The notes below the pieces were generated by a model, which did no database searches, had not been told where the DNA came from, and saw nothing but the letters and a program-made list of their open reading frames with translations. From Lama guanicoe (taxonomy: Eukaryota), in contig MU053810.1 of the NCBI GenBank assembly GCA_013239625.1, forward strand, positions 558,001 through 622,000: a stretch of DNA of 64,000 nt, read 5' to 3'. Each line of letters starts with the position of its first letter. The first letter of the stretch is position 1. Positions 1 through 64,000 of this stretch are shown here, piece after piece. Position numbers and translations under genes: made by a program.

Positions 1-2084
1 AACCAGTGGATGATTTCTTTTTGTGATTTTTGCCTCTTGTTACAACCTCAGCAAAGTGCAGGGGTTCGGGTGTGGTAATGGTTGAATCATGAGGCGCCTG
101 AGGGCAAACTCTGCAGCCTGGCTTTTGAGTGTCTCAGTTTAATTTCTTGAATCTGAACTCCCATGTAGCTCGAATCCAGCTGTTGATTCTAATACTGAAA
201 TACCCAAGTTACTAGCAGAGACCTTAGTGCTAACCCGAAGAGGAACTCTCAAGGCAGCAAGAGTTTGTGGCCTGCCAGCTAGGGTTGTTGAGTGCTTTAT
301 TTGCCTGCAGATCTTCCCGGGAAGGGTCAGGCATCCAGCTGAATCTGTGGAAACCCTTGGATATACGTTTGTAAATGTTAACATCGTCCATTACATATGG
401 GGCTTGCTTTTGGTGTTTTGGAATGGGGTGGGGAGGAAAAGGTTGAGTGAGAGCCACAGGGCTTGCCAAACTGTCCCGTGATTTCTCAACCCTTCCCCCA
501 GTTAACATCTCCGATTTGGTTCTTGTGATTCCTTCTCAGAAGGCTTTCTCTGCCTTCTTGGTCTCTAAATCCTATCTTAGTATCAAACTGCCTTTTAATA
601 GTAGCTTTTTAAAAGCCTTTACTGTTTGCCCTGCCTCCTAAGTGGATGTCATCTGTCCCTCCCTTAAAGCAGCCTAGTGTTGCACACTGTCTGCATTTGC
701 CCTTCTGGTTTTTTATTTACGTGTTCAACTACGTGGGCCCCCAGAGCTGGAATGACGCTCACTTGGCAGTTGGTTTATACTCGAACTTGTGAACTGCCCG
801 TGCTAACACAGCGAGTTGAACACTGCTGCCTGCCACTGTGAGGAATTCTAGGAATCCTGTGACATTTCCCCTCCTCGGAGTTTTTTGTGCCCTGGAAAAA
901 CCATACATCAGAGACCTTCAGTGTTCAAGCTGAATTAAGTTAAAATGGATTATGTGAATTAAAACAGAACACTCAAAAAAAAAAAAAAACCAACCAGAAC
1001 ACTCAACATTATGTACACAGGAGTTTTTTTTGTTTTTGTTTTTACATATAATGTACACCTATTAGCAGCAAAATGTAGATGACCTTAAGTTCTAGCTAAT
1101 GAAGTGGATAAAACTCATAGTAAACTTTACTTTTAAATCTCAAAATAGTGTGAAGTCAGCAGAGGCCAGCTCTGTCTGGGTAGGAATAGAGCAGGGGGCA
1201 CGGAGACCCTGGTTTCCGCAGTGCTGTCCTTGGAGTGACAGCCCCCTTGGCACCTTTTTGCTTCTTTTTCTGAAATGGTGCTAAAAAGAATCATCCTTTT
1301 CTGTTTCAGCAGTATTTTCGAGGTGCCTTCATAATCCTGAACATTTTGGGGATTACCTAGTAAACAGTATACTTCTGAAATCCCTCTTTCATCCCATTTT
1401 TGTCTCTTATACTGTGGATATGTCACTACAGAATACTCTTTCCCCCTTGGGGCTGACTGCTTTCCAGGTGATTACCCTAGAGAAGCTGGCTCTGTTGGCC
1501 ACTTCTTTTTTTTCTTCTATCTTTCTTTCGTAATTTATATCTGGAGCCCGTTTTCTGTTTTTCTAGATCTCTAACATTTTAGCTTAAACATTTAAAAGTA
1601 CAGTGTGTTTGAAACAACTCCTTATAGTTTAACATTTGCTGACCGAGGATGGATTTTTGATTCCTGGGACTGTTTTGTGCTTGAATTGAGCAACCTTGGT
1701 TCGATGAAGAGCAGTCGATGAGGAATCATCCTTCAGAAAAGTGCTTCTTCGCCCTTTTGGCTGTCAACAGTCCCTTTGGAAATCTGAGGACAGCTGTAAA
1801 GATAAAAACATAAGGGAATCTTGCAGATAATCTCAGTGCCTTAAAGCTACATGTAAATCTGAAGGAACCAGATGCCCCTTTGCTCCTAAAGATACTCACA
1901 TGGGCTTAGGAGGAGGACCTCTTTGCTCCTCTAAATTAGCTGTTACAGAGCACTTTGTCTACTGGGAATCCAGATTTAAAACTTTCACATAGGGAAAATT
2001 AGGGATCATCTAGTTCTTCCTACCTGTTCTCCTGGTGGTGCTTGTACTTTTTAAGGACTGCAGTTCCCTGCGTTTAGGAATTTT

Positions 2085-2225
2085 GGAGGGGGCGGGTATA
2101 GCTCAAGGGCTAGAGCACATGCTTAGCATGCACAAGGTTCTGGGTTCAGTCCTTGGTACCTCCTCTAAAAATAAATAACTAAGCCTAATTATCTCCGCTT
2201 TCCAAAAAATTAATTTAAAAATAAG
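2085..2225 (+). mobile_element. tRNA-derived SINE (Vic-1-like)
   Basis: gggtatagctcaag...gcttagcatgcacaaggttctgggttc...; A/B boxes and A-rich tail. Confidence 0.85.
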
Positions 2226-3913
2226 GATAAGAAGTGTGGGTATACACAGAAAACTTATTTGGGGTCAGAGAGTCACTTTAGAAGGAGATAGAAATTTGAC
2301 TTAATCCAAGCATTTTGTACTATTGTTTTGGGCAGATTATATTGTGCACTAAATGGGGTTGCTTGGTTGCCTAATTTATTTTCTCTTAAATGTCAGATCT
2401 GAAAGTTGTGGAAATTTTCCTTCTCTTGCGTATGTGTTATTAATAGAAGGGATCGAAAATCTAGATGATAAAAATCTAGATGGACAAACTTCTTTTCTCT
2501 GGGTGTAGCGCTCGCAGGTAGAGAGACAGGTATCAGCCCGTGGTTTACCTAACCTCAAAGTTTTCATCGGGGGCAGCACACTTCTTTGATTGCCTATAAT
2601 AATATAATGTAAACTATTTGTCTAATATAAACCAGTGCCACTTAAAAGTTTACCTAAAAATTACCATCTGGGATACTTTCAAAGAAATAGTTGCCTGTTT
2701 TCTTATGCTGTGTGCATATAATTATTATGCTAAATGTCTGTCTCCAAATATCCACGTTCTTTATTATTTTCATGCCTCTGTTCAGATGTCACCAAATTAA
2801 GGGCCTTTCCTGATCACTCCGTATCGATTAGCATTCATCTTCACTGAGTGCGAAGATATACAGGCTTTTTTTCCCTCTCATCCGCATTAAGAGGTTATTT
2901 TACTTTCTTTAACATATCGTCGTCTTTTTTTACCTAAGGCCTCAAGTTTTGCTTCTGTGTCAAAGTAATTCCTAGTTTTGCCCACAAAATAGTCTGCAAG
3001 CAACAATGTTCATAACGTTGTCATAACACAACAGAAATACGTGTTGCGCCTCAGGCGGACGCAGCCCCCGAGGGCAGTAGAAGCCGCAGCAGCGCAGACA
3101 GCGCAGTAACTGCTCTTGCGGCCCCGCCAGAAAACCGGGCCGCAAACCAGCCTCCTGGGCTCCGTCAGTCCTTGGGCCCAGGGAAGGGCAGTGAAGGGCT
3201 GGAATAGCCTCTGAGAAACGGAGACAAAATAACAAGGAACAGAAAATGGGGGTGAAAAGATAAGACAGAGGACCGATTCGGGCAGCCCAACAGCTAAGCA
3301 CTGCTTCCCGGAGAACAGAGAGCACGGACGGGAGGAAGTGACCCGTGAGGCAATTCAGGAAGCACAGTGCGAAGTTTCCGGGTTGAAAGGCCCCACGGGG
3401 TCCCTGCGGTAACATCGCCGTGACGGCACGCGGATAGCTGCAGGTGTCCGGAGCACGAGCCGGTCACGTGGGACCAAGACCCAGCGTGGCTTCCGTTTCG
3501 CAGCAGCATGCACACTCACTCACTCACTCGCCGGGGCTGATAAGGGACAGCAGTGGGGGGTGGGCGTGGGGCGAGGTTCACCATCTTTGCGCTCTATCCC
3601 CTCGGAAGGTTCTTGTGGAGTCAGGCTAGGCCTGGTCCGCACGGCAGGAACCTGCAGGCGTGGGTGGGGTCTCGCTGGGGAGCTCTGAGCTCTTTCCTGG
3701 GTGTCCCCAAGGCCCTTCCGCTTTGGACAGTTCTCCCAGATCTTCACGTGAGAAAAGCAGCTTTGCTGACATCAGTTTTTCCGCCATTTAAGTGCTTTGA
3801 CCAGTGACCTACAGACAGATGTTTAATTCAGAAACATGTACGTAGCCTGAACCAATCTCATTCTCTCACAGCGTGAACTTGCCCGGGGACTCCAAAGGGA
3901 AACGAGCTGGAAA

Positions 3914-3976
3914 ATGGAAAAACAGGAACCAGCAGAGTCATCTCAAAATACCAAACAGTCTATTATTTCAGAGGAG
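3914..3976 (+). CDS. NUDT5: NUDT5 ADP-sugar pyrophosphatase, first coding exon (exon 2; acceptor AG ends at 3871)
   Basis: ATG at 3914; MEKQEPAESSQNTKQSIISEE resembles the NUDT5 N-terminus; GT donor at 3977; 63 nt. Confidence 0.93.
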
Positions 3977-4511
3977 GTATGAACTGTTTCTTACTTCTCT
4001 TTCCCCACATAAAGCTGAGTTTCAAAGAAATGTATACGCTCTTTGCTGTTTCAGATGCCTGTTTTTAATGCTGCAGGACAGTTTTAAAGCCTTGTTCCTG
4101 CTCCCTTTTTAGGCCTCAGGGACCTTTTGCTCTTGTGTGGGAGCAGTCGTCTCTCTCTCTGAATTGTATGTATTAATGAAAGTGAGACTGATTTTAAAGT
4201 GGATTTTGACTGCTGTTTGAAAAAAAATTCTCAATTTTTATTAAAAGTTTCCCTGGGTAGAAGAATAAATCATTTGTGAGTTTTAGGGCTTAGGCCTAGG
4301 TAGCACATCTTGGTTAGCTGTTTATACTTTCTGTGTGTGTGTAAGAACAGTGAAAACCTAATTTTAGTAGTTGTCAGTTGTTGTCTAAATTCCAGAGCTG
4401 ATAAATGTCTTGAATGTTACCCAGTTTACCTTTTAAAAAGTCTCTTCCTACAGGAACCATTGCACTGGATAAATTTTAAATCCTTCATCTTGAAACTCTG
4501 AGGTTGATACC

Positions 4512-4667
4512 TTTTTTTTTTTTTAATATCAAAGTACACATTCGGCTTGTTTTATGCGGGGGTGGTAATTGGGTTTATTTCTATTTGGAGGAGGTACTGG
4601 GGATTGAACCTGGGACATCGGGCATGTCAAGCATGTGCTCTACGACTTAAGCTATACCCTCCCCCCA
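4512..4667 (-). mobile_element. tRNA-derived SINE (Vic-1-like) with target-site duplication
   Basis: Reverse-complement SINE body; aggttgatacc repeated at 4501 and 4670. Confidence 0.88.
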
Positions 4668-5393
4668 CAAGGTTGATACCTTTCTGGAATTCTTTTTGAT
4701 TTAAAATTCTTTCCATGTTGTCTGTGACCAGATCTGCTGATAATTATTAGGTTGCTGCTGGCGAGAAGCGAGAGAGAATAGTAAGAAAAGCCTACTTAAT
4801 TGCTTTCCGTACAGAGTGAACTTTGCTCTCAGTCAGTGTAGTGCTGTAGATTAAGTTAGTCCTGGTAACTAAAACTCCTCGGCGTCTAGGCTGAACGGTG
4901 CTGGGTGCCCCTCCGACTGTGTGGTAGACCCACGTGTTACTATGGAGAACGTGGTCATTGGCCACGGTGTCCTCGCAGTCAGCTGTGCTTTGTAGTCATG
5001 GTCAGTCACATGGCACTGAGTTCTCACGCACGGACCACAGCTCTGTGACAGGCAGCAGAGCAGAGGACAGCGTGGCAGGAGCATCCCAGAGAAGCCCTCC
5101 TGCTCTCTTCCAGGCACCTCTAGTCCTCCCCCGGCCCAAGAATTTCTCCAACTCTCATTTCTTTTCACCTCCAGTACTGTCTCCCAAACTCCAAAAAAGC
5201 AGTAGACCCACCCATCAGAAAAACAACTTTTATTACTTTGAACTGAAAACTTGCACATCAGTTTTGGGGAGGGAAACATAATAGTCACTAGGAGAGCCTC
5301 ATAGAGGAAGTTTGAAAGGAAGAAAACCTAAATAAAAACCAAAAAACAACATGGTTTAAAAGTTTCCCAATTTACTGTCTGATCTCCTTTTAG

Positions 5394-5461
5394 TTAATTT
5401 CAGAAGGAAAATGGGTCAAGCTTGAAAAAACAACTTACAGGGATCCTACTGGTAAAACAAG
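5394..5461 (+). CDS. NUDT5: NUDT5 exon 3
   Basis: tttag|LISEGKWVKLEKTTYRDPTGKT|gtaaac; 68 nt. Confidence 0.96.
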
Positions 5462-8400
5462 GTAAACTTTTTTTTTCCTTTTGTAAAATGCTTAGTGTTT
5501 GGGTTCTCAGGGTCTCTGTTGAGCGTTTGGCATAAACTGATATTTTCCTCATTGTAACTCTGACTGAAATAAAGAATCTAGTTTAGCTCTTTTAACACCA
5601 CTCTCCCAGGTAGATTAGGGTGAACCTAAGTTATTTTGGACAAGCCTAATTTAAGCTGATAAAGCAGCAGAATCATTCACGGTACAGGTTTTCCCATTTA
5701 TGAAATCAGTTTTTAATCTCTGAATTAGGATGTAAGAGAAAACACTGCTGGGCTAGGGATAAAATTGACACGCTTATACCTTGCTCATGGAAATTTAAAT
5801 TGTGGGGAAAAAATTCTGTAAGGCATTTCATACTATGTATCAACTGTCATAAAGACATATTGGGGCAGGAAGGGAGTTCCTGGGGCCAGGCCCCTGTGGT
5901 GTCTGAGACTGTGCTAAGAAAACTATCTGGAATCAGATTAATGCATGAAAAATGTTCATCAAAATTTTAAAAGACAGATAAATTGAAAGCAACCTAAACG
6001 TCTTAAAAATAGAGAAATAATGGTTGTAGGTTATAATGTATTCATTTGGTAAAATCTGTGCAGCCATCTCCAAGCAGGTCATGAAGACGTAGCAGTTTGA
6101 GAAGTTAATAAGCTGATAACAAAATAGGAAATTGTATATATGCTTTTTAAACTCTGCCAAATAATGTGCAAGAAAAGTCAAGAAGGAAAAATAGCAAAAT
6201 ATTAATGGCAGCTGTGGGATTAACCTATTTTCTTCTGTTTTCCAGCTTTTCTGCTTAGTAATTTTTGTATATTACAAATAACTATCAGGAAAAAATATGT
6301 TAAAATAGATTAAACATTTACTTAGTGAAATACGAAAAGGCAGAAAACAGAATGAGGAAATAGGAAAACATAACTAGGTTTAGTATCCAGGTTATATGAT
6401 ACGAATTCATTAACATAAAAACTGCTAAGTGATCAAGTAAGAATATAGAATTTCTTCATAAGGAGATAAATGCATTTCCCATCAGTGTGAAAGTACATGG
6501 CCAGTAATTTAAACAGTGTTTGACTATAATCTCCTGAAGTAGCAAAAGTAGTAATGAGGCCAGGTGTTGGAGAGCTCTGGGGTCCGTGAAGCTACCCATA
6601 GCACCAGCGAACCCCAGAGTCAGCTCAGTGCCTGCACCCCACGCACAGAGTGGGAGAGGGTCACGTGTGTGCAGTGCTGAGTGTGCAGAACTGGGCTGCA
6701 GACACGTGGTGAGGCCCGAGCCTTCGGGAACACAGTGTGTGCACTGGGCTTGTGCTTGTGAAAACAGAGCCAGAGCCATGACCCCGCCTTACCGTGGTGC
6801 ACTTAGGTTCTCTTCTCCCGTCAGGCTGACCTGATAACGGAGTCTAGCCCTTCGTGTTGGTCAGGTGAAGAGTATGTGTCGGTCGGCGCCCATGTGGCTC
6901 AGCACCTGCTCCTCGGCCCCCCTTCCAGTGCTTCTCCTTCCATCAGGGGTGTGCATTAGAATCACAGGAGGATTTGTTTCTAGAAACTCATGATTCTGTC
7001 TCAGCTCCGGAGAGCTGGCTTCAGTGGCTGGGGGTGGGTTCTGAGGTCTCCCGGACACCACCCAGTGTGGCCTCTTCTCCATCCGTCCATACAGAGGGCC
7101 TCCCTGTGGCCTCCAGAGAGGTCTTGTGTAAAACATCAGCATTCATACCAGAATGTCAAGCTTTGAAGAATGAATCTCAGTACTTCACAGTAGGCTATGG
7201 TTTTTACATTTATAAAATATTGCATGTACAAAACAATAAAATTGCAGTAGAGAATTCCTTTGTTCCAGCATCTTGTTTGTGGAAGAGGACATAGAGTGAT
7301 ATTAGGAGTGTGAAGATATGCTGACTGGGTGCCCCTTTATTGAGTTCAGGATAGAGCTGAACTCATCTTCTGCCACCCGGCCTGCCTCTTGCTGCAGGTT
7401 GACAAGATGAAGAAAGTAAAACAGGCTTTCCTGTAACAAAGACTAAAAAACAGGGTAACTCAGCCAGAATCAGGATTCTCAAGCTACAAGAGCCCTTGAA
7501 CACTGGCACTTCCCTGGTTCTACAGACGAGGACGCAGTCTCCAGGAGGCCGTGGCCGTGGGCTCGGCTGGTAGGCTAATGGAGATGGAGCTGTTCTGACT
7601 CCATCAAGTGGAGCTCTTGGGGGGCGTCCTTGTTCCGGTATTTCTTAGAAACACGTTTCTTCTTTGTGGCTCAGGACTGCTTGTTTACTTCAGCTTGACC
7701 ACTGGACTGATGCTCCTCTTTGCTTCCCTCCTTCCTAGCGCTCGGGATGGGCCCTTCGGTGCCCTCCCTGCACTGCCGTCTTAGTCCTTAGGACTGACCT
7801 TAGGAGGCAGCAGCGGAAGCTGGGCTGAAAGGTGCTGTGTCTCTTGCGACCTGAGTTACTGGCTGATCCGAATGGCTTGTGGGTTGGCTTCTTGCTACTA
7901 ACAGGAATGTTGGCAGCTGGCTTGTCACAGGAGCCTGTCTGATTCTCATAGGTTCACTCTGACATACTTGCCCTTTTAACTAAATAGCTGATGTTTTTTA
8001 ATAGAAGCATGGCAGAGTCCAGACCTTAAGGACGACCAGACAAAAAGGGTGAGGGCTCCTCCATGTAGAGCCGCTTCAGCACCCTCTTCCCGTCCGGAGA
8101 CTGATGTCGCATGTGGACGCCTTCCTTTCTTTCCCCAGAGTCACTCACATGTCTTCCTTCTCTGAAATCCACAGTTCTTGGCTCCTTCACCCCAACTCTT
8201 GCCGCTGCCTTTTTCTGTTTAAGGGATAAAAGAGTGAGAAGGGAATCCCCTCGTATGCCCCTCCCCCTTCAAACAGCATGATTGTTCCAGTAACTAGACT
8301 TCAGTACCATGCTGCCCTGAGACAGGCAGCTGACCAGGAGTAAAGCTGGAAGATGGGGTGGGGAGCCTGCCGCCATTACCCGACATGTTCCTCTGGGGAC

Positions 8401-8984
8401 CATTTTCCCCTGAGACAGGATGTGGGGCCTGCAAAGCAGAGCACTTACCTAAATGTAATAACTCTTCAGTTAATAAATAGGAGGGCCCTACTTTCTTAAA
8501 CTGTGTATTTGAGGTCGCAGATTTTAAAATCTGAACTGCGTAAATAACTATCTCTACGGCTCACGTTACGCGGAGCATCCTTTGGAACTTGCGTCGGGGC
8601 TTCAGTTGCGCTGACTGCTTAATGGTCTTTGAGGCCTCGGTCACCAGCTGTGCTGCTCCCTGTGGATTTATGGTCCAGACTGAAGTGATTCTAGTAAATG
8701 ACTTGAGGGCTGATTTGAAAGGCAGCTCAGTGATGAGCAGCCTTCAGCTAAGATATAGAGGCTTAGATCGGGCTGGCAGGGGTGTTCTTTGGTAGTTTTC
8801 AGAAGCTCTAGGAAAGCACGTTTGGCTTCTTCACATACAGATCTTTACTGCCTGGTGTTCTTGGCTGTTACCTTTAGCACATTTGCATGCTTTGCATTTG
8901 CAAGGTGCTGGTTATACACACAAAACCGAAGAACAGTCTCTTCAGCACTAATGGTTTTGATTTTTTTCTTGTCTGCCTGAACAG

Positions 8985-9034
8985 AACTTGGGAAAGTGTC
9001 AAACGTACAACCAGGAGAGGACAATCGGCTGATG
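8985..9034 (+). CDS. NUDT5: NUDT5 exon 4
   Basis: acag|(R)TWESVKRTTRRGQSAD|gtatga; 50 nt; phase compatible. Confidence 0.95.
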
Positions 9035-10232
9035 GTATGAATGCAAACCTGTTTTAATTCTCCAGAAAGGAAGTCCCCACTCTTCACTGCAGGAGGCCGG
9101 GTGGAGGAGGGTTTTTCACTATAACCAAAATGTCAGAGCAGAGCTGCCGTCAAGTATGATCTTTGTCTTTACCTGTGGCGCTCTGCGTTGCATCGCTGTG
9201 TAACTCGGTTAGGCTTTCTTTCTAAATCACTTCTGGCTTCTGTTCTCTAAGCTCAGAGCAGTGTTTCTGAGGGGAAGATGTAATAATACTTAAAGCCAAA
9301 CATAAATCGGTGAGATTTATGCCACATACCGTGCTAGACATGTTATACCTTCTGGAAATCCCTCGTATTCTGCTCAGGGGATCTAGGTGAGAGCCTTTAG
9401 TTTGGAAAACTTCCTTGGCACTACTTTGTGCTTACTGACCGCTTGTTTTCTAAGTTGACGAGGAAACGAATTAGGAAAAGACTGTTCATTCAGTTCACTT
9501 TCCCTTCCAGGCATGAGTTCTTTGACTGAAAGAGCCCAGAAACAGTCCTGAAAACCACCTCTGGTCTAGGCGGACTTGGGCAATAGGTCTTTGTTGTTTT
9601 TCCCATTTATTTTTCCATTTTGTTCTGTGCCCAGTTTTGACCGAAAGCAGACAGAGTAGCGGCCGCAGCCACTGTGGCTTCCTGCCAGGAAAGTGAAAGG
9701 AGCCAAGTGGCCCCTTCCTGGGCAGCTGTGTTTTCCAGAATCCAGTGCCTTTTGGTTTTGTTTTGTTTTGTTTTAAGGCCAAGTAACCTGGGAGGAAAGG
9801 CCTTTTATCCTGAAACAGTACAGTTCAGTCTAGCTAGCATATACCACAAACGGGAACTTCCTCGATCTCTTGTGGAAAGGAAGTCCGAGAGCACACAGAT
9901 CCACGTAGCTTCCCCAGCAGCCCAGTCACGGCAGCTGAGAAGTGGTCTCTGCAGACGTTAGTGTGGACTGCAGTTGTGTCCTTGGCCCTGGGCTGAATGT
10001 TTACTTCTAGTTTTGATGTGATTCTAAAGAAATTGTGACAACAAAACCAAGCTTTTTAGAAAAAGAAAAACAACTGGGAAGTGTGATGATTTGTTTCCTT
10101 GAATTTTTTTAATGAGAATAACTTCCAAAGTTAATTGCCAGTGTTGTAGTTTAAAATAGCTTCTTATTGCTAATGGCAAATATAAGACAGATTTTGGATG
10201 CAACGTTTTTTAATATACAGGATTTTGGTTAG

Positions 10233-10418
<186 letters not shown>

Positions 10419-11793
10419 TAACTCAGCCTCTTGTTTCGCAAGGACTGTGGGGCTGAGCAGGGCAGAGCCTGTGCACGGCGGCGCTTAGACATTTAACACT
10501 TCCCATCCGTCCGCCTCTCCAGGCTGCCGCCCTCCTCTTCGCAGTATTACAGCCTCTTTTGGGTCATTGCTTTTCTGTAATTTGTCAGCTTATTTCAGCT
10601 TCCGTCACTAGTGGCCTGCTTCTGACACATTTATAGTAGTAACTAGGCCCAACTCTAAACTCCAAAAACTGTGAATGGAAAAGATCCTCTGGGACGTATG
10701 TATACAGGCCAAGGAAATTGTCTTAATTGCAGCTGGAATATTTTTTCAGTTGTACAGAAAGCAGAACTGTCTAGAATTCAGTGCAGTGCATCATGACATG
10801 ACTTAATTGGGTTGTTTCCATCTGAAGAGATTGGATCTCATTTATTTATCATTAGTGGTTTCAGTTTTGTATATTTAAAGTCCATGCCATAGTATAACAT
10901 ATAAGTAATAGCCCTTTTTTGGGGGGCATTTGTGTATATGTATTTTTATTGAAGTACAGTCAGTTTACAGTGTTGTGTCAGTTTCTGGTGTACAGCACAA
11001 TGCCCCAGTCATACGTGAACATACAGATATATTCGATTTCAATAGCTTTCTTTCTCGTTTACTTGCCATTTCACTGAAGAAATGAGTAACTTTAAAAGTA
11101 ATTGAATTTGTTTCCCTGTGCTGTGCCAGAAATTGACATAACGTTGTAAACTGACTCTATACTTCAATTTTAAAAAAAACTATACACACACACACACACA
11201 CAAGTATATACAGATAGTAATTGAATAGGCTATGTTTCCCTTTTTCTACGCATTTTAAAAATTCCTTTCAGGAAAAAGAATCTGCGGTGCCACTGTCCTC
11301 CCAGGCGGCCCCTCTGCTCACCCCCTCAGAGAGCGGGTCGTTCCCGCAGGTCCCCTCGCCTTGGGTTCCCTCCTTCCCATTCTTCTCCCTCCCGGGTGAC
11401 TCCCTCGGCACAGCCCTGAGGGAGAAGGGCAGGGTAGGTGACCCCATCCCCGGCTGACATGGGGAAACGGGAACAGCCACGGGCTTCCTGGGCTGTGGTC
11501 ACAGGGCCGGTCCAGGGCCTGGGCCACCCCCAGGCCACTCACCCGCGCAGGAGGTCCATGCTGTGCAGAACCCCTGTTGCTGGGATGCTCAGAACAATCT
11601 GTGTCTCTGCACGAGGAGCAGAACCAACTACATCTGCCGGGGGATGTTCCTCTGCCTTTTACTTCCGTGTAGAAGATCAGAGCCTCGGTCAGTGCTGTGT
11701 GCACAACCCCTTTCCCGACTCGAGGCCTCCCGCTAGCTCCGCAGCCTGTGTGTCCCGGGCCGCAGCCCCGCCTCACACCCGCCACGGTTGCAG

Positions 11794-11889
11794 GTCTCCT
11801 CGAAGGCGACGAGAGCCCGGAAGCAGCCGCCCTGCGGGAGCTGGAGGAGGAGACTGGCTACAAGGGTGACGTCGCTGAATGTTCTCCAG
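11794..11889 (+). CDS. NUDT5: NUDT5 exon 6, contains the Nudix box
   Basis: (G)[31 protein letters not shown] fits GX5EX7REUXEEXGU; 96 nt; AG/GT bounded. Confidence 0.97.
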
Positions 11890-12406
11890 GTTCGTGCGGC
11901 TCTCTGGGTGTGCCCTTGGGGACAGGCTCTGGAAAATCAGCCCCCAGTAGGTGTTTCTTTGTGGTCAGGAATTCAGGTGGCTTTTATTTTCACTTGTTCA
12001 CTGAGGAGAAAGCCCGGGGGAGGACGGGTCACCTGTCAGTGAACCCCCACCACTACGGGAGCACGTCTGAGCACAAAGGGCCTGAAGTGGGAGAAGAGCT
12101 AGGAAGTTAAGTTGCCTTCCAGGTTCCCACGGCCGGAGCCTTATGACTCATCTCATCCACATGCCTCACGCCTCACTGGACAGCATTTCTCTTGGTGTGG
12201 AGAACGGCTCTGACAACATCTGACCCCCTCAGATCTACCAAACTGTACCCAGGAACCCTGGGGAAGACGGGGGGGGCTGACTGCATGGGTGCTTCGCCTC
12301 CCGACAGCGGGTGCTGGCTCTCCTGCATGACCTCTGTTACCTGAGTTACTGACCCAGTCTTCTCCCAGAGACACTTAAGTAATGAAACAGGTGCTTGTCT
12401 CCGCAG

Positions 12407-12508
12407 CCGTATGCATGGATCCGGGTTTGTCCAACTGCACCACACACATCGTGACAGTGACTATCAACGGAGATGATGCTGAAAACGTAAGGCCGAAGCC
12501 AAAGCCAG
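12407..12508 (+). CDS. NUDT5: NUDT5 exon 7
   Basis: (A)[33 protein letters not shown]|gtaagg; 102 nt. Confidence 0.97.
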
Positions 12509-13706
12509 GTAAGGGTGCGTTGGCTGCGTGTAAGGTGGGTGCACTGTTAGTAAATATCTTTTTACTTCCTACTAGTTTGATTTTTGTTGAGAGAGGGATA
12601 GTCTTTTACAGATGCTTCACTGGTACTCTTGGCTGTTTTCCTAATCTTGTGTATTTTAGTATTTTTCTCTTGGCACTTCATTGATTTTATTCTTTCTTTA
12701 TACAAAATGTTGAATTTTGTATTTCTCTCTCTTCGGTATAGAGTTTATTCTCACTTAGTAGTAAGAGCTACAAGCCTTCAAGAGTAAACAGTGGAAGTAT
12801 TCAAAATCATTCTGATTTCTGTCCCCGTCTGTACTGTAAGAATGGCAGGAATGTTATGGGACAGTTATAGGAGAGCACCTTATTAACGATTCTTTACTAT
12901 GTTCCATACTTAGTGAAGCTTTTAGGAATTCTTTGTATGTCTTTGCAAGTTTGGTTGTAGCAGCTTTAGTGCCTCTCAGGCTGCAACAACCCTAGACTGG
13001 ATTCAGAACATCTGTTAACTGTTTGATTCCATTCTGAATTCTCTGCATTCTTCCTATTGGAGGGTCGACAACTCTTACAGGTATAAGCTGACACCGAGTA
13101 AGATTCTGCACAGTTCTCACGAGTCCCTGAGCTCTACAGTCTTAGTTCTAAGTCACCTTCATAATGAGGTGACCTTGCACTGTGTTATTTAAGTCATGGA
13201 GGAGACCAAGGTGACTCCATTAAAAACTCCACACCTGTGAGTGGGAAAAGATACAAAAGAAAAAAAAAATCACAGTGTAATATGAGGAGGGCTGTACCAA
13301 GTGCTACCAGAATTCTGAAGAAAGAGGAACCATGCCTGAGAGCCTGCCATAAAGAAGTCATAGCAGACACACCTGCCCCAAGTAATGCGGCTGTCAGAAA
13401 AGCCACTGAAACCCACTAAATTGATAAATCTGTCAATCCGTACATCAACTAATCAATAAATTGAGTAAAATTCTCCCCCAAAATAAAATACATATATACA
13501 TGCTTTAAATTTGGTGATTAAACTTTTGATTAGGAGAACAGTAACTTTATAGTGTTGGAATTTTTTTTACCATGAATATAAATGTAATTGGTAGAGCCCC
13601 AGGTTTCTGTTAAACTCGTATGGCCTTTTTGATGTCTTGCATAGAAGTTTCCAGGGGGTGTTGCCACTCCGGGCCTTGCTGAAATGTTCTTCTGTTTTAT
13701 TTTCAG

Positions 13707-13715
13707 CAGAAGGAG
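13707..13715 (+). CDS. NUDT5: NUDT5 exon 8, 9-nt microexon
   Basis: ttctgttttattttcag|CAGAAGGAG|gtatgt gives A-E-G-E where human has G-D-G-E, and brings the CDS to 660 nt. Confidence 0.85.
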
Positions 13716-13818
13716 GTATGTTGTCCGCCTCTGGTGCAGTGGGAGTGGCCGCAGGCATTGTGAGTTGCTCTGGGGGCTCGCCCATCGTTCAGCTTTGTTT
13801 TTCTTGGACTTTGTTTAG

Positions 13819-13872
13819 AATTTGTGGAGGTAATTTCCTTACCAAAGAACGACCTGCTGAAGAGGCTTGATG
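13819..13872 (+). CDS. NUDT5: NUDT5 exon 9
   Basis: tttag|(E)FVEVISLPKNDLLKRLD|gtaagc; 54 nt. Confidence 0.96.
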
Positions 13873-15336
13873 GTAAGCATTCTTGGTCACTAGCTACCCA
13901 CCTTGCTCTGTTTTCCCTGTCCCCGTGCCCAGTGAACGGGGCACTGAATAGAATTGCTTCTTTCTGCTCTTCCACATTAAAGGCAGATACCTGGGAACTG
14001 TTGTAAGACTGCAGTTGGCCTATAATAATATTCCTTTCTGAGTGGCATAGAGTTTGAAAATAGGAGCAAGACATTCTCTGTCAGGCTTTCATCAGGGGCT
14101 TTGTTTATTCTACAGAACAGTCACGATTACCTTCCTGCTGATTAGCCAGATCTATTCTGTACCTTAAATCTTTGATCCATCCATCCAGAGGTGTGGTAAA
14201 TCTCTCAGCTGTTCCTCAAATGTGCTAGTATGTTGGGTGGCTCTTTGTGTGGCGTGTGAGTTAAAGGAGAATTTAACAGTGTTCCTTCTACAAATACTGG
14301 TACACACCAAGTGTGACGTGGGATGTAATGTGATACAGGGAGCAGACCACCCAGCAGTGCGCCCCTGGGTAGGTTACTCGCCGCGTAGTTACGCCATGTG
14401 GCTCCTGGTCGGCCCATCTCAGGATTTTGTAGATCTGGGCAAGGAAGGTTACGTGGACCAACGTGCTCTGGTGTCCCTGCATGAGGAGGTACTCAGAAGG
14501 CGTGGCGGGGCCTTCGGGGGGCTCTTCTGTCAGCTGGGTCGGTCCCTACTCACTCACCATAAAGAAGTGGATGTTCATAAGTTTTATTTTAAAAATTAGC
14601 TTGGAGCATTGTTTGACCTGAAGCTTTTGAGAGCTCTCCTTTCCTCCCTTGATTACCAGTGGCTCACAGTTTTATTTCCAATGTCTGTGTTCAAAAAGTC
14701 AAGTGGAATCTTTGAGAAACTGCTGCGGTTTCAGGTTCCCAGACAGCCTCCATCCCTGCATTACCTCCTAGAAACCAGACCTCAGGGTCTCAGGTCGGAG
14801 CTGGGAGTACTGGCCAGGAAGAGACGCGGTGACTTCTGGGGCGTCTTCTTGGGGACAGCGGGGCCCACCAGGCGGGCAGTGCAGCTTCGAAGTGGGCAGG
14901 TCTGACTGGGTCGGAGGCTCAGCCGCCCGTGTGGTAGTGGCAACTCTGAACGAGTTCCTTAGCTCTTCTCCTAAACTAGGAGTCCCTACCTCTGAGGAGG
15001 TGGAGTAAAGTTAAATGGGATAACCTTGGCACCCAGACCCTTAATGTTATATGCTGCTGTGTTTTTGTTTTTTATATTAGAAAAGTATCTTTTGTAAAAA
15101 AAAAATTCCTTCTTCCAGCTGACTTCCCTCCCGGCCGTAGGAGAGGGCCTCGAGGAGGGAGGGAGGAAGGTGGAGGGGATACGGACATATCAGGAGGGAG
15201 GGCAGAAGAAGCTGTCGTCCTAGCTTTACTAGACTCAAGGGGGTAATCTACTTACTTCCCGGACGAGTAACATTTGAGAAGGAGGAGGAAGGCCTGAGAG
15301 TTCAGTTTGCTGCAAGGAACAGCTTTCAGCACTTAC

Positions 15337-15420
15337 CTGCACCTGCTGCGCGGGGAGGAGCAGGACGTAACCCTGCCTTCCAGGAGCAAAACGTCTCTGA
15401 GCTTGTTCCTGAACAAGCGG
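15337..15420 (-). other. Putative antisense exon C (84 nt) inside the last NUDT5 intron
   Basis: cccctgtcttacag acceptor and CAG|gtaagt donor; same phase, no stop. Confidence 0.4.
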
Positions 15421-15917
15421 CTGTAAGACAGGGGGCCGAGTGGCAGTCTGATGGCCTGAGGAAAACAGGCGTTCTCATGAAAGCCCCTGTGGTCAGTTTC
15501 TGAGACCTCATTCTTGATGGTAAGGACGATTCCAGTGTGTCCTGCGCTGTGGAACATGTTAACCTGCATGTGGAACGTGTATCCCCTGAGGAGGAGAAAA
15601 TGCGGGAAGCGCCATCCCTGTGTGGGTGGAGAGTAGCCAAGCCCTGGAGTCAGCTATAAATGAAATAACAATTGAATCCATTAACTTACGGCCTTGCTGT
15701 TTTAAGGCATAAAGTCATCATTTTACACATGCGCTCTTCGTCCTTGTCCCATACTGGAAGTGTAACCATGCTCTTAGATCCTTTATTCTTCCACTGAAGT
15801 AAGATCCTTGAAGGCAGCAAATGTCCTGTTCATCCCTGTATGACCAGCGGTTAGCTCAGGAATTGGTGCACAGTAGCTGCTCAGTAAACACTGATTGAGC
15901 GAGAAGGGCATGATTAG

Positions 15918-16073
<156 letters not shown>

Positions 16074-16183
16074 GGCCAAAGGACAGTGGCTATGTTTTTA
16101 TACACAGAACCACCAGGCCTCCTTCACTAAGACTTCGTATTCAGCTTAGTCTTAATGTAGATTTGAAATTAGCTTTTTCATAA

Positions 16184-16189
16184 AATAAA
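16184..16189 (+). terminator. Candidate NUDT5 polyadenylation signal AATAAA (ATTAAA also at 16274-16279)
   Basis: Hexamer 110 nt after the stop codon. Confidence 0.6.
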
Positions 16190-16755
16190 AGCAACATAGA
16201 ATGCATGTCGTAGTATGGAATTGTAATTACAGGGAGGTTGTAGCCTTCGTTTAAATGCTAAGCTACAGCTAATATTAAAGAACATAAATGCATGTATGTT
16301 TAATCCAGCTTTAAAAAACAAAACACAAAAAACTCAGCTGTTACTTTTGTGATCTAGTCCAGAATACAGTATTTCTATAGGAAAATAGCCCTGAATTGCA
16401 AATTAGGTTAACTATTTCCACCACCCTCCTCCAAAAAAAAAAAAAATAGCGAGGTGTGCAAGTAACTGTTGCCATTAGTTGTTTTTTTTAAAGACAGGCC
16501 TACAGGGACTTTCTTGGCCTCTCCTAATTGAATTACCCACTATATGGAATTAACCTATGTAGCGAGGGTATAAAGTGGACAATAACATTTGCGATAAGCA
16601 AGTGTTTCCAGTTAGCGAGGGTCCTTACAGTCAGCTGACTACGGGAGGGTGACCATCTCTTAGAAAAACGGTTGTTGGTTAAGAGGCTAATGAAAAGACA
16701 AAGCCCGTCCCCCAAGCACGTGTATATACTTTAGAATCTCATTTCCTGTCCTTAC

Positions 16756-16776
16756 CTCAAAGAGTACTTGAAAATT
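16756..16776 (-). other. Putative alternative or antisense microexon B (21 nt)
   Basis: tttggtttttag|AATTTTCAAGTACTCTTTGAG|gtaagg; same phase, no stop. Confidence 0.45.
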
Positions 16777-16992
16777 CTAAAAACCAAATCCATAGGAATA
16801 AGGTTTACGTGATGGTTTACGTGATGTGGGGCATCGTCTTGGTGTTAAACCATGGTACAGCCACATAGCACGTATCGGAAACCCAATACAGTTGTTTTTA
16901 AAGGGAAAAAAAAGGGATTGTGGGGGGCTCACGCTGTGCCTAAAACCCCATCCTCCTCAGGGGTCCACCAGCATTACTGGCCGTTTCCTTAC

Positions 16993-17148
16993 CTCTTGAG
17001 CTTGGCGCTTCTGTGGACTTCTGTGGCCTCCAGCAGCTCCAGGACTACTGCCTTTTCGGTGTGGCCCCGAGCAGAAGTCTCTAGATGGTTCTCATTGGCC
17101 ATGCCTCTGTCATGCTTCCAGCCCTGGATCCAGGGGTTAGCCAGGCCC
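16993..17148 (-). other. Putative alternative or antisense exon A (156 nt) downstream of SEC61A2
   Basis: ctgattctctctggctcag acceptor and AG|gtaagg donor; open in the phase left by SEC61A2 exon 11. Confidence 0.5.
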
Positions 17149-17855
17149 CTGAGCCAGAGAGAATCAGGGGACTAATGCCAGAAAGGCTGCAGTATATTTT
17201 GTTTGTCTACAGGGTCACTGTCTTCCCTAGATATATTTTTAGGAGCAAAAATACAAGATCTTTATGTTGTACTTCCTAAACAAGAATGTAGAAAATTATG
17301 GAACAAGAGGACAAAGATCAACTCTTCTCATAAATAAGTAAAACTCAGCCCCAACAACTTGCTCTAACAGTAGCCTTCCCCTATGCCTCTTTAAAAAAAA
17401 AAAAAATCCTTGTTATAAATCATCGGCATCATGATTCTCCAGAGATTGCCACCCCTTTCCCTGAGCTCTCAAGGCCCATGTCCTGTAATTTCCCTTGTTA
17501 CTAACTTTCCATCAAAATCAGAGACAAGGCATACATAAAATAAGACTGAAGCAGAGACTAGTCTCCAAACCGACCAGCCCTTCCAAAACCAGTCTCCATG
17601 GCAATTGAGAAATCTACTCTTAAATGCTGACCAAGGAGAGATTTGTAACCCCTGCCTGTCCTTTCTGCCATTTCTCTTCCTAAGAGTGAAATGCAGAAGT
17701 GACAGCTAAACCCTAGAACGTCCCCTAAGGCGGTTTTTGTTACCTATTAACACCCAAGCCTATGCTTTGGAAATTCAGTTTGAGAGCTGGCAGTCTGTTG
17801 GCTGGCGCTGTTAGTATCTCAGCATTTAAAAGTTGAAGAATTATTATAATATTTT

Positions 17856-17990
17856 GGGGGGAGGGTATAGCTCAAGAGGTAGAACACATGCTGAGCATGC
17901 ACAGGGTCCTGGGTTCAATCCCCAGTACCTCCTCTAAAAAATAAATCTGATTACTCCCCACCCACCCACCCCCAAAATAAAATAAAAGCT
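17856..17990 (+). mobile_element. tRNA-derived SINE (Vic-1-like)
   Basis: ggggagggtatagctcaag...gggttcaatccccagtacctcc plus tail. Confidence 0.88.
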
Positions 17991-18508
17991 GTATTTCCAC
18001 CTACTTTTAGGAAACACCTCTAACGCTGGGTGCATGTTTCCATGGTAACAATGGTCTGAGGACCTCAGAAAATGCTCTCCAGGGACCATGGCCACTGTCC
18101 TGCCTGCCTTTGTTTTCTCTGCCTTGCTCCTGAAATTAGCTGGCCTTGTGAGCCTAAGCTAAATAAAATATACTTCCCGCACTTAAACAATGACAGAAAA
18201 ACCACACAAATGAAAAGGATGTCTTTGAAAAATTAAGTTTGCACTCTTTGGACAATAAAGCACTTACTTTGAAAACATGAATTGTTTATAAAGAAATGTA
18301 CTATTTCAAATGGAGGCCAAGATGTTTGAGACCACTGTTCTGTTCTTTCCAAATGTTAGTCACAAAACTGAGTACCCTTATGTTGGTCACTATCCCTCAG
18401 TATTTTTTCGGGTCAAACTAATACATTTGCAGTAGGTATCTCAGATGAATTTTGTGTGAATGCAGTGAACTCAAGACAAATCATCTTAGAAATCATTTAA
18501 TATCAGAC

Positions 18509-18550
18509 TTTATTTTTCCAACCAAAAGTTTTATTAAATAAAATTTTATT
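18509..18550 (-). terminator. Candidate SEC61A2 polyadenylation signal cluster
   Basis: Three minus-strand AATAAA (tttatt at 18509, 18530, 18545) about 0.86 kb past the stop codon. Confidence 0.6.
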
Positions 18551-19398
18551 GTCTACTGTTAACACTCATGTTGCTGCTGTCAAGTACAACAGACACAGAT
18601 TCTAGCACGAATTACTCGTCGTTCACCCCCACTGAACTACAGACATTGCTTGAGAATTAGATCTTTGCTTTAGGGATTAAAAAAAAAAACAACTGGAGCA
18701 TAGGCTCTTCTAAGAGTATTCTCAAGTGACGTGTTGGAATTCAAGGCATAGCCAATACAGCAAAACAGCACGGACGGTGCTGTCCCTGGGGAGGAGGGGG
18801 ACTGGAGATCGGGAAATCAGAAGCGGTTGTCTCTCATGACAGATGTGACGGAAAGCTCGATTCTGCCCACGTGGGCTACACGGCTGCTTTGAGCAAAGAC
18901 AAATAGGAGGGAGGGAGGGTGGGAACATGGACACTATGCGTTAAAAAAGTATAAAAAGCAATTATATCTAAAATATAGATTAGATATAAATGTTCCAGAA
19001 CTCATTAAATAAGCACAAAAATACTGGAAAGTGGCAATTTGAACTCTTTATTTTTAAACAAGTCAGGGGAATACTGAGTGTTTTGAATGTTGTGTGCAAA
19101 ACTGATGCACGTCACCATCTCACCGTCACAGCTGAACATGGCGAGGCGGGTACACTGGTTTCCAGCATCACAGGCAACACTGCGTGTACGTTTTGTAATG
19201 AATGATGTAAACTTCGGTTTTAAGGCAGCTGGTACTAACGCTGCACACAGGCTTAGCTCCGTGCCCATTTCAGAAATGGGACAGTTAACACTTGAAAACA
19301 AACTGTGAGAGAAAAGAAAGGGGACCAGCATTATCTGACAAAAACAACGTGTCAAAATGTTTTCCCTTTCACACACACAAAAAGAAATACGGGAACAT

Positions 19399-19605
<207 letters not shown>

Positions 19606-20009
19606 TCAGAGGAGGGGCAGGTGGGGGGTAGCTGAACTCCGCCAGCAGGGACAGTCTGCGGGACTGCTGGCTTGGACAGAGCACATACAGTTACATGTTG
19701 GTGAAAACTTGGTGATTAAGGGAGTGATTTGACTCCCTGATTGCAAGAAACCAGTTAACAGCCAGGAAAGGCAATACGTGATTTTCACGGCAGAAGAGGA
19801 GACTCCTCAACTGAGATTTAAGTGCTGGAATGTTTAATACTGTCTGTAAGTGGGTCACCTTTAGCTCCCTCTTGTAGATGGAGAGTAAATTTCAAAATGC
19901 TTTCTAGGTATCAAATTTGTGTGACAAGGTCTGGATGATCGTCCTCAACAGTAACTCAACCTTGGCCACATGTTAGACTCACCTGGAGAACTGTCAAAAA
20001 ATAAGGGAA

Positions 20010-21450
20010 TTGTATTTAAAATACTCCAGAGAGAGGGAAAAATAAAGAGGGGTAGGGGACGGTAGATGCAACAAGAATGGCAGAATGGTAACTGCTAAGG
20101 CTAGACACAGAGGTTCATTGTACTACTCCCTGCAATCTAGTCTATGTTCTAAATAAAAGGTTTAAAACACCCATGCCTTCTCAACAAATGGTTCTGGAAC
20201 ACCTGGATACCCACATGGAAAGGAAGGAATCTGAACCCCTATCTCACACCAAGCACAAAAATTACAGTGGATCACAGACCTAAGTGTAAGAGGATAAACC
20301 TTTGTGACCTGGGTTTCTTAGATATACAAAATGAAAAGGCAGCACAAAGCAACCGAAGAAATAGGAAACTTGAACTTCATCAAAGTTAAAAACTTGTGCA
20401 TCAAAGGACATCACCAAGAAAGTGAAAAGACAACCCACAGAACAGGACAATTTTTGCAAATCATGTACCTAACAAGAGACGTATCCAAAGTACCTTTTTA
20501 ATTTTACAACTCAGTAACAAAGAGACCACCCAGTTAAAAACTTTAAATAAGCAAAGAATTGAAGAGACATTTTCCCAAAGAATATATTCAAATGGGTAAC
20601 ACATGAAAAGATGCTCAACATCATTACTAATCAGGGAGACGCAAATCAATACCACAACGAGACACCACTTCACACCCAGGAGGGGGACTCGCGCAGTGGG
20701 GTGCGCGTGCCGCGGCTTCCCACGTAGCTGGTGGATGGAGAACGGGCGGCTGCCCTGGGAAAGAGTCTGGCAGCTCCTCAGCACGTCCAACACAGAGTTA
20801 CTACACAACCCAACAAGTCCTCTCCGAGAGAAATGAAAACTACATCCGACCACACAAAACCCGAACAAGTACGCTCACAACAGCATCGTTCGTACAGCCA
20901 AAAAGTGGAAACCGCCAAATTCTAATCAAATGATGAATGAATAAACAAAACATGATATAGCCAAACAGTGGAATACTAATCACAAATAATGGATGAACCC
21001 TGAAAACATTATGCTAAGTGAAAGAAGATATTCACAGAAGATCACATGTAACTCCATTTATATAAAATGTCCAGAATAGGCAAATCTCGACGATAAAGGC
21101 CTGGGGCTGGGCGGTAGGAGGGCTGGGAAGGAAGGGGGAGTAACTAATGGGTACAAGGTTTCTTTCTGGTGATGAAATGTTTTTTAAATTACATTGTAGC
21201 GGGGGAAGGTATAGAGCTCAAGTGGTAGAAGCCCTGGGTTCAATCCCCAGTACTCCTTCCAAACAAAAATAAACCTAATTACCCCCCCAATAATACAAAT
21301 GAATAAATAAATTCAAATAAATAAATAAATATTATTGTAATGATTACATACTCAGAATATACTAAAAACCCCCAAAAAGCCATTAAACCATATACTTCCA
21401 ATGAGTAAATACAATGATGTGTGAATTCTCTCTCAATAAAGCTACATGAA
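20010..21450 (+). mobile_element. Old LINE-1 3' region, interrupted by a SINE at about 21201-21330
   Basis: L1 ORF2-end and 3' UTR motifs (aaaagatgctcaacatcattactaatcaggg, gaaaacattatgctaagtgaaagaag); A-rich plus strand. Confidence 0.8.
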
Positions 21451-21828
21451 AAAACCGACGCCTGGGACCCACCCCAGACCAATACATCACAGTTCCTAGA
21501 GGTGGGATATCAGCATTTTTTGAAAGCTCCCAGGTGATTTTACGTGCAGCCAGCCAGCAACGAGAACCTCTTACCTACAGCATTTTAACCCTGGCCTGAG
21601 CAGCGAAGGGAACACAATTTCAATTAAAATAATAATTTATGTGTTAATTTTGATGTGGAGAACAATTCAGTTTTGTGTTAAATTTTCATTCTTTTGTATT
21701 AAGTAGAAGAAAAAATGCTTCAAATATGAATTTAAACAAATTATCACTTTGACAGTAAATGAAAGATAGGTTGAAAAACCAAGTACGTAACACACACACT
21801 CGTATCAAGGAGTGTCTGGTGCCCTTAC

Positions 21829-21905
21829 CTATTAAGCTCATGAACCATAGAGGTGTCCCTGTGGCCCCTCATTACCATTTGCTGCTCTTTAAGCTGTTTA
21901 GCGAC
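21829..21905 (-). CDS. SEC61A2: SEC61A2 exon 11
   Basis: [25 protein letters not shown]; 77 nt; ends in phase 2 with gtaagg. Confidence 0.97.
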
Positions 21906-22362
21906 CTGCGAAGAGGAAAACAATTTTTGAAATCAGACACTACTATTGCGCTGTTTACTATCAACCAGGCTGTGCAAAGTGCTTTCTGCACTCTGACAAG
22001 TGAAACGTAAGAAGCTGAAGCAGGTCCTGTCATATAAAACTGCCTTCCCTGAGGCACAACCACATTACCCATACCTTAATCTAGGGTTTCACAAGCTTTT
22101 TTTAATTGTCACCTCCCCAAAGAGGAATTAAATACAAACGAATAAGACTCTGTTGGGTAGGGCTGAGCTTTGGAGGGTCACAAAGCACTGTAAAATCCAA
22201 GAATTTTTCACTTTCCAAGAACTAGTTTTTAACCCCTTGGGGGTGAAATCACCTCATTAAGAATGTATGAATTATAGTTTAAATTACTTGAGTGTATCAA
22301 TTACCATTTGACACACAAAAATTACGAATTTTTTCTCATTTTCAAATAAAACAAATACTTAC

Positions 22363-22554
22363 ATCTTTGGCTGAGGAACCAGACACCTCTATCCACGTCT
22401 TAGAAAAGAACGCACACGACCCCAACATGAAGATGATGTAAACCACCACATGGACGGGGTCCTCGAATATGGCGCCCATGGACTCAGGGGGGGAAAGGTA
22501 GTAACAAAGGCCCCCCACTGGGTAGGAACGGGCAGGTCCTCCCCCACTGACATC
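22363..22554 (-). CDS. SEC61A2: SEC61A2 exon 10
   Basis: [64 protein letters not shown]; 192 nt. Confidence 0.97.
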
Positions 22555-22626
22555 CTACAGAACAAGAATAAAAAGGGCGAATGGTCACAGGGAATCAAAT
22601 TCTGTTATGAGAACGGAAAAGCAGCA

Positions 22627-22854
22627 CAGCTGACCCTTGAAGAACGGGGGGTTGGGGCGCCGACCCTCCACGAGGTGGAAAATCCACAGGTACCTTACAG
22701 TCGTCCCTCTGCACGTAGTTCTCTGTATCCGTGGCTCTGCGTCGCAGGATTCAACCCACCGTGGACAGTGTGGTACTCAAGTATTTACTACTGAAAACAA
22801 TCTGTGTCTAAATGGACCCATGCAGCCCAGACCCACGTTGTTCAGGGTCAGCTG
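22627..22854. mobile_element. Tigger-type (TcMar) MITE
   Basis: Terminal inverted repeats cagctgacccttgaagaacg / cgttgttcagggtcagctg. Confidence 0.8.
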
Positions 22855-23783
22855 TGTTGTGGATAAAGGGAATCCCATTTCCTTCAACTCATATTCAAGA
22901 GTTACCGTCTTATCCTGTTAAACTTTCAATTAAAAAAAAATGGCCTTCAGTGAAAGCAGAAAGATATGTCGCTACAACTTAAAACACAACAGGTGGCATA
23001 TTAAGATAAATGCATGGAAGAAGCACCGTATCTCAGGGATGACTGTAAAAACGAATACTCCTTGGAATACAAATTCTAGAATTACATATTCTACAAAGCA
23101 AAGGATCTTAGTCTTCTTTAATTCTACAGTTTTAAGGGGGGAAAAAACTGCTCCTTGCTCAGGTGAAAAAATTTAAATCAATTAAAATGCAGTCCTACGG
23201 TAAGTCACACCTCGGTGTGATGTGGCTGGACCGCTTCAGGGGAGGCCGTGATGAAGGGGATGTGAAAGAGGAAGTCGGGACGCACTGGATTCTACTTCTA
23301 ACAACTCTGTTCTCTCTTCAGTCTAGTAATTACATGCCTTTCTCCAGTTAATCGCAAATAGCTGACTGCCATTTGGGCCGTGGAAACCACGAGGCAGGCA
23401 GGAGAGGATGATTTCAGTATCCCATACGATCAGCAAATAGCTTCTTTGAGAAAAATGTTATTCTAGACAGCAGGGGAGTAAGATTACAAAATAGGGAATC
23501 ACTTTCATAAGAGCAACTGCGTTTTTCACCTAGATGTTCACTCCAATGAGATATGAAAATGCTCCCTAGACAGTAAAATAATGAACAGTACTTGGCCAAT
23601 CTTAGTTTTACAGCAGTTTTACAACCCTTCCAAATAAACGACGAACTCCGCTACAGGTGAGTGAGTCTGAAAATGTTCTAGCTGCTGCTTCAATTACGGC
23701 TCATCTCTTCCCGTGAAGAACAGAAGCATGGAACGCAAATTACGATCAGCTTGAATACTTAGAATAAATAGCAAAATACTCAC

Positions 23784-23981
23784 GGCCCACTGTCCTAGTA
23801 AATTTACTAAAAAGTTGCCACTAAACCGAACTGACAGCATCTGGGAGATGACGTAGAGGTTGGACACCAGGGCGGACTGCAGGATGATGGGGATGTTGGA
23901 CGTGTAGAAGAGCTTGATGGGGTAGCTGCTGTACTGCCCTCGGTAGCGGGCCGACTTGATGGGCAAGTCGACACGGAATCC
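23784..23981 (-). CDS. SEC61A2: SEC61A2 exon 9
   Basis: [38 protein letters not shown]...LLGQWA; 198 nt. Confidence 0.97.
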
Positions 23982-24245
23982 CTGGCAAACAGAGATTCAG
24001 AGGAAGTCAGAGGAACTGCACAATCAACACAGGTGGGACGCAGAACAGTTACCAGTGGGGAACATACACAGACAATGCCAACAAACTCTCCCTTCGACAG
24101 ACACACGAGAATAGAAATCCTTTCCTAGTTCATAACCACAAGGATTTCGCACCTTAGAGTCTAAACAATGGAATCATTTGCTTAACTAGACTTCGAAGCG
24201 CTGATTCGTCAGCTACTGACGTTTCAAATGGCATTCTCCTCTTTA

Positions 24246-24596
<351 letters not shown>

Positions 24597-25162
24597 TCAC
24601 ACCACTGAGGCAATGTATCCTTTTTCAGTATAAATCTGAAGTTTTCTCAGATTTATTCTAGATGAAAACAAAGTATAATAAACCAAAGCAAATATTTAGT
24701 TCATAACGATTTGCCTTGCTTTTTACTTTAGGGAAGGGAAGAGAATATTGGGGGCGGGGTGGGGGGAGATGGGGAGAGGCAGCAGCAAAGAGAATAAAGA
24801 TGTCAGAACCAAAAGATCTGCGTTACTCTATCCAGCCTGCCTTTCAGTTTATTTTACCAAGTACATCAATACACCATCACTGCTATACTGGGACCAGGTT
24901 CGGCTTTAACCATTACAAATCCTGGATGGCACGTGAGAGAAGTGGAGATGGATAAAGGGAAAGACAAGGAAACATTTCAGAACTGAGGCGCCAGTACAAA
25001 GCCGAGGACAGCAGCAGAAGTACTAGTGCTCCCCGATGGGACAGTAACAGGGTTTTCATCGGAAAAATCTTAATCCACTACCTTTTTATCACCCCAGGAA
25101 TGCTGAAATCAGTCAAAATCAATGACTTCTACAGCAATGACTTAGGCAAATAAATTTTTTTA

Positions 25163-25603
<441 letters not shown>

Positions 25604-28600
25604 TCAAGAAAGGGGAGGGGAATACCACGGGCTGTTTTCAAAGTTTGGGCACTTTCCACATTAAAACCTCACTGTGCAGCATCACTGTGATGACTCTCTG
25701 CATCTTTTAACCTGATTTTTGTTTAGTCAGAAGCCAAGTGTGCGAATCAGAGGGCTGGCAATGTTGTTACATTATAAAGCAGACATTTTGACTTTTAAAG
25801 TATATTTATACACCATCTAAAGAGTTTCTCTTAACAATGTTTAAGTAAGGCCTATTGAAAGGCACACTAAAACAAAAACGTTCAGTTGTAGCATTTATGA
25901 CACCAAGAAACTGAAAGCATTCCAAATAGCTTCAAGTAAGTGAAAGGCCAAATGAATTATGATAAAATAACAAGATTCAAATTCATAGGCCGTTAAAGGA
26001 AAAGCATGTGAACTACGCTGATACTTTTAAGTTATACATAACATAAAACACATACAGAATAAGGCGAAAAGTAAAGCACAAACAAGTACACAGATTATAA
26101 CAATGTAAAAATGCATTCGATGCATATAGTGACAAAAATTGAATGTAAATTTGAAGATAATTAAGGGTTTACCAGGTTACGCTCATAATTTTTTTTAAGA
26201 AATGAAAGCATACTAACTTTAATTTATGTGAAATTGAAATTTCTTAATTTTCCTTGTGGAGAACACATTTCAGTAGGAGCATGCATCAATTAAACATAGT
26301 CCACAGCCTTGCAAGGGACCTCCCTGGTCACATGACTCCTTCCCCGCACTTGCGTCACCTAATGAAGAGGGGGAGAAAATGTGCTTCTATGCCCCCAGCT
26401 TCAACTGTCCCACCTTGGAGACACCCTCCTACAGGAGCGAGGAGATGCCACACCCACCCTCCCAGCTCCAAAGCTGCCCACCCTCCTCGCTTACTCTATT
26501 CACCGGACACCCCGGCGTGGAGAGAGGAGTACAGCGCACCCTTCGAAGCCTGCTTACCTTACGGGGGTTTGTTTGTTTTTTTCCCCCTTAATTCATTTCA
26601 ATGGCTGTACAGAGCCTAACTTGTCTACTTACAGTCTTTCAGTTTGACTTTCAATGGACTGTAAAAAAGGTAAAATTCTCAAAACTTTTTTTTTTAATTG
26701 AAGTACAGTTACAATGTGTCAACTTCTGGGGTACAACACAATGTCCCAGTCATGCATAGACAGACATACAGTCACCTTCATGTTCTAAATTCTCAAAACT
26801 TCTAAGAGAACTCGTGAACCCTTTACTGTTTGAAAACCAAGTTTAACATTTTGACAAGATAAAAGACAAGCTAGGACTTGACTACTGAGATTTTATTTTG
26901 ACAATTATGTAACAAGTACACACTCCCAGTCTTAAATACGGACACCCAGTCCTGTATGGTGCGTGACAGCTATCCACAAACTACCGGCCATCCAAAAAGT
27001 GTGACCATGGCTTCTGATTAAATGACCTGTCCAAGGTCACACAGGTAACTGTGAAACAATGGTAACTGTCCAAACCCCTGTTCACATCAATGTCCATCTG
27101 ACCATAGAGTGATTCGTGTATATCCAGTGAAAGTCAAACTCATGCTTTTCTAATTGGACAAAGGAATTATAGAGAAACCTAAATGAGAAATGGTTTCTAT
27201 AATTAAACAAGATCGTAAAAAAGCATGCATGTCTATAGAGGAATGAGAAATCAGGAAATGACAGCATCTCTTTGACTAGAAACCAGTGATTAAAAAAAAA
27301 TAAAACTGAATACTAACTATGCTTTTCTAGAATGTTCAATACATACACATCTCTAAAGGTATAAAAATACTACTACATTTCAACCCGGCACATGCGTGCG
27401 AGCACACACACAGCACACACATGACCCAGTGTGACAAAACAATACTCACCTCTACTATGTGCCGTGCACACTGGTACTTCCTATTCGTTTTAAAAATTTT
27501 AATCAAGACCCACTATTCTGATTTCAAAACTCACTAGTGGAAAAACACTGACCATGTGTATGAATCAAGAATAATTAAGGTGAAAAGCCCCTTACATAAC
27601 AGCATGCAAATAGTTTTCAAAATTTCTAGGTGAAAACATACTGATCCAATCGTATGTCTGCTGTGTATCCACACACTGTCGAGGTTAGCAAGGCCTTAAA
27701 GAGGCACAGCGGGTCACTACCCACCAGTGATCAAACGTGAAAGATCTCTCTGTAGTTAACAAAGTAAGCACAAGACAAATATCTGTGCACCAGAACTTAC
27801 GCAGCCTAGCACATATCCACTCGACTTGTTACGTTCCTGGAACTTAACTATTCCTTCATTTCCTGTACTGCAAAAAAAATACAGCTTAACTCCATTTTAT
27901 AGCAATTCAAATGCATAACTGACTTCACAAGAAGTCAACCAACTTGAACTGGAACTAACTAACCCAGAATCAATCAGCTGAGGTTCCTTAAGACTACAGA
28001 CATACCTTTACTAAAATTCTACAGAAATTTTACTGATGCGTGACATTCTAAGAGCTAGATGCCAATTCTGAATGTCTTTTAAAAATCTGGGTTATTCTAA
28101 CCAAGAGTCATAAAGTAAATGCTAGAAAGATACAAAATAAGCCAACAAGGGGTATATCAGTTTCCTCACATGCCCACAAGCACGTGAAGAGAGCCAGAGC
28201 ACTGAAAGACACCACAGCCAGCTTTCAGAGGGTCTGCTCTCCCCATCCACTGCAACTCTGCTTCCTGTTAGAAGGGTTATAAATTTGCCAGTCAAGTATT
28301 TTGTAAATGGAGAAATAAGACAATGTCATTCCTTAAAGAAATGTAATGTATACCAAATGGGAACGCATTGGGACTCAGAAAACTACCTAATAAAATAGTC
28401 CATTAAAAATCCCCCCAAGTCAAAAGACAAAATATTTCCATTTCGTTAGAAAAGCCCTCTGTATTGATAATGATATCCAATAAGTACTTCAACAATCCCA
28501 TTCTCCTGGCTCTCAATCACACTCACTCAGCGATCTTCTTACTATGATTTGCTTCCTATGTAAGATTTCCTATGAAAAAAAGACGGTCAACCATGCCAGT

Positions 28601-28625
28601 CTGAAATGGTCGTTATTTCTCCTTC

Positions 28626-28626
<1 letters not shown>

Positions 28627-28657
<31 letters not shown>
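28627..28657. repeat. (TA)n(CA)n compound microsatellite
   Basis: Directly visible. Confidence 0.85.
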
Positions 28658-29713
28658 AAAACTGGTATTTTAGTTTTATTTTAAACTATTTTCTGACCTT
28701 GATCCTTTTGATCATTAAAAAAAATTTCCTAAATTAAGCTTAATTTTGTATTGTGAGTAAGAGGCATTTCCAAGATAACCAGGACTCTAGATGTTGTGTT
28801 TAATGTAAGCAAACTTCTTTTCAAAATCCAATAAATAACTGTTATGTAACTCAAGTACAATCTGTTCTTGGGTAAATTCTCTACGTGAGTTTTAAAGGAT
28901 TATACCTTAGAGAAATATCTTCAAATTTTACATATTTTAAGATACTTAGTAGAGGGAGAATTATGTTGGCCTTTAAAAATTCCATTCCAAAGTACCCATT
29001 TAAAACTCCACAGACTCGATGTAGGTATGTTTATGTGGTATTTCACTGACCATAAGGTAGTATTATTTGTAATGCCATTATTTTGTGTAGCACTAAGAAA
29101 GAAAAAAATACTGCCAATTAACTATGACACAATAACTTATTACAAAGAACTTTTATTTTCTACTTATGAAAAAAGCTTAGAGTTAGACATAGATGTCTAC
29201 CATCTAGCTTGCTCTTTCTGTGCCTTTATACACGATAACTTTTCATTTCAATAACAAATTACAGCAGATTGTTGGAAGACATTTTAAACAGCAATTACAA
29301 CTCACCGACACGTTATTTCAAGTGTATGTATGTATGCGTCATATACCGACAATGTAACAGCTGTGACCCTACTGACACACACCGTAGGCAATCGTGACTG
29401 TCACAACTGCCGCCTGACCCCAACTGTAGGACACTAGCAGCTCTAACAAAACATCCTCATTTCAGAGAGACATCAAAATGTGAGGAACGTGCATCTTAGA
29501 ATCAGTGGAATACAGTTGATCTGTAATCCTTTTATTTACACATCTACAAGGCTATTACAATAAATTTAAATTTTTTACAATAGTCAAAACACTATGAGTA
29601 AAATAATTCAGAAGTAAGAAAAGGAACATATCAATTGCCTAAAGAATTGTTACAAAAGAAAAGAGGATCACACTGTCTCCGGCATGTGTATGTTAAAACG
29701 CAGGCTTCCTCAC

Positions 29714-29823
29714 CTGAATGATGATGAGCAGACAGATCCCGGCGCCCATTTCGGCAGGGTCCCCGTACATGCCCGTCATGACGTACACAATGGCTTGCCC
29801 AATGGTAATGATCATACCAAACA
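29714..29823 (-). CDS. SEC61A2: SEC61A2 exon 6
   Basis: (L)[36 protein letters not shown]; 110 nt. Confidence 0.97.
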
Positions 29824-29935
29824 CTGACAAAAATGGGGGAGGAAGGAGTACACGCTTACAATCAAAGACAAAAGGGACTAGAAGAATCTTAACCACGGAA
29901 TTCTCAAATTTGGAAAAGGCTATTTAATTGTGTTA

Positions 29936-30151
<216 letters not shown>

Positions 30152-30890
30152 TCATGTCTACTGAAATACATGCTTAAATGTTAACAAGCAAATTTTCATC
30201 TGTTGAATATTAATTGCTAAAAAAAACCCTCTTATTTGTTAACACAACCTCACAATAAAGCAACAAATCAAAATTACTATAAAAACTATAAAAACTATAA
30301 AAACTTAAATTCCTGTAAAATCTAAACTTAAACTGTTAAAAAAAACCTTTGAAAGAAATCGGCCAAGATTTCCATCCATATCATTGTATTTTTGAAATTT
30401 ATACTAAATATTTTAACGCAAAATTTTAAAATTACATATAAGCCCCAAAATTAAATAAAGTTAATAAAAAATTCTATTTAAGAATATTTGTGATTCCCCT
30501 AATATAAAATCTAAACTTATAAAGTCATCAAAATCAATATTGTAGAATATTTAGAGGTGTGAAAAATGTTAATGACACTGTAAATAGGAAAAAACATTCA
30601 AAAACAATAATGTACAGTTTGATTTCATTTAATATTTAAGTGGAAAATCATTTCCTGTTATTTTAGTCTGGTTATCAAGATGTTTTTATTGTTATTTTTA
30701 CCCAGTGAGATTATGGACAAAAAACTTTTTTTTGCCTTTCTATTTTCTAAGTTTTTCTTTACAAAAAACATGCATTATGCTTTTAATTAAAAAAATAAGA
30801 AAACCAAATACACCAAGTGTATAAGACACTATGCAGAATGAAGTAATTCCACACAGCCAAGACCATGTGGTCATTCTGTCAGAGCACAAC

Positions 30891-31027
30891 CTTTTTTTGG
30901 GGGTAGGGGGAGGCAGGGAGAGGGTGGTAATTATGTTTGTTTATTTTTAGAGGAGGTACTGGGGATTGAACCCAGGACCTCGTGCATGCTAAGCATGCAC
31001 TCTACCACTTGAGCTATACCCTCCCCA
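30891..31027 (-). mobile_element. tRNA-derived SINE (Vic-1-like)
   Basis: Reverse-complement SINE body; acaacctt flanks both ends. Confidence 0.88.
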
Positions 31028-33505
31028 CTCAGATTACAACCTTGAATCCTGGCTTTTATAAATGCTGAAAAGGTGCCCTTAATGTGAGAAAAGATTCTAT
31101 CTTAAAAGGATTCTTCATGTCTTCTTAGATACTTCCTCAGTGGTAAAAGATAAAAACATGTTCTATTCTTAAAGCTAGTGGGCAGGTAGGTAGATTTCTT
31201 TTTACATCAAATCACCAAAATTTGTAACTATCAAATGGATCTAGTCTAAAAATTAATCCAATTAAGCTTTAATAAACATTTCACTTAGGAAACACGGCAC
31301 TTCAACTCAGTAGGGAAAAGAAGGATAAATGGGCCTTGGCAAATGACTGGCCATTTATAGAAGATTAAGCCTAGATTCCTTACCCCATGACTTACACCAA
31401 AATAAAGGCTGGATATTTAAAAACATTTAACCATAAAAGACAAAAAACAAAGGTACCAGAAGTACTAGAAGTGAGTATGGTTCTAATCTCGAAAAAGATA
31501 AAGCCTTTCTAAACATGATGAAATATCTAAAAGCCACAAGGAAAAAGATGGACGATCTGACCAGATACAACTACAAACCTCCGTGTGGCAAAGGACAGGT
31601 AAAAGAAAAATACTCAAACACAAGCGACAAAGAGCTCAGATCTCTAACAGGCAAAGAGTTCCTACAGATGAATTTTAAAATGAACAAACAACAAAGGTGA
31701 AATAAGTCAGAGAAACACAAATCCTGTATGATATAACTTGTATGTGGAACCTAAAAATACAACACACTAGTGAATATAACAAGAAAGAAGCAGACTTACA
31801 GATGTATAGAACAACAGAGGTTACCAGTAGGGAGCGGGGAGAGGGGCGACACAGAGGTGGGGGTGTGGGAGGTACAAACTACTGGGTCCAAGACAGGCTC
31901 AAGGATGGATGGTACACCACGGAAAACAGAGGGGAAAAAAACACACAGAAATATAGAAAAATTTAAAAAGAGATAGATGATGTGGTCACTCCCAATAATG
32001 CTCTTTCTCAGGAAAATACTGAAGATATAGGAGAGGACCCCAGCCCCCAAATCTGTACTATGTAACTCTGAAACTTAGCCAAAACATAAGAGGACGTTCA
32101 AGCTCACAGCACATGAGACAGCAGACGCCAATGTGTGTCTGTCTGACTGACACAAAGACTCAAGGACAAATGTCATCCGCTGGTAGAAGAGAAACAGTCA
32201 TTCTCACACACCAGAGCAGAGTGTGTAAGATAATACAAGGCTTCTGGGAGATAATTAAGCTCATGATCTGGCTCTTGGACTCATCTGCAGCATCACATCC
32301 TACCACATTTCCCCCTTCCCTCATTTTCTTCCAGCCACACTGTCTTCTCCTTTGTTCTTGGAACACATTAAGCAAACTCACACCTCAGGGCCTTTGCACT
32401 TGCTATCCCTAGAATGTTCCCCAGATCTTCACATGGCCTTCTCTCTCTGTCCTGCAGGTCTCTGCTCAAGTGCCCCTTACCTCTTTCAAGACACACTTCA
32501 TGTAGACTCAGGTAGAATAATGATAACCTCATGACAACAAGGACATTGCCTTGACGACTGCTAATCTCAGTACTGAGCACAAAGCTGAGCTCATAGTAAG
32601 AACTGAACAAATACCTGCTAAAGGAATGATTAAATAAATCACAGCATATCCATATAATGGATATGTATACGGCCATCAATGAAATATCTCATCAAAGATA
32701 TTAAATAACACACCAAGTAGCAGAATAGTTACATAGTAGACCTTCTTTTTCAGTTTAAAAGAAGTATATAAACTCACAGATGTGAATACACCAGAGAAAA
32801 GGTCTGGATGGATATTCACCTGTCATTTTCCCTGGAGTTATCCCTGAGAAGTGAGACTTTCATTTTCAGCTTTATATCAATTTGAAATGTCACTGCATTT
32901 TTTTTATAACAAACAAATATTACTTTCTCAATATAAAAAAAAAATCACTCAAAAAGCCCCTCCTGATCCAGCCCCTTCCTGTCTCTTAGCCTCACAGGGC
33001 AGCATCCCCTGCCCAAACCCCCAGCCTGTGTCCTGCGGCCTCACGCTTTCACTTGGGCATCTCTCTCGCATCGGTCCGCAGGCTGAACTCCAACTCAAAT
33101 GCTCTCCCAGCATCACCTCCTCCCTGACACTGCACATCAGGGTCTTTCAGTCCCATGACAAACCCAAGATTACGTGTCAGAGGGTCCACGAGATCTCCTG
33201 AGATTTTATGGAAAACCTGCACGTAGGAGTGTATACTACCTGCATTTTTCTAGGGAGAGAACACATCACAAAGCTCTAGATAGTACTCATCACTCCATTC
33301 TGTTGTGCCTTTACACTCTGTGTGTATTTCCATTATTACAATAAATACACAGTTTTGTAATTACTTCCATGTTGGTCTCGTCTCCGAGACAATGAGTTTC
33401 TTTTACCATATCCTCCCCATAGACATCAAAAAACAGTTGTTTCCACATTTCCACATCTATTTGATGTCAGTACTAGCACGGGGGAGAAAGAATAGCAGCA
33501 CAGAC

Positions 33506-33584
33506 CTCTGTTGGATGCAAGGATGACTCTCATCCAGTAGAAAGGATCTGCAGAATCTGATGACATGATTCCAAATAGTGGTAT
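33506..33584 (-). CDS. SEC61A2: SEC61A2 exon 4
   Basis: [26 protein letters not shown]; 79 nt; donor gtctgt. Confidence 0.96.
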
Positions 33585-33639
33585 CTGTAAGATTACATAA
33601 AGTATTTTATAAAACTGTGTTATATACATGAAGTTTGTT

Positions 33640-34790
33640 GGGGGAGGGTATAGTTCAGTGGTAGAGTGCATTCTTAGCATGCACAAGGTACTGGGTTCCT
33701 TTAAAATAAACAAACAAACCTACCTACCTAATCCACCCCCCAAAATTAAGTTTGAAACTAACTTATAATGAATCTATATACAAAACGGAAACAGACTAAC
33801 AGACACAGAAAACAAACTTATGGTTATCAAAGGTGAAAGGAAAGGGGCGATAAATTAAGAGAATGGGATTAACAGATACAAACCACTATACATATAATAG
33901 ATAAGCAACAAGAATTTACTGTACAGCACAAGAAACTATATTCAATATCATAATAACCTATAATGGAAAATAATTTGAAATATATATATAACTGAATCAC
34001 TTTGCTGTACACCTGAAACCAACACAGTATTATAAATGAACTATATTTCAATTAAAAAAAACAAAAACACCTCACCCATTACAATGGCTAGTATTAAAAC
34101 GCTCAGGAATACCAAGAGTAAGCAAGGATGCAGAGCAACTGGAACTCCTATACCTGCTGGCACGACCACTTGGGACAGAGTTAATTTCTCACAAAGTTGA
34201 ACATATATATTTACCATAAACCCCAGCAATTCTACTCCTAGGCATTTACTCAACAGAAATGAAAACAAATATCCACAGAAAGTCTTGTACAAGAATGTTC
34301 ACAGCAACTTATTTTGTTATAGCCAAAATCTGGAAACAACCCATACGTCCACCAAGTGACAAGATGAACAAACTGTGATACGATCACACAGGATACTCCT
34401 GAGAATGAGAAGGAAATGAATTCCTGCCACAGGGACAACATGGATGAATCTCAAAAAGCTGATGCAGAAGTCAGACACTAAGGAGTAATGCTGTAAGTCT
34501 GCATTTACATGACAGTCTAGAAAAGACACATCAAATCACAGAAACAGAAAGCGTATCAGTGGCTGCCTGGGACTGAGGTGCGGACTAAGAAAGATGACAA
34601 GAAACATTCTGGAGTAACAGAAATGCTCTGTATCTACTGAGGTAGTAGGTACGTAGGTGTCTGGACATTTGTCAAAACTCTTCAAAGTGTGCACTTAAAA
34701 AAGTGAAAAAAAGGAAGAAAAAACACATAAAAAAGAAAAAAAGTAATGAATGAGTGCATTTTGCTGTACAAAAATTACACCTTGAAAAGG
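33640..34790 (+). mobile_element. SINE (about 33640-33747) followed by stacked LINE-1 3' fragments
   Basis: SINE with aagtttg flanks; younger L1 3' UTR at about 33760-34060, then an older L1 3' region. Confidence 0.78.
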
Positions 34791-35571
34791 TTGATTTTTT
34801 TTTTTTAATAAAGGGGGGAATGTCCAAGATGCCAAAACAAGATGGTAGGAATGTGGATGATTCTTCTTTTTTTCTACTTTCCTACTTCTTTAAAAGTTCA
34901 TTCTCCCTGACCACCCAGAAGAATTTTCACCTAAGTAGAATACTAAAATATTTTAATGATCAAATCATTTCACTTTTCAAAAAAATACATTTGGCTTTTC
35001 CTCAGCTCATAGACTTTATTTGTTCTATTGCTTCCTAATATAATTTTTTAAAACTTTCTTACGTGTATATTGGTACTTTTCAAAATCTGCTAAAACTTTA
35101 CCTAAATTATCTAACTGATTCCTCCCAACAACCCTGTGAGATGGGCAAGGTCACGTTTTATCCTCATTTTATGAATTTAATCTCTGCAAAATTTTATTTT
35201 AAAAAATCACTGAACTTTATTAATGTATAAACACAGTATATCCCTGGGGTTCTAGAATTTGATTTTGGGGAATTTCTAAATAATATCTGTTATTTACAAC
35301 ATGATTAAAAGCAAACAAAATGAAAAAATATTTGTACTATACGTGTCAAAGGTTTAACACTTTTATATATAAAAACCTGTCATAGATCAATTTTTAAAAA
35401 GCTCAAGAAGAAAATGGGTAAGGATCATTAACAGAAAATTAAGGAAAAAAAGGAAATAACATTCAAACCCACCAGTAAACCGAAAGAAATAGACAGCAGA
35501 AAAAGACAACCATTTTCACTATCAACTCAGATCAAGAAGAATGATGCTTAAAATAATTCAGTATATTTTTA

Positions 35572-35790
35572 ACATTTTTTATTGATTTATAATCATTTTA
35601 CAATGTTGTGTCAAATTCCAGTGTAGAGCACAATTTTCCAGTTACACATGAACATATATACATTCATTGTCACACTTCTCTCTGTGAGCTACCATAAGAT
35701 CTTGTATATATTTCCCTGTGCTATACAGTATAATCTTGTTTATCTATTCTACATTTTGAAATCCCAGTCTATCCCCTCCCACCCCCCAGT
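35572..35790 (-). mobile_element. Young LINE-1 3' end
   Basis: Reverse complement of the element at 62400-62650. Confidence 0.8.
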
Positions 35791-35888
35791 ATATTTATTA
35801 TTTTAACTAAAATAAGTTTCTTGAATTATAACCAACCAAGAACTTAGAACAACAGTATAGACATTTATATAATATTATGGTTACGTAC

Positions 35889-35954
35889 CTGACAACATAC
35901 TAGGAAAATGAAGAGAGTTATAGCAGTCCACAGTACCTTCTCTCTAAACTGGAT
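35889..35954 (-). CDS. SEC61A2: SEC61A2 exon 3
   Basis: [22 protein letters not shown]; 66 nt. Confidence 0.96.
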
Positions 35955-37019
35955 CTGTGCAACAAAATACAAAGAATGATCACTCAAAACCAAGAAATAG
36001 CAAATACAAAGCAAAAATCCATATTAAAGCTTAACCAACATTCCTCATCATGACATGCTCCTATTACTTACTCTTAAAATACTCTCAACCTAGTTAGTAG
36101 CAGCTAAAGCAAACAGCTGAACTTCTCAAACATAACTTTCTTTACTTTTCCAAGAATTAGGTAATTTAAATACAGGCAGGCCTCAATGCATTTTACCATT
36201 TAACTGAAACTGAAAAGGATGAAAAGACAGATCCAAAATGCACACATTTCAGTTAACACCGTATCGTACAAAGCTAGGCCTGCCTGTAATACAGATATTT
36301 CACAGAATATGAAAAGCAAGAGTTTCTTCCGATGCCTTACATGTAATTGGAACAAGTATTTTTATAACCTCAAAGCAATAAAAAAAAAAAGAAATATAGC
36401 TCTAAAGGAAACAGTAATTTTAACAAAAGTTTTGCTTCTCTCTATGTCCCTATTCTGGTTAGTTTTGTGAGAAATTGCAAGTACAGTAGAAGAGGAATGT
36501 CTGGGAACTGGCCAGTTTGGGATTAACAATATTTCTGGAACTTAAATGCCTCAGCTCCAAAAGCTTACAGTGATGGAGAGACAATCTGATGCGGTCACAA
36601 TATATCCTGAATGCACTGCTGTGATTTTTCTTTGCACTGAATGAATCAAGACATGGGAGGTATATACTTGCACAGCCGCAATCCATTTATGTAAAACAAC
36701 CCAGCAGACCGGGTCATTCCGAGCGCAGTGGATCACAAGAGGAGAATTCTGTATTTTACCCAACACACAGGCCAAAGAAACCCTTGGTTTGGAAATGTTA
36801 CAACTTACAGAACAGTCATTTTGAAACCAGGAGACAGTCCACCTAGATTTAAAAGGTCTATACTAGTTTCATTCACGTTGTTCCTCTTGAAAGGAGGAGG
36901 AACAGGTAGTGTTTCTCCAAACACAACCAGAAAAAGGTTGAGGAAAATAAATTAATGTAGCTAGTTTCACAGAGTTAGTCATTCAGCTACCCTCTAGATT
37001 ACCAAAACAGTCTACTTAC

Positions 37020-37087
37020 TTTCCTTTCGGGTTTCTGAATTTCTGGTAGAACAGCACAGAAAGGTTTGATAACTTCTAGAAATTTGA
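37020..37087 (-). CDS. SEC61A2: SEC61A2 exon 2
   Basis: (I)[22 protein letters not shown]; 68 nt; gtaagt donor. Confidence 0.96.
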
Positions 37088-38809
37088 CTGTTAAAAAGAA
37101 AAAAGAATAAATGCCCCTATTACAAAGTTTTTAAAGTTTTCTGTATCTCTTTACAGAATCAAACATAAATGTTCTCTTTTAATGGCAATCCATCCCATCC
37201 CCACCCACAAAATGAATTAATCATGATGCTCTCCATTCCAAATATAGAAGGGAAGAGAAATAATTCAAGGGACAAATGAATCCAAAGGTTCAAGGGCTGG
37301 TCAGTAGAAGCAAGTAACAAGTAAGCACGCCTTTAACCACGACTTTGCTTCTTCACGCCTGAATCCCAGCCCCCTTGTATACACAGAAGAGGGATCCTTT
37401 AGTGAGCATCATGACAGCAGAAAGAGCAAACACAAGCTACTACGTTACCCAAAGAATGCAGGAAGACAGAACACATCAGAGGAGGAAAGAGGAAAGCACA
37501 ACAGGAAAGGGGCAAAAACTACAGAACTGACCATTTGGGACTGAAAGATACTGACATGCGTCAGTGAGAAAGAGCACGAAGTCTTCTATAAATGGGTTTT
37601 TAAAGTACTGTATACAATCCCTACTTCATTTCATTAAGTCACTGAATTCACTGCTTCGTCGCTCTTCCACATAAGGATCTTAAAGTACTTGTGTTATTTA
37701 CAATAATCAGCCCAAAGAATGACCATTACATTTCATGAGAAAAGAACTGTTTTCCCAGACAACTCATAATATCTCAAAGTAAGATAAACCAAGGTTCTTT
37801 AAGGATAGACACTCTTGTCTGGCATGGCTTAAGTCCAGTCCTGCCAAAGAACTGGAGGATGAAGATGATAATCTCTCAGTCTTTGCCAGCGTTTGTAATG
37901 TGCAGAAAAACAAGAAGACACAGCTAGCTATTAGTTATGATAGTCTTCCCTTATCAACATTGGATTCTGTATACTAACATCATGAAATTGTTTTAAAACA
38001 AACATGGGTAATTACACGGAGGCAGTTAGCCAAAAGCCGACTATGCTCTTTTTGTGAAACCTCTCAAAGTGACGGCAGCCACTGATGTGTGACAGGAGAA
38101 TTCGGGAAATCTCAGGGGCAGATGTCTGTTACCCAAGCACCATTTCAGACTATTTGGAAAGTAGATCTGAATTATAAAAGTGTTCATCTCTAATGCAAAA
38201 CAAATGTCAATCACATCAGGAAACTTCCTAGAATCCTTCACTTCTTTTCCTTCCCACCTCAAGCCACCCTCCCAGATTTCTTGGCTTGTGATCATGTGTG
38301 TTGGAGTACTCGTGTTCAAGCAATGCTCCAGTCTGCCACTTGTCCATTCTGTTGCAGAATTTAACTCTTCATACTGCAAACTCAAGGCCAAGGGTCTCTT
38401 CTGCTTCCTTTCTGTTAATTGGCCAATGGGTGCAGTTTGGGTTTGCGGTAAACCATTCGCCCAGCAATCACCTGAACAGCTCTGTAAGTGTATTTGTGAA
38501 GAGATGCGGTGTTGAGGCTTTGGGAGAGGGCCCTCCAAAGATCCCCATTATACAAGGCCTGGTCCCTAAGGCTTATACGTGATACACGTTGAGTTTTCAG
38601 TAAACACGACAATGGCTGAAATGAAAATTCTAAGGAAAACGCTATGCCATCGATTGCCTCCTTTCCTCCCTTAAAATACACGCCATGCATCACTTTTTAA
38701 AAAACGAAACAAGTCAAGGAGCTTCATTCATCACAACTAACATGCCAAGGAAGGCTGAGTTGGGAATAAAAATATGAGTTTCCTAAGCTCCTGAAAAATT
38801 AAAAGTGGT

Positions 38810-39610
38810 CCAGGTTTCGCCCGATTCCCTGGCTCCCCGCCCCCAAAGCCTGTGGCCTCCTGCAGTGCCCTCCGCTCCCCGTCACCCCTCGAGCGCAGAC
38901 CCCGAGCCTCCGGGTCCCAGCCCCGCAGCCGGCCCGGGCGAGGCCTTCGCGCGGCTGGAGGAACCTTGGCGGAGGCCCTCGGCAGAGGCCCCCGGCCCGC
39001 GCCCTCCGCAGCGGCCCCGTGCGGCCCGCACCTCCCCGGCCCGGCGTGGGGTGGGGGGGCGACCCCGAGCGGGCGCTCGCCCCACCGTCCGCGGCCCGTC
39101 TGCGTCCGCGCCCGCGGCGAGAGCCGCGCCGCCGCTACTCACTGCCCATGGCGGCGGCTGGGGCGGCCCGGCGGGGCCCAGCGGACTCGGCACGGCCTTC
39201 GCTCGGGTCCCGCGGCTCGGGCCTCGGCACCCGCTCGCGACGCGCTCCGGCCAGCCCGGCGCAGGCTCCGCCCAGGGCCACGTGACACACGCTCGGCCCC
39301 GCCCCTTGACGAGGCCCCGGCTGTTGGCCGCCGGCGCCGCTGACGTCCGCCGCGTTGCCATGGCCACCGTCGGTGCTCAGGTGGGCGTGCTCCTCAAAGG
39401 CTGGGAGCCTTTGAGGCCAGGCGGCCGGTGCCCTCCTCCTGTGAGCACGTCTCCGAGCTCAGTGACCAGCAAAGGCCTTCTCCTCCACCGCTGTGTCCGC
39501 TCAGGGCCGCCGGGCCGGTCAAGACCTGGCCAAAGCGGCCACCCCAAGTCTGTGGCGGGGTGTTCGGTCCCCACGACTGGGGCTGAGACGCCCCCAGAGC
39601 CGGCGTGACC
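38810..39610. promoter_or_regulatory. SEC61A2 CpG-island promoter
   Basis: Very high GC and CpG density around exon 1; GC boxes, GCCACGTGA (39277), TGACGTCC (39341), X-box-like GTTGCCATGGCCAC (39354). Confidence 0.9.
39143..39149 (-). CDS. SEC61A2: SEC61A2 exon 1 coding part (ATG GGC A)
   Basis: gccgccgccATGG Kozak context followed by a gtgagt donor, inside a CpG island; summed CDS is 1431 nt (476 aa). Confidence 0.93.
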
Positions 39611-40229
39611 CAAACAGCCTATTTATTTTGCTTCGATCTTACTGGAACCACTTGAAAATTTTCAAAAATTTGTGACGCTGGTTTATAGTTAATAGCTTAC
39701 GAACTTTTTTCACTGTCAACTTCCTACATGCCTTCTTTAGCTTCTCTGAAATACAGAGATCAGGATTTTGTCCCTCTGAGCTAGTCTCTTTTGCCCCCTC
39801 TTGTACAGCGTAGTATAAGGGAAAGTGTATGGTCCTAGGAATCTGCTGGCCCTACATTTTAATCCCTCCTACTACTTAATGGCTTTGGGCAATTAATCTT
39901 TACGAGCTGCATCAGTAAATTAAGGATAATAATAGCCACCTCCTACAGGTGTGAAAACTAAATGAACAAACTATTGGCACATAGAAGGCCTTCAAATTTA
40001 TTTTCCTTACTCAAATTGTAAGTCTCTGCAATCGAACTTCTGAAACAAGCTATTTCAAAGGTCACTTAATGACTTATAGTCACCAAATCCAATGATCTGT
40101 TCTAAGGCTTAGATCTGTGTCCAAGAAGGAAGCAAAATATTTGGGTGTGCACACACACACACACAGTCTCTCCTAATCACACTCTAGCCAGGCTCCTCTG
40201 AGCCTTTTCTCCACTAGGTTTTACCTTGG

Positions 40230-41165
40230 CCCATAAAGAGCTGAATAAACACTAAATAGTTCCTAACAGGTCCACCCCTAGGGTGACTCTAGCCCCATTC
40301 AGGCACCTGCCTGGGAAAGCTCAAGGTTGCCAAAAGAATTTACTGTTTGTTCCAGTCAATACTTGAAGATAGGCTCTCCGGTTCCCAGGCTCTGTGGAGG
40401 GATAGGAGCCTAACTTACACTGGCACCAGTTAACACACCCGAGTGTGTTCACATGGACCAAACTCTCCTGCTTTTTGTAATTTTTCACTTCACTGACTCC
40501 ACTGAGCCCACTCACCACTCTCTTCCCATTCTCTCACTCTCCTGGTAAAACGCCAGTCACCTCTGTACAAGTCAAAGTTGAGTTCAGTTCATGCTGGATT
40601 CTTTCCCCCACTGCAGTGCATAGTGTATGACTGATTAAAATCTCCCCTTACCAGTTTAATTAATGTTCAGGTTTGTTTAGCTTTAACAAAAACACCCTTA
40701 TATAAATACACATACATACATACATATACATACACACATGCACGCACACACAGACGGCAGTTTAGGTTGGGCTTTCATGGGTCTCTACTCCACTAGGGGT
40801 CAATTGGAAGAAACCCAAGGCTGGGGACTTGAATTATCAGAAGGTTCTCTCACTCTCAAGTCTGGCATTCGATGTTGACTGTCAGCTAAGACCTTAGCAG
40901 AAGCTGTCAGCTCAGACATATCCAAGTGGCTTCTCTGTGTGGCCTGGGCTTCTCCACAATATGGCAGCTCCACAGCGTGTGTCCTTGGAAGTGACCCAGC
41001 ATCACGTTCAGTGCATTGCATTTACAGAGGCAACCACAAAGGCCTGCTCAATTTCAAGAGGGAAGGGAAATAGACTCCACCTCCAGTTGGGTGTGGCAGG
41101 ATTCTGCAAGAGCTTGTGGGACACTAAAGACAGCTTTAGCCGTTTTGGAAAATGCCATCTGCCAT
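40230..41165. mobile_element. Probable LTR remnants (ERV-like about 40230-40690; MaLR-like about 40760-41165)
   Basis: Internal ATTAAA and a terminal ..aca; MLT-like wording recalled only; family uncertain. Confidence 0.4.
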
Positions 41166-41770
41166 AGTCGTCACGCATCTTACGACTTCATTCTTATCTC
41201 ATTCTACTGTTTTAGTCATTTTCCCACTTGTCTCATCTCCCCAACTACACCATAAACTTCTGGATAACAGGGACAACATTTCTTATTTTTGTTCCATTAT
41301 AGCTGGTTCTTCATATGAGTCAGATAAGACATAGGGAAACAGTATTATAGTAATGAACTTCTATTAAAATTTTCTAAAGTTAACTGATTTTGCAACTGGC
41401 AGTGGGGAAGTAACAGTCTACTTTCAATTGTGCTTTCTCAGATTTAAATACAATCGTGACAGTGAGCTACTACTTCCAGGGAGTAATGTAGGAGTTGTTA
41501 TTTGTGTAATAGTGTGTTACAAATATTAAGTATGTTGTCCCAATTTCCCCAAAATGTAATAGTTTTAGCCTGAATACCATGAAAAGCTGAAAAATGTAAA
41601 CCAAATATCCAAGTACATCTAAGAGAAATTAGGTAAAGCTTTTGGAACCTCAAGACCCCAAAGTCTTGATTCTTAATCTTGGACTTCCTTCCCTGTGTAA
41701 CTCTTAATTTCTTTAAACCAAGTTTCTTCAATTTTGTAAAAGCAATACTATTTATAACGTCAGTCAAGGA

Positions 41771-41905
41771 ATTTGTTTGTTTTGTTTGTTTGGCAGGGGG
41801 AAGTAGTTTGGTTTATTTATTATTTATAGGAAGTACTGGGGATTGAACCCAGGACCTAGTGCATGCTAAGCATGCACTCTACTGCTTGAGCTATAACCTC
41901 CTCCC
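41771..41905 (-). mobile_element. tRNA-derived SINE (Vic-1-like)
   Basis: Reverse-complement SINE body; aaggaattt flanks. Confidence 0.87.
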
Positions 41906-42571
41906 TAAGGAATTTTTTTAAATAGTAAAACTTCAAAGGTAATATGGTCAGACCAAAAAAGGCTATGGTTTAAAATATTTTTGCTTATAATATGGGAATA
42001 TAAAACATAGGAAAACTGAGCAAAATAGTTCTTATAAAAATTTTTATTTTACTGAGACTAATGTGTCATTTTAAACAAAATAAAAAGTTTTAAATGGCTG
42101 TTAATACTTCTATTCCCTGAATACCCAATTGAGCTCTATTCTTCATTGATTATGAAATTTAGCATAAACTGATATTAATGGGATATTAATATCACATTTT
42201 CTATTTTTAAAATATTTTACTTTATTTTTATTTTATCTATATTTTTATCCCACACTTTATTATGGGAGTGTTTGATTTGGAATTCTTCAAATGGTCCCTT
42301 CCTGCAAGGAACTCAAAATGCTAATCCACGTTGCAGTGGTGATTGAAAGTCAGAACATTAAGATACAGGAGATGAGATTAAGAAGGTTAAGATACATACA
42401 TTTCAAGGCTCAAGTTGGAGAGGTAACAAGAAACCATAAACAGTCTTCTGAGGTGTAAAGTTTGAAATCTGGAGTGATCTAAACCCCTCCCCAAGAAAAA
42501 ATCTAGTTTTCCATCTCATTTTGTGCTTAGGATTTTGAAATATTTTAACTTAAGAAACCAAGAGTTCTAGA

Positions 42572-42705
42572 AGGGAGGAAACAGTTTAAGTGGTAGAGCA
42601 CAGGTTTAGCAGGCACGAGGTCTGGGGTTCAATCCCCAGTACTTCCTCCAAACATAAATAAATAAACCTAATTACCACCCCCGCCTTTAAAAAAAAAAGA
42701 AAGAA
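42572..42705 (+). mobile_element. tRNA-derived SINE (Vic-1-like)
   Basis: SINE body; aagaaaccaagag duplicated on both sides. Confidence 0.85.
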
Positions 42706-44126
42706 AGAAACCAAGAGATCTGGGGGAAAAAAAAGACGCTGTGCTTTTATTTTTTTTTTTCTAGTTCAATATACAACCTTGGTAGCCGCCCCCATTAAAT
42801 AGACTTTTGTAATTCTATTGATGTACAGGAGTAGCACCAAGTTACACGATTTATAAGGCTTGAGGAAGGAAGGATGCCGTTAGATGTATACGGATAAAAG
42901 GGATGTGAATCATACAGAAATGGTAAATCAATACCCTCATGCACACATTTCAGATGTGAATCACAAATCTATTGCTGTGGCCAGAACAACCTGAAAGTTG
43001 ATTCTGAAAGACATTAAGAGTTGCCAGTAAAAGTAGCAAGGGTGTCCTGGGGCCCTGGTACTTGCCCCATTTCTGCGAAAAACAGTGTCATGGCGTGGGA
43101 GATGTGAGAGCCTCTGAAGCAAACTGCGTAAAGCTGTGGGATTTGCTGCTGTTTAGTTATACTTCCAGCATTAAGCTTAATTTCAGAGTCAGGGAGTGTG
43201 TTGGTGATCTCTAGAAATCCCCAAAGTCCCTGGTGTCGGTAAGTTCCTTCTATCAAAGTTAAAGTACTCCGTAAGTACCACAGAGAAATAACATCATATG
43301 GCAGCAGGGACTTTTAGTGGCAAAGCTGATCCACCAGGGGACTGAAATCCCCATGTCAAACACCCAGAGTTCATTAAAAATATTAAGGTATCACTGCAAG
43401 AACAATTTTGGAAGAAAAAAAAAAGATAATGTGGCCAAATAGATCACAAATCAATTTCATTGTCGCTATAACTCCTTAACTTAATAATACTGCGCTAAAG
43501 GATCGTACACCCAGAGGGCTGTATTTAATAGCGCCTGCACTTAAGGATAATGGGTTAAGCACTGATCTTGAAAAACACAAATCAGGAATAATAGAGTTTT
43601 GCTACAGTGTTTGTTGAAACGTTTTTCACAGTGGCTGGAAGGCAGCACCAGAGATGACATAACAAGAAAATACAGGGAGTCACAGGACTTTGAATAAAGA
43701 AGGGAAAATTAATGGAAGTGACTTGCGTCAAGAAAATTGGGAGGTAATGTTGAGGTAATCCATCGGCAGCTATCAGTTCAGACTCAAGAACTTTTCCTGG
43801 GTAGAGCCAGTTAATTAGAAAGAGTAGAGTCTGAAAAAAATCTGGATCAGGAGGAGTCCACTCTGCATTCAGGCCTAACCAAAGCGTAACATCATCGTAC
43901 TTTTAGGGACAATAAAGTTACTTGTGGGATTCACATGCTGATGCACAAGTCCTCTGGCCGTTCCATGTGTTCCAGATTAAACTCTCCTTTGTACTCATCA
44001 ATCCTAACATCTCAGAGGAAGACAGTCTTTTCGTGGTACCTTGTGGATGGAGGAGAGAGTGGAGGGAGCAGGCCTTTCTTTTTATGGCAATTTTCTTAAA
44101 AGGAAGTAGTATTTCTTCAAAGGACA

Positions 44127-44231
44127 TCATCTGCTGAAGGTCTTGGTGAGGACCTCCTCGTGCTGCTGTTGGTGAACAGTGCCAACTCCCACGGCAGGCA
44201 CCGGCAAAGTGGGTCGGCTCACAAGATGGAG
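44127..44231 (-). CDS. DHTKD1: DHTKD1 (2-oxoadipate dehydrogenase E1) exon 17, last coding exon
   Basis: [34 protein letters not shown] then TGA; 105 nt. Confidence 0.92.
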
Positions 44232-44951
44232 CTGTTATCGGAGCAGAAAAGACATAAAATGACATTTTTGACTCTGCCTAGCTTACCCAAGGAGGGGCCT
44301 GTATTTCTCTGAACCTGTTTAACCATAAATCACCTTTGGGAAAACAATGGCTTAACGTAAAATAGACTTCAGGGAGATATATGTCACGATGAAAAACTAA
44401 ATTCCAGGCATGAGAAGGTGAGACAGATTGTTGAATTTTTCCCATTCTTAAGTGACTGTTAGTTGGCTTTAGCTGTAGGGTTTCCCAAATTGGAACTGTT
44501 TACAAGTGAAAATGATTTGAGCGGCATAAACTGCTATCTGGTGAACTGAGATCTAATGGAAGCAGAGTAGAAAGATACACAGAAGCAGTTGTTTTTCTCA
44601 TTGTTTTTCTCTTCCTAAAGCACACCCACGAACTTGGCCTCTGATGTCTGCCAGCTCTGCAGGTGGGTCTGGAACAAGTGTAACTATGAAACAAGCCCAC
44701 TCAGCACTCTGTTCCCCACCCAGGGCTGGGATACTGACCTTTGGAACACGAATGCTGAACAAGCTAATAGGAAAGGTAGCCAACACGTAGGGCTTCTAGC
44801 TTTTTGACTATAATCTTTTTTTTTCTTCTCTTTTCTTTTTTTTTTTTTTTACAAAACACTAGTAGGTACACTTACACAGTTTGAGAAACACTCAGCATTT
44901 TATTCTGAAAAAAGGGCCCAAAACTAGGGTTTCTACTTTGGTTTATCTTTA

Positions 44952-45152
<201 letters not shown>

Positions 45153-45289
45153 TCATCTCAGTACCTCAAGTAAATACATACAACATACTACACGCACACA
45201 CACACACATATTTACTATATACATTTTATATACACATGTATGTATACACAGACATATATATATATCCTCAAGTAAATGTATACCTTTCC

Positions 45290-46540
45290 AATACCTTTGC
45301 CTTTTTTTTCTTTCTTGAGAAATGCATAGTCACATATCCATTCCCACAGTCGCGACAGAGAATAATTCTTTCAACCCAACAAGTTCCTTCAACCTGCCGC
45401 TCTGTACTCAACGCTTCCTCCCACCCACAACCTTTGGCAACCACTGATCTTTCCTCTATCCCCACAGTTTCACCTTTTCCAGAACATCAGATAAACGGAG
45501 TCATACAGCAGGTAGCCCTTTGGGTGTGGCTTCCAAGAATTAGCAGAATCCATCGGTGATTTTGGCCAACAGCCGTAGTTCACTCTCTCCTCTTGTAGAG
45601 GAGTACGACATTGTAGGAACGCACAAGGAGATCGTTTCTTCAGTTGCCACTTGAAAGAAGTTTTGGTTGTTTCCAGTTTTGGGCAATTATGAATCAAGCT
45701 GCTATCAACACTCACATACGGATTTTGCCTTTCTCTTGAATAAAGACCTAGTTGTGGGACGGCTGAATGGGATGGTAATTGTCAGTGTGGCTGCGTAAGA
45801 AACTGACAAGCTGTCTTCCAGAGTGGCCATACCAGTTTGTGTTCCCACCAGCCGTGAATGAGGGACCCAGCTGCTCTGCATCCACACTAGTCCTTGATAT
45901 TGTTTTGTCTTCATTTTAGCCAAGGTGAGCTTTTTTTTCAAGTGGAGGTACTGGGATTGAACCCAGGACCTCCTGCATGCGAAGAACATGCTCTACCCCT
46001 GAGGTATACCCAACCCAACCTCCCATTTTAGCCATTCTAATAGGCGTGTAGACATAGCTCATGTTGGCTTAACTTGCATTTCCCTGTCACTAATTATGTC
46101 AAGGATATTTGCCATCTGGTTGTTCGGTAAAATGCCTGTTCAAGTCTTTTTTGCATGTTTTGAAAAACTGAATTATATGTTTTCTCACCACTGAGTTTCC
46201 AGAGCTCTTTAAACATTCTAGATAGTCCTTTGTCAGATACGTATTTGCAAATATTTTCTCCCAGGCTGAAGCTTGTCTTTTTTTAATATCCTCTGCAGTG
46301 GCTTTCACAGGGCAAAAGGTTTTCATTTTGGTAAAATCCAAGTTTTCTTTTCTGGAACATGCTTTGGGTGTTATGTCTGAGAACTTTTTGCTTAACCCAA
46401 GATCACGAAGATTTTCATCCATTTTCTTCTAGACGTTTTATAGTTTTACATTTAGGCCTATGATCAACTTTGAGTTGATTTCTGTATAAGGTGCATTAGG
46501 CATCCAATTATTGCAGCCTCCTTTGTTGAAAAGGCTTATG
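45290..46540 (-). mobile_element. Old LINE-1 3' region with a nested SINE (about 45930-46023)
   Basis: T-rich L1 motifs (tttgcaaatattttctccca); SINE flanked by a cattttagcca duplication. Confidence 0.8.
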
Positions 46541-46821
46541 TTTTACAAATATACTGGACTTACCATAAGTGATAGTATAGCATTGATCCCCTCCAAACAC
46601 AAGAAATTAGATGTCTCAGATGAGAGCAGGGGAGATTGAAAGGGACCCCAAAAAAGACATGGAGACATCGGCTCTAGTTGTAGTCTTTTCATATCTCCAG
46701 ATTTCATGAGATTCAACTCTCTAATAACGCTCACTGCCCTCAAACCATCTTTCATTTGAGATCATTCAGACAGGTTGCAGGGATCGCAAAACCAAAGAGC
46801 CTAAGAAGAAGGACCCTTTAC

Positions 46822-46991
46822 CTCTAACATGTTTGTATTTGCTCATCTCCTGCTGCAGCGAATCCAAGGGGAAGGGGCAGAGTTCTTCTATTCGGACAAT
46901 GGCAAAGTCATGCTTCTTGGCCTCCAGAGATTCCCTTTGCTTCAACAGGGCATAGAAATGTTTGCCACAGCAGAACACTAGACTCTTAACC
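46822..46991 (-). CDS. DHTKD1: DHTKD1 exon 15
   Basis: [56 protein letters not shown]; 170 nt. Confidence 0.96.
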
Positions 46992-47328
46992 CTGTTGGGT
47001 AGAAAAGGGACAATAGGGTGGGGGAGAAATACCTTAAAGAATTGTTTCAGAAGAAAGAGGGGACCCAGGAGATTTAAATGCTTCACCACTAAAGGAGTGG
47101 GGCAGTGTTGTGGGGTTCAATCATGCTGTGCCCTGCCAGACCTTCTTCAGCAACAGATGCCTCCAAAATTCACTCTTCCGTGCATATTCTAACTACTACC
47201 CCATGGACTTACAGGACATATCAGGACAGAGGAGATTTGGGTCGCTTGGGTTCCTTAACATGAACTAGTTTTTCCACTAATTACAAGTCTACTGCAGAGT
47301 ATGAAAACAGAGAGCCACATCAAGTTAC

Positions 47329-47411
47329 TTTTTGGGATCCACAGATGAATCACCAATCACTGGCTTGAATGTTGTTCCTGGTGCCATTTCTTGAAGAGAT
47401 GACACAGCTGC
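47329..47411 (-). CDS. DHTKD1: DHTKD1 exon 14
   Basis: AAVSSLQEMAPGTTFKPVIGDSSVDPK; 83 nt; phases match both neighbours. Confidence 0.95.
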
Positions 47412-47415
47412 CTAA

Positions 47416-47660
47416 GGAGGGGGAGGGATAAATTAGGAGTTTGGGATTAGCAGATACAAACGACTATATACAGAATAGGTAAACAAGGTCCTACTGTGTA
47501 GCACAGGGAACTATACTCAATATCTTGTAATAGCCTATAATAGAAAAGAATCTGAAAAAGAACATAAATACATACACACATACACATGTATCTCAATCAC
47601 TCAGCTGTACACCTGAAACTAACACAACGTTGGAAATCAACTATACTTCAATAAAGAAAT
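47416..47660 (+). mobile_element. 5'-truncated LINE-1 3' UTR abutting the DHTKD1 exon 14 acceptor
   Basis: Colinear with sibling copies at about 54676-54915 and 33845-34060; ends ...ctatacttcaataaa. Confidence 0.85.
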
Positions 47661-47810
47661 AGAGAGAAAGAGGGAGAGAAAGCAGCACAGCCCACTAAAA
47701 GAAAGGGATGTTTCTGTCATTTAGAACTACAATTAGATACAGAAAATAGAGGAAAGGCAGAAAAAAGATGCCGAGAGGAGAAAGACTGACTAACCAGCTT
47801 TTTCACTTAC

Positions 47811-47975
47811 AGGGAGCCTGAGCAGGGTCTTCGGAGAAGCAACGATGAGGGGCTTCCGGAAGTTGCGGACCATCTGTCTCCGGAGCAGGTGGAAGTACTG
47901 CGCAGGAGTGGTGGGGTGAACCACGAACATGTTCACGGTGTCCCCGTCGACCCCCTCTTCCACACTGTCACACAT
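47811..47975 (-). CDS. DHTKD1: DHTKD1 exon 13
   Basis: [55 protein letters not shown]; 165 nt. Confidence 0.97.
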
Positions 47976-48832
47976 CTGGGAGAGAAGAGAAAGGAAGGAC
48001 GTTCGGCTAACTTCATCACAACGGCACATACTCTTCTGAGGGGAACCCAGGGCTCTCGATTAGCGGGAGAAAAGATGTATCTCTTCATTACGGGAAAAAA
48101 ACCCAAAAATCACCAGAAGGTAAATTTAGGACCTGTGACAAATTCACCAGGAGAGGCCTGCTGGCTCTCTGCTGGATGATAATAAGAATAATAAACAGCA
48201 ACCACGTAGAAGTGTGGATTATTGTTGTAAGCATTTATAGACATTGACTCTTGATGCCTCACAGTAATCCTATGAAGTAGGTCTGATAAAATTATCAAGG
48301 TGGACTTGGTAATTTTAATGTATATGTAGGTGATCCTTCCAACAGCCTGGCTTCTTGATTCCTTAAACTCATGTCCTCCAATCAGTCTGGCCTCCCTCCT
48401 ACCTCAACAGCCCCTCCCACTGCAATATTCTGGTTTCAATAACAGGGACCTCTACATGAGCTCTGCTTTATGGAATCCACTCTGAACACCACTCCTACCT
48501 TTCCAGTTCAATCCCCTTTAACACTCTGACTGCATCAAGCCTTCAGCCTCATCAATGCCTCCAACCCAAGGATCCTAGCATCTTTTCAGTGGCCTTTACC
48601 CTACATGTCCTCTCCCCTCCTTACTTAACCAAAATTCTAGTCAGTCATGAACAATCATTCTTTTGTGTACACCCTTAACTCCCTTCACCCTTTCTTACGC
48701 CAAACCACAGCCCTAGTTAATCCCAACTTCCCACCTGTCCCACACTTGCACCTATGCAGGGAATGAAGCTGGAGAAAACACACAAGCACACAGATGGATC
48801 TCACTTTAAAATCTTGACCAAGAATCTCAAGT

Positions 48833-49035
48833 GGCGGGCAGGGAGGGTAGAGCTCACTGATAGAGCTCATGCTTAGCATGCACGAGGTTCTGGGTTCAAT
48901 CTCCAGCACCTCCATTAAAAAATAAGCAAACAAATAAATAAACCTAAATACTTCCCCCCCGCAAAAAAAAATCTAATAAACAAATTAATAAAAGTATAGA
49001 CAGGCACCAAATACTAAAAATAATTTTTTAAAGAA
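48833..49035 (+). mobile_element. tRNA-derived SINE (Vic-1-like) inside an L2-like remnant
   Basis: SINE body; aagaat..aagtgg flanks. Confidence 0.83.
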
Positions 49036-49676
49036 AGAATTTTAAGTGGGCCCTCAATGCCCTTAGACTTACTATCCTCTGTTTCCCTAATTCACTCATT
49101 CTCCTCCTCTTCAGGTGACTATTTCACCTGATAAACCCAGGATCTCCTCCTTCATCATCATTTCCGCTAATAACCCAAGAGTATTTCCTCAGACCTTTAC
49201 TACAACACCCACCACTTTCTAGCTCTGCCTTCAGGTTATTACCACAGATGACGTGCCATGCTCCTGTCTAGAGCAGATCCAATCCCTTATGGACAGAAGG
49301 ATGGTAGATGGACAGGTATGTGACAGGACAAATATAATAAAATATTAATAGCAGAATGGAGAGAGTGGGCATATGAATATTCATTGAACAATTTTTCAAC
49401 TTTCCTGTACGTTTGAAAGTTTTCATAAGAAAACATTAGGTAGTAATAGGCATAAAGAGGCAATGGTAGTGATTCTTATCAAAAGGTAACAATGGTGATT
49501 TCTGGGTTGTTACCTAAAATTTTTTAATAGTCACAGATCATTTTATAAAAATACTATCATTACTCGGATCTGGGGTTGGTCCCTGTATCTCTGTTTATAA
49601 AAAGCTCCTTAGATGATTGTGATGATCATCTTGGTTCAGGAAACACTGATCTTTGCCGCAGAACAACAACTTTCGA

Positions 49677-51043
49677 CTCCTTCCCTCCCTCCAGCCGGCC
49701 TGGGTGCGTGGGCGGCGCGGCGGCCCGGCCCGGGCGGGGGCGGGGCGGCCTGGGGGAGGGGCGGGGGCAGCGGTGGGGGCGGCGGCCCGCGCCCCCAGCC
49801 CCCGCCCGCTGAGTCCCGGGGGCCCCGCCGTGGCCGAGGCCATGCTCTCCGTGTTCCCTTGCACGCTGCTGACTCCCCCTTCCCCAGGCCGGGCCTGGAT
49901 TCCCGGGGGGTGGGCGGCCTCCTGAACTCCTTCGCGCCAGCTCAGGGTCACGCTCAGAGCCCCCTGCGGGTCGGGTCTGAGCTCCAGTCCCGCTTCTTTG
50001 CCCCCCAGGGCTGCGCCCAGGGTCCCTTCCAGGCCGCGCCCCTCCAGGTGGGCTGCTCCCGGTTCTCGCCGCCGCGGCCGTGGGCGCCCTCCCGTGCGTC
50101 TCAGCCACTCCCCTCCCAGCCCCGCTGAGCTCCGAGCTGGGGGGGAGGGGGAGGGGAGGACGGAGGGAAGTTCCTGGACACCATCTCCTCTTCCCCCTCT
50201 CTCCTCACCGACGCCTCACTACCCCCCCCCCAACCGCGGAGCCTCCAGAAGGGAGGGAGGAAGAGTGTTTTCTTAGGGGAATTCACTAGGTTTTAACGAG
50301 TTGTTTCTCCTGCTCCTTTCTCCTCCCCATCAGACCTGACCGCACACACACCTGTCCCCTCGGCTGTGTTGAAGCCCCCTGGACAGTGAGTGGGCAGGGG
50401 TGGCAGAGGACAGGAGCAGCCACTGCCCTCACTCCCTCTCCTCTCTGTAACCCCCTGCCTCGAAGGTCCTTCTTGCTCTCCTCCTTCCAGTGCCCACCTC
50501 CACTGTCTGCTGCCCCTCCCTGGGGAGTTGGTGCTTTTTTTTTTTTCCAGGGGGAGGGAGGAGAGGAAGGAGGGGAAGCAAAGATTCTGTCCCAGAGAGG
50601 GTTAAGGTGAGATCTGAGAAGGGGCAGAAGCAGGGAAGGCAAAGATTGTACCTTCATAAGGTCGGGGTTGTTTGGGGTGAGGCCCTAAACATCATCCTAC
50701 TTGAGCATCTGTCAGGGGAAAACAAGTCAAGGGGAGCAAAAGAAGGAGCCACTAGGGCCAGAGACAGGACAAGAGATGGAATCTTAGGGGGCCAGGGTAA
50801 ATGGGGGGATTCAGGGACTAGAGGTGCTTCCTGGGGGTGGGGGGAATGCAGCTGCGGTGTCTCCCCCTTCCCTCCTCCACCCCAGCTCCAGCCCTGGCCT
50901 TTTCTTTTCATCCCTCTCCCTCCCCCACGACAGAAGCTGTGGCCCTGGCCATGTCATCGTGTTCCTGTGTCTCCTGCATGTTCCCAACCCTTCACCTCCC
51001 ATTTTGTGCAGAGCCCATTACAATACATTAAAAAAAAAAAAAA
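49677..51043 (+). pseudogene. MAZ: Processed pseudogene of MAZ (MYC-associated zinc finger), internally deleted, in DHTKD1 intron 12 and antisense to the host
   Basis: GC-rich leader; ATG at 49842 gives MLSVFPCTLL; after a frameshift GLDSRGVGGLLNSF..QGHAQSPL.VG.ELQSRFFA.QGCAQ.PFQAAP matches the MAZ N-terminus; SQPLPSQP then stop (50128) matches the MAZ C-terminus; about 0.9 kb 3' UTR-like sequence; A14 tail at 51030-51043; AACTTTCGA direct repeats at 49668 and 51042. Confidence 0.92.
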
Positions 51044-51050
51044 CTTTCGA

Positions 51051-51160
51051 GGGGTGGGTATGGCTCAGTGGTAGAGCCCGTGCTTAGCATGCACAAGGTC
51101 CTGGGTTCAATCCCCGGTACCTCCACTTAAAAAAAAAGGGGGGGGGGAGGAAATTGGAAA
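51051..51160 (+). mobile_element. tRNA-derived SINE directly after the MAZ retrocopy
   Basis: ggggtgggtatggctcagtggtagag...gggttcaatccccggtacctcc; aactttc on both sides. Confidence 0.88.
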
Positions 51161-51260
51161 GAAAAAAACAACTTTCATTGCCATAAAACGAATGGTGACA
51201 TGAACATACCCGAGACATCACATTTCCAAGGAGTATTGATTGACAATCGCATTAAGTCTA

Positions 51261-51593
<333 letters not shown>

Positions 51594-51611
51594 CTACTTA
51601 GGAGGAAAAAA

Positions 51612-52072
51612 CAGACCTGCTTCGGAGATACTGCAGCTTCCGGTCCACGCCCCCATAACAAAGCGAGCCACATGAGTGGTTTGGTTTCCCAGCGTGTATA
51701 AAATTTATGTGTATGCTTTACTATGGTCTATTAAGTGTGCAAGCGCATTATGTCTGAAAAAAAAATGTATAGACCTTAATGAAGAGATACTTGATTGCTA
51801 AAAACTGCTAAGCATCACCTGAGCCTTCAGCCAATCTTTCTGCAATAGTGACATCAGAGATCACTGATCAGGGATCACCAACAGATATAATACTAGGAAA
51901 AAGCTTAAACTGTTGTGAGAATTAACCACAACGTGACACAGAGACACGAAGTGAGCAAATGCTGTTGGAAAAATGATGCTGACAGATTTGTTCGAGGCAG
52001 TGTGGCCAGAAATCTGCAGTTCATGAAAAAAAAAACAGTCTCTGCAAAGTGCAGTAAGGTGAGGTCTGCCTG
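51612..52072. mobile_element. Internally deleted Tigger1-like DNA transposon
   Basis: Ends cagacctgcttcggagatactgc... and ...gaggtctgcctg resemble recalled Tigger1 termini. Confidence 0.65.
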
Positions 52073-52888
52073 GATCCATCATCCTGGTTGGATCCCTCTA
52101 GGGTCTTGTGTGCGGGGCTTCAGTTAAGTGGAAGACAAACTACAGGGTGAATGTCCCAGCTTGGAGGATGGCAGGTGTGGCCCCACCTCGGGCACCATTC
52201 TGGGCAGCTCCCACCTTGTCTTACAGCACTGCTTGCAACACAGGCCCCTGTCCTCAGGCAGAGGGCACAGACTCTTTAGAACAGCCTCTGCACATGTCAA
52301 AGTCCAGTCTCTTCCAGGCACTTTTCTTCCTCCCACCCAAGTTACAGAGAAGCAACCACAGGAAGGATCTGAGGGTCACATTCAAAATCCAAGAGTGGCT
52401 ACCCCTGGAAAATGTGAAGAGGGTCTGGAGGAGACTCAGACTTGTACTTTCTATCCTTGGAATTTTGACAGTAAGCAGGTCAGTGACGGTTAATACTAAA
52501 GACACATAACTTCCAACTTTCAGATACCTGAGTGTCCCTGGGTTAAGGGAAGCGGATTTTTAAAGCTGCCATTTGCTCTAATCACAAACCCTCATGGGGT
52601 CACACTGCCTGCTTGTTACTCATGCAGTGGCTACTCAGCGTACCTCAAGAGCGGACCCCGAAGTCAGCCCTCTCAGGAGCTGGCAAGTCCATGCCCTTTC
52701 CCCTACAGACAAGCACATCCCCCAGGAGACACAGCCCTTCTGCTGACGGAGGACTGAAATGCTCTTCCCAGCAGCTTCTGTACCTGTCTGATAGCTGCCA
52801 CGCCCCAGCAGAAGCGAGGACATCCCTCCCCAGCTCTCGGGGCTGGGGCTGCTGTGAAACATAGCTGTGGCCCCTATTCAGTCCTCTA

Positions 52889-53245
<357 letters not shown>

Positions 53246-53859
53246 CTACTCTCTGTGAGTGATGTGTGGGGAAAATTGGGGCAAAAAGAGGGAGACATAA
53301 AAAAAAGGCTGGAATGTGGGCATTACAGATTTTCTTGAAGGAGGAGCAAAACTAACTTCTCCGCTGACCCACCTTTGGAGCTGAGAGTAAAATGGTGTCA
53401 TACGAGCTTTTTAAAAAATGTCACAAAACAAAGTGGGGGAAAAGTTATCCCAAAAGGCCTACTTTGGGTTAGAAACCATTATTCTAATATCCTGTTTGCG
53501 TGATAAAGCGAAAGAATTATCACCGTATGTTAAGATTAAAAAAGCAGAACATAACATTACATCTCTGAGAAGGCTAAAGAGATGTGACCGTTAAAGGCGC
53601 CATGACTCTCAACTGGGTTTGCGGACCAGATGGAGTCCTGTCCGTCCTGACGTGGCTGACGCAGGAGTGATGTAGGAGAATGACCTAGTTTGTGGGAAAT
53701 ACACATTTAGGACATCAGGTTGCCAACCTGCTGTTTCCATCTGGATGTCACAGTTGTCTCAGAATGAGGAAAAGCTCCTTTTGCATTATACATCCAACTT
53801 TTTTGTACTTTTGTGTGTGTTTCCAAATTTTTCTAAAAAATATTTTTAAAATTTACATA

Positions 53860-54245
53860 TTTATAAAATACTATTTGGCAATAAAGGGGGATGAAATACT
53901 GACATGCGCTATGACTAGACGGGCCATGAAAACACGAGGCTAATCGAAAGAATCCCGTGACAAAAAGCTACGTATTGTGTAAGTCCACTCATATAAAAAG
54001 GCCAAAATAGGTGAATCAACAGAAACAGAAAGGAGATGAGTGGTTTTGGGGGGTTGGGGGAGGAAGGAATGGGTTGTGACTGCTGGTGGGTATGAGGTTT
54101 CTTTTGGGGGAGATGAAAAATGTTCTAAAATTAGATAGTAAGGATGGTTGTGTAACTCAATACACTAAAAAACACTTAATTGTGCACACTGAAACACTGG
54201 ATTCTATGAGTTTTATCTCAATAAAGTTTTATTAAAAAAAAAAAA
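53860..54245 (+). mobile_element. Old LINE-1 3' end
   Basis: L1M-type 3' UTR motifs ending tatctcaataaa and an A run. Confidence 0.7.
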
Positions 54246-54675
54246 CTCTGGAAAAAAATTTCCTCCCCACTGTGGTTACAGCCTATGAAACATGGGATTT
54301 GTTGGGTTCAACACTCAGTGACAACAATGAAAAATGAAAACAGATAGTTTCTTGGTGTGGCGGGATTGTGCAGTTTACCTCTTCTGATTTCTGTTTGATT
54401 TCAGTTACAATCCATGTAATACATCAATTTTTAAAGGTTGCTGCACTTCTCAGGCCCACATGTGTGTCGTCAATGTGGTTTTTCCTGCCGACTTCACTTG
54501 CGTCCCTGTGTCTTCACCTCCTTCCTCATCTCCCTTCCCCACCCGCTGATGTTACTCTAATCCGTCCCTTCTTTCTGCTTCTTTTCCTCACCTGGCTTCA
54601 TCAACTAACTGCTCTTTCCTGAACCTCTCCTCACTGGCTTTCTCCTGTCAGATGAGCAACCAAAAACTTTAAAAT

Positions 54676-54915
54676 GGAGGTGGGGAGGGATAAATGAGGA
54701 GTTTGGGATTAAGGATACACACTACTATACATAATAGAGATAAGCAACAAGGACCTACTGTACAGCACAGGGAGCTATATTCAATACCTTACAATAACCT
54801 ACAATAGAAAAGAATCTGAAAAAGAATATATATGTATATACAGAACTGAATCACTTTGCTGTACACCAGAAACTAACACAACATTGTAAATCAACTGTAC
54901 TTCAATTTAAAAATT
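54676..54915 (+). mobile_element. LINE-1 3' UTR fragment
   Basis: Same family as 47416-47660. Confidence 0.8.
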
Positions 54916-55867
54916 TTTTTAAAAGGCTTAGAAATAAAACAAAGAATGTTCCTTCTGACCGGTGCTTTCCAGCTACTGCTTCGTCTCACGGTCAGATGTC
55001 TAGAATTATCTAATCCAGGTGTCTCCACCTCCTTAACTCCTGTGTGTCCTTTAGCAAGTACCACCTAGCTTCTGTTCCCCTCGCTCCACTGAAATAGCCC
55101 TTGACCGTCCTGTTGCTAAATCCGATGGCCACATCGTAGTCTTCCTCTCCTCTGACTCCTCCCTCCTTGAGTTTGAGGACACAGAGATTCCAAGTTTTCC
55201 TCCTGCTTTTCTGGATGCTCTTTGGGGAAAACTTTTCCTCCATCAGCCTTTTAAAAGCTGTTTTCCCCAATACCCTGTGGTTTCAAACACACCTATACTC
55301 TGATGATACCCAAATCTACACCCCAAGAACAGATTCCTTCATTAACTCCATGTATATATACACACACACATCAAAGTGCCTGAAATCTCAATGCCATTCA
55401 GCCACCTCCGAGTTTAATGACCAACACTGAATCCATCATCCTTCCTCCCCAAACCTGCTCCCTCTCCTTGACTCTCTACTGGGGCGAACGCCATCCCCAT
55501 GACACTGGTTGTCCTGGCCAGGGAGCAAGGAGATAACCAGGACTGGTCTTTCCTCTTCACTCTCTACCTCTACCACTAAGTCCCACCGCTGCTGTCTTCC
55601 GAATTGTTCTCAAACCCAGCCCCATCTCCCACCGCACTGCTGTTGCCCTAATTCACAGCCCCGTGACTTCCCGTCTAGATGACCGAGAAGCCTCCTTAGA
55701 AATTGTCCTAGTTCTCATCCTTCTTCAGCATGGCTTCCAAGGCACCTCCAGGAAAGCTCTTTCTAATACGGAAATCTTGTCACCTGTTCACAACTGCCCC
55801 ACGGTTTCTCTTTTACATAATGTTCTGAGACTTTCACAGTGTGGGGATCTTGTCTGTCCTGTCTCCT

Positions 55868-56006
55868 CTTTTTTTACTTCTTTGTATTTTGGGGGGGTGG
55901 GTGGGTAATTAGGTTTATTTATTTTTGGAGGTAGTACTGGGGATTGAACCCAGGACCTTGTGCATGCTAAGCATGCGCTCCACCACTTGAGCTATGCCCT
56001 CCCCAC
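55868..56006 (-). mobile_element. tRNA-derived SINE (Vic-1-like) within L2-like sequence
   Basis: Reverse-complement SINE body. Confidence 0.86.
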
Positions 56007-57453
56007 CTTCCTCTTCTTTTACTCCTATATCCACTTTCCAGCTTAAACTCCGGTCACATGAAGCTCTAAGCAGTTCCCTGAGCATGAGGTCAAGGCCTCT
56101 TACGTCACAGCTTTTACATAGGCTATTGTGTCCACCTAGAATGTTCTCCCTACATTATTAGACAAGGCAATTCCAAGTGTCCAAGTCCCAGCTCAAGTCT
56201 GGCCTCCTCTCTAAAATTCTTCCTTATAATCCCCAAGTAGGTTGGCTGCTGCTTCTTCTGTGCGTCTTTTGTACTTTGCATACTTGTATACACTTACCTA
56301 CCCTGTTGAATCTATTAATGTTTTTAATTATTGTGAAAAAAAATTTAAGATGGCTCATAGATATACATAGTACACAACATGATACTGTAAATGTGAGTGA
56401 AGGGAAAGAAGATAAATAGAGATTGAGACACTGAACAGGGTTAGGGAAAAGACACAACCTGATAACCTACTTTCTCGAGGCTGTCATGGTCTCCACCCCT
56501 CCCTGGAAACCCCTATTGATAAGGGGAGGTCCATCAGTTGCAGGATTCACGGGGTGCACACAATTAAGCCGAACTACTGCTCAGCGAACCACGACTACTC
56601 TCAAAACCAAGATCGAGCAGGAGTTTCTCCCAGGGCCTTCGTATAAAGGACACAGTATCAGATAAGAAATGACATCTTCCACAGCATCCTCCTAACAGAT
56701 GCAAGGCCGTTACTTGGGGCTTTCTAAACAGCAGTATTCAAAATTAACTGATACTATGCCTCAAATCACAAATCAATAAAAGACACTGGGTGGGAGAGAT
56801 ACTAAGCGTTCTTAGTGACTAGTGATCTAGACACTGATTAAGGGGGGATTATAGACTAACTTAAGGATGAGCTGCATGTCCTTTAAGTAATTGTCCTGGA
56901 ATCTCGCCTTTGACAAGTGAATTTTCAAAACATTGGGTATCAGTGAACCCAGTACTCTTAAACAAATGGCTACAGGAGGAAAAATCACGCCCCGCCACTG
57001 ATCATACCTTAACGGATAATTTAATAAGCTTCAGGTGCCAGGTGCTATGCTAGTTGTTGGAGAACCAAAAATGAAAAGACCCAGCCCCCGTCCTTGACCC
57101 TAGAGAACCTAATTCAGTGACCGGCACACAGAAATAAACGGCAATGGATATATTCATCAAGCCTGCCGAACCTTAGGGAGTAAGGCAACCTTGAGAAAGC
57201 GCTCTCCTTCTTTTTGAAGGTAGGAAAGCAATGTTCGCTTATTATCCATGTCTTCAGCTGACTTTGGTGAATTCAGTAACACGCAGGTTACAATGTCAAT
57301 TTTGTACTGACAGAGCGAACGTCCATTTGAAACTGACATGGTCACAGGGAAGCAGCCAAAGTAAGACGGCTCGAGTTGACACCCTCGGGTGTTACTTCCA
57401 CTCCGAGTGGAAAGAACCTACGTTGTCCACCTGTTCAGCATCGCTTCATTTCA

Positions 57454-57702
<249 letters not shown>

Positions 57703-57849
57703 TTAAGGCAAGAAGTAGAAGAAAAAAACAGATTCCCATGAATAACCTACATAATAACAAGGCTTGGTGACGCTGAATTCTTACACACCAGTTCATCCCC
57801 AGAACTGTCCTTAGGATAACAGATTCTCCTTCTTAAGAATAGACCTGTC

Positions 57850-58240
57850 CTGAGAAAGACAAATACTGTAAGGTACCACTTATATGTGGAACCTAAAAAA
57901 TTACAACAAACTGGTGAATATAACAGAAAAGAAACAGACTCACAGATGTAAAGAAGGAACTGGTGGTGAGCAGTGGGGAGAGGGGAGGGGGAGGGGCAAG
58001 ATGGAGCTGGAGGATTAAGAGGGACAAATGTCAGGTATAAAACAAGCTACAAGGATGTATTGTACATATGGGAATACAGCTAATATTTTATAATACCTAT
58101 AAATGGAGTATAACCCTTAAAAATTGTGAATCACTATATTGTATACCTGTAATGTATAATAATGTACATCACTGATACTTCAATTTTAAAAATACGATAT
58201 TGTAAAATAAATACATATCTAGATAAAGTTAAAAAAATAC
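57850..58240 (+). mobile_element. LINE-1 3' end
   Basis: gagaaagacaaatactg...cacttatatgtggaacctaaaa...; similar to 31710-31920; acctgtcct flanks. Confidence 0.75.
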
Positions 58241-58581
58241 CTGTCCTATATTCAACGCTCTGTAGTCAAGGTGAGATTGTATAGGAATGAGAGTCCCCAC
58301 CATTCACCCCATCATTTTTAGAGGAAAATTTCTTTCCAGTACATCCAGTACTTTGTTTCCCAGGAATAATTCTTTCATAGTCTAATCACTGACGAAGGTT
58401 GTCAACAGAACTTATACTAAGATTAAATGTTTTCAGGTAAGAAAAATGAACACATTAGAGAACCTCTCTCGTTGATGAAAATGTAAGAGGTAGGTGTAAC
58501 TCAAAACTGTAGGCGTCACATACAACAAATGTCATATAAAGCATCCTCTCCCCGCTGTGCAGCTGTACAGAAATGTCCTAC

Positions 58582-58666
58582 CTTCAGCAAGTAACGAGCC
58601 CAAGGCCAGAGCTTCTGCCGTGGCCCAGTCTAACTTCGTTCCGTCCATCACCTTCTCCATTCTGGA
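58582..58666 (-). CDS. DHTKD1: DHTKD1 exon 9
   Basis: [28 protein letters not shown]; 85 nt. Confidence 0.96.
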
Positions 58667-59588
58667 CTGTAAAATCAAAGGGGAGGGGAAAAGAAACTTC
58701 TAAGAGTCCATACCCGTTTCCATATTGAGTTCAAAAAAGGTAATGCAACCATGGTTAAGTGTCAAAAACTTAATGTTAAGTACAACAGAAAGTGCAGAAG
58801 GAAACATGAGAGTATGACAGAAATTATATGACGCTTGAAAGCAGGCAAAACAAACAGGCAGTCAGGTTAATGGTTAGCCCGGCGGATGGATGAGAGGAGG
58901 TGGCATGAGGAAGTGGTTGTGGGGAACCACATGGGTAACATTCTATTTCTTCAGCCAGATGGTGAGTGCATCAATTGTTTTAACAGCCTCTGTGCCTATA
59001 ACAGAAACTTACAAATGTAGTTAGTGTTTTGAAAATAATCTAGAGCTCACAGTGTCTTCTTCATCCACTGTGTTCAAGACATATCTCCTTGCTCTCCTGC
59101 TTTTAGTGCTGAAAGTCCCTCATTCCAGGAAACCACCAAGCCGCAGGCAAACCTCAACAGTGTGTCAATCCATACTTAACATGAGACAGTATGTAAAACC
59201 TCAACATATTTAAGGGTCTAAATGGTTGCCTTTTGGGAGAATGTGTGTTGATTTTCATTTATTTTATTTGAGCCATTCCCCCCAAAATGAAAGTTGTCTT
59301 CTGCTCACTGGTCAGAATAAGCAAGACCTGTACGGCTGGGCTCTTAATAATGTGCATGTCGCACATAATGTATGAAACATGTATAAATGAATGAATGAAT
59401 TAGTAGATGAAAATTACACATAGGCAAAATCCAAGTTAATTGACCATCGGTATCAAAACACCACTAGGGTTGTGACACACAGTACATCTTTGCCGAATGC
59501 ACTAGCCAATCAACAAGACCAGACCCACATCAATTCCTTTGCTGTGCAAGATGGACAAACTATACCCAGAGGTCTCTGGGCTCCTTAC

Positions 59589-59901
59589 CTGGACGTGCAT
59601 CTTCAGAAGGTGACTGTGCATCTGGAGTTCCTCCGGCACCTCCACAGACTTCCTGGCAATGAACCGCAGGAGGTCGAGGGGCACACCTGTGTTCCAGGTG
59701 GTAATGCAAGCTTCCGGCTGTACCAGGCCCTGCCAGTGGGCCTGCAGGTTCGTGGCAGGGGGGCTGTAGTGGGCCGTGTTGGTGAAATGGCCATTTAACT
59801 TTGCATAGTAGGAGGCTTTGATGTCCGACACCTCCTCCTGGGTCATGAGTCCACTGGCCGTGAGGTACTCTGCGTATGTGTCAGGGATGCTCTTCCGGGC
59901 T
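59589..59901 (-). CDS. DHTKD1: DHTKD1 exon 8
   Basis: [13 protein letters not shown]...[14 protein letters not shown]; 313 nt; AG/GT bounded. Confidence 0.96.
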
Positions 59902-61083
59902 CTGTCCAAGAAAGAGGGAAACAAAAATCAACCCGATTTGTGAAAATCAAAGAGAGACAGATACAGTCAGTGTCAAAGGTATTCACGGAGTGTCTTCGCT
60001 ATAAAAACACACACGAGAAATGTTTTGGAGGCTAGACAGAGCGGGTGCTTGCACAACATCGCGAACGTGCTAAATGCCACTGAATTGTTCACTTGAGAGT
60101 AGTCCGTTTCATGTCATGTGACTTTCATGCCAGTAAATTTTTCCTTTCTTCCTTTTTTTTTTTAAGGCAGTGGTGAGTAACCATCTCTTCCAGGCAAGCA
60201 AGAGGAAACAAATTTATCTTTATAAGCATCTGTTTACAGTCAAGTAGAGGTTAATGAGCAGAGAGGTTTTTCTTTGAATCAGTAAATTCTGGACTGTTAT
60301 CTACAAGGCTGACCTGTACCGTCTCCCCGTTCCACACTGCTTTATTTCAAAAACCACTGCACCCAAAGTTGCCAAAATCTGTTTCTGTTTGCTTTAAGAA
60401 GCCTGTAACTCTTCAGCACCTGGTTTTACAACGACAATAATAATGACGCTCCTCTGCATTTGCACAATACTTTAAAGTCTGGTTGTTTTGATTATCATAT
60501 GTAATCCTGACAAAAATGAGAGGTAGGCAGAATAGCTTTTTAAAAATTGGATCCTGAGTCACATGAAGTCATTGAGCTGCTAAGTTCAGAGATAAATGGA
60601 GAATTCAGATTTGTTGTTCCAAGAGCAGCCTATAAAATGTCACCTATGATTAGAAGAGCCCATAAAGTGTCACCAAGTTTATTCCTCTCCTTGAATCTAT
60701 GTCCGTGAGGAAATAAAGCAGGGAAGAGGGATCTATTTCACTTTCTAGCAACCAAAAAGGAAATCCCAAAGTAATACATTCCTCTCCATCACGTTAACCT
60801 CCTGGCTCAGTGCTGTCCCCAAAGAAGTAATAATGTAAGCCAATGTGGAATTTAAAATTTCCCAGTGGTCACACTAGAAAAGGTGAAATTAAGTGGAATT
60901 AATTTTAATCGTACATTCATTTAACTCAGTATATCCAGAATATTGTCACTTCATTGTCCAATCAGTATCAAAATTACTATTGAGACTGTCTACACTCCTT
61001 TTTTTCATACTAAGTCTTTGAAATCTGGTGTACACATTACACTTACAGCACATCTCCATCAAGACTTGTCACATTTCAAGTGT

Positions 61084-62197
<1,114 letters not shown>

Positions 62198-62297
62198 TCA
62201 ACCCATGAACCCACCTCCAAGTCCCATCGCTCGCCTGGGGGGACAGCCAACATCCTCAGGGGTAGTTGGGCTTGGCTGTTAAGAACCCATGCTGTGT

Positions 62298-62392
62298 CGG
62301 GGAGGATATAGCTCAGTGGTAGAGTGCTTGCTTAGCATGCATGAGGTCCTGGGTTCAATCCCCAATATCTCCATTTAAATAAACAAACAAAC
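62298..62392 (+). mobile_element. tRNA-derived SINE whose tail is interrupted by an L1 3' end
   Basis: SINE body then aaacaaacaaac; the tail resumes (aaacaaacaaacctgattacctcccc) after the L1 piece. Confidence 0.85.
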
Positions 62393-62397
62393 ATGCC

Positions 62398-63089
62398 ATG
62401 GGGGAGGAGGGGTGGGAAGAGATAGGCTGGGAGTTCAAAATTTGTAGGTACTGACAGGCATATGTAGAATAGATAAACAAGATTATACTACTTAGCACAG
62501 GGAAATATATACAAGGTCTTGTGGTAGCTCACAGTGGGAAAAAAATGTGACAATGAATATGTGTATGTTCATGTATGACTGAAAAATTGTGCCCTACACT
62601 GGAATTGGACACAACATTGTAAAATGACTATAACTCAATAAAAAAATGTTTAAACAAACAAACCTGATTACCTCCCCCAAAAAAGTTTAACAAGAATCCA
62701 CACATTGGGGTCCAGCTCACAAAAATGGTTTGAAGTCCCAGATGGGGGAGGAGGGGTGGGAAGAGATAGGCTGGGAGTTCAAAATTTGTAGGTACTGACA
62801 GGCATATGTAGAATAGATAAACAAGATTATACTATTTAGCACAGGGAAATATATACAAGGTCTTGTGGTAGCTCACAGCGGGAAAAAAATGTGACAATGA
62901 ATATGTGTATATTCGTGTATGACTGAAAAATTGTGCCCTACACTGGAATTGGACACAACATTGTAAAATGACTATAACTCAATAAAAAAATGTTTAAACA
63001 AACAAACAAACCTGATTACCTCCCCCAAAAAAGTTTAACAAGAATCCACACATTGGGGTCCAGCTCACAAAAATGGTTTGAAGTCCCAG
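62398..63089. repeat. Direct tandem duplication, 2 x about 345 bp (L1 3' end plus flank)
   Basis: 62398-62741 versus 62742-63089; a few substitutions and small indels. Confidence 0.95.
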
Positions 63090-63954
63090 CTCTGTGACTA
63101 ATTGTGTGATCCTGGTAAAGGTATGAATCTCTGCCTCCTTATCTGCGGCACCCCTTAGTGATGCCTCAAGGAGTCAGTGAGTTAACGCATATAAAGTACT
63201 TAACAGGGCCTGGTACATAATAACGGATACTTATTTGTTATTGTCATCATTACTATTATCTTTCCTCCTGAGGTCAAAGGGTCATTAAACGAAGCATCCT
63301 AGACAAAAAAAAAAGGGGGGGGGCGGTTTCTCCAAAGAGAAGTTTGAAATTGAATTTTCAGAATCTCTAACTAATCAACAAAAAATTCACATAGATAATC
63401 CCAAAAGACATCCAGGCCAGGTCTGGGTGTAAAAACAGAGTGGTTTCTACCATCTGACAAATCTTGTAACTCTACAGAAGAGGGACTAGGTAATAAAAGC
63501 CCTGCATTTCTTTTCATGCTACCGATTTCCACAGGTTAAAACAGGCTGACTTTGTTCCTCACATCTGATTTCTAACCAGGCTACTTGACCAAATTTACCA
63601 GTTGAATATATCCATTTTGACTAAGATCTTGGGTACTCCAAGCTTGCATATCCTAAAGAGAATCACTCCAGTGGTACTAACTGTGTTCATCTCTGGATGC
63701 CACCAGATCATTCAACTGGATACTTAAGCAACTTGGGATTGCATCCTCTAAGTTCCGCTCTTGTCTTATTTCCTTTGATTTAAAGATCACACTCAGACTT
63801 TTAAAGGAACAACACTGTTGGTGACCACTGACCACACCTGATCCAAATTTAAAACGAGACAACCAGTGGGGCTCACTGTTCTGAGTGAACTAGAAGTTTC
63901 CCTAGGAATTCCTTGTCTGACTCAACACCACCAACTCCTCCCTGTGTTACATAC

Positions 63955-64000
63955 CAATATCACTACAGTATAAGGAAGACCGTCCTCTTTCTGCGGGAGT
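63955..64000 (-). CDS. DHTKD1: DHTKD1 exon 6, 3' end only (cut by window edge)
   Basis: TPAERGRSSLYCSDI(G)|gtatgt; phase 1 joins exon 7. Confidence 0.92.

Follow-up and report, generated by a model that had tools for sequence, protein, structure and literature searches.

A disabled MAZ retrocopy in a camelid DHTKD1 intron and the CpG-rich island at its 5′ end

Processed pseudogenes made by LINE-1 are characterized by mRNA homology, a lost intron, a poly(A) tail, a target-site duplication, and a disabled reading frame, all of which are found in the retrocopy of MAZ described here, located in an intron of DHTKD1 in a 64,000-nucleotide stretch of Lama guanicoe DNA (the window). It differs from the usual processed pseudogene in having a near full-length 5′ leader and several internal deletions and in retaining its CpG dinucleotides, with GC-biased change rather than CpG decay. 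The island in PPP1R26P1, a retrocopy in intron 2 of RB1, has its origin in a methylated coding exon; allele-specific methylation has been shown for it, as has splicing into the host (PMC3839921). Two further lines of work bear on the fate of such islands. Inserted DNA rich in G+C and CpG is reported to be unmethylated by default, for inserts of ~1 kb in mouse ES cells (PMC4204011). In 33 of 52 mammals, many of which have an intact PRDM9, hypomethylated loci are in turn reported to show strong recombination and an elevated equilibrium GC, as against a recombination deficit in 13 of the 52 (PMC11161765); neither the text of that study nor four of its supplement files name camelids.

The locus presented here is a genuine retrocopy, of a kind already known, and carries one testable evolutionary signature. 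Our search of the literature, with most subscription papers outside its scope, found neither a report of a MAZ retrocopy at DHTKD1 nor one of a retrocopy that combines GC bias with CpG retention.

A processed MAZ pseudogene antisense to DHTKD1

Positions 49677–51043 of the window are a processed MAZ pseudogene, disabled and lying antisense in a DHTKD1 intron. The MAZ-derived insert extends from 49677 to 51029 on the forward strand and is followed by a poly(A) tail of 14 A (51030–51043). An 84-residue frame has 10 protein matches among 109 candidates, eight of them named MAZ or MAZ-like and two C2H2-type (best E value of 1.6e-18). Compared with a placental MAZ isoform, 42 of 52 N-terminal residues are identical in the retrocopy, as are eight of the last nine; no Pfam family was found in any of the three insert frames scanned. 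The sole testable exon junction is that between MAZ exons 1 and 2, the position of which we set from the exon-skipping isoforms P0002, P0005, and P0165 and from an intron read-through ORF, P0159. The codons for Gln64 and Ala65 are contiguous at this junction (50030–50035, forward strand), and intron 1 has thus been lost. An exact 9-nt target-site duplication, AACTTTCGA, brackets the insert at 49668–49676 and 51042–51050, the latter copy overlapped by the A tail; the 9-mer occurs nowhere else in the window, and the duplication can be extended to 15 nt with mismatches in the A-run. The longer 5′ target copy (49660–49676, with 49668–49676 as its exact core) is A-rich and matches the TT/AAAA nick consensus of the LINE-1 endonuclease only loosely. 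The only hexamer near the tail that resembles a poly(A) signal is a noncanonical AATACA at 51022, 2 nt ahead of the A run.

The host gene is DHTKD1 on the minus strand. For one DHTKD1 exon used as query, the alpaca protein gives a 99% match covering 80% of the query and ranks above the dromedary and whale proteins, and exon-by-exon matches are slightly better to alpaca than to dromedary; on these grounds the window is placed in a camelid. Mismatch counts over the exon cores (23/325 for alpaca and 26/252 for dromedary), inflated by alignments that overlap, play no part in this placement. The exon upstream of the host intron (51366–51472, minus strand) has normal AG/GT ends and would be number 12 in a DHTKD1 gene of 17 exons; five further exon matches lie downstream of the insert, to ~44.1 kb. 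The host intron is ~3.4 kb long, of which the insert occupies 1.37 kb. The dromedary DHTKD1 model (P0032) contains ~78 intron-derived residues and ends early, a misannotation that is nevertheless usable as a rough gauge of divergence. Elsewhere in the window, translations at 14–26 kb and at 11.7–12.1 kb look like SEC61A2 and NUDT5, respectively. An initial annotation had proposed a zinc finger-less MAZ retrocopy at this position, antisense in DHTKD1. The first part is borne out by the MAZ homology, the absent intron 1, the 14-A tail, and the exact 9-bp duplication, and the second by the minus-strand exon matches and the flanking exon read from 51472 to 51366.

The insert, all of which reads on the forward strand, opens with a 5′ UTR-like segment (49677–49841) of 88% GC that harbors 23 CpG and most of the GC boxes and that we infer to be the MAZ leader from its position ahead of the MAZ start codon. 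The disabled coding remnant follows (49842–50128, with the ATG at 49842). Loss of one nucleotide near codons 11–12 leads to a stop at 49923–49925, 27 codons after the MAZ ATG, and MAZ residues 13–66 continue in a second frame (49877–50038). Three deletions are found further along: one removes 13 codons of a proline-rich linker, after which residues 80–91 are present; another removes ~350 codons between two alanine-rich tracts and with them all zinc fingers; and the last removes approximately six codons near the end, with the final MAZ codons and stop at 50099–50128. Deletion junctions fall at 50038/50039 and at 50071–50077. The frameshift and the three deletions together mean that no MAZ protein is encoded. 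A 171-aa frame (49613–50128), whose ATG lies in the flank and which takes in MAZ residues 13–66, has no Pfam match and no camelid counterpart found among proteins of 148 to 2000 aa, and we regard it as a product of chance. The remainder of the insert (50129–51029) is derived from the MAZ 3′ UTR, with 58% GC and a CpG observed/expected ratio (o/e) of 0.19. Its proximal segment resembles the human isoform H3BTS8, which reads through into the UTR (27/62, E value of 6e-11), and the distal segment is presumably MAZ as well, the protein-level alignment covering the proximal part; the long 3′ UTR of the initial annotation is matched at its start. The early frameshift, the two smaller deletions, a nested SINE with a third target copy, and the GC-biased substitutions described below were absent from that annotation.

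The large deletion was probably produced by a direct jump between GC-rich tracts. A marmoset MAZ-like entry (P0004) shows an almost identical loss of 12 to 13 codons from the linker, and alanine tracts are shortened or jumped in vole, hamster, and whale MAZ-like entries; such repeated loss in separate entries indicates that the GC-rich segments are recurrently deleted. We consider it less likely, although possible, that the template was a spliced, zinc finger-less MAZ isoform like H3BTS8 or I3L4D3, with a small second deletion across the junction. In seven of seven primate isoforms of the cluster, the alanine tract of the last exon is indeed spliced to this position in exon 2, and the left break of the insert falls within ~2 codons of that join, with the right break just beyond the tract. 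However, the isoform junction is a different one, the insert lacking residues on either side and rejoining in the normal frame; jumps between GC-rich tracts also occur in the unrelated MAZ-like entries P0003, P0004, and P0153; and a zinc finger-less MAZ isoform was found only in primates. While the human isoforms H3BTS8 and I3L4D3 resemble the insert in combining the MAZ N terminus with the last exon in the absence of zinc fingers, the insert has another junction and frame and is unable to encode that protein. As separate observations, the primate isoforms (P0001 and P0011–P0016) pass from exon 2 into the alanine tract of the last exon at staggered join points and may be real splice forms or template-switch products. 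In addition, five MAZ-like entries from marmoset, beaked whale, vole, hamster, and reindeer (P0004, P0007, P0025, P0153, and P0162) look like independent decayed copies, several of them with deletions in the same GC-rich segments.

A tRNA-Ala-derived SINE with an A/G tail (51051–51157, forward strand), one of 12 copies in the window, begins directly after the 3′ target copy of the retrocopy and is closed by a third copy of the target sequence (51158–51176, forward strand). The three target copies are compatible with insertion of either element first; the SINE-first order takes one event fewer, while in the retrocopy-first order the A tail offers a good nick site. The element is presumably vic-1, a name used for a camel SINE in PMC3531059. 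All six ARAGORN tRNA calls in the window (17861–62373) fall on SINE copies. Within the nested element (51051–51176), two of three AT-to-GC changes create CpGs, and the tail contains an unusual run of ~11 G.

Eight DNA-type runs from three studies contain 0.54 to 0.69 of 152 words sampled from the insert, which places most of the insert in sequenced animals; one of these runs may be from the source animal. The other 16 of the 24 rows have a share of only 0.06 to 0.17, six of them recorded as RNA, and these low-share rows are counted neither for nor against expression, nor for dating. A share of 0.63 is expected if the entire GC-rich 5′ part is missing from the contigs, and the best run reaches 0.69. 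The best public contigs thus come close to the share expected without this part, and the bases of 49677–50130 therefore rest on one assembly. Drop-out is a plausible reason for such an absence, since many MAZ annotations are without the same 5′ region (six entries are labeled “partial”).

Composition, substitution pattern, and age of the 5′ island

The CpG island core coincides with the 5′ part of the insert (49677–50130; 454 bp, 79% GC, 47 CpG, o/e of 0.67), in contrast to an o/e of 0.19 in the 3′ UTR part of the same insert. The narrower interval highlighted in the initial annotation, 49690–50130, has 47 CpG in 441 bp, 79% GC, and an o/e of 0.68, and the insert contains seven of the 14 GGGCGG and five of the 20 GGGAGGG sites of the window, so that the intronic island proposed there, with abundant CpG and both types of site, holds up. 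The island meets the usual thresholds but is weaker than that at 38741–39690 (o/e of 0.90). The window as a whole has a mean CpG o/e of 0.40 and 12 island-like stretches. For a mammal this background is high, and outside the strongest island several 2-kb bins reach 0.45 to 0.64. That strongest island, at 38741–39690, holds 106 CpG and probably serves the next gene on the minus strand as its promoter; a 700-bp island-like stretch lies at 2961–3660 (46 CpG, o/e of 0.76), and a CpG-rich stretch at 51351–51700 (21 CpG, o/e of 0.74) covers the DHTKD1 exon and upstream intron ~300 bp from the 3′ end of the insert.

Substitutions in the copy can be polarized by the conservation of the parent. MAZ residues 1–64 are identical in eight of eight placental MAZ entries (primate, rodent, and other); two marsupial entries differ at two positions, and two MAZ-like, probably decayed entries differ more. 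A beaked-whale MAZ-like entry has the conserved residue at all 14 positions changed in the insert. Because this region is near-invariant in placentals, the 14 residue changes are assigned to the copy. A camelid MAZ protein was sought by protein searches and not found; the ancestral state is that of the other placental MAZ entries rather than of the camelid parent, and only amino acid–changing sites are polarized. Over 89 aligned codons, the 14 differing residues correspond to a minimum of 16 base changes in 195 amino acid–changing sites (8.2%), a count made without the ambiguous codons 11–12 and 84 and the two before the last nine, two of which were added back in a recoding test.

These 16 changes comprise 10 AT-to-GC changes, three GC-to-AT changes, and three G/C swaps. 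The AT-to-GC share expected is 0.28 if mutation favors AT 1.5-fold (p = 4e-4) and 0.37 if it is unbiased (p = 0.004), in a test that is post hoc and small (13 informative changes); five codings of the ambiguous codons give p values from 3e-4 to 0.0095 and an equilibrium GC of 0.82 to 0.89. The equilibrium GC of the retrocopy island is 0.86 versus 0.42 in the 11 other SINE copies, which show 25 AT-to-GC and 41 GC-to-AT changes (66 in total) when polarized against their own majority row. Relative to these SINEs, the AT-to-GC rate in the copy is raised (10/69 versus 25/396, p = 0.025) and the GC-to-AT rate lowered (3/126 versus 41/462, p = 0.012), and both shifts fit what GC-biased gene conversion would predict. 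A SINE ~760 bp upstream shows no GC bias (five GC-to-AT and two AT-to-GC changes), while the adjoining downstream SINE has AT-to-GC and GC-to-AT changes in a ratio of 3:0 (p = 0.06). Sense-strand A-to-I editing was rejected as a source of the bias, T-to-C changes (four) being as common as A-to-G (three).

CpG decay has left little trace in the same sites. Among the 16 changes, only that at Val16, assigned by hand from its codon context, is a CpG transition, and one of 19 scorable CpG sites is hit with 18 intact, as compared with 19 of 24 CpG positions lost in the 12 SINE copies of the window (Fisher p = 1e-6), although SINE loss may partly reflect subfamily differences. A model with methylation (10-fold) and no conversion predicts that 7.3 of 16 changes are CpG transitions (P = 8e-4). 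Conversion at the estimated strength (B ~2.2) makes a methylated island compatible with the CpG count (P = 0.16); strong conversion would thus also shield methylated CpGs, and CpG retention and GC bias are not independent signals.

Intron-derived stretches of the dromedary model differ from the window at four of 80 codons, or ~2.2% (0.6–5.7%) over two lineages, whereas the retrocopy has diverged by 8.2% in one lineage (3.1% without the AT-to-GC changes). On this comparison, the copy is probably older than the split of camels and South American camelids. The lineage-specific origin suggested in the initial annotation is then best understood as probably camelid-wide rather than recent, and CpG retention through youth alone, which that annotation had put forward as one half of the case against it, fails with ~8% divergence and one of 19 scorable CpG sites hit.

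Explanations for the island

The account that we prefer, with our belief and our doubt evenly balanced, is that the 5′ end of a dead retrocopy turned into an orphan island, unmethylated in the germline and under biased conversion. Spliced MAZ mRNA was reverse-transcribed, presumably by the LINE-1 machinery, and inserted antisense into the DHTKD1 intron in a camelid ancestor, probably before the camel/South American split. GC-rich, low-complexity segments were lost, probably through microhomology jumps during copying or through later slippage. The G+C and CpG content of the 5′ 450 bp may be high enough for default resistance to methylation, in the male germline at least, and escape from methylation would have avoided CpG decay. 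An open, unmethylated patch would then have attracted meiotic recombination, and GC-biased gene conversion would have added G+C, the proposed cause of a bias seen over 13 changes. Transcription is assumed from base rates to be incidental, leaving DHTKD1 not materially altered.

The most serious competitor, which we regard as possible but doubtful, is an inert and largely methylated pseudogene that owes its bias and CpG retention to other sources: a past PRDM9-type hotspot or region of high recombination, a GC-shifted intermediate template, or in part base errors. Methylation combined with strong conversion fits the CpG count (P = 0.11–0.16), the window has a high background, with an o/e of 0.40 and 12 island-like stretches, and the public contigs give the 5′ part no second confirmation. 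Literature base rates point the same way, in that somatic methylation is reported to be commonest among intragenic islands (21–26%; PMC2944787) and only ~3% of expressed retrocopies are reported to inherit a parental promoter (PMC4772013). Other observations speak against it. A region-wide effect fits poorly with the SINEs of the window, which decay with the usual AT bias; 10 changes in 69 A/T sites would call for long-lasting conversion, which short-lived PRDM9 hotspots would supply poorly; the 10 AT-to-GC changes include seven transitions, in both directions of strand (four T-to-C and three A-to-G), unlike sense-strand RNA editing; and a substitution error of 8% would be implausible in an assembly.

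A bolder form of the germline-unmethylated island, which we hold with still less confidence, is that the retrocopy seeded a self-reinforcing camelid CpG island that escaped germline methylation purely through its composition, now acts as a PRDM9-independent hotspot in DHTKD1, and gains G+C and CpG by conversion.

Two functional readings that follow the initial annotation are unsupported. We judge it improbable that the island is a maternally methylated germline differentially methylated region (DMR) whose promoter, active on the paternal allele, disturbs DHTKD1 by interference, truncation, or splicing into its transcript. The arrangement of an intronic, antisense, truncated retrocopy with an island does recall PPP1R26P1, and the low CpG decay expected of a locus unmethylated in sperm is compatible with the signature seen here (PMC3839921), which a constitutive island would explain equally well; the insert also contains four acceptor-like sites on the host strand. 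On the other side, simple pattern scans found the host strand of 49600–51200 free of donor-like motifs, no host-strand AATAAA or ATTAAA in the insert, and no ZFP57-type hexamer in the insert, with one in the flank at 49654. Camelid MAZ is presumably autosomal, given the conserved content of the X, and the reading frame of the copy is dead. Human MAZ lies in 16p11.2 (PMC11211608). The four imprinted mouse retrogenes are reported to have X-linked paralogues, two autosome-derived intronic CpG-island retrogenes are reported as biallelic in testis (PMC1796624), and most sister retrocopies of the same parent in the RB1 study are described as fully methylated (PMC3839921). The precedents cited in the initial annotation differ in their bearing, RB1/PPP1R26P1 being the closer and the Mcts2/Nap1l5 class being X-derived, unlike autosomal MAZ with its dead frame. 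Least probable of all is an active promoter yielding an antisense RNA with the MAZ 3′ UTR that serves as a miRNA or protein decoy or as a repressor of DHTKD1: the leader, GC boxes, 3′ UTR, and A tail do stand in transcript order and initiation is reported at 42 to 44% of orphan islands (PMC2944787), but the only hexamer near the tail is noncanonical and 2 nt ahead of it, and such an RNA would need an abundance rivaling that of the parent MAZ mRNA.

Relation to known systems

As a pseudogene, the retrocopy is ordinary, and its value is that of a test locus. The upkeep of island GC by biased conversion and the birth of hotspots are usually studied at old promoters under selection, whereas for the MAZ copy a conserved parent reveals the ancestral state and there is no coding constraint. 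The locus bears on whether a new island can give rise to a recombination hotspot where PRDM9 is presumably present. A self-reinforcing island, if true, would provide a dated natural experiment on the birth of islands and of default hotspots, as well as a candidate germline DMR in mammals distant, as a family, from the mouse and primate models.

In its architecture, the MAZ copy resembles PPP1R26P1, which is likewise truncated and noncoding, carries a CpG island, and runs opposite to the host gene in whose intron it lies (PMC3839921); the MAZ island comes from the 5′ end of its parent, while that of PPP1R26P1 comes from a coding exon. Mcts2/H13, Nap1l5/Herc3, Inpp5f_v2, and U2af1-rs1 are also described as intronic and as overlapping a CpG island, but these four imprinted retrogenes are X-derived and likely protein-coding, in contrast to the autosomal parent and dead ORF of the MAZ copy (PMC1796624). 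The retrocopy island is less than half the length of the ~1-kb synthetic islands of PMC4204011. Finally, default hotspots at hypomethylated islands are reported to share with the retrocopy a raised AT-to-GC and a lowered GC-to-AT rate; they are ancestral promoter-like loci measured in bulk (PMC11161765), whereas the retrocopy offers a single island, inserted and presumably neutral, in which 13 changes are informative.
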